Position numbers and translations under genes: made by a program
Virus record (IMG/VR): IMGVR_UViG_3300023504_000391
Coordinates: 51,299-115,298 of that record
DNA from: a virus
Strand: one strand, 5' to 3'
Length of the DNA stretch: 64,000 nucleotides
Shown: positions 1-64,000 of the stretch, piece after piece
How the letters are laid out: the number at the start of each line of letters is the position of its first letter
Numbering within the stretch: the first letter of the stretch is position 1
Notes under the pieces: model-generated
What the model saw: the letters and a program-made list of their open reading frames with translations, nothing else
What the model was told of the DNA's origin: nothing
Databases searched by the model: none

Positions 1-7
1 TAAATGT

Positions 8-199
8 ATGCGTTATGGAATAGAAGCCACAAGCAGTACAATAATATTAACTTCCGAAGAAGTAGATGCTATTATAAATTCAGAAGATTTTGAGAAAACT
101 CTCAAAAACATATTGAAGGGGGAATGGTATTGGGAAATAGATGACGAAGATGATAATATTGTTTTAGATGTTAGTTATTGTGAAGAAGTTGAAGACTAA
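8..199 (+). CDS. hypothetical small acidic protein (5' end may be cut by the window edge)
   Basis: ORF-track ORF on the dominant coding strand; acidic composition; no homology recognised. Confidence 0.4.
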   Translation: MRYGIEATSSTIILTSEEVDAIINSEDFEKTLKNILKGEWYWEIDDEDDNIVLDVSYCEEVED

Positions 200-214
200 A
201 AGGAGGCAAATCAA

Positions 215-472
215 ATGCTTAAAAAATTAAATACAAAAATTATTATTGCCACTATATTCTTAGTGGCTTTTTTCTTGCCTTATAATTTAATAGCAAGAAT
301 ATTATTTGTGGCGTCTTGTATATTATTATTTGCGTTATGCAAAATAATTATAGATGTTTATAAATCTATTTTACATAGCCAAAAACACTTTGAAGCTATG
401 GAAAGAAAAAGGGAAATCGAAAACAGAGCAAACATAATTGCCACTTGTAATTGGATTAGTGAACATTTATAA
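215..472 (+). CDS. hypothetical membrane protein (two hydrophobic segments)
   Basis: AAAGGAGG RBS 8 nt upstream of ATG; hydrophobic helices visible in translation. Confidence 0.55.
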   Translation: MLKKLNTKIIIATIFLVAFFLPYNLIARILFVASCILLFALCKIIIDVYKSILHSQKHFEAMERKREIENRANIIATCNWISEHL

Positions 473-622
473 AGGCAAAAGGGCTATGCGTAACAGGTCG
501 CTAAATGGGTTTGACTCCCAATAGTCCTATCTTTAAATAATATTATAATAAAAGGGAAAAGGCAATAGTCCGAAGATTAGAGTAAAAAGCAACATTTTAT
601 TGAAAGGAAAGGTAGTGATAAT

Positions 623-898
623 ATGAAAAAATATTTAGTAATCTGTTATGCGGTTCACGAAAAGGAAATTGCAAGCCATGATATATTCGATAATGAGGAT
701 GATGCTTATGCATTTCTCGAAGAGGATGCACAAAACACTTATGAAGAAGAAGTGAATAATGCAGATGACGGAGATAAAGATTTAATTGATTTAACAATTA
801 GTGATGACGGTACAGCATATCTTTCATCCTACGATGGAGAATATGAATGGACTTGGGAAGTTGTCGAAGTAAAATGGGGGTTGTATTATGCAGATTAA
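623..898 (+). CDS. hypothetical highly acidic protein
   Basis: RBS GGAAAGG upstream; D/E-rich sequence (DEDDAYAFLEEDAQ, NADDGDKD). Confidence 0.6.
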   Translation: MKKYLVICYAVHEKEIASHDIFDNEDDAYAFLEEDAQNTYEEEVNNADDGDKDLIDLTISDDGTAYLSSYDGEYEWTWEVVEVKWGLYYAD

Positions 899-932
899 AT
901 ACGTGTTTCATTTAGAAGAAAGGAAGGCAAAT

Positions 933-1175
933 ATGGAAAGATATGATATAGAAGAATTGGTGTTGGGACTTGCTGATATTGTGATGGAAAATAGATATTT
1001 AAGGCAGGAGAATACCAGATTGAGGGAGGTTGAAAAGGAGTATCATCAATCTATTATAGACAGATATAGAGAAAGTGAACAGGCAAGTTTAAATATGTTT
1101 AAAGCTGCATGTGTCGGAATCACACAAGGTAAAAATGATATGGAACTTGCAAGAGATTTGGTTGAATATTTATAG
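933..1175 (+). CDS. hypothetical protein (start moved to the internal ATG that has an RBS)
   Basis: ORF 888..1175; internal ATG at 933 preceded by GAAAGGAAGG. Confidence 0.5.
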   Translation: MERYDIEELVLGLADIVMENRYLRQENTRLREVEKEYHQSIIDRYRESEQASLNMFKAACVGITQGKNDMELARDLVEYL

Positions 1176-1298
1176 CAGACTAAATTCGCATTTCATTACA
1201 AAGAATTAAGTCGAAACCGCCTTATTACAGGCGGTCTATGCAAGATAGTAACTTGCATACTGATGATGACAAACTAAATTTGAATGGAGGATGATATT

Positions 1299-2042
1299 AT
1301 GGCAAATATTATGGCACAGTTAGAGGCGTTAAGTAATAAAGATTGGCAGAATTTATTTTCTGCTATAGAGGAAGATTCACAGAGACGGGTTGCAAATCTG
1401 AAAGAAGATTTGCAGTATAGATACATTGGAGAGATTGATTGTCCAACAGAAATGTATCAAGATTTCGCAACTGTAAAAGATGTAGAGGGAAAGGGAAAGA
1501 TAAATTGGTTTGTTTGCTCTGATGGTTCATTTTTTACTTGTGATGACGCAACTGTTGATGCTCTTTATGATAGTGGCAGAGTGGTTGATTATGAATTTCC
1601 ATTTGAAATAGAAAGAATGGAAAAGTATGAACAGCTTTCAAAGGATGAAAGAATTTCTTTTCGAGTAGCCCTACAAGGAATTTCAGAAGCAGAAGCAAAA
1701 GAAATTGTATGTTGGGAACTAGGTATTCCTGCCTATGATAATGTATATGTATTTGAAATTTCAGAAACTTATGTTGATAGCTCAACTAAGGAAGAAGAGA
1801 TTAAAACATATACAAGGAATATAGAAGCTGATAATGAAGCAAATGCAAAGGAGAAACTTAATTCTGAATTATTCAAAATTGGATCTGTTGTTAGTAGTGG
1901 AAGGAGGTTTACAGCAGAAGACAACAGAAAAATGCGTGAATCTGGTAAAATATTTGGATATAGAGGAGGCATACCATATACAATTACTTTGAAGAACAGA
2001 GATGTTGTTCTTAAAGAAATAAAAAAGAATGATTTATTTTAA
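1299..2042 (+). CDS. hypothetical protein
   Basis: ORF 1284..2042; ATG at 1299 preceded by GGAGGATGA RBS. Confidence 0.6.
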   Translation: MANIMAQLEALSNKDWQNLFSAIEEDSQRRVANLKEDLQYRYIGEIDCPTEMYQDFATVKDVEGKGKINWFVCSDGSFFTCDDATVDALYDSGRVVDYEFPFEIERMEKYEQLSKDERISFRVALQGISEAEAKEIVCWELGIPAYDNVYVFEISETYVDSSTKEEEIKTYTRNIEADNEANAKEKLNSELFKIGSVVSSGRRFTAEDNRKMRESGKIFGYRGGIPYTITLKNRDVVLKEIKKNDLF

Positions 2043-2153
2043 CAAAGAAACTAAGATTTCAAAGCTTAGTAACTAAACAAAATAATGTAAAACCCAAAGG
2101 CAGTTAGGAGAATAAATATCTAGCTGCCTATTTTATTACAAGAAAGCGAGGAA

Positions 2154-2675
2154 ATGATTATGAGTAGATTTAAAACAATTAAAGAAGCAACTGAAGCATG
2201 GGTACATGAAATGAATGCAATTCCACAGGGAATGATTTCACAGTTATTTCAGGATCATCCAGATGATTGGACAGAAGTTACAAAGCCAAGTAAATATGGC
2301 AGAGTATATGTATTCGATAATGGAGACTATGGAGAAATCACAGACATTGACGAAGAAACGGAAGAATATATTATCTCACTTGACAATGGAGAAGAAATCA
2401 AATGTGAAAATGGCGATTTTGAAGTTGATTACGATGATTATCTTCCAATGTGGGGAACAATGTGGAGTTTCGGAGATAGTTGTGATGATTGGTGGTTAGA
2501 AGAAGATAACGGAATTGAATTGATGTCTCAGTGCGGATTCAGAATTTATGAAAACGAAGAGTTTGGTTACTTCTTCGGAATTGATGGAGCTGGTTATGAT
2601 TTCTATGCTGAACATTGGATTCCATTGTATAAGGCAAGAGGTTTAGAGTGGCACGAAACAGAAACGGAGGAATAA
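2154..2675 (+). CDS. hypothetical highly acidic protein
   Basis: Long ORF with RBS; very D/E-rich with Trp-rich C-terminus. Confidence 0.6.
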   Translation: MIMSRFKTIKEATEAWVHEMNAIPQGMISQLFQDHPDDWTEVTKPSKYGRVYVFDNGDYGEITDIDEETEEYIISLDNGEEIKCENGDFEVDYDDYLPMWGTMWSFGDSCDDWWLEEDNGIELMSQCGFRIYENEEFGYFFGIDGAGYDFYAEHWIPLYKARGLEWHETETEE

Positions 2676-2680
2676 ATACT

Positions 2681-2845
2681 ATGAGCAAATACAAATTATA
2701 CACAGCAGAATTAGTTGGTGTAAAATATGATGGAAATAAGAAATATGAGATGGTGATTATCACAAAATGGAAAGACACTACAGAAGATTCGCCAGAAGAA
2801 GGACATAAAGGATATTATTTTACACCTAATAATGAAGAAATGTAA
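2681..2845 (+). CDS. hypothetical small protein
   Basis: Internal ATG of ORF 2648..2845 preceded by GGAGGAATAAATACT. Confidence 0.45.
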   Translation: MSKYKLYTAELVGVKYDGNKKYEMVIITKWKDTTEDSPEEGHKGYYFTPNNEEM

Positions 2846-2858
2846 AAGAGGTGGCTAT

Positions 2859-3116
2859 ATGAAAGAACAATTTATTACATTTATTGATAAAGATATGTCA
2901 GGTTGTGGAACTGACATAAACATTACTGCAAAAGTTTATGGTTATACTATTACAGCTGGAATTGTTAGTAGAGTAAAAAATGCAATTAACAATTATAAAA
3001 ATGAAAATGAAAGTGAATGGGATAGTAATGGATGCCTAAACGCTGCACAAAAACAATTAGAAGCAGATGGGTATGAAGTTAGTTGGATAAATGAAGAAGT
3101 AGTAATATATTTGTAA
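2859..3116 (+). CDS. hypothetical protein
   Basis: Internal ATG of ORF 2832..3116 preceded by AAGAGGTGG. Confidence 0.5.
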   Translation: MKEQFITFIDKDMSGCGTDINITAKVYGYTITAGIVSRVKNAINNYKNENESEWDSNGCLNAAQKQLEADGYEVSWINEEVVIYL

Positions 3117-3201
3117 ATTCTTGGTAAAATAATTACAAGATATAGTGGTACATAAAACGAATAACTACAATATATAGTATAAGAAAAAGGAGATTAAAAA
3201 T

Positions 3202-3723
3202 ATGAAAGTAAATGAAGTAAGAAAAACAGAAACAATTGAGAAACTTGTAAGAACAGAGTATATTGCAGAGGATGGAACTGTATTTAGTAACGAAGAAGAA
3301 TGTAAAAAATATGAAGAATCAGCACTGTTTGCAATTAGTAAAGAGCTAAAGAGATTAACAGAAAAAGATTGTGTTTCTCAGAACGATATTAACGATGATT
3401 TGTCATATGATGATATGGTTGAAATCTTTGATGTACAGACAGAAAGGGATTTAGAAAATCTTAGAAGATATTTATATCTAAAAATGAGTAAAAATGGAGC
3501 AAGTGAAGATAGTGTAAAGGAATGTTTTACTTCAAAAGATGGAAAGAGAGACAAGTACGTATTTGACGGTGTTACAGCAGGTCATGAAGTAATGATTTTT
3601 TGGAATTATGACGAGGATTGGTTCTGGGTTTACAATGACGGAAGTATTAACGGATATTGTGAATTTTTCAGAGAGAATATCACAAAGCTTATTACACCAA
3701 AGGAGGAAAATGCAGATGCTTAA
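3202..3723 (+). CDS. hypothetical protein
   Basis: AAAAAGGAG RBS; upstream palindromic motif ACAATATATAGTAT at 3167-3180. Confidence 0.6.
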   Translation: MKVNEVRKTETIEKLVRTEYIAEDGTVFSNEEECKKYEESALFAISKELKRLTEKDCVSQNDINDDLSYDDMVEIFDVQTERDLENLRRYLYLKMSKNGASEDSVKECFTSKDGKRDKYVFDGVTAGHEVMIFWNYDEDWFWVYNDGSINGYCEFFRENITKLITPKEENADA

Positions 3724-3871
3724 TATAACATTCAAATATAAAGATGTAATGAGTAATTGGGAATGGAGAACACAAAGCTGTATAGTATCATCTATTGAAG
3801 AATGTAAGCGAATTTACGGACTTGATAATGGTGATGTTGAGTATGAAATGTTAGAAGTTAAGGAAGTTTAA
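3710..3871 (+). CDS. hypothetical small protein (start uncertain, 3710 or 3716)
   Basis: AAGGAGG RBS at the 3' end of the upstream gene followed by ATGCAGATG. Confidence 0.45.
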   Translation: MQMLNITFKYKDVMSNWEWRTQSCIVSSIEECKRIYGLDNGDVEYEMLEVKEV

Positions 3872-3935
3872 TACAGAGAATAATAAGGCAGATGCAGGAA
3901 TGTATCTGTCTTATTTATTGGAAGGAGAATGTGAA

Positions 3936-4385
3936 ATGAACAAATATGAATATATTTGTGGAACAGCAGCACAGTTTAGAAAGAAGTTTTCGAATTTGTA
4001 TGAACGGAAAGAAAAGAAACCTGTGTTCATTGATTCAAGCTTGTTAGACAATATTGAAGATATTCCAAACACAATCAAAGCAGAACTAATAGGTAAATCA
4101 AGAATATCACGGATGAACAGAGAAGACTTTGTAATCAATACAGAAGATGAAAACGGATATAAATATTATCTTGATATTGATTGTAGTTGCTATGACTTCT
4201 ATAAAAACGACAAATTGATTTATTCAGTATTGCACGTAGATGGTGCAAGATGGAATGTATATAAGGCAAATATCTATGGATATTATGACGATAATGATTT
4301 GCCAGTAAAATCAGGAGAGTTAAATTGGAGTAGGAATTTGAATTTTAAGTTGAATAGAATTGACATTAGTACTTATGGCTTATAA
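3936..4385 (+). CDS. hypothetical protein
   Basis: ORF 3900..4385; ATG at 3936 preceded by GGAAGGAGAATG. Confidence 0.55.
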   Translation: MNKYEYICGTAAQFRKKFSNLYERKEKKPVFIDSSLLDNIEDIPNTIKAELIGKSRISRMNREDFVINTEDENGYKYYLDIDCSCYDFYKNDKLIYSVLHVDGARWNVYKANIYGYYDDNDLPVKSGELNWSRNLNFKLNRIDISTYGL

Positions 4386-4402
4386 AAGAGAGGTTGGTTA
4401 AT

Positions 4403-4774
4403 ATGGCAGAAATTAAAGATTGCATAAATAAAAAGGTAAAAATAAGTAAAGGAAGTATTACAATCAAAAACGATGAAGGAAAAACTTGTGGAATTGTACG
4501 AAATATAGTGAGTCTTTATGATTTACAAGCTAACAAGCAGATGGATTACTATAGAAAAATCCGTGATATGGGGTTACATGGAAAAATTAGTATAAGAGAT
4601 TGTATTATTTCAGATGGCACAATGTATATTTTCAGAAATATAAAAAGTAAGCTGTTCCATGAAAAATATGGATATATAGATGATAGTGAAAAACAGAAAG
4701 CAGAAGAACAAGAAAGATTATACAATCAGGCTAAAGAAAATGGAATTGAAGTAATTGAATGTATATTTTTATAA
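4403..4774 (+). CDS. hypothetical protein
   Basis: ORF 4394..4774; AAGAGAGG RBS. Confidence 0.55.
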   Translation: MAEIKDCINKKVKISKGSITIKNDEGKTCGIVRNIVSLYDLQANKQMDYYRKIRDMGLHGKISIRDCIISDGTMYIFRNIKSKLFHEKYGYIDDSEKQKAEEQERLYNQAKENGIEVIECIFL

Positions 4775-4826
4775 AATAAAACCAGTTGAAAGAACTGTTT
4801 CTTAAAGAGATTGGAGAGTGATTGAG

Positions 4827-5162
4827 ATGACAAGCACAATAAAAAGAGATTTTGTAGTTAAAGATGGGAGAGCAACTTTCCCTATGAAAGAATATCCTAA
4901 CTGGTGTGGAATACCAGATATTGGATTTATTTATTATAATTCGTGGGCTGATTCAGACCTCGAATACAACGGAAAAATATTCAATGAACATATTGTATCT
5001 GATGCAATGTATGCAAGCTTTATTGAAGATTTTCCTGAAAAGGATGGAGATTATGAAGCATTTGCTCAATATATATATGACCATAGAGATGAAGTGTATG
5101 AGTTATTAGAAGATTGGAGTGATGGAAATGAAAATTACACAGACAAGAGTAAAGCAGTATAA
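4827..5162 (+). CDS. hypothetical protein
   Basis: ORF 4818..5162; GGAGAG RBS 8 nt before ATG 4827. Confidence 0.55.
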   Translation: MTSTIKRDFVVKDGRATFPMKEYPNWCGIPDIGFIYYNSWADSDLEYNGKIFNEHIVSDAMYASFIEDFPEKDGDYEAFAQYIYDHRDEVYELLEDWSDGNENYTDKSKAV

Positions 5163-5325
5163 CAGTACATACAAGACAGTTATTGCAGTTGATGGAGTAC
5201 TTGTATGTATTACACAGAGTAATAAGAGAGCAAGCGACATTGTTTCTTATTTGTTAGGATATGATGTCGAGATTAACGATGGAAAGTTAAAGAAACAATT
5301 GGATAAGATTAGAGATAAGAAATAG
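5122..5325 (+). CDS. hypothetical small protein (start ambiguous)
   Basis: ORF 5119..5325 overlapping the end of the upstream gene; GGAGTG nearby. Confidence 0.45.
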   Translation: MEMKITQTRVKQYNSTYKTVIAVDGVLVCITQSNKRASDIVSYLLGYDVEINDGKLKKQLDKIRDKK

Positions 5326-5356
5326 CAATTTCATTTTAAGATTGGATGGTGAATAT

Positions 5357-5682
5357 ATGACAGTATTATCTGAAATGCTTACTGGAATGGGTAGTAAATT
5401 TATTTTAGCAAAGTATAGCGATACTTTCTATGGTTATGGAACAGAAATGGATCATAAAGATGTATGGGGGGACTTCCAGTAAATCAATGTGGAACTAAAG
5501 AAGAAGTTTTGGAAAATTGTTTGCGAATGATAGAAGTCAATAAAGAATATATACAGAAATATCAGAAAGAATTTGAAAAAGAGAAAAGGAAACCTGAAGG
5601 TTGGAAAATACTTCTTTATTGTGAACAGAAAGAACTTGAAATGCATACAGCGTTTGCAAGAATTTTAAAAGAAATGGAGTGA
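5357..5682 (+). pseudogene. hypothetical protein split by a frameshift at a G6 homopolymer (5466-5471); pieces 5357..5482 and 5464..5682
   Basis: ATG 5357 with RBS GGTGA. One extra G in the run GGGGGG would fuse the 41-aa and 72-aa reading frames into about 112 aa. Confidence 0.45.
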
Positions 5683-5687
5683 TTTAT

Positions 5688-6299
5688 ATGTTAAAGGCAA
5701 TAAATATTAAATGGGACACAAGTGATGAAGAATGGAATGACACGTTAACATCGAGTATGATAAATGCGATAGCTGACAACCTTCCAACGGAAGTTAATAT
5801 TCCAGAAGAGTTGATAAAAGGTTATGATGGTACAAATTTAGATACGTATTATCCAGATATTTCTGATTGGTTATCTGATAAATATGGATTTTGTCATTAC
5901 GGATTTGAAATTGAAGGGAAAGATGAAGATATTAAAATCAGAAAAGGAGATGAAAATATGTTGCTTATTAAAAGAGATAGTCGATTTAGGGAAAGTGATG
6001 TTGAATGTTTATATCAAATTATTACAGGCAGTTTAGCTAAAGCTGTAAAAAGAATTGGCTTTTCTACAACTTTTAATGATGGATTAAATAGATTAGAAGA
6101 TGAATTTATCCGCAATAAAGATTTAGCAATTTATGTTTCATACGATGAAAAAGAGAAAGAAACTTCCGTTTATGTTACTGATAATGATAATGTAAAAAAA
6201 TTAATAGATATGATCTATATTGCCAGAATTACCGGAAACTACATTATGGATAAAAAACTCATCGTTAAAATAATCAATGATTGGATGAAAAATAATTAA
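5688..6299 (+). CDS. hypothetical protein
   Basis: ORF 5679..6299; GGAGTG RBS before ATG 5688. Confidence 0.6.
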   Translation: MLKAINIKWDTSDEEWNDTLTSSMINAIADNLPTEVNIPEELIKGYDGTNLDTYYPDISDWLSDKYGFCHYGFEIEGKDEDIKIRKGDENMLLIKRDSRFRESDVECLYQIITGSLAKAVKRIGFSTTFNDGLNRLEDEFIRNKDLAIYVSYDEKEKETSVYVTDNDNVKKLIDMIYIARITGNYIMDKKLIVKIINDWMKNN

Positions 6300-6313
6300 A
6301 AGGAGGCATAATT

Positions 6314-6583
6314 ATGAGTTTAACTATATCTAAAAAACAAGCGAAATTTTTAAATAGAAAATTTAAAGGCTCAGATCTGTGTCCAGAATGCGAAACAGAA
6401 ACGAATTTTAAGTTTAACCCAATGAAAGACGAATCTATTGTATGTTCTCATTGTCATACAAAAATACTACCTTGCTCATTATGCGATTCTGGCAAGCGTT
6501 GTGATAGTTGTAAAGATAGAATTAAAGCATCATTACTATATTTTAATAATATGTGGGACAACAAGGTAAACGGAAAATATTAA
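6314..6583 (+). CDS. hypothetical Cys-rich zinc-ribbon protein
   Basis: AAAAGGAGG RBS; CPEC...CSHC...CSLC...CDSC motifs. Confidence 0.65.
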   Translation: MSLTISKKQAKFLNRKFKGSDLCPECETETNFKFNPMKDESIVCSHCHTKILPCSLCDSGKRCDSCKDRIKASLLYFNNMWDNKVNGKY

Positions 6584-6595
6584 GGAGGAATAATT

Positions 6596-6934
6596 ATGAA
6601 TTTTGAAAATTTATTAGATAAGTTAAAGCATTTCACTTTTGAAGAAATTATAGAAAAATATAATAAGGAATCTTATGAAGGAGATATTCCAGTAGAATGT
6701 ATCGATAATGTAGTTTATGAAGATGAAGATTTGTATGAGTTTCTTGAAGAAATTGGGGCAGAAATATATGATTATGGAATGGGCTATGTAATCATCACAA
6801 CAAATGAAGGCAAATATTATGAATTGCCATACGAAGAAAGAGAAAATCGTTTTGATGATGAGTTACCAGATGAAACAATTTTGTTTTTTGATGTAAATAA
6901 AATTTACGATGTAACTGAAAATTATGTAGGTTGA
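6596..6934 (+). CDS. hypothetical acidic protein
   Basis: TAAGGAGG RBS; uninterrupted ORF. Confidence 0.65.
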   Translation: MNFENLLDKLKHFTFEEIIEKYNKESYEGDIPVECIDNVVYEDEDLYEFLEEIGAEIYDYGMGYVIITTNEGKYYELPYEERENRFDDELPDETILFFDVNKIYDVTENYVG

Positions 6935-6955
6935 AATTGAATTGGAGTGATGAAG

Positions 6956-7198
6956 ATGGTTGTAAATGGTAAATACACATCTGTATGGACAGATGGAGAA
7001 ATTGAAACAAGTTGTAAAGTTGACACAGAAACGCATGAAGTATTTGATATTGAAACAATTGACCCTTCCGATTATGGAATGGAGTGTGAAATTCTTGAGT
7101 ATGAATATGTAGAATTTTGTGACGGTGAGAAACTTCATAGATTTCCAGTGTATGAAAAGGACGATAGGGAAACGGATGAAGATTACTGGAGAGAATAG
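6956..7198 (+). CDS. hypothetical acidic protein
   Basis: ORF 6947..7198; GGAG RBS 8 nt before ATG 6956. Confidence 0.55.
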   Translation: MVVNGKYTSVWTDGEIETSCKVDTETHEVFDIETIDPSDYGMECEILEYEYVEFCDGEKLHRFPVYEKDDRETDEDYWRE

Positions 7199-7213
7199 AT
7201 TGAGGTGTTAAAA

Positions 7214-7576
7214 ATGAGATATGAAAATATTACAACACATTTTAATGATATTAATTGTTTAGATTTTACTTCTAACAACGGAAGTGAGGGTAACTTTATC
7301 ATTAATACAAATGACGAATTAATTGATATTGTGAATGCAATTAGAAAGGAGCAAGGTAATATAGATTTAGTTGATGTTAATGATAATAATGAAGTATATT
7401 ATAATTTTTATCTTCTATTTGATATAGAAAAGAAAACTGTATCCATTCAAGCAGTATGCAATCATGGTGAAAAAGATGATGAGGTATGGTATGAATTGCC
7501 TATGACAGAAGAAGAAAAAACCAACGTTATGTGGAAACTCGTTAATATGCTTGCAAAAGTCATTTATGATAGTTAA
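7214..7576 (+). CDS. hypothetical protein
   Basis: ORF 7205..7576; GAGGTG RBS. Confidence 0.55.
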   Translation: MRYENITTHFNDINCLDFTSNNGSEGNFIINTNDELIDIVNAIRKEQGNIDLVDVNDNNEVYYNFYLLFDIEKKTVSIQAVCNHGEKDDEVWYELPMTEEEKTNVMWKLVNMLAKVIYDS

Positions 7577-7598
7577 GAGGATAAGAGGTGCGATAGAA

Positions 7599-7838
7599 AT
7601 GAAATATTATGGAAAGATTAATTACACAATAGATAAAGAACATCCAGATATTAAATATATGAAAGATTGGACGGAAGATAAAGTGCTGAGTTTTTATGAT
7701 ATATATGCATTTGATGATAATTATACACAAGAGGATTGTATCAATTATATAAAGCGAGATTTAAAGTTGGTTGCTGGTGGTGGATATAATTCAGATCATA
7801 TTCATAATGTAACGTTTGAGATTGAAAGGTGTGATTAA
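7599..7838 (+). CDS. hypothetical protein
   Basis: ORF 7551..7838; internal ATG preceded by AGAGGTG. Confidence 0.55.
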   Translation: MKYYGKINYTIDKEHPDIKYMKDWTEDKVLSFYDIYAFDDNYTQEDCINYIKRDLKLVAGGGYNSDHIHNVTFEIERCD

Positions 7839-7955
7839 TATGGCAAATGTAATAAAGCGAAATTCAAAACAGTAATCTTTACAGCCGTTAGAGATACTAA
7901 TGTATGGAAAGCAGAATTACTTGCAATGTGTATGTGTAGTAAGGAGTGATGATAT

Positions 7956-8195
7956 ATGAAAATTATTAAAGAAAGCATTATCAAGAAACATTCATATGAA
8001 AATGGAGTTCATACTTCTTATACAGAAGTGATAGAACAGTACCATTATGATTCAGAAGAGGAGCGTAATAAACATGCAGAACAAATGACTGAAAAAGGAT
8101 TTAAAGATAGTGGTCAGGTTAAAGAAAATGTTGGTACGATTATGAATCCAGAATTTGTATGGTTCGGAAGCTATTATAGATGCAAGAAAGATTAA
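7956..8195 (+). CDS. hypothetical protein
   Basis: GTAAGGAGTG RBS. Confidence 0.55.
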   Translation: MKIIKESIIKKHSYENGVHTSYTEVIEQYHYDSEEERNKHAEQMTEKGFKDSGQVKENVGTIMNPEFVWFGSYYRCKKD

Positions 8196-8238
8196 CTTTA
8201 AAACAAGAGTTTCTTTAGATGATTGGAGGTAGATTTAT

Positions 8239-8601
8239 ATGGAAAGTAGATATAAGAAAAATCGTGGATATACTTATGGAAGTATGATTGTAACTCAAGA
8301 TGATACGACCGTATCAGAATTAACAGAAGGTGTATTTCACGAATGGAATGATAAATTAGAAATCATGGGTGTTATTTGTGATTTTTATGATTATTCATGG
8401 AGATTTTATCCTGATGGACGATTAGTATTATCAGATTTTTTAAACGAAGATTCAGAATGGAGAGGAGAAAACGATTATGGTCATTTTGAGTATCAATCTT
8501 TAGATGAAATGTTACTTGATTGGATGGACGAATTAGAAAAGAATGAAAGTGAAGAGAAATTTGACGAAGAGATAGAATTTATTAAACGTATGAAACGATG
8601 A
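8239..8601 (+). CDS. hypothetical acidic protein
   Basis: TTGGAGG RBS. Confidence 0.6.
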   Translation: MESRYKKNRGYTYGSMIVTQDDTTVSELTEGVFHEWNDKLEIMGVICDFYDYSWRFYPDGRLVLSDFLNEDSEWRGENDYGHFEYQSLDEMLLDWMDELEKNESEEKFDEEIEFIKRMKR

Positions 8602-8635
8602 TTTAGATAACTTTTTATTTAAAGAGGTGAAGTAA

Positions 8636-9058
8636 ATGAAAATAACTATTACTTATAAATTATATACTGATGGCGATTACTGGCTGCGAAATGCTGATAA
8701 ATTTGGCTGTACGGATAAAGAAGTGATAATAGATGATGATGAATATTATGATTTTATTGATTTTGATAAGGGAATATCAATACCTAGTCGTAGTTATTAT
8801 GATTATATCGGTTCAGTAGAATTTATAGACAAAGAAAATTGGATTTGTAAAGATGATGCAAAAGATTTTCTGTGGGAGTTTTTATGCGATGGTATACATA
8901 TATCATATACTCATTATTGGTTGCTTGAAATGTTTTATAAAGTTATGGAGTCCTTAACAGAATTTATTGATAATTACAAATCTGGAACATCCGTATCTAA
9001 AAAATATTTACAAGGAAATTGGAGAAATACAGAAATTAAAGTTGAAATAACAGAATAA
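8636..9058 (+). CDS. hypothetical protein
   Basis: AAGAGGTG RBS. Confidence 0.6.
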   Translation: MKITITYKLYTDGDYWLRNADKFGCTDKEVIIDDDEYYDFIDFDKGISIPSRSYYDYIGSVEFIDKENWICKDDAKDFLWEFLCDGIHISYTHYWLLEMFYKVMESLTEFIDNYKSGTSVSKKYLQGNWRNTEIKVEITE

Positions 9059-9088
9059 ATTAGTGTTTTAAATAGAAAGGTTGATTAT

Positions 9089-9346
9089 ATGACTATACGA
9101 AAAGAATATGAACTCAATAGAAAGTGGGTTACAGATGATATTGGAGAAAATGTTGGAGAAACAAACTTTGTTATTACTGAAGAATTCTTATTATTACATT
9201 GGAAAGAATGTCCTAATTATAACAATGAAGAAAATATCGAAGATTTTTTAGAAACATATGTTCCCGAAGAAGATGGTTTATATTTATACAAGTTGGCAAA
9301 AGATACAGGGAATTTAATTGAAGATATTGGAAAAATTTTTTATTAA
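9089..9346 (+). CDS. hypothetical protein
   Basis: GAAAGG RBS. Confidence 0.55.
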   Translation: MTIRKEYELNRKWVTDDIGENVGETNFVITEEFLLLHWKECPNYNNEENIEDFLETYVPEEDGLYLYKLAKDTGNLIEDIGKIFY

Positions 9347-9465
9347 TTAAAAATAAAAATGCCACAAGCATATTTTGCTCCATTAATTGATTGGTTAGAA
9401 GATAGGGAAATTAAATTTAAAAACAATTAAAGTTTTTATCTGTTTTAGAAAAGAGGAGTAGTCGT

Positions 9466-9600
9466 GTCAAACATATATGATAAAAATACAAAAAAGTGGT
9501 TTAGAAATAATATTAATTCTCAGACCACAGTATGTAAATGTGATAAATGTGGATTATTTTATAAACCACATTTGAATCATAAATGCAATAAGAAATAATG
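9466..9600 (+). CDS. hypothetical small Cys-rich protein (GTG start)
   Basis: AAGAGGAG RBS followed by GTG; CKCDKCG...HKC motif; not in the ORF track (under 60 aa). Confidence 0.35.
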
Positions 9601-9620
9601 TATACAAAGGAGGAATAAAT

Positions 9621-9998
9621 ATGTTGTTAGTACAGCTTAAATGTGAAGAAGATAATTTGGTTGTTAATTTAGAAGTAGGTGTTAAGCCTACAATTGGAGA
9701 TACAATTCATGTTAAAGGAAAGAGTTATATAGTTGATAAAGTAATATGGTGTATAGAAGAATTTCCTGGACAATCAGGGATATTAGCCTATATTAAAAGA
9801 GAAAAAGATACTTCTTTTGAAGATAATAATAAAAATATTAGGATTGATTGCGAATTAGGAAATGGACATACAAAACGTGAATCTGTACGTGGTTATTGTG
9901 AAACATTTCCGTTTCCTTATATAGTGTCATTTAACGAGGAAGGAAAATATGAAGTAATAATAAAAGGAATAAAAGCGATTGCAAGAAAACTTGAGTAA
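9621..9998 (+). CDS. hypothetical protein
   Basis: AAAGGAGG RBS. Confidence 0.65.
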   Translation: MLLVQLKCEEDNLVVNLEVGVKPTIGDTIHVKGKSYIVDKVIWCIEEFPGQSGILAYIKREKDTSFEDNNKNIRIDCELGNGHTKRESVRGYCETFPFPYIVSFNEEGKYEVIIKGIKAIARKLE

Positions 9999-10026
9999 TT
10001 TTATTTTGAAAAAGAAGGTGGAAATT

Positions 10027-10215
10027 ATGAGATGGAAAAAGCAAATAAAAATTGAGCCTTGTTACGGAGAGTTAAGGCGTTCTACTGTATTTGCATGGTT
10101 ACCAATTAGGTGTGAAAATGGTGATTGTGCATGGTTAGAAAAGGTAAATTTGGTTGAAGAATATACAATTGGTTCTTCGGGATTTGCTCATTGGGTTAAT
10201 AAGGAATTTGAATAA
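10027..10215 (+). CDS. hypothetical small protein
   Basis: ORF 9979..10215; GAAGGTGGA RBS before ATG 10027. Confidence 0.55.
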   Translation: MRWKKQIKIEPCYGELRRSTVFAWLPIRCENGDCAWLEKVNLVEEYTIGSSGFAHWVNKEFE

Positions 10216-10255
10216 AGAATAGGAACTATATATAAAATCTAAATGAAAGGTTAAA

Positions 10256-10723
10256 ATGGTGAAAATTATGTGTATAAACAGCAGTGTTTTTTATGGATAT
10301 GGATTTAAATGTGATTTTAGTGAAGATAAATTAATTGAGTTTGTTAAACTACACAAGGAAACATTTTGTAAGATAGCTGAAAAGGATTTATATGAAGAAA
10401 TAATTAATATAGAAGGTTGTGAATTAGCGAGATTATTAAGTGACTATAATTATTGTTGTGATTTAAGTAAATTTGAAGGACTAGGTAGTATAGTTAGTAA
10501 TGTTATGACAAACGAAACTGGAATTACATTTGGGTATTTCCCAAAAGACGTAGGTTGCGGAGTTTTTGGATCAATTCTTTTTTTAATGGAATATCCGTGG
10601 GATTATAACGAAAAAGAAAAGAACTTAAAAAGAAAAAATTTAAAAGAAATATGTAAAAAATATATGAACGAATTAAATATAATAGACAAACCACATTTTA
10701 TACATTTGGAATACTATAAATAA
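10256..10723 (+). CDS. hypothetical protein
   Basis: AAAGG RBS; long ORF. Confidence 0.6.
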   Translation: MVKIMCINSSVFYGYGFKCDFSEDKLIEFVKLHKETFCKIAEKDLYEEIINIEGCELARLLSDYNYCCDLSKFEGLGSIVSNVMTNETGITFGYFPKDVGCGVFGSILFLMEYPWDYNEKEKNLKRKNLKEICKKYMNELNIIDKPHFIHLEYYK

Positions 10724-10739
10724 AAGAAGGGTGATAGTT

Positions 10740-10913
10740 ATGGATAATAAAGAAACAGGAAAGGATTTATTAAAAAGAATTTCTGATTTATGTTATCAGG
10801 CATCTGAAGAAATTTATGATGACGGCGAAGAAGACGGAACTGGTGGTATTTTGAACTTGTGTGACCAGTTATATGAGAAAATTGATAAATATTCACAGGA
10901 ACAATATGTTTAA
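10740..10913 (+). CDS. hypothetical small acidic protein
   Basis: ORF 10731..10913; GAAGGGTG RBS. Confidence 0.55.
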   Translation: MDNKETGKDLLKRISDLCYQASEEIYDDGEEDGTGGILNLCDQLYEKIDKYSQEQYV

Positions 10914-10930
10914 TGAAATTCATATTTCAT

Positions 10931-10964
10931 AAAGAGATTAGAAAATTTTCTAATCTCTTTTTTA
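10931..10964 (+). terminator. rho-independent terminator (30-bp perfect palindrome plus T-run)
   Basis: AAAGAGATTAGAAAATTTTCTAATCTCTTT followed by TTTT directly after the stop of the 10740..10913 gene. Confidence 0.6.
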
Positions 10965-11017
10965 GTCCTAATTATAGGACTACATAAATGATATTATACA
11001 AGAAAGGAAGAGATTAT

Positions 11018-11167
11018 ATGGTGATAAACTTAAATTTCACTTTGTCTTCTGTGGACGCAGATAGATTATTGAAGTACAAAGAAAAAGACAAATGTGAATA
11101 TTTATCGACTAATGATTACGCAAAGAAATTATTAGAAGATGAATTGTTTAAAAAATGTTTTTACTAA
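11018..11167 (+). CDS. hypothetical small protein
   Basis: GAAAGGAAGAG RBS; 49 codons; not in the ORF track. Confidence 0.4.
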   Translation: MVINLNFTLSSVDADRLLKYKEKDKCEYLSTNDYAKKLLEDELFKKCFY

Positions 11168-11225
11168 GAGTATTGTTTTTAATCGTTAATTATGTTATTA
11201 TAAAAATAAAAAGGAGAGATTATTA

Positions 11226-11360
11226 TGTTCGTAGATTTAATTAGCTGTGCCATTGCGTTATTTGTAGTATTTGGTATTCCTTCATTGTTAGACAGAAAGG
11301 CGGCTGAACAAAGAAGTAGAGATTTAGAAGAAGAATTTAGAAAGAGAGAAAATTATTAAT
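11226..11360 (+). CDS. hypothetical small membrane protein
   Basis: AAAAGGAGAG RBS; hydrophobic N-terminus LISCAIALFVVFGI. Confidence 0.4.
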
Positions 11361-11382
11361 TATATTTAAAGGAGAGATTATT

Positions 11383-12501
11383 ATGAAAGGATATATGATT
11401 AACAACAAAAATTACAAAGTAGGGGACATCATTAATATAAAGAATATGAATGACATTGATGTCCCTTGTATATGGCTAAACCCTCTTGAGGCAACTATAG
11501 ACTGTACTTTAAAGCCTGGTCTTAGCTTCTGTGAGGTCGAATTTTGTGATATTTCTGTTCCATCAATCCCGTATTTATGTGAAGTGCAGAATGGGATTGA
11601 GAAGTGTACTGTTTTGTGCATTTTAAATTTTGAAACAATGCTACTCATTGGTCACGAATACATAGGATTATTAGCAGAAAAAACCTCCTCTTTTTCTGAA
11701 AAAGGAACTTCGGATGAAGTGAAAATCACAAATAATAATGGTGTTTATGAGATGACACAAGTTCGATTTCCTCGCAGTAGCGTTATAATGTCTACTCAAC
11801 AGTCTAATAAAGTTGAAATAAAAAATTATAAATCTGCTCTTTTTTGTGGCTGTGACGATAAAATAAATGTAGATGTTGAAAATTCTTGTACTATTATTAA
11901 TGTAAGTAAATACTCCGATAAGGGAAATATAAATGTTAAAGGAGAAAACAATACTGTTAATGCTATTGGTTGCAACATAAATGCTACAATGCGTTACGGC
12001 AAGCTAAACGGAATAAATAGCTTCATTGTATATTCTGGGTCAAATACTATTATAAATGCGACCAAAAGTCGCTTATGTGTATCCAACGGTCGTAATGACA
12101 CAATTAATATTTACGGTAACACTGTAGCGAACATAGACTCAGGTTGTGCGACAATTAATATATTCGGTAATAATAGTAAAGTCAATATTAATAGTAGTGG
12201 AAACTGTCGTAATATAAAAGTGACTATATATGCTAATAACACAAGAGTATGTTCTCAAGGAGAGGCTACTACTATAGAATGTTATGGTGTCGGTTCAATG
12301 ATTTCTTGCTACGGCGAAAAAAGCGTTGTCAGGGCTAAGAAAGGTAATTGGATTACTATAGCGAAGTATCAAGAACCGGAGGAAGACGATTGGGGTTTTA
12401 CTCCTTACTCTATTAAAAATATAGAAACAATATATGTCGACAATAATCTGGCGAATGGTAATGAGTTTTATGAAGTTATCACAAATAAAATTATAGATTA
12501 A
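11383..12501 (+). CDS. beta-helix-like repeat protein (Asn/Gly/Cys-rich quasi-repeats of the N-x-T-I-N / G-x-N type)
   Basis: AAAGGAGAG RBS; 372 aa; central region made of roughly 15-20-aa repeats (NINVKGENNTVNAIG, NTIINATKS, TINIYGNTVANIDSG, TINIFGNNSKVNINSSG). Confidence 0.7.
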   Translation: MKGYMINNKNYKVGDIINIKNMNDIDVPCIWLNPLEATIDCTLKPGLSFCEVEFCDISVPSIPYLCEVQNGIEKCTVLCILNFETMLLIGHEYIGLLAEKTSSFSEKGTSDEVKITNNNGVYEMTQVRFPRSSVIMSTQQSNKVEIKNYKSALFCGCDDKINVDVENSCTIINVSKYSDKGNINVKGENNTVNAIGCNINATMRYGKLNGINSFIVYSGSNTIINATKSRLCVSNGRNDTINIYGNTVANIDSGCATINIFGNNSKVNINSSGNCRNIKVTIYANNTRVCSQGEATTIECYGVGSMISCYGEKSVVRAKKGNWITIAKYQEPEEDDWGFTPYSIKNIETIYVDNNLANGNEFYEVITNKIID

Positions 12502-12515
12502 TCGGAGGTAAAATT

Positions 12516-12938
12516 ATGAAAAATAAATATAATTTAAGTTTAACACAAATTGATAAAATCGAAAAAGACATTATGGAATTAAGTTCATCTGTTGGCTATA
12601 TAGATTTTTTGTCAACACATTATGAGAATGAGACATATGAAGAAATAGGCAGTATCTTAGATGAATATTGTGTAGGAGGAGACTATGATTTTATAGTTCC
12701 AGAGTCAGTAAACGTTATAGACATTTATCCTTATATATATTCTAATATGGAACATAACCTTGGATATGATGGAAAATATTTATGCGAAATTTTCGATTGC
12801 CCAGTTTCTCCTGATGACTATGATTATGAAGACTGGATACGTCTTCCAAAGGTCGAAGAATGGGGTAAAAAAATGGATAAAGAAAATGTAAAAAACATCG
12901 AGAATTTTATTCAAATTCTTAGAGACGCAATAGAGTAA
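12516..12938 (+). CDS. hypothetical protein
   Basis: TCGGAGGT RBS. Confidence 0.65.
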   Translation: MKNKYNLSLTQIDKIEKDIMELSSSVGYIDFLSTHYENETYEEIGSILDEYCVGGDYDFIVPESVNVIDIYPYIYSNMEHNLGYDGKYLCEIFDCPVSPDDYDYEDWIRLPKVEEWGKKMDKENVKNIENFIQILRDAIE

Positions 12939-13162
12939 AACAATAAAAATGGGCGTAGCCAATCTGGATACTACGCCCTCTGTCGCCCAACATTTACTAC
13001 CAATACACTACGTGGGCATTTCATCTACGCTAAGTAGAAATCAGCAACACAAGTTGTGTTACAATATTTATTATACATAAAATATTTAGTTTGTCAAGTA
13101 TAAAATTTTTCAAAATATACTTAGAAAGAGAGAAAATTATTAGATTTGAGGAGGTAAGCAAT

Positions 13163-13465
13163 ATGATTGCTTTAGAACAAGTTATTGGAAACTTAAAAAT
13201 ATTAATAGGAAAAGAATATAAAAACGAAGAAGGTGAAATTGAACAAAATCAAGCAGAAGAATTAGCGAATGATATTATCTGTGCTTTTGAAAATTTCGAA
13301 TCCAATTTTGATCCTAATGATGAGGTTGTGTTTGGTGGAGATGGACAGGTGTGGCAATGTTGTGTAAATAGTAAGGATGCTACAGTAATATCTGTACAGG
13401 TCGAAAAATTATATAACACCAATGGATTTTTAATTGGGTATAAAGTAACTGATGTTTGGGTGTAA
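13163..13465 (+). CDS. hypothetical protein
   Basis: ORF 13091..13465; TGAGGAGGT RBS before ATG 13163; a TTGTCA-17-AATATA promoter-like sequence near 13088. Confidence 0.6.
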   Translation: MIALEQVIGNLKILIGKEYKNEEGEIEQNQAEELANDIICAFENFESNFDPNDEVVFGGDGQVWQCCVNSKDATVISVQVEKLYNTNGFLIGYKVTDVWV

Positions 13466-13679
13466 AATTAGAGCAAATAAAAGAGAGACGGATATAAACC
13501 CCGCCTCTCTAACCTGTTGTAATATGTTTTTTATCTACGATAGTAGAAATTACTTTTACATTATATATTGCTTTTTTCAATTTGTCAAGGATTTTAAAAA
13601 AATTAATAAAATTATTTATTTTAAGGAAGTAATCATGGAAGATGAAATTTTAATATAATAATATTTAGGAGGAATAAGT

Positions 13680-13940
13680 ATGGATAAAATTTTAGAAAAT
13701 TTAAAGCAACTTAAAGGTCAAAAATTTGGTGATTTAAGGTTGCATCTTGTCGTTAGACAAGCTTTTATTAATGCAGGTGTAACCGAAAGAGTAAATCTAA
13801 TTAGGCACACCAGAAATATGCAAAACTTGATAGTTGCATACGAAAACAAAGAGAACGCAACACATTACGTTTTCGACTTTGCAGAGGAAAACGGGATTGT
13901 AGAAATTAAAGATGTTAAAATAATGCAAAATAGGAGGTAA
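13680..13940 (+). CDS. hypothetical protein
   Basis: TTAGGAGG RBS. Confidence 0.65.
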   Translation: MDKILENLKQLKGQKFGDLRLHLVVRQAFINAGVTERVNLIRHTRNMQNLIVAYENKENATHYVFDFAEENGIVEIKDVKIMQNRR

Positions 13941-13945
13941 TAAAT

Positions 13946-14422
13946 ATGGAAAACAAAACAATGTTAACAGAAAGTCAAACAAGTTTAATTGATACTTTAA
14001 AACGTCACAAAAGAATACTGTCTAAATATCGTCATGATATATATTTCCCCGATAGTAGCCATGCTGAATCGTTAGATTTTTTCTTGAGCGATTCAGACTA
14101 TAATTTCAGAGATTTCTGCGGAAAAGAAAATCTTCCAGTTCCAGAGTTCTTGATTGAGAGTCGTTGGATTCCTTTAGCGATTGATTATGATTATTTACCA
14201 GACGAGGAAAAAGAAGAGGGGGAAAGAAAAGCAGAAGAAGAAAATAAAAATGACGATGAACTAGGGAAACATTACGTATTTAGATGTACAGGTAGAGATA
14301 TGTGGGAATATGAAGAAGAATCGTTTTCTGAATTTTGTGATGTAATAGATAAAATAGTAGAAGACTGTGATACTTACTTAGAGAAGTTGTATGAAAAATA
14401 TGAAGATTATGTTCCTTTTTAG
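13946..14422 (+). CDS. hypothetical acidic protein
   Basis: ATAGGAGGT RBS. Confidence 0.65.
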   Translation: MENKTMLTESQTSLIDTLKRHKRILSKYRHDIYFPDSSHAESLDFFLSDSDYNFRDFCGKENLPVPEFLIESRWIPLAIDYDYLPDEEKEEGERKAEEENKNDDELGKHYVFRCTGRDMWEYEEESFSEFCDVIDKIVEDCDTYLEKLYEKYEDYVPF

Positions 14423-14593
14423 ACTCGAGACAATAAGCATATGAAGGTTGACGAAAGAGATGTATTGGAAATCTTAGGAGAATTAGATAAAGCATACTAA
14501 GCACTTGACATACTACACAATGTGTAATAAACTAATTATATGTCAAGAGCTAAATTAAAAAAATAAAACATAATTAAAAAAGGAGTGAATGTT

Positions 14594-15055
14594 ATGTTAG
14601 AAATAACTATTAAAAATTGGGAAAAATATAAGGATTATTTAGGAGTTAAGACAGTTCCTGAATTAGCAGAAGCATTAAAAGTTAAAATTGAAACATTAGA
14701 AAATTGGATAAGTGCAGATAAGAAACCAACTGATTATGCAGAACAGTTAATAACTGAAAAACTTAATCATATAGTTAGAGATAACTATGTACAAAAAGCA
14801 TATAATTCTGGAAAAGAAATGAAAAAAGTGGCTGGTGATAAACTAAAAGGACTAAGGACACAATTAGTATATTACATGGAATATCATGATAGAGATGGCT
14901 GTTTTAATACCATTCTTCAATTAAACTTATTGACAGATATTAGTTCAGAGTTCCTTGATATTTTACTTCTTGATTGGGATGAAAAAGATAAAGATTATCC
15001 TAAAAATGGGACTTTTTACTGTGTTCTACAAACATTTACAATGGCATTAATGTAA
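14594..15055 (+). CDS. hypothetical protein
   Basis: ORF 14585..15055; AAAAAGGAGTG RBS. Confidence 0.6.
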   Translation: MLEITIKNWEKYKDYLGVKTVPELAEALKVKIETLENWISADKKPTDYAEQLITEKLNHIVRDNYVQKAYNSGKEMKKVAGDKLKGLRTQLVYYMEYHDRDGCFNTILQLNLLTDISSEFLDILLLDWDEKDKDYPKNGTFYCVLQTFTMALM

Positions 15056-15060
15056 GAAAT

Positions 15061-15095
15061 ATAACCTCAAAAATTATTTTTGAGGTTATATTTAT
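15061..15095 (+). terminator. rho-independent terminator
   Basis: ATAACCTCAAAAATTATTTTTGAGGTTAT hairpin followed by an AT/T-rich tract. Confidence 0.6.
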
Positions 15096-15134
15096 ATAAA
15101 CAAATTAGAGAAATTATACAAGGAGGATAAAGAT

Positions 15135-15725
15135 ATGGACATTAAGATCGTACTAGGAAGTAGTTCAATAAATATTTATACACCGTACAATAAGGAATTT
15201 GTTATTAAAATTAAAAACATAGGTTCTGCAAGATGGAATTCATCAAATAAATGTTGGACAGTTCCAAAAGAATATATTGATAATGTAAGAAATATTATGG
15301 TAGATGTTTTTGGTTATTCTGACATAGATAGAAATGAAACAATTGATGTTAAAATAAAATTTTTAGAAGATTCTTTTGCTTGCAAAGAGTCTATAAGAGT
15401 GTTTGGAAAAGATATTTCTAGTGCTTATAATAGAGATAGTGGTGCAAGAGTCGGTAGGGACGTAGTCCTTATTTCTGGTAAGATTAAAAGTGGAGGCAGT
15501 GCAAAATATTGGCGTTCAGAAGTATCTGCTGGGTCTGTTTTTTATTTATCAAAAGTTAATAAAAATATATTTGAAAAAGAGAAAGATAATCTTCCATATA
15601 AAATTGAGATTTTAGAAATTAGAGAAGATATGGAAGAAATATCAGAATTAATAGCAGAAAAAGAAAAGCTACTTGCTAGAATTACTCAAATCAATCGAGT
15701 TTTAGGTATTGAAGAAAAGAGTTGA
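15135..15725 (+). CDS. hypothetical protein
   Basis: ACAAGGAGG RBS. Confidence 0.65.
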   Translation: MDIKIVLGSSSINIYTPYNKEFVIKIKNIGSARWNSSNKCWTVPKEYIDNVRNIMVDVFGYSDIDRNETIDVKIKFLEDSFACKESIRVFGKDISSAYNRDSGARVGRDVVLISGKIKSGGSAKYWRSEVSAGSVFYLSKVNKNIFEKEKDNLPYKIEILEIREDMEEISELIAEKEKLLARITQINRVLGIEEKS

Positions 15726-15909
15726 TATGACTAAATACTTGCTTAAAAGATTTGGTATGCTAAAAGTAAATAAGTATGTTGAATATGCTATACATCCAGA
15801 TATACTGTTGGTATATGTATACTATTTTGATGATTGGCATACTGTATTAAAAAATGATGTTGTGTTATAATAAGATAATATAAAATATGAAAAAAGCGAG
15901 GTAATTTTT

Positions 15910-16440
15910 ATGTCAGTAAAAGGAATTTATTTTAAAAAATTTAAAAATGTAAACGATTTATATTTAACCGTTTGGGGAGAAGGGAATACAAAAGCAACAC
16001 AGATTGTAACAGCAGTTTGTAAGTTAATATATAAATGGTACAACGATGGTGATGTATTTGACAACAAACATTATGTTGACGGTTGGCGTAATGATATATC
16101 AAGTTATGCAAATTGGTTAGATCAAAATACAGATAAAGGAAGTGAAATTTTACATAGAATTTCAAATTGCGAATGTGGTAGTGATTATGAAGATTTATTA
16201 AAAGAACTTGCAGATACCCTTCTTGATGAAGAATATTTATTACAGCAGAACGAAATTAAAAAGGTTGGTAGTATTTATGAATGCGATGGTTTTTTTAAAT
16301 TTGAAGAAAATTGGGATGATGAAGAAGACGAATACATTGAAGAAGATGATGATATTGAATCGGCTATTATTGGTTCAGTAGGTGAATTTGTTGATACTGA
16401 TAGAGAATTTGACAAAGAATTTATTGAAAGAGGTGTATAA
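15910..16440 (+). CDS. hypothetical acidic protein
   Basis: AGCGAGG RBS; acidic C-terminus. Confidence 0.6.
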   Translation: MSVKGIYFKKFKNVNDLYLTVWGEGNTKATQIVTAVCKLIYKWYNDGDVFDNKHYVDGWRNDISSYANWLDQNTDKGSEILHRISNCECGSDYEDLLKELADTLLDEEYLLQQNEIKKVGSIYECDGFFKFEENWDDEEDEYIEEDDDIESAIIGSVGEFVDTDREFDKEFIERGV

Positions 16441-16442
16441 TA

Positions 16443-16661
16443 TTGCGAATTAGTTCAGATATTGATAGTGTAATAACCTTTCTTAAAGAGAAAAAGAAAG
16501 AGGGATACAAGTCTGTAGAATTAGTTGATGATGAAAGAGCTAGAGGATGGGCTACTATTGATCCGGAATTCGGCACACCTGTTTTAAAATTTATATTTAA
16601 CGAGAGAGAGAAAGAAGTCATAGGAATAGATGTAAGAACAAAAGAGACTAAATATAAATAA
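16443..16661 (+). CDS. hypothetical small protein (TTG start)
   Basis: AGAGGTG RBS about 12 nt before TTG 16443. Confidence 0.4.
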   Translation: MRISSDIDSVITFLKEKKKEGYKSVELVDDERARGWATIDPEFGTPVLKFIFNEREKEVIGIDVRTKETKYK

Positions 16662-16704
16662 ATGAAACCAAGTTTTCAAACGGAAGCGAAAGGAGAATAT
16701 AATT

Positions 16705-16971
16705 ATGGAAATAATAATGGATAAAGTGACAACATTAAGTGATGATCAATACAATAAAATTGCAAAAGGTAGTAGACTTGGGAAAGATATAAGAGAAGCT
16801 TTAGGCATTCCTGAAACTAAGAAGGTTAATATTGGTGACACAGTATGTACAGTAGGTCAACCATCAAACACAAAGGATGTTTTTAAATACACGTGGAACA
16901 ATAGAAATATTTTTTATGTTGTGATTAATCCAATGGGTGACAAGATGGCAATGTGTTATTCAATTTATTAA
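16705..16971 (+). CDS. hypothetical protein
   Basis: GAAAGGAGAA RBS. Confidence 0.6.
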   Translation: MEIIMDKVTTLSDDQYNKIAKGSRLGKDIREALGIPETKKVNIGDTVCTVGQPSNTKDVFKYTWNNRNIFYVVINPMGDKMAMCYSIY

Positions 16972-16983
16972 AGAGGTGATACT

Positions 16984-17289
16984 GTGAAATATGCAAATAG
17001 ATTAACAGATGAAGAATTAAGAGAAATTTATAGTTTACTTACTGATTCAGATAAAATTAATGAATTAAATATTACAAGAAATGAAAATTCTATCGACCTT
17101 GAAGGCTACATAGAAATTCTTGAAGAAGACTCAAATGAAACTCTTACTGTTTATGATGATTATACAATTGCAGATTATAATGTAAAAGTTTATCAACATT
17201 CGGGGTATTGTACATTAGATTATAGGAAATGGATGTATAGAAAGTTCGGCGATGAGTATACAAGAGATTATTTGCTCAATAATTATTAA
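16984..17289 (+). CDS. hypothetical protein (GTG start)
   Basis: AAAGAGGTG RBS before GTG 16984. Confidence 0.5.
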   Translation: MKYANRLTDEELREIYSLLTDSDKINELNITRNENSIDLEGYIEILEEDSNETLTVYDDYTIADYNVKVYQHSGYCTLDYRKWMYRKFGDEYTRDYLLNNY

Positions 17290-17317
17290 GTATTAAACAA
17301 AAGGAAAAAACTACAAG

Positions 17318-17506
17318 ATGAAAAAAGAAATTCAATTATTTATAACAATACCAGAGTTATTATTGGTTGGCAACAATGATGGTATTATGTATGATAGAGA
17401 CAAATTTTTAGTTGATGGTATTCAAAGAACGACAATATTGAAAAAGTTTTACAAAAAACATTTAGTAAAATCAATTTTGGATAATAAATTTGACAAGATA
17501 TTATAG
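17318..17506 (+). CDS. hypothetical small protein
   Basis: AAAGGAAAAAA upstream; 62 aa. Confidence 0.45.
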   Translation: MKKEIQLFITIPELLLVGNNDGIMYDRDKFLVDGIQRTTILKKFYKKHLVKSILDNKFDKIL

Positions 17507-17569
17507 TTTCTAAGTATAAGTGTTAATTGAAACCTAAGTTTATTATGATTATGGAAAGGAATGATGAGA

Positions 17570-17989
17570 ATGGAAATAAATAAAATGATATGCGAACATT
17601 GTGGAAAAGTATTTTATAGTAAATACTATACTGGTGGATATATAGATCATTATGAGAATTTTTCAAGATATAAAAATAATTTTGGGAAAGATATAAATGG
17701 AGACATAAGAGAAATTTGTTTCAGTGGAAATGATTTAAGAGATGATAAAGACATAGAAGAAAGATTGAATTGTTATCTTAAATGGGATAATATTCCTGAT
17801 GGTGTTAAAAATCAAGTAAAAGAAAAATGTGATTTTTTGATTAATAAAATATTAAAAGCTAAAGAACAAGCTGAAGAAATTGTATCTGATATGACTATGC
17901 TAGAAAGAAAATATCTTATTAAGGCTGCCGAAGAAAATTGTAGCACACCTTTTGGAAATGAAGATGATAAATTATGGGATGAATTTTAA
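17570..17989 (+). CDS. hypothetical zinc-ribbon protein
   Basis: ORF 17561..17989; CEHCGK N-terminal motif; GGAAAGGAATG RBS. Confidence 0.55.
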   Translation: MEINKMICEHCGKVFYSKYYTGGYIDHYENFSRYKNNFGKDINGDIREICFSGNDLRDDKDIEERLNCYLKWDNIPDGVKNQVKEKCDFLINKILKAKEQAEEIVSDMTMLERKYLIKAAEENCSTPFGNEDDKLWDEF

Positions 17990-18119
17990 CTTTTAAGATT
18001 GTTAAGAAAGAGGTATTTAGCAGTTAAATATAACTTATAAAAACATATAAAAAGTGTTGATTTTTATAACTTATATATTGATAGAATAAAGTATAAACAT
18101 TATAAGGAGGATTTACTTT

Positions 18120-18282
18120 ATGAGTAAATATTATTCTATCAATGAGTTTTCAAAGATATTAGGTGTATCAGCACAAAACATTACGAAATTGGGATAAGAA
18201 TGGAAAACTACGTCCTCGCCATACATCTAGTAATGGGTATAGGTATTATTCACACGGGCAATTAAATCAAGAAAACTTGTAA
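18120..18282 (+). pseudogene. remnant of an IS607-family TnpA serine recombinase (HTH domain only; +1 frameshift in an A-run near 18167-18170; catalytic domain absent)
   Basis: MSKYYSINEFSKILGVSAQNITKLG* continues in the next frame as LRNWDKNGKLRPRHTSSNGYRYYSHGQLNQENL*. I recall LRNWD..G.L.P.HT..NGYRYY as the IS607 TnpA N-terminal signature. Confidence 0.55.
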
Positions 18283-18312
18283 GAGAACTTATAGAGGATG
18301 GAGGTGAAAAAG

Positions 18313-19488
18313 ATGATAAAAACAATTCGAGTAATGTTACTTCCAAATAACAAGCAAAAGACTAAACTTTTCCAATATGCTAATACTGCCAGATTTGCTT
18401 ATAATTGGGCTTTAAGTAGAGAAAAAGAAAACTATAAAAATGGTGGCAAGTTCATATTTGATGGAGATTTGAGAAAAGAATTTACACAGTTGAAGAAAAC
18501 TGATAAATATTCTTGGTTAAATAAAATCTCTAATAATGTAACAAAACAAGCAATTAAAGATGCTTGTAACGCATATAAGAGATTTTTCAATGGATATTCA
18601 AAAGTTCCTAAGTTTAAAAGCCGTAAGAAATCAACACCATCTTTTTATCAAGATAATGTAAAAATTCAATTTTCTGATACTCATTTAAAAGTTGAAGGAT
18701 TTACAACTTCTAAAAAGAAGGATAAACAGAAATTAAATTGGATTAGACTTGCAGAACATAATAGAATACCTACAGATTGTAAATACACGAATCCTCGTAT
18801 CAAATATGATGGATTAAACTGGTATCTTACAGTGGGTATTGAATACAAAGACTCTACTATTGTCCCATCCAATGAAGGAATTGGAATAGATTTAGGAATT
18901 AAAGATTTAGCAATATGTTCTGATGGTAATAAATATCAAAACATTAACAAGACACAAAGAGTTAAGAAGTTAGAAAAACAAAAACGCAGGTTACAGCGTT
19001 CTATATCCAGAAAATATGGAAAAAATAAGAAAGGAGAAAGTTACTGTAAAACAAAGAATGTAATCAAAAAGGAAAAACTTTTATTAAAATTAAATCATAG
19101 ACTAACAAACATTCGTCAGAACTACATACATCATATAACTTCAGAGATTATAAAACGAGAACCAAGTTTTATTGTGTTAGAAGATTTGAATGTAAGTGGA
19201 ATGATGAAGAATAGGCATTTATCCAAAGCAGTACAACAACAAGGATTTTATGAAATTAGACGACAAATTGAATATAAGTCTGTTTGGAATAATATTTTAG
19301 TAATCATTGTAGACAGATTCTTTCCAAGTTCTAAATTATGTAGTTGTTGTGGAACAATCAAGAAAGATTTAAGTTTATCAGACCGTATTTACAGATGTGA
19401 ATGTGGAAATGTAATTGACAGAGACTATCAAGCATCTTTAAATCTAAAACGATATGGAGAAAATGTTTTAAAACAATCTGTAGTATAA
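18313..19488 (+). CDS. tnpB: TnpB (IS605 OrfB family; RuvC-like nuclease with C-terminal zinc ribbon)
   Basis: GIDLGIKDLA (Asp), FIVLEDLNVSGMMKN (Glu), VIDRDYQASLNL (Asp) plus CSCCG...CECGN zinc ribbon; ATG 18313 after a GGAGGTG RBS. Confidence 0.85.
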   Translation: MIKTIRVMLLPNNKQKTKLFQYANTARFAYNWALSREKENYKNGGKFIFDGDLRKEFTQLKKTDKYSWLNKISNNVTKQAIKDACNAYKRFFNGYSKVPKFKSRKKSTPSFYQDNVKIQFSDTHLKVEGFTTSKKKDKQKLNWIRLAEHNRIPTDCKYTNPRIKYDGLNWYLTVGIEYKDSTIVPSNEGIGIDLGIKDLAICSDGNKYQNINKTQRVKKLEKQKRRLQRSISRKYGKNKKGESYCKTKNVIKKEKLLLKLNHRLTNIRQNYIHHITSEIIKREPSFIVLEDLNVSGMMKNRHLSKAVQQQGFYEIRRQIEYKSVWNNILVIIVDRFFPSSKLCSCCGTIKKDLSLSDRIYRCECGNVIDRDYQASLNLKRYGENVLKQSVV

Positions 19489-19640
19489 CACAATCAAGTT
19501 ATCACAGATATGTACTGATTCGTTAGTCAGGAATTTACGCCTATGGAGAGTACAAGAACTTGTAAGTAGAGGGTTGCAAGCAACCCTCAAAAGCATACTC
19601 ATAGAAGTAGGAATGAAACATAAAAGATAAAATAATTATA
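19400..19640 (+). ncRNA. candidate TnpB guide RNA (omega-RNA) spanning the tnpB 3' end and downstream region
   Basis: Non-coding, relatively GC-rich stretch directly after tnpB containing a perfect 9-bp stem GAGGGTTGC-AA-GCAACCCTC (19569-19588). Confidence 0.35.
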
Positions 19641-19668
19641 ACTTTTTATAAGTTTTCAGTAACGGTGA

Positions 19669-19857
19669 TTGATATTGGAAAAGATTTTAGTAAATAAGAT
19701 TAGATGTAAGAGATGCGGAGATGTTATCGAAAGTAAGACTCAACATCAATTTGTAATTTGTAAATGTGGAGCTGTAGCAATTGACGGTGGACATTACCAT
19801 TTGAGCAGAACAGGAAATCGAGAAGACTGGGAAGAATTAAGCAAAGTTGTGGATTAA
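19669..19857 (+). CDS. hypothetical small zinc-ribbon protein (non-ATG start, uncertain)
   Basis: CKRCGD...CKCGAV motifs. Confidence 0.4.
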   Translation: MILEKILVNKIRCKRCGDVIESKTQHQFVICKCGAVAIDGGHYHLSRTGNREDWEELSKVVD

Positions 19858-19967
19858 TAAGAGGTTATTTTTAAGACAAAGAAATAATCATTTCAACGGA
19901 AATAAACTAATGTGAGAAGCGGGAATTCCTGCTTCTTTTTTAATACAAAAAACGAGGTGGTAAATAA

Positions 19968-20246
19968 ATGTGTAGACATAGAAATAGAAAAAATAACTAT
20001 ATGCAGTTAAGTAGATTTATTTGCTTGAGTTGCTTACATACAGATACGGTAGCAATAAATGGAATTCAAAGAGGTTCTTCCCAAAGAGAATATGGTCATA
20101 TTAAAGATTCTGTTTGTATAAAGTGCGGTGATGTAAAGACAATGGAAGTTCGAGAAAATGATTATTTTCCTGATATTATGGAAATGGCAGTAGAGAAACA
20201 TAATGAATTGTATGATGATAATGTGAGAATAGAAAATTTATATTGA
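19968..20246 (+). CDS. hypothetical zinc-ribbon protein
   Basis: ACGAGGTGG RBS; CLSCLH...CIKCGD motifs. Confidence 0.55.
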   Translation: MCRHRNRKNNYMQLSRFICLSCLHTDTVAINGIQRGSSQREYGHIKDSVCIKCGDVKTMEVRENDYFPDIMEMAVEKHNELYDDNVRIENLY

Positions 20247-20308
20247 AAAAATAATGAATTTACAATAAAATATAATCAGAGAATATATTTAAGAAAGGAT
20301 GTAATATT

Positions 20309-20929
20309 ATGTTAGGATTATTAGGTTTTTTAGGTTTTTTAGGAGCTTTAGGTATTAGTGGTACAAAGTGTGCGATTGAGAATGAACAGTCAAAAAATGA
20401 AACTATGAGAATAGACGAGAATGGTAATAGAGTTTGCTATGATAGAGTTGGAAATGAACTTTATGATGGTGAAAAAACTTATCAGCATACAAGATATGAT
20501 AGATATGGAAATAGACATACATATACTATAGGAGTAAATAGTAAAAAGATTTATGCAGATTCATTTGACAGAAGAGTTGCAGAAATGCGTAAACTTGAAG
20601 GAGGAAATAGAGAGATGGCATTAAAACGTGGGAAACTTGCTTATAACAAATATGACCCAAGATTTGACAACCTTGTAACAACAGAAATAAGTACGGGAAA
20701 AGTTATAGCTTGTTTGTTTAAAACTATATTAAACGATGGGACAACAGAGTATAGAAAATTTTATTTTAATAATCCAAATCCAAGTAGTTTGGATTATAAT
20801 AAAACTGCAATAGGTGACGAAGGAGTTATTATAACTGAAGAAGAATATAAAAAATTGGATATTGTGGGTGGAACTTATTCTTGTCTCCCTAGTGATTTTG
20901 ATGTTTTAGATAAATTATGGGAAAGATAA
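20309..20929 (+). CDS. hypothetical secreted or lipoprotein-like protein with an N-terminal LGLLGFLGFLGALG hydrophobic repeat
   Basis: AGAAAGGATG RBS; N-terminal hydrophobic segment ending ..ISGTKC. Confidence 0.6.
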   Translation: MLGLLGFLGFLGALGISGTKCAIENEQSKNETMRIDENGNRVCYDRVGNELYDGEKTYQHTRYDRYGNRHTYTIGVNSKKIYADSFDRRVAEMRKLEGGNREMALKRGKLAYNKYDPRFDNLVTTEISTGKVIACLFKTILNDGTTEYRKFYFNNPNPSSLDYNKTAIGDEGVIITEEEYKKLDIVGGTYSCLPSDFDVLDKLWER

Positions 20930-20964
20930 TTATGTTAATTTAATAACAAAAGAGAGAATTGTAA

Positions 20965-20996
20965 AAGAAGTAGATTAATTTCTACTTCTTTTTTTG
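20965..20996 (+). terminator. rho-independent terminator
   Basis: AAGAAGTAGA-TTAATT-TCTACTTCTT followed by TTTTTT. Confidence 0.6.
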
Positions 20997-21027
20997 TTGC
21001 AAAAATTTCGAAAGAAGGGCGATAAAT

Positions 21028-21987
21028 ATGACAAAAAGAAAAGAGAAAACAGAAGTATATCCATTTTGGAAAATGGAAGACATTAGAAATGTAGTTGAAT
21101 GGTTTGAAAATAACCATGAATGGGATGGTTATCTCATTACAATGTTAGAACTCCTGCTTGGTAGAAGAATTGGAGATACAGTAATGATGAAATGGTCTGA
21201 TATATACTACGAAAACGGAAGCAGAAAAAGAGAAATAAATACAATTGAAGAACAAAAAACAGGAAAAGTTACTAATCTCCCTATAAGTAATACTGTATTT
21301 GAAGCCTTAGATAAGTATTTAGCAAATGTAGATGTTGATATAAAGAAACATTACAGCGAATATATTTTCGAGTATATTCCTAAAACGAACTGGATAAAGA
21401 GAAAAGGCTTGGATATATACAGTAAAAACGATATAGAACTTTGGTGTAAAGCGTTAAATAAGACTATATCAGAAGATAGAAAAGAGAAAATAATCAAAGA
21501 CTTTAATAAACAGCAAAGATACTTATCTCTTGGAGATTATCTTTATTATGTAGTCGAATATAACGATGTTGTAAAACAGCAGACAGAGGTTTACAGAAAG
21601 AAGTTAAACAAAGCAGTTAAAGCAGCGAATATACAATACGCTGTAAGCACTCACTCTCTTCGTAAGAGTTTTGGTTACTGGATTCATAAGACACATCCAT
21701 TTGACCCCGATTGTTTGTTATCATTGCAGAAACTGTTTAATCATACAGATTTGCAAATCACTATGAATTACATCGGTTTAACAGAAGAGAAAAATAGACA
21801 GTTGATTGATGACCATGGTGAGTTTATCCACAATGTATTGGCTGGTAAAGGTGATGAAATAGTCAAGAATATGCCTGTTATCTCCTTAAAATCTGATGAT
21901 TTAGGAAAAATTATTAGGTATCTTACTGATGATGTAGATAAGTATCAAACAGCTATAAATATGGCGAATAAACTCAGGATAGTATAA
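21028..21987 (+). CDS. tyrosine site-specific recombinase / integrase
   Basis: C-terminal catalytic motifs (..THSLRKSFGYW.., ..LFNHTDLQITMNYI..) consistent with the R-H-R-Y tyrosine recombinase fold; RBS GAAGGGCG. Confidence 0.85.
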   Translation: MTKRKEKTEVYPFWKMEDIRNVVEWFENNHEWDGYLITMLELLLGRRIGDTVMMKWSDIYYENGSRKREINTIEEQKTGKVTNLPISNTVFEALDKYLANVDVDIKKHYSEYIFEYIPKTNWIKRKGLDIYSKNDIELWCKALNKTISEDRKEKIIKDFNKQQRYLSLGDYLYYVVEYNDVVKQQTEVYRKKLNKAVKAANIQYAVSTHSLRKSFGYWIHKTHPFDPDCLLSLQKLFNHTDLQITMNYIGLTEEKNRQLIDDHGEFIHNVLAGKGDEIVKNMPVISLKSDDLGKIIRYLTDDVDKYQTAINMANKLRIV

Positions 21988-22018
21988 AAATTATAAAATA
22001 TGAAAGGAAATGTTTGTT

Positions 22019-23122
22019 ATGGGCATACTAAAGAAAGAACTAAAAAATAATTTCACAATTGTTAACAACTCAATATTAAGAGATATGAATTTAGATATTA
22101 AATCAAGAGGTTTGCTTATAACAATGTTAAGTTTGCCATCTGAGTGGGATTTTTCTATTAATGGATTAAATCAAATTTTACCAGATGGTAGAACAACCAT
22201 TACAAGTGGATTAAAAAAATTAGAAGAATTGGGTTATTTAATTAGAACTACAATTAGAGATGATAAAGGCAAAATTTTAGATGTGGATTATACACTTTAT
22301 GACGAACCTCAAAAGGCTACTAATTGTAATGATAATAAGACTAATTCCGAAAATACTAATGAAGATAATGTTAATAATAGTGTTAAAAATAATAATACTA
22401 ATGTTAAACAAATCGAAGAAAAAGATGGTGATTTTAATACAAATGATATACATTATGATGATACTAAAAATTTAAATGTGGCTGACAATATTTCGATTGA
22501 AGATTACATAAGCGAAAAAGAAAGTTGTCCTTTGAAAGGTGCAGATTTACTGGTATCTCATCCATATCCTGATTTCCCAGATATGGATAACCAAGATAGG
22601 GGATTTCCTGATATGGAAAACCGCATACAATTAAATACTAAAGAATTAAATACTAAACAATTAAGTATTAAACAATCAATCTATCAACCTAACTATAATA
22701 ATATTAATAACATAAGAGGTGGATTGATAGATAGAGAAAGACAACCAAAGTATGCGGCACAAGATTATATTCGTTTATGTCAAATCATAAAACAAAATAT
22801 AGGTTATAGCGATTTAATAATCTCTTACCCTAACGACAAAGAAATCATTGATGAGATAGTTGAACTCATGACAGAAGTTGTAACTGTTGATAGCACAACT
22901 TATATGATTTCTGGAGTGAAATATCCAAGTACAATTGTGCAACAAAGATTCTGGAAGTTGAAATACGACCATATAGAGTATGTGATAGTGGCGTTAAAAG
23001 AAAATCCAACTAGGATTCAAAATATTAAAGCTTATTTAATTGCAATGTTGTTTAACTCTTATACTTCTAGTCATAACTACTGGCAAGCTAAAGTAAGTGC
23101 AGATATATATGGGCGAAAGTAA
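22019..23122 (+). CDS. RepA_N-like replication initiator / replisome organiser (winged-helix N-terminal domain; Asn-rich low-complexity linker)
   Basis: N-terminus FTIVNNSILRD..LDIKSRGLLITMLSLPSEWDFSINGL...LKKLEELGYLIR resembles the Firmicute RepA_N domain. Confidence 0.6.
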   Translation: MGILKKELKNNFTIVNNSILRDMNLDIKSRGLLITMLSLPSEWDFSINGLNQILPDGRTTITSGLKKLEELGYLIRTTIRDDKGKILDVDYTLYDEPQKATNCNDNKTNSENTNEDNVNNSVKNNNTNVKQIEEKDGDFNTNDIHYDDTKNLNVADNISIEDYISEKESCPLKGADLLVSHPYPDFPDMDNQDRGFPDMENRIQLNTKELNTKQLSIKQSIYQPNYNNINNIRGGLIDRERQPKYAAQDYIRLCQIIKQNIGYSDLIISYPNDKEIIDEIVELMTEVVTVDSTTYMISGVKYPSTIVQQRFWKLKYDHIEYVIVALKENPTRIQNIKAYLIAMLFNSYTSSHNYWQAKVSADIYGRK

Positions 23123-23146
23123 TAAAGACAAAGAAAGGAGGATTAT

Positions 23147-23410
23147 ATGATTAAAGTTACAGTTGAATATTTGATTGATGAAAAAGAAATTGAAAAAGAA
23201 ATTGAAATTATAAGACGAGCATATACAGAAGCTCTCAGAGAAGAAAAGCCAACTGATGTGGAAATTATTCAGGACACATTGCTTACTGGAGCAAAATATG
23301 ACATAAAAGCGAAAATCACTAGACAAGCGAATTTGGCAATAAACACTTTGTTGAACTATAGTGTTATTGACAAAGAGAAAGCGAATGAGTTAAGAGAATC
23401 AATAAAATAA
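23147..23410 (+). CDS. hypothetical protein
   Basis: GAAAGGAGG RBS; a hairpin terminator (23413-23447) follows. Confidence 0.6.
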   Translation: MIKVTVEYLIDEKEIEKEIEIIRRAYTEALREEKPTDVEIIQDTLLTGAKYDIKAKITRQANLAINTLLNYSVIDKEKANELRESIK

Positions 23411-23412
23411 AA

Positions 23413-23447
23413 ATAGCCTTTGTAAAATACATAAGGCTATTATATAC
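23413..23447 (+). terminator. hairpin terminator
   Basis: ATAGCCTT-tgtaaaatacat-AAGGCTAT followed by TATATAC. Confidence 0.5.
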
Positions 23448-23888
23448 AGAATATTGGTTATTATTTACTTAAACTAAATAGCCACATGAGAAACTCTTTC
23501 TCGTCTTTGGCATCTAGCTGTAAATATAACCTAATAATATCTTTTTGCATCTGTGTCATCTTATCGCTCCTAATTTAATATTTTTGTTTGTATTATAACA
23601 TAAATCCTATAACATGTATAGGACAAAAAATGGAAAATGTTGCTTCTTGTTGAACTATGTCATTTTATGTTAATATTTTTCCGTACCTCTTTTCTGGTGC
23701 TAAACAGTCCATTGTCTTAGGGAATATGATGGAAAGGGAGGCAAGCGGTATGCAGGTACATTATGTTAAAAGCTTGATTGGAAAGCATATTAAGGGAGTT
23801 TACAAGTGCAAAGAACAATTGTTATTGATAAACTTACAAGCTGATAGATCAAGCAATATTTATTACTTATACTTCGGTTAAGTAAGAG

Positions 23889-23932
23889 AAAAGGCAAGAG
23901 AGAGCTTAAAGTTCTTTTCTTGCCTTTTTTGT
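23889..23932. terminator. bidirectional hairpin terminator between the convergent + ORF and the minus-strand repressor gene
   Basis: AAAAGGCAAGA ... TCTTGCCTTTTTT. Confidence 0.5.
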
Positions 23933-24717
23933 TAAATAGATTTTTTTAAGTTTTGCGGCTTGTCTTGGTTTACAATATCTAAAACTTCAGCCTCTAAATC
24001 AGAGTGATGTTCTGCGATGCCAACCACTTTGCCTTGAATTATAGCTTTTTGGCTTATTTTAGAGTATTTTGGATTTAATGGGATTAATTCATTACCCATA
24101 AATCTTTTTAGCGTTATATCGCCATCTACGATAAAAATACCGTCATCTCCGTTATTCAATGTGTCGGTAGATTTAACAAACACTAAATCACCATCGTTGT
24201 AAGCAGGTGTCATGGAATCGCCTTGAACTCTAACTGCGAAATCAGCATCAGACGGGGCATTAGGGAAATCCTTAAATGTTTTTGTTGCGTCCGTAATGAA
24301 GTTACCATTACCAGCACATACTGGTTGGTCATATACAGCTAATCTGATTACTGGCTGTTGAGTAGTTGACGGTTGATTGTTATTTAATTCCAATAAACCA
24401 TCAATAAGATTATCAACAATATTTTTGCTTGCTTCTGACAGCAACATATAATTATCAACAATTTGTTGATTAAATTTTTTATCAAAAAAATCAATATTGC
24501 TTTCATCATTAGTCAACCATTGTTTATCCACATTAAATAAATAACATATGCTATTGATTATAGATATATTGGTAGTCTTATTGATAATTTTATCGCTGTT
24601 TTTTTCAGCAAGTAAACTGTCGTAATGAGATCGAGACATTCCTACTTTGTCACAGAACTTCATTTTTGTTAAATTGTTCGCTTTTCTAATAAGCTCAAAT
24701 TTTTCGCTAATCAGCAT
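23932..24717 (-). CDS. CI/LexA-like repressor: XRE-family HTH plus S24 autopeptidase domain
   Basis: N-terminal HTH (LTKMKFCDKVGMSRSHYDSL); C-terminal ..RVQGDSMTP..GDLVFV...LKRF.. (Ser/Lys dyad); minus-strand RBS AAGGAGG. Confidence 0.85.
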   Translation of the reverse strand: MLISEKFELIRKANNLTKMKFCDKVGMSRSHYDSLLAEKNSDKIINKTTNISIINSICYLFNVDKQWLTNDESNIDFFDKKFNQQIVDNYMLLSEASKNIVDNLIDGLLELNNNQPSTTQQPVIRLAVYDQPVCAGNGNFITDATKTFKDFPNAPSDADFAVRVQGDSMTPAYNDGDLVFVKSTDTLNNGDDGIFIVDGDITLKRFMGNELIPLNPKYSKISQKAIIQGKVVGIAEHHSDLEAEVLDIVNQDKPQNLKKSI

Positions 24718-24772
24718 AAATTCGCCTCCTTATGTTTTTTGATTATATCATCGTTTATTATTGATGTCAAAC

Positions 24773-24887
24773 CAATGTAGTTAAAAATACAAAATATAGT
24801 CATTTTTTGCTAAAAATGTACTTGACACTACAACAATTATGTGTTATTATGTAGCTACAAATACAAATGAATGTAGTTAAAAATACA
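24773..24887 (+). promoter_or_regulatory. lysogeny-switch control region: near-consensus rightward promoter (TTGACA 24821-24826, 17 nt, TATTAT 24844-24849) flanked by two direct 18-bp repeats AATGTAGTTAAAAATACA (24773-24790 and 24870-24887), which are putative operators
   Basis: Exact repeat and the -35/-10 hexamers read directly in the divergent intergenic region between the repressor (-) and the first + gene. Confidence 0.5.
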
Positions 24888-24917
24888 TTTAATAAAAATA
24901 TAGAAGAAGGTGACGCT

Positions 24918-25028
24918 ATGACGGAAGAAGAAATTACTCATAAGTTATACCTATTGTCTTATTCTCAAAGAGAAGTTGTTGGTAATATTATTAATATATT
25001 GTTAGAGAGTAAGAAAGACACAAAATAG
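24918..25028 (+). CDS. hypothetical 36-aa protein. It is the first gene of the rightward operon and a candidate antitoxin partner of the downstream MazF-like toxin
   Basis: GAAGGTGACGCT RBS before ATG 24918; ends 36 nt before the toxin gene. Confidence 0.4.
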   Translation: MTEEEITHKLYLLSYSQREVVGNIINILLESKKDTK

Positions 25029-25064
25029 TACATAAAAAACTAAAGAAAGGAGGACGAATAATAA

Positions 25065-25463
25065 ATGGTTGAGAGTAAAAAAGAACATAAATGTAAACGA
25101 GAAATAAAAATTAAGGCATATGATATTGTTACTGTTGATTTTGGCGATGTCCCAATTGGAAGTGAACAAGGAGGCATTCGACCTGCTGTGGTTATTCAGA
25201 ATAATATTGGAAATTATTATAGTCCAACAACAATCGTATTGCCATTGACTTCTCAAAAGAAAAGTTTAAAACAACCAACACATGTCCTCCTTAAAAGCGA
25301 ATTTATATCTGCTTTAACAGAAGATAGTATTGTTTTAGGCGAAGCTGTTCGTCAAGTAGATAAGAGTAGAATTTTAGATTATAGAGGAAAAATAACAGAT
25401 AAAAAATATAAGCAACAAATTTATAATGCTTATATATGCAACATAGAAGGAGTGAGTGAATAA
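25065..25463 (+). CDS. MazF/PemK-family endoribonuclease toxin
   Basis: VTVDFGDVPIGSEQGGIRPAVVIQNN......TIVLPLTSQKK...PTHVLL matches the PemK/MazF core (G.E..G.RP.vV...........P.TS); AAAGGAGG RBS. Confidence 0.8.
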   Translation: MVESKKEHKCKREIKIKAYDIVTVDFGDVPIGSEQGGIRPAVVIQNNIGNYYSPTTIVLPLTSQKKSLKQPTHVLLKSEFISALTEDSIVLGEAVRQVDKSRILDYRGKITDKKYKQQIYNAYICNIEGVSE

Positions 25464-25781
25464 ATGTGCTTTAAAGCTGCAATAATCGAAATAACAGAAG
25501 AAGAAGCTACAAAGTTAATAAAAGAATCTAAGGGTAATAAAATTCCTGTTTCTATTTGCAACTTAGAAGAAAACTGTGTAGAAAGTTTCTTACCCATACT
25601 CAAAGAGACTTGTATAGATATGATTAAACAGGCAAAGACAGTGGCAAGACGATGTGACGAATTGGTTCAAACAATCGATGCTTACTCTACTAAACAAAAT
25701 ATTAAAAAGATACAAAGAGAAGGGAAGGTTAGCACTTTTCTACTTGTACCACGGAACAATGAAGAAGAGAAAATAGAATAA
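25464..25781 (+). CDS. hypothetical protein
   Basis: ATG immediately after the toxin stop; GAAGGAGTG RBS. Confidence 0.55.
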   Translation: MCFKAAIIEITEEEATKLIKESKGNKIPVSICNLEENCVESFLPILKETCIDMIKQAKTVARRCDELVQTIDAYSTKQNIKKIQREGKVSTFLLVPRNNEEEKIE

Positions 25782-25888
25782 TTCACTGTATAAGGAATGC
25801 CTGTATGGGGTATTCCTTATATAATACACAAATTTTGGAGAATATATAAAAGAAATGTCATTTTGTTAGGTAAAAAGGAGAATATATT

Positions 25889-26074
25889 ATGAACAATAAA
25901 GGAAAGAGTATTAAAATTAATCCTTTAAAAGAAATTTCACCATGTTATAAATGTCTTATCAGATATGTTGGTTGTCATGATGGATGTGCTGGTTATTTGG
26001 ACTGGAAACAGAGATGTATTTCTGCTGCACATTTTCAGAATGTAAATGACAAACAAGATTGGGCAAGGATGTGA
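25889..26074 (+). CDS. hypothetical small Cys-rich protein
   Basis: AAAAGGAGAA RBS; CYKC...GCHDGC motifs. Confidence 0.55.
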   Translation: MNNKGKSIKINPLKEISPCYKCLIRYVGCHDGCAGYLDWKQRCISAAHFQNVNDKQDWARM

Positions 26075-26185
26075 TTAAATGGAGAAACAACAATTAACAA
26101 TTCGCCTACCTGTTGAATTAAAGAATCAGATACAACAGGTAGGCAGATAAAAGTGGAATTAGTTTTAACGCAATGTTAATATGGG

Positions 26186-26371
26186 TTACTCAGAAAGGTC
26201 TTGGAAAAATTTAATTTCACCATGCTCTTTTTCATATTGCTCAATGCAATTCTCAATTAAATATTCTATTTGCATTGCAATTGAGCACTTGTTACATTCG
26301 GCGATGATTTTTATTTTTTCAAAGTTCTCTGCTTGCATTCTCATTGTAAAAGCTCGTTTATTTGTTGCCAT
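26186..26371 (-). CDS. ribbon-helix-helix (Arc/CopG-like) DNA-binding protein
   Basis: MATNKRAFTMRMQAENFEKIKIIAE.. is typical of an RHH N-terminal strand-helix; minus-strand RBS AAGAGGTG. Confidence 0.65.
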   Translation of the reverse strand: MATNKRAFTMRMQAENFEKIKIIAECNKCSIAMQIEYLIENCIEQYEKEHGEIKFFQDLSE

Positions 26372-26420
26372 AATGTCACCTCTTTTGATAGTGAATGTCA
26401 CTTATGTGACATGATACAAA

Positions 26421-26618
26421 TTATTCAATAAATTCAATTACATCTTCAATATTACAATGTAAATAAGAACAGATGTTATCAAGGGTAGCCATTGAAATAT
26501 ATTCGTTTTTGCTTATTTTAGCAAGGGTATTCATACTCATTCCAGTGGCTTCACGAAGTTGAGTTTTGGTCATATCCCTTTCTATGAGTAATTTTAACAA
26601 TGGTTTGTATGAAAACAT
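26421..26618 (-). CDS. XRE-family HTH transcriptional regulator (Cro/CI-like, 66 aa)
   Basis: MTKTQLREATGMSMNTLAKISKNE HTH; minus-strand RBS GGAGGTGACATT before ATG; the track ORF's 5' extension is rejected. Confidence 0.7.
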   Translation of the reverse strand: MFSYKPLLKLLIERDMTKTQLREATGMSMNTLAKISKNEYISMATLDNICSYLHCNIEDVIEFIE

Positions 26619-26907
26619 AATGTCACCTCCATATTTATATTGTAACATATAAAATCTATTAGTCAACACAAAATATATAGAAATATATATAAAACATATT
26701 GACATATAATATAGAAAATGATATATTATATAGAGTATTGAGGATATATTGTTCATAAAAGAGGATATTTTATTAAAATATGGTTAAGTTGTAGATGAAA
26801 AATACACGAAATGCTTTAGTCTCTCAAATTCTTTGGGAATGGATAAAGAACAATAATGTTGAGTGAACAAAAAGCGAATAGTGATAAGTAAAGGAGGTTT
26901 TGATTTA

Positions 26908-27522
26908 ATGGAAAGTAAAAAATATTCTAACTTAACTGGTGAGCAAATGAAAATTGTGCACCAGTATTGTGACAATAATATGCAGAAGCTAAAACAAACT
27001 TGTTATCCAATCATCATTAAGATTGGTGGAATAAGCCAAAAGGATTATGATGACTTGTATAGCTTGGCACAAGTTGTATTCTTAGATAGTCTTTTAAATT
27101 ATAACGAAAAGATATGTCAGTTTCATCCATTCCTAGTTTCTTCATTAAAGAAGAGATTATATTCTACATACATAAGAGATAGAAACAGAAAAAAGAGAAG
27201 TGTAGTTATGAAAGATGATGAAGGCAATGATGTTTTTGTTAAGAACATATCTTTGGAGAATCCTACTAAGAAGGTTCAGAATTATCTCAGTGGACTTAAA
27301 TCTGACTTCGATGTCCACAAACAGTGCTTTGGAAAAGCAAGCGAAAAGCTGGATGAATATTTAGAACATTTGTCTGACAAACAAAAGAAGGTGGCAGTAT
27401 TGCTGTTACGAGGTTATACATACAGTGAAATTGAGAGAATATTAAAGATAGATAGAAAAGAACTTTTAGATTCAATTGAAGGATTAAAAGCTTATAGAAA
27501 TATTTCTATTTTATTTACATAA
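26908..27522 (+). CDS. putative sigma-70-family factor or late-gene regulator (region 2-like and region 4 HTH-like segments)
   Basis: C-terminal LSDKQKKVAVLLLRGYTYSEIERILKI resembles a sigma region 4 HTH; AAAGGAGG RBS before ATG 26908. Confidence 0.5.
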   Translation: MESKKYSNLTGEQMKIVHQYCDNNMQKLKQTCYPIIIKIGGISQKDYDDLYSLAQVVFLDSLLNYNEKICQFHPFLVSSLKKRLYSTYIRDRNRKKRSVVMKDDEGNDVFVKNISLENPTKKVQNYLSGLKSDFDVHKQCFGKASEKLDEYLEHLSDKQKKVAVLLLRGYTYSEIERILKIDRKELLDSIEGLKAYRNISILFT

Positions 27523-27576
27523 ACAAAATTTTGTTAAAGTTAAAATATTAAATAAAGATAAAAGGAGAAATGAAAA

Positions 27577-28953
27577 ATGCTTGGTAGAGACAAGACAAAA
27601 ACAGATACGTACATGGTTAAAGTTTTATTAAAAATGTTTAAGAGAGGACAGCTAAATAAAAATCATCCTTTACAGAGACATGCTGACCGTTGGCAAAATA
27701 CTGCAAAAAGTGGTCTAGTCTCTACTATTATAAAGGGAGAAGATTTAGATTCACTTAAAATTTGTGAGCAAATCTTAAATAAAACAGATTTTATTTTGTG
27801 GCTAATTGATGGACTGCAGAGATTGACTGCACTTGAAGAGTACAGAAATGGTGCTTTTAGAATAAGTAAGAGCTTAGAAATGCCATTTGTGTATTATCAA
27901 CAGTGTATAAACGGAGAAATGAAAGTAGTTGAATACGATTTAAGAGGTAAATGGTTTAAAGATTTACCCGAAGAATTGCAGGATGCTTTCGACAGTTATC
28001 CAATCAATGTAGTTAAACATTTGGATTGTACAGACGAAGAAATAGCATATCATATGGCAAGATACAATAGACAAACAAGTATGAACGCAGAAGAAAAGAG
28101 TATTCTTCCAATGTCAAATATTGCTACATATATAAAAGATACAATTAATAATAATTTCTTTAAAAACTGTGGAGATTATGGAGAAGCAGCATTGAAAAAC
28201 GGAAAGCTTAATAGAGTTGTCTATGAAGCTATAACAATAATGTTTCATGCTGAAGAATATACAAGAGGGAAATCTTTATTCAAACACTTAAATGAAAATG
28301 CAAGTAAAGAAGAGTTTGATACATTGAACAACGAATTAGACATGTTGGCTAATATTGTTGATGAAGAAACAGGTAAATTATTCAATGTAAAGAATAGTTT
28401 CCTTTTCTTTAGTTTGTTCCATAAATTCTTGGACTATAAAATAGAAGCTGCGAGATTTAATGACTTCCTTTTAGAATTTAAGAATAACTTACATAACAAA
28501 ACATTCTCAGAATATGAGGATAAAACTTTTAATACATACGATAAGGATAAGAATAGCAAAGATAAAAAGGTTGTCTTTGCAAAATTAGATATGCTTGAAA
28601 AGTTAATGAAAGAATACTTTCAAGAGGAAATTCCAGTAACAAGAGAATATACAGACGAAGAAATAGAACAGTTTGTAACAGATGTTACTTCTGTTGAAGT
28701 AGATGAAGATAGAATGGAATTGTTCAGTTCAATGTTAGATGACTACACTGTCGAAGTAGACAACAGCTCAAGACTATTAGAAAAAGAAAATAGGTTGTCT
28801 TTATTATCGATTGTAGCTTATAGCTTCGAAAAGGAAATTGAACTGAAAGATTGGTTCATCGATTACTTCAATAAAAACAATACATATATCAGAGACCAAA
28901 GAGAGAATTACTTAGTGATGAAGAATGATGTAGACAACTTCATTACAATGTAG
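27577..28953 (+). CDS. DUF262 / ParB-like nuclease-domain protein (GmrSD N-terminal-domain family)
   Basis: ..HPLQRHADRW.. and ..ILWLIDGLQRLTAL.. match the DUF262 QR..W and DGQQR hallmarks; no C-terminal HNH/DUF1524 motif recognised. Confidence 0.75.
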   Translation: MLGRDKTKTDTYMVKVLLKMFKRGQLNKNHPLQRHADRWQNTAKSGLVSTIIKGEDLDSLKICEQILNKTDFILWLIDGLQRLTALEEYRNGAFRISKSLEMPFVYYQQCINGEMKVVEYDLRGKWFKDLPEELQDAFDSYPINVVKHLDCTDEEIAYHMARYNRQTSMNAEEKSILPMSNIATYIKDTINNNFFKNCGDYGEAALKNGKLNRVVYEAITIMFHAEEYTRGKSLFKHLNENASKEEFDTLNNELDMLANIVDEETGKLFNVKNSFLFFSLFHKFLDYKIEAARFNDFLLEFKNNLHNKTFSEYEDKTFNTYDKDKNSKDKKVVFAKLDMLEKLMKEYFQEEIPVTREYTDEEIEQFVTDVTSVEVDEDRMELFSSMLDDYTVEVDNSSRLLEKENRLSLLSIVAYSFEKEIELKDWFIDYFNKNNTYIRDQRENYLVMKNDVDNFITM

Positions 28954-28973
28954 ATACAGAAAGGATGAGGGTT

Positions 28974-29282
28974 ATGAGTAAAGTTTTGTATTTTGAACTG
29001 GTAAATGGAGGCATTATTACCAATTATGAATTAAGTTTAATTGCAAATGTAAATCATAAAAAGAGTATTCCATGCGATGATTTACCTGCGATAAGACAAT
29101 ATGCAGCTTCTTGTAAAGGTATAAAAAGAGAAATTCTTGAACCAACAGTAGAAGAATGTATTAGAGTTGGTAATTACATTAAAGCGGTTGAATTGTATAG
29201 AGAAAAACATAAAGCCTCTTTAACAAGTGCTTTAGACGAAGTTATTAGAATCAAAAATCAACTTAACGGGGTGTCAGCGTGA
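28974..29282 (+). CDS. hypothetical protein
   Basis: ORF 28965..29282; GAAAGGATGAGGG RBS. Confidence 0.55.
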   Translation: MSKVLYFELVNGGIITNYELSLIANVNHKKSIPCDDLPAIRQYAASCKGIKREILEPTVEECIRVGNYIKAVELYREKHKASLTSALDEVIRIKNQLNGVSA

Positions 29283-29827
29283 AAGTAGAATTAATTAAAT
29301 ATATTATTGGCGACAAAATTACATATAAATATAGGCAGTTTCACTATTGCTGTCAGAAATTAGAACGCAACCCTATGATTCGATTAACAAATAGTATTGA
29401 AACACCTGAATTATTTTGCTCTGGTTGTGACAACAGAGATACTTATCCAGATGACGAATGTAAGAAGTGTAAGTGTTTAGATAAGATTGATTACAGTAAT
29501 GGTTTTCCTAAGTTTAAGTTATGTAAACAAGAGCTATTACAAAATTGGGATAGTTTGCAGAAAGTAAATTATAACTCTACTATTCATTATTGCCCTTATT
29601 GTGGAGAGAAAATAGAAGTAGAAGTTGTTAAAGAAGTAGACATCACTTTTAAATACGAAAGACTTTTAGACAAGCTTAGAAAACTAGAGCGCCAGAAACA
29701 GAATGCGTGGAAAAATAAAAAGGCAAATAGAGAATATATAAATAGTCAGATTAAAAGGCTTAGAGATATATTGAATAGTTACAATTATATCTCTTGTGAA
29801 CTCAGAGACTTGGAGGAAATAAAATGA
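29279..29827 (+). CDS. hypothetical Cys-rich zinc-ribbon protein (GTG start overlapping the upstream stop)
   Basis: GTGA overlap implies translational coupling; several CxxC pairs. Confidence 0.55.
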   Translation: MKVELIKYIIGDKITYKYRQFHYCCQKLERNPMIRLTNSIETPELFCSGCDNRDTYPDDECKKCKCLDKIDYSNGFPKFKLCKQELLQNWDSLQKVNYNSTIHYCPYCGEKIEVEVVKEVDITFKYERLLDKLRKLERQKQNAWKNKKANREYINSQIKRLRDILNSYNYISCELRDLEEIK

Positions 29828-30084
29828 ACAATGAATCAAATTGGATTTCTGTTAAAGAGAGATTACCTAATAAAAATGGGCAATATATTACAGTTGGGAA
29901 TAATAAAGTTATTGAAATAAATTATTGGAATAAGAACTTATATAAAGTAGACAACTATGATTTTTTTGACAAGAAAAACAAAAATGGGTTCTATAACTAT
30001 GATTCAGAATATGGATACTATGAAGTAACTGATTCTATAACGCATTGGATGCTACTTCCTGAATTGCCAAAGGAGTTGAGATGA
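29824..30084 (+). CDS. DUF551-family phage protein
   Basis: N-terminal WISVKERLPNKNGQYIT matches the DUF551 signature; ATGA overlap with the upstream gene. Confidence 0.65.
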   Translation: MNNESNWISVKERLPNKNGQYITVGNNKVIEINYWNKNLYKVDNYDFFDKKNKNGFYNYDSEYGYYEVTDSITHWMLLPELPKELR

Positions 30085-30085
30085 T

Positions 30086-30325
30086 ATGACACAATTAGAG
30101 AAGATAGATTATGCAATTAAATCTCTTGAGATAGCAAAAGCCGAAGTACAAAAGGTTAAGAGCGGCAAAGGAAACGGTAGGAGTGGAACGGTTATTAGAG
30201 AGTCGTTAAAAATGGCGTCAAGAATAACACGTCAAGTAGCGAATAGTTGCATTTTGGGTTGCACTTGTTTGCGTAGACAACATGGAATCTTTGCAAACGA
30301 TGAAGACGAAGAATCTGACAATTAA
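30086..30325 (+). CDS. hypothetical protein
   Basis: GGAGTTGAGATG RBS. Confidence 0.55.
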   Translation: MTQLEKIDYAIKSLEIAKAEVQKVKSGKGNGRSGTVIRESLKMASRITRQVANSCILGCTCLRRQHGIFANDEDEESDN

Positions 30326-30638
30326 TGAAATCGGTATTTTAAAGCAGGTGATTAAGTTGAAATACATAGAGAATATAGTAATAGGAAAGCCTTTAGTTTC
30401 TCCTAAAGATATTTTTGCTTTAGATGAAACTGACTGGAAAAACTTTGAGCAGGAAAAAACCTATTATACAGAAGAAAGATACTTGCCAAAAATTCTTGTT
30501 GAGTTAGGTATTTATCCGTCAATAAGCGAAATCCGAAGAAATAAGCCAAATCTTGTTGTCAATTTGGATAAAGTAGACTTCATCAACGAATTGAAGATCA
30601 GCAAGAAGAGAAAAATATGGATTTTAGTAGGAGAATAA
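30300..30638 (+). CDS. hypothetical protein (start uncertain)
   Basis: ORF 30282..30638 overlapping the end of the upstream gene. Confidence 0.45.
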   Translation: MKTKNLTINEIGILKQVIKLKYIENIVIGKPLVSPKDIFALDETDWKNFEQEKTYYTEERYLPKILVELGIYPSISEIRRNKPNLVVNLDKVDFINELKISKKRKIWILVGE

Positions 30639-30642
30639 AACA

Positions 30643-30900
30643 ATGAGAAAATTTTTATTAATTATATTGGGTTTAATGTTGTTTTTTTGTGTGGTGGGAG
30701 GTAAAGACGCAGCTGTCTTTTCAATAGGAGCATCAGATTTAAGATCTAAATATATGGATTTGGTTGCAATACCTTCAAGTGATATTGGAGCGACAATAAG
30801 ATATGATAAAAATACCAAAGTAATGTATTATGAATGCCAAAATGGTATCACACCTATATATAATTCAGACGGAACAGTTAAATTATATGACGGAGAATAA
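30643..30900 (+). CDS. hypothetical secreted protein (signal peptide)
   Basis: GGAGAATAAAACA RBS; N-terminal MRKFLLIILGLMLFFCVVGG. Confidence 0.6.
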   Translation: MRKFLLIILGLMLFFCVVGGKDAAVFSIGASDLRSKYMDLVAIPSSDIGATIRYDKNTKVMYYECQNGITPIYNSDGTVKLYDGE

Positions 30901-30902
30901 AG

Positions 30903-31406
30903 ATGAGTACAAATTATTACATGATAATAACAGATAAAAATCTTGTAGAAAAGTATTTTCCAGATGAGTATCGAATTGTGGATAAACCATATTGGGGATA
31001 TGAAATACATATAGGTAAAAGAAGCTATGGTTGGTGTCCTATATTTGAAAGACATAACAAAGCATATAAGTCGGTGAAAGAAATGATAGAATTTTTATCC
31101 AGATATCACGATGTTATAGGTATTTATGATGAATATGGTACTGAGATTTCAATTAAGGAATTACAAGAGGAACTTATTGATTGGAAAGAACATCAGGAAA
31201 TTAGATATATGAAATATGTTCCAAAAGGCGTTCCTGATGAATTGTTTGGTGGAACTAAGTATTTTATTGAAGGAACGAAGGATGATTATGATATTACCAT
31301 TCCTTATGACCATATTGAATATGTCAAATTAAATCGTTTTGAGGCTGCTTCTTATTTTTATAGAGATGAAGATGGTTATGTGTTTATAGATGGAGAATTT
31401 TGTTAG
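30903..31406 (+). CDS. hypothetical protein
   Basis: GGAGAATAAAG RBS. Confidence 0.6.
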   Translation: MSTNYYMIITDKNLVEKYFPDEYRIVDKPYWGYEIHIGKRSYGWCPIFERHNKAYKSVKEMIEFLSRYHDVIGIYDEYGTEISIKELQEELIDWKEHQEIRYMKYVPKGVPDELFGGTKYFIEGTKDDYDITIPYDHIEYVKLNRFEAASYFYRDEDGYVFIDGEFC

Positions 31407-31424
31407 GAAGGAGTGAAGTTATAT

Positions 31425-31565
31425 ATGTCGGTATTTTCAATTCTATTATGCATTGCATTAATAGTCTTATGGCTTTTGATGTCACCATTGTTCATAAAGA
31501 TTGGTTCGTGGGTAATGGATATAGTAAATAGTTTTATAAATGAAGACGAAGAAAAGGAGAATTAA
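31425..31565 (+). CDS. hypothetical small membrane protein, immediately upstream of the SPFH gene (NfeD-like partner candidate)
   Basis: GGAAGGAGTG RBS; hydrophobic ILLCIALIVLWLLMSPLFI segment; acidic C-terminus. Confidence 0.4.
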   Translation: MSVFSILLCIALIVLWLLMSPLFIKIGSWVMDIVNSFINEDEEKEN

Positions 31566-31568
31566 AAA

Positions 31569-32438
31569 ATGAAAAAGACAATTGGTGGAATTATATCAGG
31601 TATAGTATTACTTATAGTAGTGATTTTATTAGTAAAATCAACAGTAAGAGTGCCTGCTGGTTATGTGGCAATACAATATAGCATGAATGGTGGCGTTAAA
31701 GACAAGGTTTTAACTCAAGGTTGGCATTTCAAATCACCTATAGTAAAGACGACTTTGTATTCAACAAGTCTTGAACAGTCTTATTTAACAGCTGGTAAGA
31801 ATGGAGATTCTGGGGAGAATGATAGCTTCTCAGCCAGTTCATCAGAAGGTAAGGCTATGCAGATAGACCTTACATTTACGTATCAATATAATTCCGACAA
31901 GGTTGCTGATTTATTCACAAGATTTCGTGGTCAGGCTGGTAGAGAAGTAAGAGATAGTTTCATTAAACCAAATATTATCTCTTGGACTAAAGAAGTAGTA
32001 GCAAATTATAAGGTATCAGATATTCTTGGTTCAGAAAGAGCAAATGTTAATACTACACTTACAAATTATCTTAATAAGAAGTTTGAACCTTACGGCATAA
32101 CAATAAGTAATGTTTCACTTATTAATATTACTGTTGATGAAAAGACTCAGGAAGCTATTAACGCAAAGATTACAGCACAGCAGGCAGCAGAAACACAGGA
32201 AATTAATAATCAGACTGCTATTAAAAAGGCAAAAGCCGATGCTGAAAAGACAAGAACAGAAGCACAGGCTAAAGCAGACGCTGAATTAATCGAAGCAAAA
32301 GCTCAAGCAGAAGCAAATAAACAGTTAAGTTCTTCTATTACCGATGAACTTATCAGAATGAAAGAAGCTGAAGCTAGAGTTAAGCATGGTTGGGTAACAA
32401 TTAATGGTACATCAACTGTAGTAACAGATAAGAAGTGA
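31569..32438 (+). CDS. SPFH/band-7 (stomatin/prohibitin-like) membrane protein
   Basis: N-terminal TM helix, then a band-7-like domain and an Ala/Glu/Lys/Gln-rich coiled-coil tail (AKADAEKTRTEAQAKADAELIEAKAQAEANKQ). Confidence 0.75.
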   Translation: MKKTIGGIISGIVLLIVVILLVKSTVRVPAGYVAIQYSMNGGVKDKVLTQGWHFKSPIVKTTLYSTSLEQSYLTAGKNGDSGENDSFSASSSEGKAMQIDLTFTYQYNSDKVADLFTRFRGQAGREVRDSFIKPNIISWTKEVVANYKVSDILGSERANVNTTLTNYLNKKFEPYGITISNVSLINITVDEKTQEAINAKITAQQAAETQEINNQTAIKKAKADAEKTRTEAQAKADAELIEAKAQAEANKQLSSSITDELIRMKEAEARVKHGWVTINGTSTVVTDKK

Positions 32439-32459
32439 TATTAAAAAGGGAATATACAT

Positions 32460-32651
32460 ATGAGACAGATTGATAGATTAAGGAATATGTCATTGGAAGA
32501 GATTGCGCCATTGTTAGTTAGTATGACAAGAGTCGATTTAGACGGGTTTAAATTTTCTATTCCCAATGGCGAAACATTCATCAGAAAAGAAGATGCTATC
32601 AATGCCTGTATAACGTGGTTGGATAGTGAGTACGAAAGGATGAATATATGA
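32460..32651 (+). CDS. hypothetical small protein
   Basis: ORF on the coding strand; ATGA overlap with the next gene. Confidence 0.5.
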   Translation: MRQIDRLRNMSLEEIAPLLVSMTRVDLDGFKFSIPNGETFIRKEDAINACITWLDSEYERMNI

Positions 32652-33157
32652 GTATAAAGAAATTTATTAAGAGCACGATAGCTATAACGGCAATAGTCGT
32701 TAGTTGCTTAAATACATATGGAGCTAGTTATACAACAAAGGCAGTTCCTGTAGGAGCAAGTAAGAAGACTTATATGAGTTATAAATCTATAACGGACAGA
32801 ACTTCTTGCCAATATAAACTACAGAAAAGAGCAACTACTGGCAAGTATGGTATTCGAACTATTGATGGCAGATACTGTATTGCTGTAGGTAGCTATTACT
32901 GTACAACAATTGGTACAAAACTAGATATTATTATGGAGAATGGAACAATAGTTAAATGTGTTCTTGCAGACGGTAAAGATAATAAACATACCGATTCAAG
33001 TAACAGACTTGGTAAAAATGGTTGTATCGTAGAATTCATTGTTGATACTAAATCATTAGATAAGACTTGTAAGAAAATGGGAGACATGTCTTATGTTTCG
33101 TCTGGTGGTCTAAAAGGAGCAGTAAAGTCTATTAGAGTATATGATGAAACTGTATAA
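32648..33157 (+). CDS. secreted protein with a 3D/DPBB-like C-terminal domain (possible cell-wall-active protein)
   Basis: Signal peptide MSIKKFIKSTIAITAIVVSCLNTYGAS; ..IGTKLDIIMENGTIVKCVLADGKD...GCIVEFIVD resembles a double-psi beta-barrel / 3D-domain pattern. Confidence 0.45.
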   Translation: MSIKKFIKSTIAITAIVVSCLNTYGASYTTKAVPVGASKKTYMSYKSITDRTSCQYKLQKRATTGKYGIRTIDGRYCIAVGSYYCTTIGTKLDIIMENGTIVKCVLADGKDNKHTDSSNRLGKNGCIVEFIVDTKSLDKTCKKMGDMSYVSSGGLKGAVKSIRVYDETV

Positions 33158-33160
33158 ATA

Positions 33161-33466
33161 ATGTTAAAGGGAGTGGATAATGTGAAAGAATATGATGTTA
33201 CTCTTACGGCAACAGATTATAAAAAGAAACAACATCGCAAGAGAAGAAAAAGCGAATATAAATATAAGAAGCATTTGCAAAAAATACATAGCTTTGGTCA
33301 TTATCCACCTCCAGTTGATATAATCTCTAAATCTTATGTTCGCTCTAATTGGAGTTTATTTAAATACGCCAAGAAGTATGCAAACAGAATAGTACGAAGA
33401 AAAAAGAGTGAACTATATAATAAACGAAGTTTCAAAAAAATAGTCGACTTTGAAGATTGGATGTGA
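33161..33466 (+). CDS. hypothetical highly basic (Lys/Arg-rich) protein, likely nucleic-acid binding
   Basis: KKKQHRKRRKSEYKYKKHLQK ... RIVRRKKSELYNKRSFKK; start uncertain (ATG 33161 or GTG 33182). Confidence 0.5.
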   Translation: MLKGVDNVKEYDVTLTATDYKKKQHRKRRKSEYKYKKHLQKIHSFGHYPPPVDIISKSYVRSNWSLFKYAKKYANRIVRRKKSELYNKRSFKKIVDFEDWM

Positions 33467-33795
33467 TATGGATGTTGATAGGCTTTTTAGAATTTGTTTT
33501 AGTTATATATTTAATATTTGTAAATCTTGCGGAATTTTTAGTTTTATTGACAATGATGAGCGAATCATATGATAGATATACGAATCAACAATAATTGATT
33601 TTTGTTTATATGTTATTTTTAGAAATATTATTGAAAGATATTTTGATTTTACTGAAAATAACATATTTGGAATTTGTTTAAAATTAACTTATTTTTTCAG
33701 TTCTATTCCAAGTATTATCATAGTAGCTCTAGTAACAATGTCTTTCAATTTAGTCGAAAGATTTATTAAATTGGGCAACAAAAAGTGAAAATAAT

Positions 33796-33815
33796 TGTGA
33801 TGAGTTAACTCATCA
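33796..33815. repeat. 20-bp perfect palindrome GTGATGAGTTAACTCATCAC 7 nt upstream of the tRNA
   Basis: Self-complementary sequence read directly. Confidence 0.7.
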
Positions 33816-33822
33816 CAAAATA

Positions 33823-33894
33823 TAGGGCTATCGCCAAGCGGTAAGGCACAGGGTTTTGATCTCTGCATCCATCGGTTCGAATCCGATTAGCCCT
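33823..33894 (+). tRNA. tRNA-Gln (anticodon UUG), CCA not encoded
   Basis: Manual cloverleaf: acceptor AGGGCTA/TAGCCCT, D-arm GCC-AAGCGGTAA-GGC, anticodon stem CAGGG/CTCTG with loop TTTTGAT, T-arm ATCGG-TTCGAAT-CCGAT. Confidence 0.8.
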
Positions 33895-33925
33895 GTTATT
33901 TACAGTAAGAAAGGAGAATAAGAAA

Positions 33926-34597
33926 GTGTTTATTTTAACTAATGGTAAAAATTATGTGATGGAAAATCCTATGAAGATAGGTGAGTATCTAGCAACTACT
34001 TCGCCATTAAAAGCAAAACAATTTACATATAAACAAGCAAGGTCATTAGTCCAGAGAGGTGGTAAAAGGTTATCATGGCTAAAAAACTATCAGCTTGTTG
34101 ATGTAGATAAAAATGAAGAATCAGAATTATCTCTTTATTATAAGGGTAATGATGGAGTTTATATGGATGATAGCGATTTTGACTATACTATGCTTGATAA
34201 GATAATAAACGAAACAAATAATCTTCTAGGATTAGCAGGCTGGGATATGGAGCAGCTTAATACATATAAAAACTTATTTATAGCAGAATTGAGTAGATGT
34301 GATAGTGTCGAATCTGATATTGAGCATGCTTTACAGACTTATAAAGAAAATAGAGGTGGTAAAAAGCCACAGGCTCATAGAATGGCAAAAGTTGGCTACT
34401 TGCTAGATGATATTAGAGACAGGCATAAGAAATTAAAGCAGTGTATAAGATTCATTCAGGTTATGGAAGATGCTATCACTCATCAATATACCATTGGTAA
34501 GATAAAACTTGAGTTAAGCAAAGTTAGTTCTTCTGAATATAAAGGGAGAACTAAATATTATAAAGTAGCTTTGGAACTATTAGGTGGTGAAAACTAA
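33926..34597 (+). CDS. hypothetical protein (GTG start)
   Basis: AGAAAGGAGAA RBS before GTG. Confidence 0.6.
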   Translation: MFILTNGKNYVMENPMKIGEYLATTSPLKAKQFTYKQARSLVQRGGKRLSWLKNYQLVDVDKNEESELSLYYKGNDGVYMDDSDFDYTMLDKIINETNNLLGLAGWDMEQLNTYKNLFIAELSRCDSVESDIEHALQTYKENRGGKKPQAHRMAKVGYLLDDIRDRHKKLKQCIRFIQVMEDAITHQYTIGKIKLELSKVSSSEYKGRTKYYKVALELLGGEN

Positions 34598-34830
34598 TGT
34601 TTGGAATTATGGCATGTAAAGCTGGTTTGATTGGTTTTGTAGTCGGCGTAGTAGGATATTTGTTGGTTCTTTTTGGATTTAAAGAATTGAGAAATATGTG
34701 TGTAAAATTATTTGATATAAAGCATATTATCGGCAGTTCCATTATATATGGAATGCTTATTGGATTAAGTGTTACATTTGTTGGAATAATTGTTGAAAGC
34801 GCCAAAACGTTATTTAAAGTAATGCAATAA
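34597..34830 (+). CDS. hypothetical small membrane protein (two TM helices; holin-like topology)
   Basis: ATG overlaps the upstream stop (TAATG); two hydrophobic helices. Confidence 0.5.
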   Translation: MFGIMACKAGLIGFVVGVVGYLLVLFGFKELRNMCVKLFDIKHIIGSSIIYGMLIGLSVTFVGIIVESAKTLFKVMQ

Positions 34831-34856
34831 ATAATTTATATAAAGGAGAAATTAAA

Positions 34857-35306
34857 ATGGCAGTATTAAAAAATTTTAAAAACGATGAATTAATTGTAAG
34901 TTGCAAGTGTGGTTGTAATGATGGTATACATATAAAAATTAATAAAGAAGAAGACGAAACAGATCGTGCCTTTATCGCTTTCACTAATGGCAACTTCTAT
35001 AAAGAACAAGGCAGCTCATTTATTAAAAAGCTTCAGAAAATTTGGGCGATTATTGCAAATAAGGATTTTTACTACTCTGATATTATTATGACTGAAAAAG
35101 ATTTCAAGGAGTTTGCAAATTGGGTTGTTAGTAAAGGTAAAATGTCTTCAATAGATATGGTGGAAAATATGTTGACAGAAATTGGAAATATATATCCAGA
35201 TAGAGAAATTATTATTGAAACAAATAATGGTTCAGTGTCTACGAAGTTATCAAAGGCAAACATTTATGTAGACGGTGACGAGAATTTACTTATTGATGCA
35301 GAATAA
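34857..35306 (+). CDS. hypothetical protein
   Basis: TAAAGGAGAA RBS. Confidence 0.65.
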   Translation: MAVLKNFKNDELIVSCKCGCNDGIHIKINKEEDETDRAFIAFTNGNFYKEQGSSFIKKLQKIWAIIANKDFYYSDIIMTEKDFKEFANWVVSKGKMSSIDMVENMLTEIGNIYPDREIIIETNNGSVSTKLSKANIYVDGDENLLIDAE

Positions 35307-35317
35307 GGAGGATTATT

Positions 35318-35710
35318 ATGGCAAAATTAAAATTAGAAGGTTTCACTAAGGTAGCTGTTATTAACTATGGTTGTAATTCATATCATTTTGCAATTTATGA
35401 AGATGGCAATGATTATAATGTTGGAGATTATGTTATATTGAGTGGTAGTTCTGTTCCAGAAAAGATTTCTGAAATTATTAGTGTAGAAGAAGCAGCCGAA
35501 AGATGCAAAAAGAATATCACAGCAGAAGTTATAGGTAAAGTTGATATTTCAGCATTTGAAAAACGAGTTGAACAACGCAAAGAAAAAGAGAAGTTAAAGA
35601 AAGAAATGAACAAGCGTAAACAGGAAATTCAGAAGATATTGGATGACGAATATTATGCTTCTAATGACGAAGTTTATGCCAAGATGTTAAAGAGATATAG
35701 AGGCATGTAG
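35318..35710 (+). CDS. hypothetical protein with a Lys/Glu-rich coiled-coil C-terminus
   Basis: ATAAGGAGG RBS. Confidence 0.65.
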   Translation: MAKLKLEGFTKVAVINYGCNSYHFAIYEDGNDYNVGDYVILSGSSVPEKISEIISVEEAAERCKKNITAEVIGKVDISAFEKRVEQRKEKEKLKKEMNKRKQEIQKILDDEYYASNDEVYAKMLKRYRGM

Positions 35711-35754
35711 ACGATGAAGATTGGTTTTCATTTGGAATTTAAAGGAGAGATTAG

Positions 35755-36144
35755 ATGTATACATGGACGACAGATGTAAGGGAAAAAGGATGGAATAATG
35801 AGACAAGAGATACTATCGAAGAATGCATAGAAGATGCAAAAGCGATGTATGAAGTAGTTTCTGAAGATGTAATTTATATTGGGAAATGCCAAGATGTGGG
35901 TTTTTGTGGTTTTGATTTTAGAAATGTTCTTATGAAGATGGAACAATATATAGATGAAGAAGGTGCTGTAATGTTAGCTGGAAGGGATATTTCTTCTACT
36001 TTTGGCAATTATGCTTATAGAATACCAATTTATAAAAAATACAATGAAAAGTTTTTGCAACTTGTAGAAGATTACATAAAAGAAATTGGTGAAACTCCAC
36101 ATGCTTATAACATTGTTGATATACAAGAAATTGAAGTTGATTAG
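35755..36144 (+). CDS. hypothetical protein
   Basis: AAAGGAGAG RBS. Confidence 0.6.
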   Translation: MYTWTTDVREKGWNNETRDTIEECIEDAKAMYEVVSEDVIYIGKCQDVGFCGFDFRNVLMKMEQYIDEEGAVMLAGRDISSTFGNYAYRIPIYKKYNEKFLQLVEDYIKEIGETPHAYNIVDIQEIEVD

Positions 36145-36156
36145 GAGAATAATTAA

Positions 36157-36378
36157 ATGAATAATTTAAAAGAAAATTTAACAAGAGGCGGTGTAACGGC
36201 AATTGTAGTTATTTTTATTCTAGCATGTTGTTATGGGGGTAGTTGGATTGTGATATGTGGAGTTATAAAGTTAATTACAATGTGCTTTGGACTGACATTT
36301 AAGTGGTCTATTGCAACTGGTATTTGGTTGATTATCCGTATTTTGAAGTCAATTTTTCATATAACAGTAGAAAAATAA
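36157..36378 (+). CDS. hypothetical small membrane protein
   Basis: TTAGGAGAA RBS; two hydrophobic helices. Confidence 0.55.
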   Translation: MNNLKENLTRGGVTAIVVIFILACCYGGSWIVICGVIKLITMCFGLTFKWSIATGIWLIIRILKSIFHITVEK

Positions 36379-36493
36379 ATTAATTAGATAGAAATAGCAA
36401 AAGATAAATAAAAATAAAGAGAATATAAAAATGTAACAAGGCAATAAGCCTAAATATAAAGTTTAAATTTCACAGTTAAAAGGAGAGAATATT

Positions 36494-37135
36494 ATGACAG
36501 TAGAAAAAATGACAATCCATAAAGCGCTTGCAGAATTAAAACTTATGGATGACAGAATTATTTCTGCAATTAATAATGGTGTTTATTGTGTAGCAAATAA
36601 ACATTCTAATGAAAAGATTAAAGGTGTTCCAGTTAAGGAATATGAAGGTGTTATGCAAGGTTGTTACGATAAGGCTACAGACCTTATTAAAAGGAGAAAT
36701 GCTATTAAAAGAGCGGTTGTTTTATCACATGCCGTTACAAAGGTTTTAGTCAATGATGCAGAATACACTGTGGCAGAAGCTATTGAAATGAAAAATCATG
36801 GTGTAGAGTTTGACGAAAGAATGCTTTGGGCATTGAAGCAATATTATGATAAGGCACAAGCTGAAATTCTCAAACAGAATGGTGATGACCTTGAAAAGCG
36901 AGCAGAACAGTATGTTATTGGTATCTATGGTTCTAAAGAAGGCAAGACTAATACAGATGATTTTGAAAAAACAAAGAAATATTTTATTAATGCAAATTCA
37001 TATGAGTTAGTTGACCCTATTAAGATTTTAGACAAGATTAATATACTAGAAGAAAAGATTGCTTCTTTTAAAGCAGAAATAGACTCTGCACTTTCAGTTA
37101 GTAATGCTATAACAGAAATTGAAATTAATTACTAA
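36494..37135 (+). CDS. hypothetical protein
   Basis: AAAAGGAGAG RBS. Confidence 0.65.
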   Translation: MTVEKMTIHKALAELKLMDDRIISAINNGVYCVANKHSNEKIKGVPVKEYEGVMQGCYDKATDLIKRRNAIKRAVVLSHAVTKVLVNDAEYTVAEAIEMKNHGVEFDERMLWALKQYYDKAQAEILKQNGDDLEKRAEQYVIGIYGSKEGKTNTDDFEKTKKYFINANSYELVDPIKILDKINILEEKIASFKAEIDSALSVSNAITEIEINY

Positions 37136-37824
37136 AAAGAGAATAGTTAATTAGAAGTTATTCATTGTTTACCGAAAACTTTAAACTACAACTCATCAGT
37201 CTTTTGCAGATATAGACTTATGTAAAACTGAAAAGAAATCTGTAGCTATTAAGTATTGTGTGATACATATTACCCAAACTTAAAATTTGGTAGAAATAAA
37301 ACATATAGAATATACAATTAATTATTACTTCGATATTTCGAGTATGTTCTGTAAAGTTTAAAGCTATAAAACTTAAACAATAACGCTAAAAACTCAAAGT
37401 TTTTATTATGAGTCAAAGTTAAAAGAGTAAACAGCAAAGATATAAAGATTTATCAAATCCTTGATATACAGTTTAGCATAGTTGTATTTGGCTATAAGCA
37501 CCTGCAAGGCTGGTAAATGGTGAATAATTTTATATAAAATTTTGAATGCTTAATGGAGTGTTTAAAAATACTCCCGCTTTCTTTTCTAATTTTTATTTTA
37601 ACCTATACTGATATAGGGTGGGTATTTAAGTGTGATAGACTTAAATATTCCATTAAACATTCAAATAAATGTTTGGATGAAATATAGATTTCAAAGGAGA
37701 ATTAAATGATAAGAGAAGATTAAACGAATTTAATTTATGTATGTTCGCATTACAGAAGAATTACGGTACAGGAGATAAAATATAAGCATGATACATTTTG
37801 AAGAATTTTAAAAGAGGTGGTTGT

Positions 37825-38298
37825 ATGTTAGTTCCCGCAATTTTGTACAAAGAACAGATTATGAAAGAATTTCAGAAGTATTTTTATACAACAGATATGT
37901 TATATGAAATGGGCTGTATGGGAAATTGGACACCGAATATATTCGATTGTCCTGACGGGAATCAGTTCCAGTATGCAATAGTTGATAAAAATGAAAATTT
38001 GATTGGTTACTTAGACTATTTAGTAGATTGGTATACATCTAATGCGTATAACTTCGGATTATTCTCATTTGATAGAGGAAATATAGTAATTGGAAGAGAT
38101 GTATTTGCTAAACTAGAAGAATTAGTTTGTGCATTGCATAGAGTTGAATGGAGAGCTGTTGGTGAAAATCCCGTCTGTAGAGGATATGATAAGTTTATTA
38201 AAAAGCATCATGGTAATAAACATATTTTAAAAGATTCTATTAAAGATAGAGATGGCAATTATCTTGATAGTGTTATTTATGAGATTGTAAAGAGATAA
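37825..38298 (+). CDS. hypothetical protein
   Basis: ORF 37798..38298; AAGAGGTGG RBS before ATG 37825. Confidence 0.6.
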   Translation: MLVPAILYKEQIMKEFQKYFYTTDMLYEMGCMGNWTPNIFDCPDGNQFQYAIVDKNENLIGYLDYLVDWYTSNAYNFGLFSFDRGNIVIGRDVFAKLEELVCALHRVEWRAVGENPVCRGYDKFIKKHHGNKHILKDSIKDRDGNYLDSVIYEIVKR

Positions 38299-38319
38299 TA
38301 TTATACTGGAGGATAAAAG

Positions 38320-38469
38320 ATGAAAATATTAAAATTTATTATTGGATTAGGACTTTGTGCTGTTTGCCTTTTTAAGCTTACTATGATGAATGATATAGCA
38401 GGGTTATTAGGATTTGGAGCATCCTTGGGAACAATGTTGTTTACAATGTCTTATTATATAAAGGAATAA
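38320..38469 (+). CDS. hypothetical small membrane protein
   Basis: TGGAGGATAAAAG RBS; 49 aa hydrophobic; not in the ORF track. Confidence 0.4.
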   Translation: MKILKFIIGLGLCAVCLFKLTMMNDIAGLLGFGASLGTMLFTMSYYIKE

Positions 38470-38488
38470 AAACACAGGAAAAATGATA

Positions 38489-38908
38489 ATGTCAAAAGAT
38501 AAAGAGTTAATAAGTAGGTTGCGAAACAAAGAAAGTATTAGATTAAGCGATATTTATGACAATGAAGAAGGTATAGAAAGTATAACTGGAAATCCAATAT
38601 GTGAGTCTGATGAAAATATAAAAGTTGAACTTTTAGGGCATGTAGAATTAAACGGAGTTAATGATTTCTTCGCATATGATAGAAATTTTCAGCCAGGAGA
38701 TGTAGTTAAGCATTTTAAAGGTGGTTTGTATACGATTGTTGCTATTGGAACTAATACAGAAACAGAAGAGGACATGGTTGTATATAAGAGTTTAAAAGAT
38801 CAAGAAGTGTGGATTAGACCATATGATATGTTTTCTAGTAAAGTAAATAAAAAGAAGTATCTAAATACTCATCAACCATATAGATTTGTTAAAGTAAAGA
38901 GAGTATAA
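38489..38908 (+). CDS. DUF1653-domain protein
   Basis: ..VVKHFKGGLYTIVAIGTNTETEEDMVVYKSL...WIRPYDMF.. matches the DUF1653 pattern. Confidence 0.65.
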   Translation: MSKDKELISRLRNKESIRLSDIYDNEEGIESITGNPICESDENIKVELLGHVELNGVNDFFAYDRNFQPGDVVKHFKGGLYTIVAIGTNTETEEDMVVYKSLKDQEVWIRPYDMFSSKVNKKKYLNTHQPYRFVKVKRV

Positions 38909-38916
38909 AACTGGAG

Positions 38917-39249
38917 GTGAAAACAATACAGTACGATTTTGAGGGAAAAGAAAATGCCATCACGGCAGAACATTTGAAAAAAGGTGAAACCTGTAAGGTA
39001 GTTGGATTTGGTCAGTCAATGACACCAATACTTAAATCAGGTCAACCAGTGATTTGTAAGCCTGTGACAGAAGATACAGAGTTAAAAAAGAATGATATTG
39101 TACTCTGTAAGGTTAAAGGTAATTATTATTTACATAAAATTTCAGCAATCAAAAATGGTGTTAGTTACCAGATTTCAAATAATCATGGTCATGTCAATGG
39201 TACAATTACAAGAAGCAATATCTTTGGTATTGTTGTTGAAATTCTTTAA
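38917..39249 (+). CDS. hypothetical protein with an S24/LexA-peptidase-like beta fold but no HTH (GTG start)
   Basis: ..GFGQSMTPILKSGQPVICKP....KKNDIVLCKVKGNYYLHKI.. resembles the GDSMxP...GD.V.V core of S24 peptidases. Confidence 0.4.
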   Translation: MKTIQYDFEGKENAITAEHLKKGETCKVVGFGQSMTPILKSGQPVICKPVTEDTELKKNDIVLCKVKGNYYLHKISAIKNGVSYQISNNHGHVNGTITRSNIFGIVVEIL

Positions 39250-39362
39250 GACTCATTCGAGTTACAATTTCCAATAAAAATGAAAATCGAATAGAGAATA
39301 AATTATAGAAAGGATATAGGTTTTCTTGCAAGATAAACAACGTTGTACCTTTCTAAAGAAAA

Positions 39363-39883
39363 ATGATTAATAGTAAAGAAGTTTTATATAGTAAAGGAAA
39401 TAATGATGAATGTATAACTCCTGCTTATGGAGTAGAGCCTATTATCAAATATATCCCTAATGGGGGGTAATTTGGTGTCCTTTTGATAAGGAAGATAGTG
39501 AATTTGTGAAGCTAATAAGGAAAGCAGGACATAAAGTAATTGCTACTCATATTGACAACGGACAAGATTTTTATACATATGAACCTAATGAACATTGGGA
39601 TTGTATTGTAAGTAATCCACCGTTTACTAATAAAAGATTAATTTTTGAGAGAGCATTGAGTTTTAACAAACCTTTTGCGTTGATAATGAGTAATACTTGG
39701 CTAAATGATTCTGCTCCTAAACAGTTGTTTAAAGATAAAGATTTACAACTTTTGATGTTTGATAAGAGAATGAAATTTATGAACAATGGAGAAGTTCAAA
39801 ACAAAATAACATTTAGTAGCAGTTATTATTGCTGGAATTTTTTACCTAAACAGATAATTATGGGAGAATTAAAAGACAAATAA
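39363..39883 (+). pseudogene. small N6-adenine DNA methyltransferase interrupted by a 1-nt frameshift at a G6 homopolymer (39462-39467); pieces 39363..39470 and about 39465..39883
   Basis: Upstream piece ..ITPAYGVEPIIKYIPNGG* ; the next frame continues VIWCPFDKEDSEFVK...HWDCIVSNPPFTNKRL (motif IV NPPF). One extra G restores a single roughly 173-aa ORF. Confidence 0.7.
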
Positions 39884-39964
39884 TTGAAAATCGAATAGAG
39901 AATGAGTAACTGAAAGCAGTTCAGTGGATTTCACTGTTTCATGTGGATTTTGAGGAGGTGAGAA

Positions 39965-40396
39965 ATGGATACACAGCTATGTAAAGCAAAATTGCTAAAT
40001 TCTAACACATGGGTTACAGGATTTTATGCGAGTAAACAAGAGACTACATATTGTTTTAAAGAAGATTATGATAGAAATCCTGTTCAGACACATCATTATA
40101 TCATCTGTGATGAGATGACAGATTGGGGATTACCAAATGTGTTTAGAGAATATGAAATAGATCCAAAGACATTGTGTAGATGTACAGGCAGCCATGATAA
40201 GAATGGTAAGTTAATCTTTGAAAACGACATTCTAAACGGAGAATTATATAATGTAGTCTCTTATGGAAATGGTGAGAATGAATTTCTCGGAATGAATGTT
40301 GGTTGGTATGTTCAGAGAGATAACTTTGAATCATGGTGTGAATTAAATGATTTAGAAATGTATGAAGTAACAGGAAATATCCTAGAGAATATCTAA
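39965..40396 (+). CDS. YopX-family phage protein
   Basis: ..WVTGFY.. and C-terminal ..YEVTGNILENI matches the YopX signature; TGAGGAGGTG RBS. Confidence 0.75.
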   Translation: MDTQLCKAKLLNSNTWVTGFYASKQETTYCFKEDYDRNPVQTHHYIICDEMTDWGLPNVFREYEIDPKTLCRCTGSHDKNGKLIFENDILNGELYNVVSYGNGENEFLGMNVGWYVQRDNFESWCELNDLEMYEVTGNILENI

Positions 40397-40614
40397 TCAG
40401 TCTTGAACAATTCAGTTCAAAAATTCCAAAAATCAAAGCTGAATAGAGAATATAAATATGGGTGGAAGAACAGCATACCCTTGGGTTTGTATACCCAAAA
40501 ATCACTGATTATACATAGATGTTTACATAAATTAACTTCTGTGTTCCAGTCGCAAGACTGTTTAAATATAGTTATCAAAAAATTTTATTACATATTATAA
40601 GGAGGATTCATTTA

Positions 40615-41826
40615 ATGAATTTTGAAATGACAGGAAAGTTAAGCATTAGTAAGGAGAGTGACAAGTTTCATCCTTATCAGGAGAAACAGTTTGACTCTGG
40701 TTGGATTCGTAAGCAGTTAATGTTCAATGTTGCTTGTGGTGACAACAGACATATGCTTACTGTTACATCTGGTGCTTTCGCAGATGGACATGGTGATGTG
40801 TACACATTTTCTAAGAGTGGTGTAGATGAAGATGGTAATAAGGTTAAGGGAGAGTCATTAAAGATTCCATTCAAAGAGAGACTTATTTCTCCAAAATTAG
40901 CAGAGGTTGCCGAATTCAAGAAGTTTATCTTTGATCTTGAGAAGCCTGGTCGTAGATATAAGCTTGAGAAAGCTGCTGAAAAGGTTAAGGAAGGTACGAG
41001 TCTTACAGATGAAGAGTTAAAAGAGATTAGTCTTGAGAACGAAACAGATGTAAATGCCGAACTTGAAAAGAGTAATAAGAGAAGACATGAGTTCATTTCT
41101 GAGTGGGATTTTATTGATTTCATCAAAAAGGTAATTGATAGTGGAAAGTATTCTGATAAGAAATTCTTTATTCGTGGAAATGGAGAATATCAGTATTCAG
41201 ATAAAAACGAGAGAGTATATGAATCTTATGTCCCTAATCGTATTTATCTTGCAGCAGATGATGCAGAAGAGTCATCTACAGCTACAATTAATATCTTATT
41301 TAACTCAGAGAGTTTAGATGATATGAGTGTAGAAGAAAAGGGTAAATATTATGTGAATGGTTATATGATGGAGTATGACAATAATCGTAAGGGTAATATT
41401 CCTGTACCAGTTACAATTACAATTCCAGTTCCTTCAGATGATACAGATGAAAAGGCTAAGAAGAGAGCTGAGTCAATCAAGCATAAATTTATTGTTAATG
41501 ATGATACATTCAAGGAATATGGTGCAGTCGTTAATATGCTTAATGGTGCTCAGAAGACAGAGATTACAGAAGATATGCTTACTGACGAACAGAGAGATGA
41601 TTTAGAGTGCGGATTAATTACTATGGATGATATTCGTGCAGAGCTTGGTGAAAGTGTATATGGTGAAAGAATTAGAGAGTATCAGTTCTTGAAACCAGCA
41701 AGAGGATTTACTCGTGGGCGTGTTGATACGGTGTATTCAGCAGATGACATGATTATCAACCCACTCGAAGAGGAACTTCCAGATGGTACAGAAGATTTAT
41801 TTGAAGATGATGATGACGAGCTTTAA
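40615..41826 (+). CDS. putative single-stranded DNA-binding protein with an SSB-like acidic C-terminal tail
   Basis: C-terminus EDLFEDDDDEL; sits directly upstream of a Sak4-like ATPase, as is typical for phage Sak4-SSB pairs; ATAAGGAGG RBS. Confidence 0.55.
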   Translation: MNFEMTGKLSISKESDKFHPYQEKQFDSGWIRKQLMFNVACGDNRHMLTVTSGAFADGHGDVYTFSKSGVDEDGNKVKGESLKIPFKERLISPKLAEVAEFKKFIFDLEKPGRRYKLEKAAEKVKEGTSLTDEELKEISLENETDVNAELEKSNKRRHEFISEWDFIDFIKKVIDSGKYSDKKFFIRGNGEYQYSDKNERVYESYVPNRIYLAADDAEESSTATINILFNSESLDDMSVEEKGKYYVNGYMMEYDNNRKGNIPVPVTITIPVPSDDTDEKAKKRAESIKHKFIVNDDTFKEYGAVVNMLNGAQKTEITEDMLTDEQRDDLECGLITMDDIRAELGESVYGERIREYQFLKPARGFTRGRVDTVYSADDMIINPLEEELPDGTEDLFEDDDDEL

Positions 41827-41884
41827 AAGAGATGAGGGCATTTGCCCTCTCTCAAAATTAAATAATAATATGGAGGAATTATAA

Positions 41885-43030
41885 ATGGCAAAATACGGAA
41901 AAAGAAGTTCGATTAGTGAGAAGTTAAATGATTTTACAATTTGTTTACTTGGAGAGGCAGGTATTGGTAAAACATCAACAATTGCCGAGGCTTGTGAAAA
42001 AGAGTTTGGTGCTGACGGTTACATGATTCTTGATATGGGTAAAGAACAAGGTATGGAAGCTCTTGAAGGTTATTCATATGAGACTTGCGAAGATTGGAAG
42101 AAATTTGATGACGTAACTAAGGATATTATTAAAAACAAAGACGCTGATTATCCAGATTTAAAAGTTATTGTTATTGATACTCTCGATCAGTTTGTAGAGA
42201 TTATGACACCATATGTCATTAAGCTTTGGAATACAGAGAATATGGGTAAAAAGAATTTTGAGCCAGCCAAAACCATGAATGCTGCGTGGTCTGGTTTTGG
42301 TAAGGCTGATGATAAGCTTGTTGAGTTAGCACTTAATAGAGTATGGGAGCTCAAGAAGGTTGGTGTAAATACATGGTTTACTGGACATGTTAAGATGAGA
42401 AATAAAGTAGATCCACTTACACAGGAAGAGTATTCAGTTCTCTCAACAGATATTTCTCAGAGAATTTTCGAGGGATTTAAGACAAAATTCCATGTAATCG
42501 GTATTGCTTGTATCGACAGAACTATTGATATTGAGTCAACTGGTAGAAAGAATATTGTTACAAAGAAAGATGTTACTGTTAGCAAGGTTAAGGAAGAGAA
42601 AAGAAAGATTGTATTTAGAGATGATAACTATAGCATTGATAGTAAATCTCGTTTAGCAGCAATCGAGCCAGAGATTCCACTTGATGCTGATGAACTTCTT
42701 AGAGCATTAAAGGATGCTATTAAGAATTCTAAGAAGAAGGCTGGGAATACTCCTAAGAAGACAGTCCCAATTAAGAAAGAAAAGCCAGTAGAGCCAGATC
42801 CAATTGAGGATGATATTGACGACATTGATACACCAATCGAAGAGACAACAGAGGAAGTGGCTGAAATATCTACATATCCAGACGATTTAGATGCTGTTAT
42901 TCGTAAGATGTATAAGGAGTGCAATGATGCAGAACTCAAGGCATCAGTCAAGAATGTAATTGCTGAGTATGGTAAACTCAATGATGTTGATGAGGATGGA
43001 TTAAAAAGAATCTACGATATGATGAATTAG
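41885..43030 (+). CDS. Sak4-like (AAA_24) RecA-fold ATPase, putative recombination/annealing protein
   Basis: Walker A ICLLGEAGIGKTST; Walker B-like VIVIDTLDQ; TATGGAGGAA RBS. Confidence 0.7.
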   Translation: MAKYGKRSSISEKLNDFTICLLGEAGIGKTSTIAEACEKEFGADGYMILDMGKEQGMEALEGYSYETCEDWKKFDDVTKDIIKNKDADYPDLKVIVIDTLDQFVEIMTPYVIKLWNTENMGKKNFEPAKTMNAAWSGFGKADDKLVELALNRVWELKKVGVNTWFTGHVKMRNKVDPLTQEEYSVLSTDISQRIFEGFKTKFHVIGIACIDRTIDIESTGRKNIVTKKDVTVSKVKEEKRKIVFRDDNYSIDSKSRLAAIEPEIPLDADELLRALKDAIKNSKKKAGNTPKKTVPIKKEKPVEPDPIEDDIDDIDTPIEETTEEVAEISTYPDDLDAVIRKMYKECNDAELKASVKNVIAEYGKLNDVDEDGLKRIYDMMN

Positions 43031-43043
43031 TGAGGTATAGCAC

Positions 43044-43523
43044 ATGCTGGTAAAATGCAGACTGTGCGGTACTAAGGTAGATAGAAATGAAGCATTCAAA
43101 GTAGTAGTAGGTGGTAAAAACACTTACTATTGCAACGAAGCTGAATATCAAAAAGTATTGCACGAGAGAGAAGTAAAAGATAATACATATGAGTGCATTA
43201 ATCAGATATTTGGATATAAAGTTTTGAATTCCGCTTTGTTCAAAGAGATAAATCTTTTATTAGATGTGTATTCTTATGAACATATTTTGGCATATCTAAC
43301 AGAGAATAAAGAGTATATAACAAGGGTTCTTGAAAAGGATTTTGTAAGTGAATATGCAAAGATTCGATACTTCTCTGCAATACTGAAAAATAATATTGCT
43401 GATTTTAAGATGAAAGAACCTGAAAATCATAAAGAGGTGGATATAGATATGCCAATTATGAATTATAAGAGAAGAAATAAACGTAGGAGTTTATCTGAAA
43501 TTGAAGAAAGTGTAGGTGATTGA
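43044..43523 (+). CDS. hypothetical zinc-finger protein (possible helicase loader/accessory)
   Basis: CRLCGTK...YYCNEAEYQK N-terminal motif; between the Sak4-like and DnaB-like genes. Confidence 0.55.
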   Translation: MLVKCRLCGTKVDRNEAFKVVVGGKNTYYCNEAEYQKVLHEREVKDNTYECINQIFGYKVLNSALFKEINLLLDVYSYEHILAYLTENKEYITRVLEKDFVSEYAKIRYFSAILKNNIADFKMKEPENHKEVDIDMPIMNYKRRNKRRSLSEIEESVGD

Positions 43524-45075
43524 CATAAGTGAATTTATTACAGGTGTGAAAGAAAAATATCCTGCTCAATTATTAAAAGGTAGGATTGAAATAGAGGGCA
43601 ATGTCATTAGTTGTTTTTTCAAAGATATGCTTCTACTTGATGATACAACATTTGAGCAGAAAGATTTTGTTACAGCAGATGGTCTTTTTTATTTTTCGTT
43701 ATTGAAAAATTTACGAAAGAAAGGCTTTTACTCTCTTGATGAAATTACCATTCTGTCTAATACGAATCAAGAAGTTATTGAAAAATTTGAGGATAAAGGT
43801 GGTTGGGAAGCAATTCAGCACCAAATTGATATTATCAATACTCAGAATTTTGACACATACATAGATATTCTTTATAGAGAGAATATTATGATGAACATGT
43901 ATAAAGATGGTTTTAATCTTCTGCAAGAAATAACTGTAGGAGATAAAAAGGTAATCCCATTAAAACTATTTAGAAAAATGACTGCTGAAGAAGTCACAGA
44001 TTGGTATGAAGCTCGTATATCCAGTTATGGTACAGGATATAGTAGCAAGATTCTTGAAGAGGAAGAAATAGATTTTGATGATGAATTTATTGAATCTTGT
44101 AAAGATGGTGAAGAGAATGGTGTTCCATTTGATATAGCAGGATATGATAAAAATGGGGAGGAAATGAATTGTTTTCCTTTTCTATCACGACAGATAATGG
44201 GGTTACTTGAAGGGACACTTACTATGATGGGTGGTTTCTCTAGTGCGGGTAAATCTACATGGTGGATTACAGTTCTTATGGCACTTCTGCATTATGACAG
44301 AAAGATTCTTATTATATCCAATGAAGAGAGCATAAAGAAATTTAAGATTAAATTCATGGTTTGGTTATTGGGTAAGCGTAATAGATATTTTAAACTTACT
44401 AAGAAAAAAATGGCTGCTGGTGATATCAATACTGAGAGTAGAGAACAATTATCTGATGTTCAGAAATTTTGGAGAGATAATTATAAAGGAAGAGTCAAAT
44501 TTATTTCTATTAATGATGCTGATATGAGAGTTATTAAGAAAAAAATTCGTGAGAATGTTTTAAGATATGGATATGACACGGTATTATATGACACATTTAA
44601 AATCCAAGAAGGTGACTTTTCAACAACAAGACAAGATATGGCACTTGTAAGAGATAGTCGTGAGTTAGATAAACTTGCAAAAAAATATAATCTTATAATG
44701 CTTGCCTCCGTTCAGTTAGCTGAATACATGAAGGGTAAGTTATTCTTAGACGCTTCAGCATTGAGCAATTCTAAGCAGATCAAAGAGATATTAGAGAATT
44801 TATTCTTAATGAGGACTGTATATGCAGAAGAATTAGATGAGAAGAGTAAATATTATTGTCGTCCATTTAGACTTAAAAGGGTTAATGATAAATGGATAGA
44901 AGAGGAATATAAACCAGATCCGAATGCGGTTTGGAGAGCAATATTTATAGAGAAATGTCGTAGTGGTGCTAATTCAAGCGATAATGGAATTGGATATCTA
45001 TTACGTTACGACGGCGACCATTGTATCTTTAGGGAAGTTGCGCAAGCGAGATTTAAGCATGGAGAGATAAAATAA
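43516..45075 (+). CDS. DnaB-family replicative DNA helicase (start codon uncertain; GTG 43516)
   Basis: Walker A GGFSSAGKST in a RecA-like C-terminal domain; size and architecture of DnaB. Confidence 0.8.
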   Translation: MIDISEFITGVKEKYPAQLLKGRIEIEGNVISCFFKDMLLLDDTTFEQKDFVTADGLFYFSLLKNLRKKGFYSLDEITILSNTNQEVIEKFEDKGGWEAIQHQIDIINTQNFDTYIDILYRENIMMNMYKDGFNLLQEITVGDKKVIPLKLFRKMTAEEVTDWYEARISSYGTGYSSKILEEEEIDFDDEFIESCKDGEENGVPFDIAGYDKNGEEMNCFPFLSRQIMGLLEGTLTMMGGFSSAGKSTWWITVLMALLHYDRKILIISNEESIKKFKIKFMVWLLGKRNRYFKLTKKKMAAGDINTESREQLSDVQKFWRDNYKGRVKFISINDADMRVIKKKIRENVLRYGYDTVLYDTFKIQEGDFSTTRQDMALVRDSRELDKLAKKYNLIMLASVQLAEYMKGKLFLDASALSNSKQIKEILENLFLMRTVYAEELDEKSKYYCRPFRLKRVNDKWIEEEYKPDPNAVWRAIFIEKCRSGANSSDNGIGYLLRYDGDHCIFREVAQARFKHGEIK

Positions 45076-45077
45076 TT

Positions 45078-45824
45078 ATGAAATTACTTGATTTAACGGG
45101 CAATAGATATGGCAGATTAACAGTTATTAAGAGGGCAACAGATAAAGAATATAAGCGTCCTCATTGGCTGTGCAAGTGTGATTGTGGAAATGAGACGATA
45201 GTATCTAGTGCAAATTTATGCGCAGGAACAACTAATTCTTGTGGTTGTTTAAGAAGGGAACTAACAATAGTTCATAATCAAAATATGGGAAAAGCTATTC
45301 GATGTAAAAAACGTAAAGAAAATAAATATGATTTATCAGACGAATATGGTGTTGGATATTTTGAAAATGGCGAAACATTTATTTTTGATTTAGAAGATTT
45401 TGATTTAGTTTCAAGATATTATTGGGTTATACAAAATGGTAATAGAGCATATCGAAGAATAGTAACAACAACTGACGGGAAAATGATTCCTATGCATAAG
45501 ATATTGACTGGTAAAAGTTGTATGGATCACATAAATAGAAACACATTTGATAACAGAAGAAATAATTTGCGTGTCGCCAACTACTCTCAAAATTCACAAA
45601 ATAGGACAAAGCAATCTAACAATACCAGCGGAGTAATTGGTGTAAGTTTCGACAATCAATCAGGAGTTTGGAAAGCTAGAATTAATATTGACAAGCATCA
45701 ATATACCGTATATAGAGGCAATTCGTTTGAAGAAGCTGTGGTTGCTAGGCTTAAAGCGGAGAATAAATATTATGGAGAGTTTGCACCGCAGAAACATTTA
45801 TATGAACAATATGGTGTGAAATAA
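45078..45824 (+). CDS. HNH homing endonuclease with a C-terminal AP2 DNA-binding domain
   Basis: N-terminal GNRYGRLTVI...WLCKCDCG; HNH motif MDHINRNTFDNRRNNLRVAN; AP2-like SGVIGVSFDNQSGVWKARINIDKHQY..RG.FEEAVVAR. Confidence 0.8.
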   Translation: MKLLDLTGNRYGRLTVIKRATDKEYKRPHWLCKCDCGNETIVSSANLCAGTTNSCGCLRRELTIVHNQNMGKAIRCKKRKENKYDLSDEYGVGYFENGETFIFDLEDFDLVSRYYWVIQNGNRAYRRIVTTTDGKMIPMHKILTGKSCMDHINRNTFDNRRNNLRVANYSQNSQNRTKQSNNTSGVIGVSFDNQSGVWKARINIDKHQYTVYRGNSFEEAVVARLKAENKYYGEFAPQKHLYEQYGVK

Positions 45825-45851
45825 AATAACAAATTATGGATGGAGTGATAT

Positions 45852-46880
45852 ATGTTAGCTGATATTAAAAAAGAACTGATAAATCACCCAGATAAGCTAA
45901 AAGATGTTCTTGAACATTTTGGCTATTGTAACATAGTAATTCGTCCCAAATATATTTCATTTGGGCGAGATGAGAAATCTTCAAAGAAAAGTATAGTAAT
46001 TAATCTTGAAAATAATGAATATCTGTACATTATAGATTATGCGAGAAATATAAGAAAAGATATTTTTTCGTATATTATTGACCAAAGAAAAGTTGAATTT
46101 ATAGACGTACTTAATGAAGTAAAACACGTACTAGGTATTACAGATTACTATGATTTCTTTGATAATAGAGGAATTTTTGGAGGATTTTATGAGAAGATTA
46201 GAAAACGAAGAACGAATAAAGTCAATACATATGATGATTCCATCTTAAATTGCTATGTTCATTGTGGGAATACAAAGTTTCTTGCTGATAATATATCACT
46301 TCTTTCACAAAAATTTTTTGGCATAAGATATGATGTAAAATCACAAGGCATTGTTATCCCTATAAGAAATCAGTTTGGACAGCTTATGGGTGTAAAAGAA
46401 CGATTTAATTATGATGTTGCTGATGGTGAGATGAAATATTTTTATGCTGTACCTTGCAGTATGAGTCAAACATTATTTGGTTATTCTCAAAATTATGAAT
46501 TCTTAGTAGATAATACAATCTATATCTTTGAAGCTGAAAAGAGTTGTATGCAATGTTATTCATACGGAATAAGAAATTGTGTATCTCTTGGAAGTGGATC
46601 TATTTCTATTCAACAGGTTAAAATGTTACTCGAATTAAATCCCAAAAAGATAATTTTCTTACATGATGTCGGATATGGCTTAGAAAATATTATGAGAAAT
46701 ATTGGTATGGTAAAGAATTATTCTAGGTTTACAGAGATAGAACTTGGCTATTGGAGTTATTTTGGTCGAGGATATAAAGATAAAGTTTCGCCGTCTGATT
46801 TAGGGAAAGAATGTTTAGAGAATATATTAATGAATGAAATAACAATGATTGGAGATGAAGATGACGAAGACGAATTATAG
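45852..46880 (+). CDS. putative DNA primase (TOPRIM-type)
   Basis: TOPRIM-like ..IYIFEAEKSCMQ.. (Glu) and ..IFLHDVGYG.. (DxD-like); sits between the helicase and RecJ genes; GGAGTG RBS. Confidence 0.55.
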   Translation: MLADIKKELINHPDKLKDVLEHFGYCNIVIRPKYISFGRDEKSSKKSIVINLENNEYLYIIDYARNIRKDIFSYIIDQRKVEFIDVLNEVKHVLGITDYYDFFDNRGIFGGFYEKIRKRRTNKVNTYDDSILNCYVHCGNTKFLADNISLLSQKFFGIRYDVKSQGIVIPIRNQFGQLMGVKERFNYDVADGEMKYFYAVPCSMSQTLFGYSQNYEFLVDNTIYIFEAEKSCMQCYSYGIRNCVSLGSGSISIQQVKMLLELNPKKIIFLHDVGYGLENIMRNIGMVKNYSRFTEIELGYWSYFGRGYKDKVSPSDLGKECLENILMNEITMIGDEDDEDEL

Positions 46881-48465
46881 AATACTAAATGATTGTCGTG
46901 GGATGTATGAGGATGAAGTATTTGATACGATTTTAAGTCAAAGAGGAATTAATGACGTTGAACATTTTTTGACTCCTACAGAAGATGATTTGCTTCCCCT
47001 AGATTCATTACTTCGTATTGACGAAGCATATCAAAGAGTAGATAGAGCGATTGTAAATAATGAGTGTATTGGAATTTTATTTGATACAGATTTAGATGGA
47101 ATTACATCAGGAACAATAATGACTAGGTATTTCAGACATTCTACTGATAACATTAAAACTTATATTGACGAGGGTAAAATGCATGGTTTGATTGGGCAAA
47201 ATTTATCTCAGTTTGAAGACATTGATTTACTTATTATTGTAGATAGTTTGGATAAAGATATATCTCAATATAAGTTATTAAAAGAAATGGGAGTAGATGT
47301 AATTGTACTCGATCATCATGCAATTAAAGAGAAAGAATCATATGATGATTATGTAATTCTTGTATCTTCCCAGAGGAATTATGAAAATACTCAACTATCA
47401 GGTGCAGGTGTTGTGTGGAAGTTTTGTAAATATCTTGATGAACAATATCTTACAGATTATGCAGATGAACTTGTTGATTTAGCCGCATGTGGTCTTGTTG
47501 GAGATATGATGGATATGACTGTTATGGAGAATAGATATATTGTATCTAAGGGATTAGAGAAGATATATAATCCAGCAGTTAAGAAAATTGTTGGTGGCTT
47601 TGAGTTTAATAGTACCGCTATTTCATTCAGCATTGCACCAATTGTCAATGCAAGTAATCGCATGGGTAAAAATGAAATTGCTATGAAAGCATTTTTAGAA
47701 GATGAAAATAAACAAGTTTTAGCCTATGTAAAAGAACTAAAGAAATGTAAGGAAGATCAAAACAAGGAAGTAGATAGACTATTACCAGATATATTACAAC
47801 AATGTAATGCTCAGTCAGATAAGAAGATGATTATTACATATATAGATACACCTTATGGGGTTAGTGGATTACTTGGAAATAAGTTATTGGAAAGGTATCA
47901 AAAACCTATTCTTGTTCTAAAAGACACTAAGGATACATTTTCTGGTTCAATGCGAGCAATTGGGGTAGATGATTTTCGCCAGATTTGTAACGACAGTGGT
48001 TTTGCAAAAGCAGATGGGCATGAATTAGCAAGTGGTATTACTATAAAAAAATCTGACATTGATAAGTTTGTATTATATATAGAAGAAATTCTTCCAGAAT
48101 TGGAATCTGACACCTCTATAGATGTAGATATCCAGATTAATATTTCGGATGTTACTCGCAAGCTTGTGGAGAATATAAAGAAGATAGATAAAATATCTGG
48201 TACAAATTTTAAGCCTGTAAAAGTATTTATTGATGGTATTGATGAATATGAAATCAGTCAAATGAGTGACTATAAACATCTTGTAATAAAACCAAATGAT
48301 TATCTACAAATTATCAAGTGGAATTTTAATGGCTCGTTTGATGAGATGGATGAACATAGTTTAATGAATGATGAGTTACAGGTTGTTGGAACGCTAAATA
48401 GTGGCTGGCTTGGTAAGAAGTTTTCGCTAAAGGTTATATGTGATGAGATTGAGGAGGTGGATTGA
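46849..48465 (+). CDS. RecJ-like DHH-family single-strand DNA exonuclease (start among 46849/46855/46861)
   Basis: DHH motifs ..LFDTDLDGITSG.., ..VIVLDHHA..; DHHA1 ..ADGHELASG.. Confidence 0.8.
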   Translation: MEMKMTKTNYRILNDCRGMYEDEVFDTILSQRGINDVEHFLTPTEDDLLPLDSLLRIDEAYQRVDRAIVNNECIGILFDTDLDGITSGTIMTRYFRHSTDNIKTYIDEGKMHGLIGQNLSQFEDIDLLIIVDSLDKDISQYKLLKEMGVDVIVLDHHAIKEKESYDDYVILVSSQRNYENTQLSGAGVVWKFCKYLDEQYLTDYADELVDLAACGLVGDMMDMTVMENRYIVSKGLEKIYNPAVKKIVGGFEFNSTAISFSIAPIVNASNRMGKNEIAMKAFLEDENKQVLAYVKELKKCKEDQNKEVDRLLPDILQQCNAQSDKKMIITYIDTPYGVSGLLGNKLLERYQKPILVLKDTKDTFSGSMRAIGVDDFRQICNDSGFAKADGHELASGITIKKSDIDKFVLYIEEILPELESDTSIDVDIQINISDVTRKLVENIKKIDKISGTNFKPVKVFIDGIDEYEISQMSDYKHLVIKPNDYLQIIKWNFNGSFDEMDEHSLMNDELQVVGTLNSGWLGKKFSLKVICDEIEEVD

Positions 48466-48468
48466 TAT

Positions 48469-49143
48469 ATGAATAAAAAATATACTTATGAGATTGGTAA
48501 AATATATGGAATCAGAAAACTCCTTAAAGTATTTAAAAATGAAGATGGTGTAGAAATGGCAACGACAGAATGTATTATATGTGGAAATATTAAAACATGT
48601 AAAGCCTATGAAATACATCATGGAAAACATACATCTTGTATTTGTCAATTAAGAAAATATGAAAATAAAAATGAAAAATTATATTCTGTATATGCCAATA
48701 TGAAATATAGATGTTATAACCCTAATATGCATGAATTCCATAATTACGGTGGCAAAGGAGTTGTATTATGCGAAGAATGGCTTGGGGAAAATGGATATGA
48801 AAATTTTTATCTATGGGCAATTAATAATGAATATAAAGATGGTTTAACTATAGATAGAATTGATGAGAATGGCAATTATGAACCTAGTAATTGCCAATGG
48901 ATAACTAAAAGTGAAAACACAGCAAAAGCCAATAAAACTTGTCAACATAGAAAAGCTGATAAAGGAACGTATTATGGAATTGATCCAGATGGAAATATCT
49001 ATAATTTTGACAATGCTAATCAATTTGCTAAAAAACATGATTTACTTGGTAATTGCGTAAGACAAGTTGCTAATCATTCAAAAAAGACACACAAGGGATG
49101 GAAGTTTGGATTTATATCAGAGGAGAATCAATATGCGATATAA
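48469..49143 (+). CDS. HNH homing endonuclease
   Basis: N-terminal YEIGKIYGIRKLL...CIICGN; HNH motif ..TIDRIDENGNYEPSNCQWITKSEN..; GAGGAGGTGG RBS. Confidence 0.75.
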   Translation: MNKKYTYEIGKIYGIRKLLKVFKNEDGVEMATTECIICGNIKTCKAYEIHHGKHTSCICQLRKYENKNEKLYSVYANMKYRCYNPNMHEFHNYGGKGVVLCEEWLGENGYENFYLWAINNEYKDGLTIDRIDENGNYEPSNCQWITKSENTAKANKTCQHRKADKGTYYGIDPDGNIYNFDNANQFAKKHDLLGNCVRQVANHSKKTHKGWKFGFISEENQYAI

Positions 49144-52100
49144 CAATTATCATAAACATGATCATGTCTCTAATATTTTTTCGCCAGATACAAACACCAA
49201 GCAAGAAGAATATATTTTGAAAGCACTTGAATATGGTCATACAAGTTATTATACGACAAACCACGGCTCGTTTGGCGATATATTTGAGGCAAAGACTCTT
49301 TGTAATAAGTACGGTATTAAGTGTATAGCAGGAATTGAAGGATATATTGTACCAGACGCTTCTGAGAAAGATAAAAGGAATTACCATATTATTGTAATTC
49401 CAAAAACTGATGAAGCAAGAAAAAAGATGAATTATGTTTCAAGTATGGCGAATATCAATGGATTTTATTATAAACCAAGATTTTTTATGAAGGATTTACT
49501 TGCTTTGGATAGGGATGATGTGTATATTACAACTGCCTGCGTAGCAGGTCTTTTGAGAGATGAGGATTCAATTGAAAAAATATTTAAGCCATTATTTAAA
49601 CATTTTGGCAATAATGTAATGCTTGAAGTCCAAACTCATCTTGATCCCATTCAGATAGAGATAAACAAAAAAGCTATTTATTTTTCGGATGAATACGGGT
49701 TATCATTGATTGCCGCCAATGATTCCCATTATATTAACGAAGAAGGCAAACAAGAACGTCTTGAATTATTAAAAGGTAAACATATTAATTATGGTAGTGA
49801 GGATGATTTTATTTTAGATTATCCAACTGCTGAGACAATGATAGAGAGATTCAAAAAACAAAATGTTTTGTCAGATAAACAAATTGATGATGCGATTAAT
49901 AATACTCTGATATTTGATAATTGTGAAGAAATCAAACTTGACTATTCTATCAAGATGCCAACCATCTATCCAAATCTTACGCCAAATCAGCGTGTAAAAC
50001 TCCTCAAAAAAGAAATCAACAAGCGATTTAAAGTCATTAGAGAACAAGAAAATATATCTGATGATGATTTTAAAAGATACCGAGATGGTATTCGATATGA
50101 AATGAAAATCATAGAGGATACAAATGATAAAGTTCATACGGCAGATTATTTCCTATTTAATGAGAAAAATGTTGATTTAGCAGTAAATAAATATGGTGGA
50201 GTACTTACAAGAGGTGGAAGAGGTAGCTGTGGTTCTTTTTATATAAATAGAATATTGGGAATGACTCAGCTTGATAGATTTAAAATTAATCTTCCACTTT
50301 TCCCTGATAGATTTGCTTCCACTGCTCGATTATTAGAAAATCGTTCCCTCCCAGATATTGATTTTAATGTTAAAAGTCAAGAGCCATTCGTTAAAGCTTC
50401 AAGAGAATTATTGGGAGAGCATGGTTGTTATCCAATGTATGCACCTGGAACTATGCAGATTTCAGAGGCATTTAGAAATGTATGTCGTTCAAAAGGTATG
50501 GATTTTGATGAATTTAATGATGTAGCAAAAAATCTTGAAGCTTATGAAAATGATGAAAAATGGAAACCAATCATAGAAGAAGCGAATAAATATGTAGGAA
50601 CAATCGTATCTGGTTCAGTACATCCCTGCGCCCACATTCTAAGCGATAAGAATTTATTATACGAATATGGTGTAACTAGGTTAGGAGAAAATCTTTGTGT
50701 ATTAATAACATCATCTGAAGCTGATGAATACAAAGTGCTTAAAAACGACTATCTAATCGTCAAGGTTTGGAAATTAATTGATGAAACGTTTAAAGAGATT
50801 GGAAAACCGATTATTACAGCGAATGAGTTGTTAAAATCTATCAAAGATGATAAGAGAATATGGGATTTATTTAAGAATGGAATAACCTGTACTCTTAATC
50901 AGGTGGATAGCGACAATGGATCGCAACAAGCAAAAAGATATAAAGTGTCCTCATTTGAAGATGGTGCTCACTTAACGGCAGCTATCAGACCATCGTTTGA
51001 CTCATGGAGAGAGCAATTTTTAAATCGAGAAGATTATACAACTGGTTCAGAACAATTGGACGAAGTTTTAAGTGATACACATGGATATATATTATTCCAA
51101 GAGTCTTTAATGCAATATTTTGATTGGCTTGGTGTAACACCTGCTGAGTCTATTGGATTAATCAAAAAGATATCTAAAAAGAAAATAAAACCAGAAGACT
51201 TTGCTAATCTCGAAGAAAGAATCAGAAAACAATGGATAATCAATACTGGTTCAGAGGGTGGGTTTGATACAACTTGGAAAATGATTCAGAGCTGTATGAG
51301 TTATGGATTCTGTAGTGCTCATGCGGCAGCCACATCTCTTGATATGTGTTATGGTGCATATTTAAAGGTTAATTATCCACTTGAATATTACAGTGTATGT
51401 TTCAATAATTACGCAGATGATCAAGTAAGAACAAATAAGCTTAAAAAGGAACTGGATTATTTCAATATCAAATTGAGCGATATTAAATTTAGATACTCAA
51501 CATCAAAATATTCTTACAATAAAGAGAATAATACCATATACAAAGGAATGTCGTCTATTAAGTATATCGGCGATAATGTTGGAGATGATTTGTACACTTT
51601 GAAAGATAAGAAGTACAACGATTTTATAGATTTGCTTATTGATATAAAAAATACTTCTGTTAATTCCAAACAATTAGAGATATTGATTAAATTGAATTTC
51701 TTTTCTGAGTTTGGTGAAATAAATACTCTACTTGCTCAAACAGATTATTTTGATAAGGTGTATGGTAAAAAACAATTCAAGATAGATAAACTTGAAGAAT
51801 TGGGATTACCTAAAGATATTGTTAAATCTCACTGTAAAAAACAAACAGAAAAAATCTGGAAGGATTTTGATTCAATATCGTTGTTAAAAGATATTGTAAA
51901 GAATGTGGATTATAAAGAGACTTCTATTTTAGATATTTTTAATTATCAGCAAGAATTATATGGATATGTGTCTTATACTCAGCCAACAGCTAACAAACGA
52001 CTATATTATGTATCAGACATTAATTCTACGAAATATCTTACAACAATTACTCTATTTGAGATTTATAGTGGTAAGACACGAACAGTCAAAATGTGGACAA

Positions 52101-52303
52101 GTGCATACAATCGTAACCCGTTCAATAAAGGTTTAATCTTATATATTATTTCCCTTGAAAAGAAGAATAAAAAAGAGCCAACTGGTGAAATAAATCCAGT
52201 TACAGGTAAGAAAATTTATAAAGAAGTACCCGATAAATTTGAATTTTGGTTGAGTAAATTTGTAATAAAAAACGATATTGAGGAGGACGAAGACGATATT
52301 TAA
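49133..52303 (+). CDS. dnaE: DNA polymerase III alpha subunit (PHP domain plus polymerase core)
   Basis: N-terminal PHP motif YNNYHKHDHVSN; 1056 aa; ATG 49133 after a GAGGAG RBS (the track ORF extends upstream into the HNH gene). Confidence 0.85.
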   Translation: MRYNNYHKHDHVSNIFSPDTNTKQEEYILKALEYGHTSYYTTNHGSFGDIFEAKTLCNKYGIKCIAGIEGYIVPDASEKDKRNYHIIVIPKTDEARKKMNYVSSMANINGFYYKPRFFMKDLLALDRDDVYITTACVAGLLRDEDSIEKIFKPLFKHFGNNVMLEVQTHLDPIQIEINKKAIYFSDEYGLSLIAANDSHYINEEGKQERLELLKGKHINYGSEDDFILDYPTAETMIERFKKQNVLSDKQIDDAINNTLIFDNCEEIKLDYSIKMPTIYPNLTPNQRVKLLKKEINKRFKVIREQENISDDDFKRYRDGIRYEMKIIEDTNDKVHTADYFLFNEKNVDLAVNKYGGVLTRGGRGSCGSFYINRILGMTQLDRFKINLPLFPDRFASTARLLENRSLPDIDFNVKSQEPFVKASRELLGEHGCYPMYAPGTMQISEAFRNVCRSKGMDFDEFNDVAKNLEAYENDEKWKPIIEEANKYVGTIVSGSVHPCAHILSDKNLLYEYGVTRLGENLCVLITSSEADEYKVLKNDYLIVKVWKLIDETFKEIGKPIITANELLKSIKDDKRIWDLFKNGITCTLNQVDSDNGSQQAKRYKVSSFEDGAHLTAAIRPSFDSWREQFLNREDYTTGSEQLDEVLSDTHGYILFQESLMQYFDWLGVTPAESIGLIKKISKKKIKPEDFANLEERIRKQWIINTGSEGGFDTTWKMIQSCMSYGFCSAHAAATSLDMCYGAYLKVNYPLEYYSVCFNNYADDQVRTNKLKKELDYFNIKLSDIKFRYSTSKYSYNKENNTIYKGMSSIKYIGDNVGDDLYTLKDKKYNDFIDLLIDIKNTSVNSKQLEILIKLNFFSEFGEINTLLAQTDYFDKVYGKKQFKIDKLEELGLPKDIVKSHCKKQTEKIWKDFDSISLLKDIVKNVDYKETSILDIFNYQQELYGYVSYTQPTANKRLYYVSDINSTKYLTTITLFEIYSGKTRTVKMWTSAYNRNPFNKGLILYIISLEKKNKKEPTGEINPVTGKKIYKEVPDKFEFWLSKFVIKNDIEEDEDDI

Positions 52304-52328
52304 CAAATATAAGTACACAGATAAGGAA

Positions 52329-52826
52329 ATGGAAGAGTTAATATCTTCCATTGTAATCCTTGTTGACACAAGAGAAAAAGTCAATTCCCACATCACAGAT
52401 TATTTTGATAGAAAAGAAATTAAATATAAAAAGAAAGCTTTAAGCTATGGTGATTATTCATTCATGATACCAGCTAATGAAAAGCTTGGAATACTTCGTG
52501 ATTTGTATTTTACAAATTCATGTGTCATTGAGAGAAAAGCAAGTCTTGAAGAGATAAGTGGTAATCTGACAAAAGAGCGTGATAGATTTGAAAAAGAATT
52601 ATGTCTTGCACCAAAGACCAAAGTATTGCTAATCGAAAACGCTTCTTATGAAGATATAGCAATAGGGAACTATGATACGAAGTACAATCGAAAATCATTT
52701 ATTGCATCAATACACAGCTTTTGGTTTAAATATAATATTCCAGTTATGTTTATGCCAAATAATCAATATTCAGGACTGTTTATCAGAGAATATTTTGAAT
52801 ATTTCTTAAAGAATTATCTTCGATAG
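52329..52826 (+). CDS. ERCC4-type (XPF/Mus81/Hef-like) nuclease-domain protein
   Basis: ..IVILVDTREK.., ..SYGDYSF.., ..CVIERKASLEEISGNL.. match the ERCC4 domain signature (DxRE...GDY...ERK..D..S). Confidence 0.7.
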   Translation: MEELISSIVILVDTREKVNSHITDYFDRKEIKYKKKALSYGDYSFMIPANEKLGILRDLYFTNSCVIERKASLEEISGNLTKERDRFEKELCLAPKTKVLLIENASYEDIAIGNYDTKYNRKSFIASIHSFWFKYNIPVMFMPNNQYSGLFIREYFEYFLKNYLR

Positions 52827-52905
52827 AGAGAATATATGGGTAGGATGATATACGAATTATGTAAAAATTGTTTAGATTCAAAGATATTAAAGTAAAGGAG
52901 AAAAT

Positions 52906-53661
52906 ATGGACAAAGTAAAAGTTTTTGAAGGACTATTAAACAAGTTTGAGACAGATGAGATTAGAGATTATTGTGCTGATATGATTAAGGAAATTCCAGA
53001 TTATATCTTCACAATTCCAAGTAGTACATCTTTTAAGTATCATAATAAAACACAGTGTCAGCCACATGGTCAGATTTTTCACGTTTTAATGTTTGCAGAA
53101 GTAATGAATTATGTTCTTGGATTAGAGTATGTAAAAGAAAAGACCAATGAGCGACAGCGAGATTGTTTGCGCTGCACACCAATTTTTCATGATGCAATTA
53201 AATGTGGGCTAAATGGTTCTCAATATACGGTACACGAACATCCAATACTTGCAGGTAAGTGGGTGAGAAATACATCTGTTGAGCATGATGTAGACGATGA
53301 TACAAAAGTATATATTGCAAGATTATGTGAGAGTCATTCGGGTGAATGGACTTCTACAAAAAGAAGTAAGACAGTATTGCCAAAGCCTGAAAATGACGAG
53401 CAGTTCTTTGTACATATGTGCGATTATTTAGCAAGTAGGTCAAATCTTGATATGACATATTCTGATGATGTAGTTTCTGCATTAGGTGGTGTTGATATTC
53501 CAAAGGAAGATTTGCCAGACCTTGATTCTTATGTAATTACATTTGGAAAATATTCAGGAAAGACACTTCCACAAATCAAAGAAATTGATCCTGATTATAT
53601 CTCATGGGCTAAAGAAAACATGAATAGAGAACCAATTAAGAGTTTATTAGCTCAATTGTAG
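52906..53661 (+). CDS. HD-domain metal-dependent phosphohydrolase with a C-terminal DUF3820-like motif
   Basis: H...HD..H..H..D pattern (..IFHVL.., ..IFHDAIK.., ..HEHP.., ..CESHSG.., ..CDYLASR); C-terminal FGKYSGKTLPQIKEIDPDYISWAKEN. Confidence 0.65.
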   Translation: MDKVKVFEGLLNKFETDEIRDYCADMIKEIPDYIFTIPSSTSFKYHNKTQCQPHGQIFHVLMFAEVMNYVLGLEYVKEKTNERQRDCLRCTPIFHDAIKCGLNGSQYTVHEHPILAGKWVRNTSVEHDVDDDTKVYIARLCESHSGEWTSTKRSKTVLPKPENDEQFFVHMCDYLASRSNLDMTYSDDVVSALGGVDIPKEDLPDLDSYVITFGKYSGKTLPQIKEIDPDYISWAKENMNREPIKSLLAQL

Positions 53662-53832
53662 AGAATAATACAGTAGAGGATTTTTGGAATGCCCATAAAT
53701 AGGGCGTTTCAGAGACTCAAAAAACCAATGAAAGACGGATTTCTTTTAAACACAGTATATAGTATGCAAGTAAAATGAAAATATGCTATATATTGTGTCT
53801 GTGGACGATAAAATAACAAAATAGGAGGACAT

Positions 53833-54396
53833 ATGAGTTCAACAAGAGACAATACATATACAAATACCAACAAAAAGACATTTTATTTATCAGATGATGT
53901 AGATAACGAATCTATTGGCAAATTGATGTGGGATATTTTATATCAAATTCGAGAAGATGATGAGAGGGATGAGAAAGAGAAAGATTATAAACGTGAGCCA
54001 ATTAAACTATATATCAATTCGTATGGTGGATCTGTTTATGATATGTGGGGATTAATTGATGTCATTCTTAATAGTAAAACTCCAATCTATACATATTGTA
54101 CAGGATATGCAATGAGTGCAGCTTTTAAGATTTTCTTAGCAGGTCATAAGAGATATTGTTATAAGCATTCAACATTTATGTATCATCAAATGAGTTGTTG
54201 GAGAAGTGGTAAATATCAGGATTTAGTTGAAGATAGAGAAGAGATGGACTGGCTGAATAAAAAGAATGAAGAGTATGTAATCGACAGAACCAATCTCATA
54301 AAAGATGACATCAAAGAAATTCGTGAAAAGAAGAAAGATTTCTATATTCATTCTGATGAGGCAGTCAAATATGGAATTGTTGATAAAGTTTTATAA
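53833..54396 (+). CDS. ClpP-like serine peptidase (S14 family)
   Basis: ..YINSYGGSVYD..., ..CTGYAMSAAFKIF.. (Ser), ..MYHQMS.. (His) match the ClpP catalytic core; ATAGGAGGAC RBS; upstream motif ACAGTATATAGTAT. Confidence 0.75.
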   Translation: MSSTRDNTYTNTNKKTFYLSDDVDNESIGKLMWDILYQIREDDERDEKEKDYKREPIKLYINSYGGSVYDMWGLIDVILNSKTPIYTYCTGYAMSAAFKIFLAGHKRYCYKHSTFMYHQMSCWRSGKYQDLVEDREEMDWLNKKNEEYVIDRTNLIKDDIKEIREKKKDFYIHSDEAVKYGIVDKVL

Positions 54397-54426
54397 ATAA
54401 TAATAGAAAATATTGAGGTGTTAAAT

Positions 54427-54573
54427 ATGGTTTATGGAGTATTTGGCGGTTGTTATAGTGACTGGTATGTAGTCGGATATTCCACCAATCGTCAAGATGC
54501 AGAAAAATATTGCTGTGTATGTGGTAATGGTGATTATTATGTAAAGCCATTAAAAGATTTAACTGATGAATGA
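54427..54573 (+). CDS. hypothetical small Cys-rich protein
   Basis: GAGGTG RBS; 48 aa; CCVCGNGDYY. Confidence 0.4.
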   Translation: MVYGVFGGCYSDWYVVGYSTNRQDAEKYCCVCGNGDYYVKPLKDLTDE

Positions 54574-54766
54574 TAAATTCGTAGCACCATTCAAAAAAAA
54601 GAGAGAATAAGAAAAGAAGAAGAAATTAAACAAAAAGAACTTGCAGAATTAGAAAGATTAAAAGCTAAATACGAAACAAAATAAATGACAGATTCAACCG
54701 AACAGATTGGAGCGTAGGAATTATCAACATTTGCAGTATTAGGAATAAAAACAGGAGAATGATTGT

Positions 54767-54982
54767 ATGACAGATAGAAAAACTAAAACAATACAGTGGA
54801 CAATAAATTTACCTATGGACTTTCCTTCAGATTGGGATGACGATATGATTGAATTTCATCTTAATGAATCAAGTTGGTGTTGTAGTAATCTCATTAGTGA
54901 ACTTGAAAAGCACGATGAGAAAAATGGTTGTATTTGTAGCATATGTGAAGCAAAAGTTATTGAGGAAATCTTTGAACAGTAG
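54767..54982 (+). CDS. hypothetical small Cys-rich protein
   Basis: ACAGGAGAATG RBS. Confidence 0.55.
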   Translation: MTDRKTKTIQWTINLPMDFPSDWDDDMIEFHLNESSWCCSNLISELEKHDEKNGCICSICEAKVIEEIFEQ

Positions 54983-54995
54983 AATGGGAGTAGTT

Positions 54996-55247
54996 ATGTA
55001 TAATACAGGAGACATTTACAGAATTATTCAAGATGCATTAGACGCAAATCAGATATATTGTACAGACTCTAAACTTGGTGATGGTTCAGAAGATACTTAT
55101 GAGACAGATACGGAATTTGTTTCTGGCAACGATGCTCACTTGATTGCAACTGTTAAACATCAGCATTTTGATTATAATCGTTCTTATCAAGAAAATGAAC
55201 ATACAGAAACAACAAAATTTAGAATTAAAGTTGAAATGATAGAGTGA
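54996..55247 (+). CDS. hypothetical protein
   Basis: ORF 54849..55247; GGGAG RBS before internal ATG 54996. Confidence 0.5.
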   Translation: MYNTGDIYRIIQDALDANQIYCTDSKLGDGSEDTYETDTEFVSGNDAHLIATVKHQHFDYNRSYQENEHTETTKFRIKVEMIE

Positions 55248-55695
55248 GGTGAAAGAATAATTGGAGTGGATTAAATGTGTTGAAGGACAAATGCTAGAAG
55301 ATGATAAAAGATACGAAGGGAAAAGGTGATCAATGTACTTGTTACCACAAATCGAGGAATGGTAACAAAAGTACAAAGACAATACTATGGTGGAATATAG
55401 TATTGGGGAAGAATTACTGGTGGTATGAGAGCTTGTTGAAATATCAAATGTTTGCATTGATGACACACAAGGTTTTGACGTAATAAGATTTTATAATGGT
55501 TATGCACCGACATTAAGAAGTCAGCGAAGTGGATTAAAAATTCTTGAAGATACAAGTAGAGAATAATATAATAGGTAGTTGAAAACAAAATAGTATATAC
55601 AATATATAGTATTAAACGATTGCGACATATACTATATATTGTATAAAAATCAAGACCGAAAGAAAGCGGAATTTTTTTACGAAAGGAGAGAGAAT

Positions 55696-55929
55696 ATGGA
55701 AGGAATAACCAGAAATGTAAAAGACAAAAAACAGTCTATCCGTAATGAACTTATTCAGAGAATTAAATATTGTGGGCAATATATAGTAGATAACGCTGAA
55801 ACAATCCTTGGAGAAGAAAAATATATTATTAATTTATATTTGACATGTAACTTTTTTGATAGAAGTGAAGTTCCATATGTAACTGTAAATAAAGATATAA
55901 TTCCTGATGGTTTTATTGAAGAAAGATAG
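55696..55929 (+). CDS. hypothetical protein
   Basis: ORF 55639..55929; AAAGGAGAG RBS before ATG 55696; preceded by a 17-bp inverted repeat (55596-55645). Confidence 0.6.
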   Translation: MEGITRNVKDKKQSIRNELIQRIKYCGQYIVDNAETILGEEKYIINLYLTCNFFDRSEVPYVTVNKDIIPDGFIEER

Positions 55930-55957
55930 GTTGTTAAGACGATAAGAGAATACATAA

Positions 55958-56155
55958 ATGAGTCAATGTGGTAACAGTGACTGCCAATGGCACAAATATT
56001 GTGAAGATGGTCTAATGTGGTTTGATGAAGATATTACAGAATGTCGTCATTGGATTAAGCCAAAACCGTCCAAGATGAAAAATATTAAAGTTGCTGAAAT
56101 TGATTATGAAAAAGCAGTTAAGGTATTAAAAAGGAACAAGATAGAGTTCAAATAA
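55958..56155 (+). CDS. hypothetical small Cys-rich protein
   Basis: ORF in the track; weak RBS AAGAGAA. Confidence 0.5.
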   Translation: MSQCGNSDCQWHKYCEDGLMWFDEDITECRHWIKPKPSKMKNIKVAEIDYEKAVKVLKRNKIEFK

Positions 56156-56172
56156 AATGAAAGGAGATATAT

Positions 56173-56502
56173 ATGTATAAACCAAGTATAGGTGATGTAG
56201 TTTTAGATAATAACATTCCAATGGTTGTTGTAGCTTTAGAGAGTAACGAAAATGTTGGAAGTTGTTCTTATGATAGAAAATATCTTCTTTGCGAAGAATC
56301 TTATATGAAAGAATACAAAGAGCATAATATAAGTACAATCTCATTGGAAAAGATCATGCAACATGGAAGATGGGTTACTATATATGGAACAAAATTTCCA
56401 GAAATACATAAATGTGAAGATATTGCACCATATGAGATTCGCCCAATTCGTGCGTATTCTTTTAGACAGAAAGAAGCAAAGACAATTACAGTATATGAGT
56501 AA
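56173..56502 (+). CDS. hypothetical protein
   Basis: AAAGGAGAT RBS. Confidence 0.65.
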   Translation: MYKPSIGDVVLDNNIPMVVVALESNENVGSCSYDRKYLLCEESYMKEYKEHNISTISLEKIMQHGRWVTIYGTKFPEIHKCEDIAPYEIRPIRAYSFRQKEAKTITVYE

Positions 56503-56736
56503 ATTAAGATGAATTTTTGGTTTCTTGGTTTGTCACGAAAACTATACAATATTTAGGACAAACAAGAGAATATAACAATATAAATACAAAAACAAAGGAA
56601 AGGAAAATGTTCACATGTGAGTAAAGCTGCGCAGCTACTATTGTCCCATGTGATTTTAAGATTTTCAACAAGGAAGACGCTCAGATATATATTGATAAGT
56701 TACAGAGTATTGTAGATCAGATAGGAGAATAAGAGT

Positions 56737-56981
56737 ATGGGTAAAGTTGTAGATATGAGTAATTTTGATCCGTTATTTGATAATTTGGAAAAGTATGTGA
56801 ATAAACAAGGGTGTACTCTCGGTAAAGATGCTGGGAGGTTACAAGAATTATTACATTCAATTCAGTACTGTTATATACATGTCAGTACTGTTATATACAT
56901 GGAGTATTAACAGATAGCCAAAATGAATCAGCTTGTAAAAAATTTAGAAAACAGTTTCAGAAAGCTTTATATGAGAAATAA
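56737..56981 (+). pseudogene. small gene truncated by a 20-bp tandem duplication (the reading frame stops at 56910; without the duplication it would run to 56981)
   Basis: GGAGAA RBS; duplicated unit TCAGTACTGTTATATACATG at 56862-56881 and 56882-56901 shifts the frame. Confidence 0.45.
56862..56901 (+). repeat. perfect 2 x 20-bp tandem direct repeat
   Basis: Read directly: tcagtactgttatatacatg twice in succession. Confidence 0.85.
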
Positions 56982-57144
56982 GAAAGAAGCATTTCTTGGA
57001 GTGAGGTGAGAAATAATTTTGATTCATGATATGAATGACGATATAATAAATAGTTTTTCTCATATTTACCTAAATGAAGATAATATCTGTATTTACGGAT
57101 AGTGGGAAAAAATTATATTTAAAGTTCGGAAAGGAGAACAATAA

Positions 57145-57420
57145 ATGGAGACATTTTCAATAGTAGATAAGATAAATGTTGATAAGTTGAATACGAAAGT
57201 TGAAGAATTTATATACAGAAAAGGGCATAGACCATATATTTTTGCAAATAAAGAGACGCTTGAAGCATTGGTTAAACCGATTGAACAGGCTGAAATGTTT
57301 GCAAATTCTTGGGGGATTGGACTTGTAAGTTCATATAAGGGTTGTCTCGCTGGTATGTATCGTGGAAATAAAATGTTCAGAGATGATACATTAAAATTCG
57401 GCGAGATTGAGTTGAGATAA
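57145..57420 (+). CDS. hypothetical protein
   Basis: GGAAAGGAGAA RBS. Confidence 0.65.
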   Translation: METFSIVDKINVDKLNTKVEEFIYRKGHRPYIFANKETLEALVKPIEQAEMFANSWGIGLVSSYKGCLAGMYRGNKMFRDDTLKFGEIELR

Positions 57421-57460
57421 GAGAATATATACATAAAAAATAGAAAAAGAGGTACTGAAC

Positions 57461-58387
57461 TTGGAACAGAAGAAATTTATGGATATTTCACGTATTAAGG
57501 AAGATACGGAATTAACAGTAGCGAATACAGGTGGTTTCCATGTAGGAGATCATATTGTAATTCAGGAAAAGGTAGATGGAAGCAATTCAGCTATTGCTTA
57601 TGATAAAGAAACAAATAAGTTAGTTGCATTTTCGAGAAGGCAGACTCTTGATTATAACAACACATTAAATGGATTCTGGAATTGGGTACAGACATTGGCA
57701 GTTGAACCATTTCAAAAATATCCAAATTATGTATTTTTCATGGAGTGGCTTACAAAACATACTATTAAATATATTCCAGAAGCTTATGGTAAATCATATT
57801 TTTACGATGTATATGACAAAAAGAATGAATGTTATTTACCTCAATCAGAGGTTAAGAGACTTGCTGATGAATTAAATCTGAGATATGTTCAGACATTTTA
57901 TGATGGAGAGTTTATCTCTTGGGAGCATTGTATGTCATTTATGCACAAGTCAGATATTGCGGTTGATGTACCTGAAGGAATTGTCGTTAAGAATCAGACA
58001 GAACTTAACAACCTAAACTCAAGAACTCCATTTGTATTAAAGATTGTAAATTCACAGCTTAGTGAAATCAAGAAAGATAATCACAGACAGAAAGTAGAAG
58101 ATCCTCAGAAATTAGCAGCTAAAGCAAAGACTTCTGAAATTGTAGAGCAGATTGTCACAAAGAATCGTGTTCAAAAAGAATTATACAAAATGATTGATGA
58201 GGGTGTTTTACCTCAAAAGATTGAGCCACAGGACATGAGAATTGTTGTACAGAATCTACCTAAGAGAATTTTTGAGGATTGTGTAAAAGAAGAGAATGAA
58301 TTAGTTATCGAAGCTGGTGAATTCTTTGGTAAGATGTGTGATTCTGCAACTATGAATTGGGCTAAGAAGATTATTTTTGGAGAATAA
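57461..58387 (+). CDS. ATP-dependent RNA ligase-like nucleotidyltransferase (Rnl2/RNA_ligase-family; TTG 57461 or ATG 57479 start)
   Basis: Ligase motif I EKVDGSN (KxDG); motif IV-like EGIVVKN; motif V-like VLKIVNSQ. Confidence 0.7.
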   Translation: MEQKKFMDISRIKEDTELTVANTGGFHVGDHIVIQEKVDGSNSAIAYDKETNKLVAFSRRQTLDYNNTLNGFWNWVQTLAVEPFQKYPNYVFFMEWLTKHTIKYIPEAYGKSYFYDVYDKKNECYLPQSEVKRLADELNLRYVQTFYDGEFISWEHCMSFMHKSDIAVDVPEGIVVKNQTELNNLNSRTPFVLKIVNSQLSEIKKDNHRQKVEDPQKLAAKAKTSEIVEQIVTKNRVQKELYKMIDEGVLPQKIEPQDMRIVVQNLPKRIFEDCVKEENELVIEAGEFFGKMCDSATMNWAKKIIFGE

Positions 58388-58389
58388 AT

Positions 58390-58572
58390 ATGTGTAACCA
58401 TTGTGATTATAACTCACCTGACAATCAAATATATGTAGATCTATTAACAAATGAACATTACTTGGGCATTGAAACTTCTGAATGCGATGGTTATGATGAT
58501 GGTTGGAACTCATTAAGAAAGAAAATTTTAGGCGAAGCAGATTGGAACTCAGAAATTTTCAACGGAAGATGA
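58390..58572 (+). CDS. hypothetical small Cys-rich protein
   Basis: GGAGAA RBS; CNHCDYNSPDN. Confidence 0.5.
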   Translation: MCNHCDYNSPDNQIYVDLLTNEHYLGIETSECDGYDDGWNSLRKKILGEADWNSEIFNGR

Positions 58573-58693
58573 GTTGAGAAATAGAATAACTACACTTGAA
58601 AAAGAGAATAAAGAATTAAAGGAAGAAATAAATCATTTGATTGATAGAAACAATGAGCTATTAAGGTTGTATATAGAAAGGAATGATAAGTAA

Positions 58694-59479
58694 ATGGCAT
58701 ATATAAAAGAATATTGGCAGAATAAAGAACAGAGAGCAGAAACTGCTCGCAAACATACAAAAGAGATGCAGAATAAATATGGTCGTTGTATTCAGACTGC
58801 TATTTCTGCAACAAAAATTTATGATACAGATTCATTTAATAGGGATTTTGAAGAGGATATCGAAGACAAAGATACCAAGATTATTGTAGAGAATATTGAT
58901 AGTGTAGGTGCTGTAATGAAATACGGCAATCCAAGTACAGCAGTTCTTAATTTTTCTTCATATAAAAATCCAGGTGGAATGTTTCTAAATGGTAGTAAGG
59001 CACAGGAAGAGTGCTTATGTCACGAATCATTCTTGTACAATGTGTTGAGTCAGTTTGTATTAGAGTTTTATGATTGGAATAATCGACACAAGAATAAGGC
59101 TTTATATTTGAACAGAGGATTATTTTCTCCTGGTGTTTGGTTCTTTAGAGAGAATAGCCACATAGAGTGTAGCGTTATTACTTGTGCTGCTCCAAATAAG
59201 TCGGTTGCGCAGAAATATCAGAACGTGTCAGACGAAGAGAATACTAAAGTATTAAGAAGTCGAATTAAATTTGTTCTTGATATGGCAAAAGATAATAATG
59301 TGAGCACTCTTATTTTAGGAGCTTATGGTTGTGGGGTTTTTGGTCAAGATGCAACAGAAGTAGCGAATGTATTTAAAGAATATTTAACTACTATTCATAA
59401 ATGCTTCGATACTGTTGTATTTGCTGTTCCAAATGGTAGAGATGGTAACTATGAGAAGTTTGTAAAGGTGTTTGAGTAG
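58694..59479 (+). CDS. PARG-like macrodomain protein (DUF2263 / bacterial poly(ADP-ribose) glycohydrolase family)
   Basis: ..VLNFSSYKNPGGMFLNGSKAQEECLCHES.. matches the PARG signature GG-x6-8-QEE; ..ILGAYGCGVFGQD.. matches the family's C-terminal glycine-rich motif. Confidence 0.7.
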   Translation: MAYIKEYWQNKEQRAETARKHTKEMQNKYGRCIQTAISATKIYDTDSFNRDFEEDIEDKDTKIIVENIDSVGAVMKYGNPSTAVLNFSSYKNPGGMFLNGSKAQEECLCHESFLYNVLSQFVLEFYDWNNRHKNKALYLNRGLFSPGVWFFRENSHIECSVITCAAPNKSVAQKYQNVSDEENTKVLRSRIKFVLDMAKDNNVSTLILGAYGCGVFGQDATEVANVFKEYLTTIHKCFDTVVFAVPNGRDGNYEKFVKVFE

Positions 59480-59519
59480 CACAGTAAACATAGATTTCCT
59501 TTGTTCTAGTAGAGAATAT

Positions 59520-59735
59520 ATAAATGAGGTAAAACGAACTGAAAGCCTGAGATGGTGAAAAGGTAAAGGTGAAGGCTGAAATTAACAAGTCAGTCAACCG
59601 ATGAGCGTATAGGCTGAAACTCATTTGAGAATATAATGCCTTGGAACAAACCTCAATCCTAACATGTAATGATGAGGAATAAGGATGCTCTCATAGAGTA
59701 CAAAAATGAATGTACTCTTATATTTTTTTGGAGGT
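59520..59735 (+). ncRNA. candidate structured non-coding RNA ending in an intrinsic terminator
   Basis: About 200-nt ORF-free, comparatively GC-rich region after a TAGAGAATATATAAAT motif (59506); ends with GAGTACA-aaaatgaa-TGTACTC followed by TATATTTTTTT (59693-59731). Confidence 0.3.
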
Positions 59736-59741
59736 GAAATT

Positions 59742-59921
59742 ATGAATATTTTTAATTTTATTTTGATAATTATAGGAATTTTAAATTTATTTGTTGGAGT
59801 AAAATGGTCAACAGATGGTCTATGTGAACTCATATTCAAAACATTGTATTTAGCTAGTGCGGGATATCTTATTTTTTATGCTTTATATTTGGAAGGTATT
59901 TTAATTGTTATAAACAGATAA
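59742..59921 (+). CDS. hypothetical small membrane protein
   Basis: GGAGGTGAAATT RBS before ATG 59742; two hydrophobic helices. Confidence 0.5.
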   Translation: MNIFNFILIIIGILNLFVGVKWSTDGLCELIFKTLYLASAGYLIFYALYLEGILIVINR

Positions 59922-59940
59922 CCAAAAGGAGAATTAAAAA

Positions 59941-60264
59941 ATGGAACAGTTAACAAATGATTATAAATTATACCAAAGCAAATTTAAAAATTTAACGGAT
60001 ATTTATAATGAGATAGAAGAAAGTTCAGATAAGTCTATTGTGTTAATGAAATTAACGACTGAAATTATAAGTGAAGTTGATTCCTTATATAGAAAACATA
60101 ACTTTGACGATTCCTTTGACTTATCTGATGCATATTTAGAAGCACTTAGTCGTTTAGGATCAGCCTTAGAAGTAGATAGAGAAAGTGTAGGATACCTTTC
60201 TGGAAAGATGGATGGTTCTTTAACTGTGTATAAAAATCTTTCAAAATTTACTAAAAATAAATAA
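59941..60264 (+). CDS. hypothetical protein
   Basis: AAAAGGAGAA RBS. Confidence 0.65.
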   Translation: MEQLTNDYKLYQSKFKNLTDIYNEIEESSDKSIVLMKLTTEIISEVDSLYRKHNFDDSFDLSDAYLEALSRLGSALEVDRESVGYLSGKMDGSLTVYKNLSKFTKNK

Positions 60265-60394
60265 AAATAAATTCTACAATATGAGAGTTCAGGTTTATAG
60301 CAATAGTAATTACAAGATAGCTCTTGAACTTAGTAATAAGGCATAATGAATTGCATGTAAGAGATTAGTTATAAGGAGAATAAATAAAGGAATT

Positions 60395-60754
60395 ATGAAG
60401 AAATTTTTATACACCTTAATAATGTTATTGGTATTTGTTTTAACATTAACTGGCTGTGCAAAATGTATTAGTACAGAAACTTCAACTGTACAAGTAAAAG
60501 TGACTGATAAGTATTATGAAGAAGCTTTTACAACAATGGTGTACAATCCTAGTTTGAAGACAGTTTTACCGCAAGCATATCCAGAAACTTATAGGATTAC
60601 TGTTGAATATAGGGGTATAGAATATAATTTTTCTGACAGAGATACATATAATAAATATTCGGATAAAATTGGAGAATATGTTAACGGAATATTAGAAACC
60701 AAGAAGTATGATAACGGGAAAATAAAATATTATATCGCTGGATTGAAAGAATAA
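60395..60754 (+). CDS. putative lipoprotein
   Basis: Signal peptide MKKFLYTLIMLLVFVLTLTGC with lipobox-like LTGC. Confidence 0.6.
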   Translation: MKKFLYTLIMLLVFVLTLTGCAKCISTETSTVQVKVTDKYYEEAFTTMVYNPSLKTVLPQAYPETYRITVEYRGIEYNFSDRDTYNKYSDKIGEYVNGILETKKYDNGKIKYYIAGLKE

Positions 60755-60777
60755 TCATAAATAGGAGGAAAATTCAA

Positions 60778-61284
60778 ATGAATGGAAACGAATATCAAAG
60801 GTTCGTGATGGAATTAAATGATTATAACGATATGGAGAAAATCAATTTATTTGCTCAAAATAATGGTAACGCTACAACAGGATTATTATTAAACGGAGTG
60901 CTTGGGTTGACAGAAAAATCAGGTAATGTAGCAAGTGTTATCAAAAAGGGGATATTTAATAAACAATATATAAATAAAGAATCTTTAAAAGAAGATTGTG
61001 GAAATGTATTGAAATATCTTTCTATAATTTGTGCAGGTTTTGGATTTACAATGGACGAAATAATGAATCCAAATATCTTAACTAACAACTATGAAAGAGA
61101 AGAAACAACAAATAAAATTTTCAAAGAGATTGAAACTGTTCAGAAAATTAGAGAACAAACTATTAACGAAGTTATAAATCTCATAGATGACTTCCAAGAT
61201 ACTTTAGCTTATGGAGAATACGATTATTTTCCAAACGAAGACATAAAAGATTGGTTAGAAAAACTAAAGAAAAAGGTGGAATAA
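60778..61284 (+). CDS. MazG-like all-alpha nucleoside triphosphate pyrophosphohydrolase-fold protein (some catalytic acidic residues appear substituted)
   Basis: ..LLNGVLGLTEKSGNVASVIKKGIF......LKEDCGNVLKYLSIICAGFGFTMDEIM.. matches the MazG/HisE-like pattern (GL.gEaGE...K......EELGDvLwYL). Confidence 0.55.
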   Translation: MNGNEYQRFVMELNDYNDMEKINLFAQNNGNATTGLLLNGVLGLTEKSGNVASVIKKGIFNKQYINKESLKEDCGNVLKYLSIICAGFGFTMDEIMNPNILTNNYEREETTNKIFKEIETVQKIREQTINEVINLIDDFQDTLAYGEYDYFPNEDIKDWLEKLKKKVE

Positions 61285-61572
61285 ATGAAAACAACTGAAG
61301 CTAAAGCAATTAAGAAGATAAGAGAATATAAAAATAGGTTAAATTTTTATTCTATTAATAAATCTTTAGACATTGCTATTGATGCACTTGAAAAAAGAAT
61401 TCCTAAGAGACTTAATAATATACATGTTAAAAGAGATTTTTATGGGCATCCTTTTTTAATAACAGGTGATTGCCCAACTTGTGGAGCATCAGGAATAAAC
61501 ACATCAACTACTAATTATTGTTATTGTTGTGGACAACGAGTTGATGGATCAGGTTGGGAAGAAAGAGAATAA
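61285..61572 (+). CDS. hypothetical zinc-ribbon protein
   Basis: CPTCGAS...CYCCGQRV; start overlaps the upstream stop (TAAATG). Confidence 0.6.
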   Translation: MKTTEAKAIKKIREYKNRLNFYSINKSLDIAIDALEKRIPKRLNNIHVKRDFYGHPFLITGDCPTCGASGINTSTTNYCYCCGQRVDGSGWEERE

Positions 61573-61600
61573 AAACTAGATAGTTATTGGAGAGAAATTA

Positions 61601-62587
61601 TTGAAATTACATAAAAAGATTAAATCAAAAATAGATGACAGTATTAAATATATATTTTTTACAGAAGAAGGTTTAGCTGTAGAATCAACGTTTATAGATA
61701 AGCATGATAGTAAAAATATTATCTGTTTACCAACTCAGACTTCTCGTTGTATGAAATGTAAGTTTTGTCATATAACCGACATAGCATCAGAAATTATTTT
61801 AAGAAACATAACAGATATTGAGATAGTACAAATGGTTGATTATATATTTAACGATTTAGAATTATCAAAGGATAAAATGTTGCTTATCTCTTTTATGGGT
61901 TGTGGAGAGCCTTTATTAAACTCAGTAAATTTGATTAAAGGAATGATTTTATTAAACAGTTCTTATGCAAAAATTAGATTTGCCCTCGCCACTTCGATGC
62001 CCAAAAATAATGAAGAACATTTTAAAGATTTTGTTAAAAAAATAAAAGATAATAAATTGAATGTAAAACTTCATTTATCATTGCATTATACAAACGATTT
62101 AGACCGACATAATTGGATGCCTAATGCTGAAATAATAAGTAAGTCTTTGGAATTATTAGATTATTATAAAAAAATAACAAATAATGCTATAGAAATACAT
62201 TATACATTAATAAATGAAGTAAATGATAGAGAAGAAGACATTAAGAAATTAATTAGCTTTTTTAAAAATAAAGATGTATGTATTAAATTTATTAGATATA
62301 ACTCTAAAAACACCATCAACTCCACAGAGACTCCGATAAACAAAGCAGAATCAATTATGAAAATATTAGAAAACAATGGAATTAAAACAGAATATTATAT
62401 TCCACCTGCGAGAGATGTTGGTGGTTCTTGTGGTCAAATATTGGTTAAAGAATATTTAAAATACAATAAGAAAAACATTCAAATAAATATTAGAACAAAC
62501 ACAGATGATTTGGATAAATCTATTAAACAATACAGAGAAAACAGAGAGCGTAATCCTCATATATATATGCTAACAAAAACACACTAA
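61601..62587 (+). CDS. RlmN/Cfr-like radical SAM enzyme (TTG start)
   Basis: ..NIICLPTQTSRCMKCKFCH.. aligns with RlmN ..LCVSSQVGCALECKFC.. but with one residue fewer (C-x2-C-x2-C); ..ISFMGCGEPLLN.. matches RlmN ..FMGMGEPLLN; ..TLINEVNDREEDIKKL.. matches the family's L..vND motif. Confidence 0.7.
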   Translation: MKLHKKIKSKIDDSIKYIFFTEEGLAVESTFIDKHDSKNIICLPTQTSRCMKCKFCHITDIASEIILRNITDIEIVQMVDYIFNDLELSKDKMLLISFMGCGEPLLNSVNLIKGMILLNSSYAKIRFALATSMPKNNEEHFKDFVKKIKDNKLNVKLHLSLHYTNDLDRHNWMPNAEIISKSLELLDYYKKITNNAIEIHYTLINEVNDREEDIKKLISFFKNKDVCIKFIRYNSKNTINSTETPINKAESIMKILENNGIKTEYYIPPARDVGGSCGQILVKEYLKYNKKNIQINIRTNTDDLDKSIKQYRENRERNPHIYMLTKTH

Positions 62588-62790
62588 ACGCCTTAAAACA
62601 ATTAAGGTTAAAAGAATTAAATAATAAAACTTTTAAAATTAATGCAGATGTAATTATGGGTGTTATGGGTGTATGTATAGAAGATTATGAAAAAGATATG
62701 CTTTATCTAGGATCTATTTACGGTTGCAAAATGGTTTGTGATGATACATTAAACTATGGAGAAATTGAATTGAAATAGGAGAAATATATA

Positions 62791-63090
62791 ATGGATAAAA
62801 ATAATCACAACATGTCTTTGACTTTAGAGTGGAATGAATATGATAACAACAATACAAACCGTAGAATCAAAGTCATCGGTTATCCAAACACTCTAAGTGA
62901 AGCATTTTCTTTAATAAGAAAGTTCTTGAAACAACATAATTATAAATGTTATGCAATAAGACGATGGTTAAAGGAGAATAGAGTAGTGATTGATGTTGGT
63001 AGTCATACTCAGCTCTTCTACATAAGTAACTTAAATGAAACGACAAAACAAGAATTGATTAAAGAAGGATTGATAAAAAATGAGGATTGA
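62791..63090 (+). CDS. hypothetical protein
   Basis: ATAGGAGAAAT RBS. Confidence 0.6.
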   Translation: MDKNNHNMSLTLEWNEYDNNNTNRRIKVIGYPNTLSEAFSLIRKFLKQHNYKCYAIRRWLKENRVVIDVGSHTQLFYISNLNETTKQELIKEGLIKNED

Positions 63091-63625
63091 AGTAGCAAAA
63101 CATGAGGATATGTGGCAGGAAATAAAGAACTCTGCTATGTTTACTATGGGTAAAGATGCTGGTAAATATCCAACAAGTGAATGGAAAAAGAGAATATTAT
63201 TAGCAGAACATAGTCCAATAAGAGATGGATACTTTATTTTAAACTGCTATGAAATACCATCATTTGTCATTGGACATATCGTTCGACATTTTAACGGTAT
63301 TGAAAAATATGTCCAGTCATTAAGAAGCGATAGAACAGAATATACAGAAGTCCCTAATAGAAATACATTACAGAATGTTAGATTAAGAATTAATTTTCAA
63401 GCGTTTATTAATATTAGTAGAAAAAGACTTTGTTCTTGTGCAAGTAAAGAAACAAGAGAGTTTTGGCAATTAATTCTTGATACAATTAAAAGTTATGAAC
63501 CAGAGCTATATTCGGTCTGTGTTAGAGAATGTATCTATAGAGGCTTCTGCCCAGAGATGAAAAGTTGTGGATATAACAATACTGAAGCCTTTCATCAAGC
63601 TCTTAGTGAATATAGAAAAGTATAA
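63080..63625 (+). CDS. divergent ThyX-like (flavin-dependent thymidylate synthase fold) protein
   Basis: ..LLAEHSPIRDGYFILNCYEIPSFVIGHIVRHFNGIEKYVQSLRSDR.. parallels the ThyX ..ESPLEH..F.F.I.G.SRA..HQLVRHRIASYSQQSQRY.. block, but RHR is replaced by RHF with a one-residue spacing difference. Confidence 0.45.
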   Translation: MRIEVAKHEDMWQEIKNSAMFTMGKDAGKYPTSEWKKRILLAEHSPIRDGYFILNCYEIPSFVIGHIVRHFNGIEKYVQSLRSDRTEYTEVPNRNTLQNVRLRINFQAFINISRKRLCSCASKETREFWQLILDTIKSYEPELYSVCVRECIYRGFCPEMKSCGYNNTEAFHQALSEYRKV

Positions 63626-63712
63626 CTACTATATATAGTAGCATATGTAGATTTACAATACTATATATAGTAATAAAAGAGTGATGAAATCAGGATTTCA
63701 AGAGGAGGATAT

Positions 63713-64000
63713 ATGGATAGAGTAGAAAGAATTAAAAACCTAATAAATACATTAAACACAGCATCAACTGCTTATTATACATCAACTCCTATTATGAGCG
63801 ACTATGAGTGGGATAAATTGTATGAAGAGTTAAAGCAACTTGAAAAGGAAACTGGAACGATATTCAATAACTCACCAACACAAAATGTAGGTTATGTTGT
63901 TTTGGATAAGTTGAAAGAGGTAACACATAATCATCCAATGCTATCTTTAGATAAAACTAAAAACATTGAAGATTTAATAAGTTTTATTGGCAATAACCGC
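63713..64000 (+). CDS. ligA: NAD-dependent DNA ligase, N-terminal part (continues beyond the window)
   Basis: MDRVERIKNLINTLNTASTAYYTSTPIMSDYEWDKLYEELKQLEKETG matches the LigA Ia/adenylation N-terminus (YY...P..SD.EYD.L...L..LE); GAGGAGGA RBS; two palindromic TACTATATATAGTA motifs upstream. Confidence 0.75.
   Translation, partial: MDRVERIKNLINTLNTASTAYYTSTPIMSDYEWDKLYEELKQLEKETGTIFNNSPTQNVGYVVLDKLKEVTHNHPMLSLDKTKNIEDLISFIGNNR

What the first reader, a model, noticed from the sequence alone, without database searches (positions are those of the whole stretch)
61601..62587. Phage-encoded RlmN/Cfr-like radical SAM enzyme with a shortened CxxCxxC iron-sulfur motif
The protein matches RlmN/Cfr hallmarks: the C-[LV]-[SP]-[ST]-Q-[VT] lead-in, a CKFC cluster, FMG.GEPLLN, and an L..vND motif. 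RlmN and Cfr methylate A2503 of 23S rRNA and tRNA, and Cfr confers multi-antibiotic resistance. Here the cysteine cluster is C-x2-C-x2-C rather than the canonical C-x3-C-x2-C. A phage copy could reprogram host ribosomes or tRNAs, or modify phage nucleic acid. The neighbourhood (MazG-like, ThyX-like, LigA) is nucleotide-focused.
Basis: partly seen in the sequence, partly recalled or inferred. Interest (0 to 1): 0.65.

Follow-up and report, generated by a model that had tools for sequence, protein, structure and literature searches.

The report
Short phage RlmN-like enzyme, mutated cysteine
This prophage gene belongs to an uncharacterised short branch of the RlmN/Cfr RNA-methylating radical-SAM enzymes, and its odd "CxxCxxC" iron-sulfur motif is a single-base mutation of an essential cysteine in one circulating allele, not a new kind of motif.

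Summary
The ORF (61601-62587, +, 328 aa) is real and clearly related to RlmN/Cfr by profile, sequence and predicted fold. Both catalytic cysteines are present: C42 matches E. coli C118 and C277 matches C355.

It is not an RlmN or Cfr orthologue.
- Its scores are far below the curated cut-offs.
- It lacks the N-terminal HhH2 RNA-binding domain.
- It carries its own invariant residues at the positions that surround the target base.
- It sits in a separate clade (97/100 bootstrap) of about 290-300 aa proteins found in large phages and in Patescibacteria assemblies.

The "shortened" motif is not a deletion. The distance from C42 to C56 is the same as in RlmN. The canonical first ligand codon is CGT (Arg49) instead of TGT, one T-to-C change at 61745. 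The Cys at position 50 is a spare cysteine present in the closest relatives, which read S-C-C-M-K-C-K-F-C.

Every other full-length family member examined (over 200) has CX3CX2C. The Arg allele recurs in at least five other assemblies, so it is a real polymorphism and not a read error. This copy also has a TA-repeat frameshift that cuts off a lineage-specific tail.

The allele is probably impaired. Rescue by Cys50 is possible but untested, and the substrate is unknown.

The parts
61589..61594 (+). Shine-Dalgarno-like GGAGAG, 6 nt upstream of the TTG start
   Evidence: Read directly from the sequence. The N-terminus MKLHKKIKS is shared by homologues.
61601..62587 (+). CDS of a short RlmN/Cfr-superfamily radical-SAM protein (328 aa). 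The exact protein is P0114.
61601..61732 (+). Beta-sheet extension (residues 1-44, four predicted strands). In RlmN/Cfr this element links the HhH2 domain to the radical-SAM core. Here the protein begins with it, because the HhH2 domain is absent.
   Evidence: Residue 1 aligns to about E. coli RlmN residue 80. The TIGR00048 match starts at profile position 75. Secondary structure from the model. Domain description from PMC13001441.
61724..61726 (+). Codon for Cys42, equivalent to E. coli RlmN C118 / Cfr C105, the cysteine that resolves the enzyme-substrate crosslink
   Evidence: Alignment. Conserved in 65 of 69 family members.
61745..61747 (+). Codon 49, CGT (Arg), in the column of the canonical first [4Fe-4S] ligand (E. 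coli C125). Sister alleles have TGT (Cys).
   Evidence: T/C SNP at 61745. (68 of 69 family members and 15 of 15 canonical proteins have Cys).
61748..61768 (+). Codons 50-56, C-M-K-C-K-F-C. Cys50 is the lineage-specific spare Cys. C53 and C56 correspond to E. coli C129 and C132.
61892..61921 (+). FMGCGEPLLN, the conserved RlmN/Cfr 'MGxGEP' motif (E. coli residues 176-181)
62429..62431 (+). Codon for Cys277, equivalent to E. coli RlmN C355 / Cfr C338, the methyl-carrier cysteine
   Evidence: Invariant in 69 of 69 family members.
62483..62587 (+). Lineage-specific C-terminal tail (residues 295-328). It is low-confidence in the model and absent from family members outside the 90% cluster.
62559..62568 (+). 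(AT)5 tract. One repeat unit more than in sister genomes shifts the frame and ends the ORF at 328 aa instead of 391 aa.
62656..62778 (+). 40-aa ORF that corresponds to the last 40 residues of the 391-aa form in sister genomes
60778..61284 (+). MazG-like gene, part of the conserved local block
   Evidence: phrog_229 at 5.3e-14. Conserved position in L002-L009.
61285..61572 (+). 95-aa Cys-rich (zinc-ribbon-like) protein immediately upstream
   Evidence: phrog_10714 at 4.6e-12. Conserved position.
63080..63625 (+). 181-aa protein with a weak, partial Thy1 (ThyX) match
   Evidence: PF02511 at 23.6 bits, below the 24.8 cut-off.
63714..64000 (+). 5' end of an NAD-dependent DNA ligase (LigA) gene, cut by the end of the window
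   Evidence: 653-663 aa LigA at the same offset in sister loci..

Best explanation
The gene encodes a member of a distinct short clade (about 290-300 aa core) of the class-A radical-SAM methyltransferases, the RlmN/Cfr superfamily.

**The family.** It keeps the radical-SAM core, the beta-sheet extension and both mechanistic cysteines. It lacks the N-terminal HhH2 RNA-binding domain. It has its own invariant residues around the target-base pocket.

**Inferred mechanism, as in RlmN/Cfr.**
1. SAM methylates Cys277.
2. A second SAM is cleaved at the [4Fe-4S] cluster, and the resulting radical abstracts a hydrogen atom from the methyl-Cys.
3. The methylene radical adds to an sp2 carbon of an adenine in a nucleic acid, most likely RNA.
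4. Cys42 resolves the crosslink.

**Location.** The gene sits in the early, nucleotide-metabolism end of a large temperate phage or prophage with about 30% GC.

**This copy.** It is a naturally circulating allele in which the first cluster-ligand cysteine has become arginine through one T-to-C transition. Its closest relatives have a Cys-Cys doublet at this spot, so the remaining cysteines read CxxCxxC. The allele is most likely impaired or inactive (about 60%). Otherwise Cys50 takes over as the ligand (about 40%).

The same copy has a TA-repeat frameshift that removes a lineage-specific C-terminal tail.

**Shown:** family placement, fold, residue equivalences, the SNP origin of the motif, and recurrence of the allele. 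**Inferred:** the chemistry, an RNA substrate, and the functional state of the allele.
For: **Homology and fold**
- TIGR00048: 1.3e-34. Cfr models: 1e-17 to 1e-18.
- PDB Cfr and RlmN hits.
- Model pLDDT 93; best structural matches are RlmN 6fz6, 3rfa and 5hr7 at TM 0.71-0.73.

**Residue mapping**
- E28=E105, C42=C118, R49=C125, C53=C129, C56=C132, C277=C355.

**Separate clade**
- The short family plus P0108 splits from canonical RlmN, Cfr and Cfr(C) in 97 of 100 NJ bootstraps.
- A profile search finds 1,322 representatives at E<=1e-30.

**Distinct pocket**
- At the ten base-proximal positions that differ between RlmN and Cfr (PMC12458371), the family has I, K, G, I, L, L, S, x, P, P.

**Origin of the motif**
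- 107 homologues, and every representative that retains the motif region (about 130 of 148), have CX3CX2C.
- The closest relatives read S-C-C-M-K-C.
- The window differs by a TGT-to-CGT change at 61745, with no indel.

**A real allele**
- The exact protein is on 4 contigs. The Arg allele is also in P0115, P0118 and P0125 and in loci L006-L010, from different samples.

**Signs of decay**
- The Arg-allele group includes a gene split by an A-run frameshift (P0118/P0119, 9 contigs) and the window's own TA frameshift.

**Prophage context**
- An integrase lies about 9 kb downstream in sister loci, and contigs reach 634 kb or more.
- Replication genes fill the window.
Against: - No experiment exists on any member of the short clade, so substrate and regiochemistry are extrapolated from RlmN/Cfr.
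- The missing HhH2 domain is described as crucial for rRNA binding (PMC13001441). Together with the different pocket, this argues the substrate may not be A2503 or A37.
- No conserved gene neighbour was found across 33 non-redundant loci that could point to a substrate.

On the functional state of the allele:
- The Arg allele is otherwise intact in several assemblies (P0115, P0125, L010).
- It lies on at least three different flanking backgrounds, so it has persisted.
- CxxCxxC is the spacing ferredoxins use to hold three irons of a cubane. Ligand swapping to a nearby free Cys is known in ferredoxin mutants (from my own knowledge, not tested here).
- Frameshifted copies also occur in the Cys allele (P0124/P0120). 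Decay is therefore not specific to the Arg allele.
Confidence: 0.72

Rival explanations
1. The CxxCxxC site is a functional new radical-SAM cluster motif. Cys50, Cys53 and Cys56 ligate the [4Fe-4S] cluster, and the Arg49 enzyme is fully active.
For: - Cys50 sits next to the lost ligand and was already present in the closest relatives.
- The Arg allele is intact and recurrent in several samples and on several flanking backgrounds.
- It is the only non-synonymous difference between the two main haplotypes.
Against: - None of more than 200 diverse full-length family members, and none of 15 canonical RlmN/Cfr proteins, has this spacing.
- The allele is confined to sequences more than 99% identical to Cys alleles, so it has never been fixed in any deeper lineage.
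- Additional frameshifts occur in the same allele group.
Confidence: 0.3
2. The motif is a sequencing or assembly artefact, for example a 3-nt deletion, as the first reader suggested checking.
For: None found.
Against: - There is no length change. C42 to C56 has the same spacing as in RlmN/Cfr.
- The difference from sister genes is a single T/C SNP.
- The same allele was assembled independently in at least five other samples from ENA, Logan and IMG/VR. The exact protein is on 4 contigs.
Confidence: 0.01
3. It is a genuine RlmN or Cfr orthologue. It methylates 23S rRNA A2503 (C2 or C8) and/or tRNA A37, and could alter antibiotic susceptibility.
For: - Best profile and structure matches are RlmN and Cfr.
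- Both catalytic cysteines and E105 are conserved.
- About 40%-identical members lie in Patescibacteria assemblies next to a cellular-type YraN-like gene, which would fit a housekeeping role there.
- The phage's only tRNA, Gln(UUG) at 33823-33896, has G29, A37 and U38, features of good E. coli RlmN substrates (PMC5130265).
Against: - Scores are less than half the curated equivalog cut-offs.
- The HhH2 domain that anchors the RNA is missing.
- R114, R344, K345 and R347 of RlmN, and Q329 of Cfr, are replaced by family-invariant G, Y, x, P and P.
- It forms a separate clade.
Confidence: 0.2
4. The short clade acts on DNA or on the deoxynucleotide pool, for example C-methylation of adenine in phage DNA, as part of a nucleotide-modification module.
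For: - In this lineage the gene sits among MazG-like, ThyX-like, LigA, NrdDG and dUTPase genes.
- Elsewhere it neighbours dCMP deaminase, a kinase-like gene and an NrdG-like gene.
- The family lacks the RNA-shape-reading HhH2 domain and has a more hydrophobic pocket.
Against: - No neighbour is conserved across lineages. Other members sit beside IF3, peptidyl-tRNA hydrolase, RimK-type ATP-grasp and sigma-factor genes.
- No precedent for this chemistry was found in the literature searches.
- The enzyme class spends two SAM molecules per methyl group transferred, which suits site-specific rather than bulk modification (inference).
Confidence: 0.12

Closest known systems
RlmN (dual-specificity 23S rRNA m2A2503 / tRNA m2A37 radical-SAM methyltransferase; TIGR00048; PDB 3RFA, 5HR7)
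   Same: - Radical-SAM core with beta-sheet extension; predicted fold TM 0.71-0.73.
- E105, C118, C129, C132 and C355 equivalents, the MGxGEP motif and the CGQ motif are present.
- The same methyl-Cys / resolving-Cys mechanism is therefore plausible.
   Different: - No N-terminal HhH2 domain; the protein starts at about RlmN residue 80.
- 119.7 bits against a cut-off of 290.
- Base-proximal residues differ at 9 of 10 compared positions, and R344 is replaced by an invariant Tyr.
- Separate clade.
- In this allele the C125 equivalent is Arg.
Cfr / Cfr(B-E) (23S rRNA m8A2503 methyltransferase conferring PhLOPSA resistance; TIGR04432, NF000424; PDB 9P0P)
   Same: Same superfamily, fold and catalytic cysteines. 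About 25% identity.
   Different: - 64-68 bits against cut-offs of 530-550.
- No HhH2 domain.
- Cfr's C8-determinant Q329 is Pro here.
- No evidence of a resistance function.
PHROG phrog_27142 ('Fe-S-cluster redox domain-containing', the old COG0820-style name) and other phage RlmN-like proteins, e.g. Tunturiibacter phage Tunturi_5 gp170 and Pseudomonas jumbo phages Phabio and Psa21
   Same: - The window protein matches phrog_27142 at 2.7e-20 over its full length.
- Tunturi_5 gp170 is 36% identical and falls inside the short clade.
   Different: - None of these has a studied function.
- Most phage hits are only 23-30% identical and may be other paralogous short RlmN-like groups. Some jumbo phages carry two.
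Radical-SAM enzymes with non-canonical cluster motifs, such as ThiC CX2CX4C, HmdB CX5CX2C and QueE CX14CX2C (recalled from my own knowledge, not checked here)
   Same: Three cysteines with non-CX3CX2C spacing in a radical-SAM fold.
   Different: Those motifs are conserved across their families. Here the spacing is confined to one shallow allele of a family that is otherwise strictly CX3CX2C.

Membership tests
Radical SAM superfamily (PF04055) | Pfam score at or above the gathering threshold | tested here: met
   35.0 bits against 29.5, residues 51-217.
Radical SAM superfamily (PF04055) | CX3CX2C triad ligating the [4Fe-4S] cluster | tested here: not met
   This allele reads R49-C50-x2-C53-x2-C56. 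The canonical first Cys column holds Arg. Sister alleles and all other family members meet the criterion.
Class-A radical-SAM methyltransferases (RlmN/Cfr superfamily) | Methyl-carrier Cys (RlmN C355) and resolving Cys (RlmN C118) in the conserved CGQ and C-x-[SP]-[ST]-Q contexts | tested here: met
   C277 and C42 align to C355 and C118.
Class-A radical-SAM methyltransferases (RlmN/Cfr superfamily) | RlmN/Cfr-type fold (radical-SAM partial barrel plus beta-sheet extension) | tested here: met
   Model pLDDT 93. The top 11 PDB matches are all RlmN or Cfr, with E from 1e-18 to 2e-11.
RlmN (TIGR00048 / NF008396 equivalogs) | Score at or above the curated cut-off | tested here: not met
   119.7 bits against 290; 67.8 bits against 633.
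RlmN (TIGR00048 / NF008396 equivalogs) | N-terminal HhH2 accessory domain (PF21016) | tested here: not met
   No Pfam hit. The match starts at profile position 75, about E. coli residue 80. Canonical hits P0110-P0112 do carry PF21016.
RlmN (TIGR00048 / NF008396 equivalogs) | RlmN-type residues around the target base (I109, E111, R114, T116, T171, N172, V174, K345, T346, R347) | tested here: not met
   Only I109 is shared. The family set is I, K, G, I, L, L, S, x, P, P (positions taken from PMC12458371).
RlmN (TIGR00048 / NF008396 equivalogs) | Forms m2A at 23S A2503 and tRNA A37 | not testable with these tools
   Needs an enzymatic or in vivo assay.
Cfr (TIGR04432 / NF000424) | Score at or above the curated cut-off | tested here: not met
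   64.1 bits against 550; 67.7 bits against 530.
Cfr (TIGR04432 / NF000424) | Cfr-type pocket, including Q329 (C8 specificity) | tested here: not met
   The equivalent residue is Pro268, in 67 of 69 family members.
Cfr (TIGR04432 / NF000424) | Confers the PhLOPSA resistance phenotype | not testable with these tools
   Needs MIC assays.
Short phage/Patescibacteria RlmN-like clade (phrog_27142-related; alignment A1) | About 290-300 aa core that starts at the beta-extension. Invariant K156, H158, Y266 and the EYYxPP motif. Monophyletic against RlmN/Cfr. | tested here: met
Known anti-phage defence systems (PADLOC) | Match to any defence-system protein model | tested here: not met
   No hit for the protein or its four neighbours.

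The most novel reading that the evidence does not exclude
The short clade is a third functional class of RlmN/Cfr-type methyltransferases. It has no HhH2 domain and its own invariant, more hydrophobic base pocket. On this reading its substrate is neither 23S A2503 nor tRNA A37. Candidates are another RNA site exploited by large phages to retune or protect translation, or an adenine in phage DNA or nucleotides.

In addition, the Arg49 allele may show that a ferredoxin-like CX2CX2C triad can support radical-SAM chemistry.
Probability: 0.3. Interest if true: 0.7.

Novelty: new variant of a known kind. Interest (0 to 1): 0.38.

Why it matters
The headline feature, a new shortened Fe-S motif, turns out to be an ordinary point mutation in one allele. 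That removes most of the original excitement and also rules out a sequencing artefact.

Two things remain of value.

**An uncharacterised family.** The short RlmN/Cfr branch has hundreds of 50%-identity clusters. It is common in large and jumbo phages and is present in Patescibacteria assemblies. It has lost the RNA-anchoring domain and rebuilt the base pocket while keeping the unusual methyl-Cys radical chemistry. Its substrate is unknown. It could be a new RNA (or DNA) C-methylation target used by phages.

**A natural experiment.** The Cys49 and Arg49 alleles form a ready-made pair for asking whether an adjacent cysteine can rescue a lost radical-SAM cluster ligand.

Nothing here supports labelling the gene as an antibiotic-resistance (Cfr-like) determinant.

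Tried and rejected
- **Conserved neighbours.** I called ORFs in 44 loci, clustered them by BLAST, inspected the immediately upstream genes and ran an aggregated Pfam scan of 132 flanking proteins. No partner occurs in more than 6 loci, and there is no consistent functional theme. The neighbours mix nucleotide metabolism, translation factors and homing endonucleases. Context therefore does not identify the substrate.
- **tRNA linkage.** Only 5 of 36 loci have any tRNA gene within 10 kb.
- **Host identification.** The one genome-contig scan returned no close relative of the window's lineage, only Patescibacteria and Clostridia assemblies at 47% identity or less. The host remains unknown; it is a low-GC organism, presumably anaerobic, since the phage carries NrdDG.
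- **DNA similarity to known phages.** Nothing meaningful was found.
- **Literature.** I found no paper on phage short RlmN-like proteins, and nothing describing CX2CX2C as the SAM-cluster motif of a radical-SAM enzyme (four papers hold both terms; none was opened).
- **Defence-system models.** No hit.
- **C-terminal tail.** The lineage-specific tail (residues 295-391 of the long form) has no homologue next to the gene in other lineages.
- **3-nt deletion artefact.** Rejected.
- **Model geometry.** Model coordinates are not exposed, so I could not measure whether Cys50 can reach the cluster.
- **dN/dS.** Not attempted. Sister alleles differ at only 3 sites, and deeper orthologues are likely saturated at synonymous sites.
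Full report
**1. The observation**

The ORF at 61601-62587 (+ strand, TTG start preceded by GGAGAG, 328 aa) exists as described.
- C42-LPTQT
- C53-KF-C56
- FMGCGEPLLN
- LINEVND
- GGSC277GQ near the C-terminus

The relationship to RlmN/Cfr is not a chance resemblance.
- NCBIfam's RlmN model TIGR00048 matches at E=1.3e-34, and the Cfr models at 1e-17 to 1e-18.
- Pfam Radical_SAM passes its threshold.
- The best solved-structure sequence matches are Cfr (9p0p, 7.5e-13) and RlmN (3rf9, 2.2e-11).
- An AlphaFold2 model built on a 65-sequence family alignment has mean pLDDT 93.
- Its 11 best PDB matches are all RlmN or Cfr (TM 0.71-0.73 for RlmN, 0.60 for Cfr). Other radical-SAM enzymes follow only after that.

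**2. What the "shortened" motif really is**

HMMER's alignment to Cfr and RlmN and a MAFFT alignment with E. coli RlmN give these equivalences:

| Window residue | E. coli RlmN residue |
|---|---|
| C42 | C118 |
| R49 | C125 |
| C53 | C129 |
| C56 | C132 |
| C277 | C355 |

The distance from C42 to C56 is 14 residues, exactly as in RlmN and Cfr, so nothing is deleted. The canonical first cluster ligand has been replaced by arginine, and the cysteine at position 50 is an extra residue.

Among 107 homologues of the short family, every one has CX3CX2C. The closest relatives (98% and about 67% identity) read S/T-C-C-M-K-C-K-F-C, so they already carry a Cys-Cys doublet.

A profile search of 1.84 billion representatives returned 148 new sequences. 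Every one that retains the motif region (about 130 of the 148) has CX3CX2C, and none has CX2CX2C.

At the DNA level the window's gene differs from sister genes (L002-L011) at three SNPs and one indel. The relevant SNP is T-to-C at 61745, which turns TGT into CGT.

**3. The allele is real**

- The exact 328-aa protein is on four contigs.
- The Arg49 allele is also found in P0115 (including NCBI DAE83794.1, 'putative Fe-S-cluster redox enzyme [Bacteriophage sp.]'), P0118 and P0125.
- It is also in loci L006-L010, which come from different ENA, Logan and IMG/VR samples.
- The Cys49 allele is commoner (P0116 on 47 or more contigs, P0117 on 12).
- Across about 2.4 kb around the gene the haplotypes are almost identical, so the Arg allele probably arose once.
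- It now sits on different larger backgrounds. The upstream island holds either RNA ligase plus a PARG-like gene or an NAD-salvage cassette. The window also diverges downstream of about 63.2 kb.

**4. Other lesions**

Most cluster members are 391 aa. The window has one extra TA unit in an (AT)n tract at 62559-62568. This shifts the frame and ends the protein at 328 aa, leaving the last 40 codons as a separate small ORF at 62656-62778.

The tail beyond about residue 294 is lineage-specific and poorly modelled, so losing it need not matter.

In the Arg-allele group, one variant on nine contigs is split in the catalytic core by an A7-to-A8 slip (P0118/P0119). A split variant also exists in the Cys-allele group (P0124/P0120). 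The gene therefore looks dispensable in this prophage lineage.

**5. What family it belongs to**

It is neither RlmN nor Cfr.
- Its scores are less than half the curated cut-offs: 119.7 against 290 for RlmN, and 64-68 against 530-550 for Cfr.
- The protein begins at about residue 80 of E. coli RlmN, at the beta-sheet extension. It therefore lacks the HhH2 N-terminal domain.
- A recent cryo-EM study describes that domain as crucial for rRNA binding and as reading RNA shape (PMC13001441).
- Ten base-proximal positions were proposed to separate C2- from C8-specificity (PMC12458371). At these the family has its own near-invariant set, I, K, G, I, L, L, S, x, P, P. This shares one residue with RlmN and one with Cfr.
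- RlmN R344 is an invariant Tyr in the family. K156 and H158 are family-specific invariants.
- In an NJ tree, the short family (with P0108) separates from E. coli and Paraclostridium RlmN, Cfr, Cfr(C) and clostridial RlmN-like proteins in 97 of 100 bootstraps.

The clade is large, with 1,322 representatives at E<=1e-30.
- It occurs in many large and jumbo phage contigs in IMG/VR, up to 676 kb.
- It occurs in the cultured Tunturiibacter jumbo phage Tunturi_5 (gp170, 36% identity).
- About 40%-identical members occur in Patescibacteria assemblies, next to a cellular-type YraN-like gene.
- PHROGs groups it as phrog_27142, 'Fe-S-cluster redox domain-containing'.
- I found no functional study.

**6. 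Genomic setting**

The window has about 30% GC and a strong GC skew, and nearly all genes are on the + strand.

It holds the replication and accessory half of a large temperate phage:
- a replication initiator
- Sak4-like and DnaB-like proteins
- RecJ-like exonuclease
- a DnaE-type polymerase
- ClpP-like protease
- RNA ligase
- a PARG-like macro-domain protein

Sister loci continue from the rSAM gene through a 99-aa ORF, the weak ThyX-like gene, LigA, NrdD/NrdG and dUTPase to an integrase about 9 kb downstream. Contigs reach 634 kb or more, so the element is an integrated prophage of an anaerobe.

Across 33 non-redundant loci from other lineages, no neighbour is conserved. tRNA genes are rarely nearby.

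The window's single tRNA, Gln(UUG), has G29, A37 and U38. These are features of good E. coli RlmN substrates (PMC5130265). This is only a hint.

**7. Most likely mechanism**

Shown:
- The fold, the SAM-binding motif, and the Cys277 and Cys42 equivalents are conserved across the clade.

Inferred from the established RlmN/Cfr mechanism (summarised in PMC13001441):
1. Cys277 is methylated by SAM.
2. A second SAM is reductively cleaved at the [4Fe-4S] cluster, and the 5'-deoxyadenosyl radical abstracts hydrogen from methyl-Cys.
3. The methylene radical adds to an sp2 carbon of adenine in a nucleic acid.
4. Cys42 resolves the crosslink.

RNA is the most probable substrate class. The exact site is open, given the missing HhH2 domain and the altered pocket.

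For this allele, loss of the first ligand most likely impairs or abolishes cluster binding (about 60%). Rescue by Cys50 is a reasonable alternative (about 40%). It would give a ferredoxin-like CX2CX2C triad. The allele's persistence on several backgrounds is compatible with rescue, and equally with the gene simply being dispensable.

**8. Verdict**

- The family-level interpretation is partly correct: the right superfamily, but not RlmN or Cfr.
- The 'new shortened motif' is a point-mutant allele, neither a family feature nor an artefact.
- Nothing supports a Cfr-like resistance role.
- The lasting interest lies in the uncharacterised short clade and in the natural Cys49/Arg49 pair.

Noticed in passing
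L002 3087-7511; L006 2264-6244 (sister prophages). The corresponding window region is 57461-59479.: The island just upstream of the MazG-like/rSAM block is variable. Sister genomes carry an NAD+ salvage cassette there (nicotinamidase-like, Prs-like, NAMPT, NADAR, NadE). The window and L007 carry an RNA ligase plus a microbial-PARG/macro-domain protein. Lar-like restriction alleviation and DNA methylase genes also appear. It looks like a swappable counter-defence island.
   Followed up: partly
window 62559-62568: An (AT)n tract decides whether the rSAM ORF is 328 aa ((AT)5, this window) or 391 aa ((AT)4, all sister loci). It could be slippage-prone.
   Followed up: yes
P0118/P0119 and P0124/P0120 (members of the 90% cluster): The gene is split by frameshifts in some genomes. 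One is an A7-to-A8 slip at the codons for YYKKIT, around window 62168-62175. Splits occur in both the Arg49 and the Cys49 allele groups, which suggests the gene is dispensable in this prophage lineage.
   Followed up: partly
L043, L046, L048, L050 (IMG/VR jumbo-phage contigs): These phages encode two different short RlmN-like paralogues within 4-10 kb. One belongs to the clade studied here. The second is more RlmN-like but also lacks the N-terminal domain (for example L048 5286-6233). L050 also has an array of 19 tRNA genes at 16101-18970.
   Followed up: partly
P0091, P0093, P0096, P0098, P0106; 10 of 104 representatives: A sub-group of the short clade has Val or another residue in place of the C118-equivalent resolving cysteine ('VVVPTQT'). 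This should block the known RlmN resolution step unless another Cys substitutes, for example the family's Cys in FMG-C-GEP.
   Followed up: no
L056, L059 and other Patescibacteria MAG contigs: About 40%-identical members of the short clade lie in candidate-phyla-radiation assemblies next to a YraN-like gene. The short form may be a cellular gene there. Whether it replaces canonical RlmN was not tested.
   Followed up: partly
window 33823-33896: A single tRNA-Gln(UUG) gene with G29, A37 and U38. A sister-clade phage (L012) carries tRNA-Gln(UUG) and tRNA-Arg(CCU).
   Followed up: partly
L004 15410-18825: The anaerobic ribonucleotide reductase gene nrdD is interrupted by a GIY-YIG endonuclease ORF in one sister genome. 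An HNH ORF follows nrdG. These are probably mobile intron or homing-endonuclease insertions.
   Followed up: no
window 18298-19488; L004/L005 6873-7712; L001 16510-18057: IS605/IS200-type transposase and TnpB (Cas12f-like) ORFs are scattered through these phage genomes.
   Followed up: no
window 63178-64000: Sequence divergence from sister genomes rises from about 0.1% to about 7% downstream of roughly 63.2 kb (end of the ThyX-like gene, start of LigA). This indicates a recombination breakpoint.
   Followed up: partly
window 63080-63625: The 'ThyX-like' protein is only 181 aa and matches just the last 46 positions of the Thy1 profile, below threshold. The orthologous position in L001 holds a 226-aa protein with a clear Thy1 hit. 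The window's version may be a divergent or degenerate ThyX.
   Followed up: no
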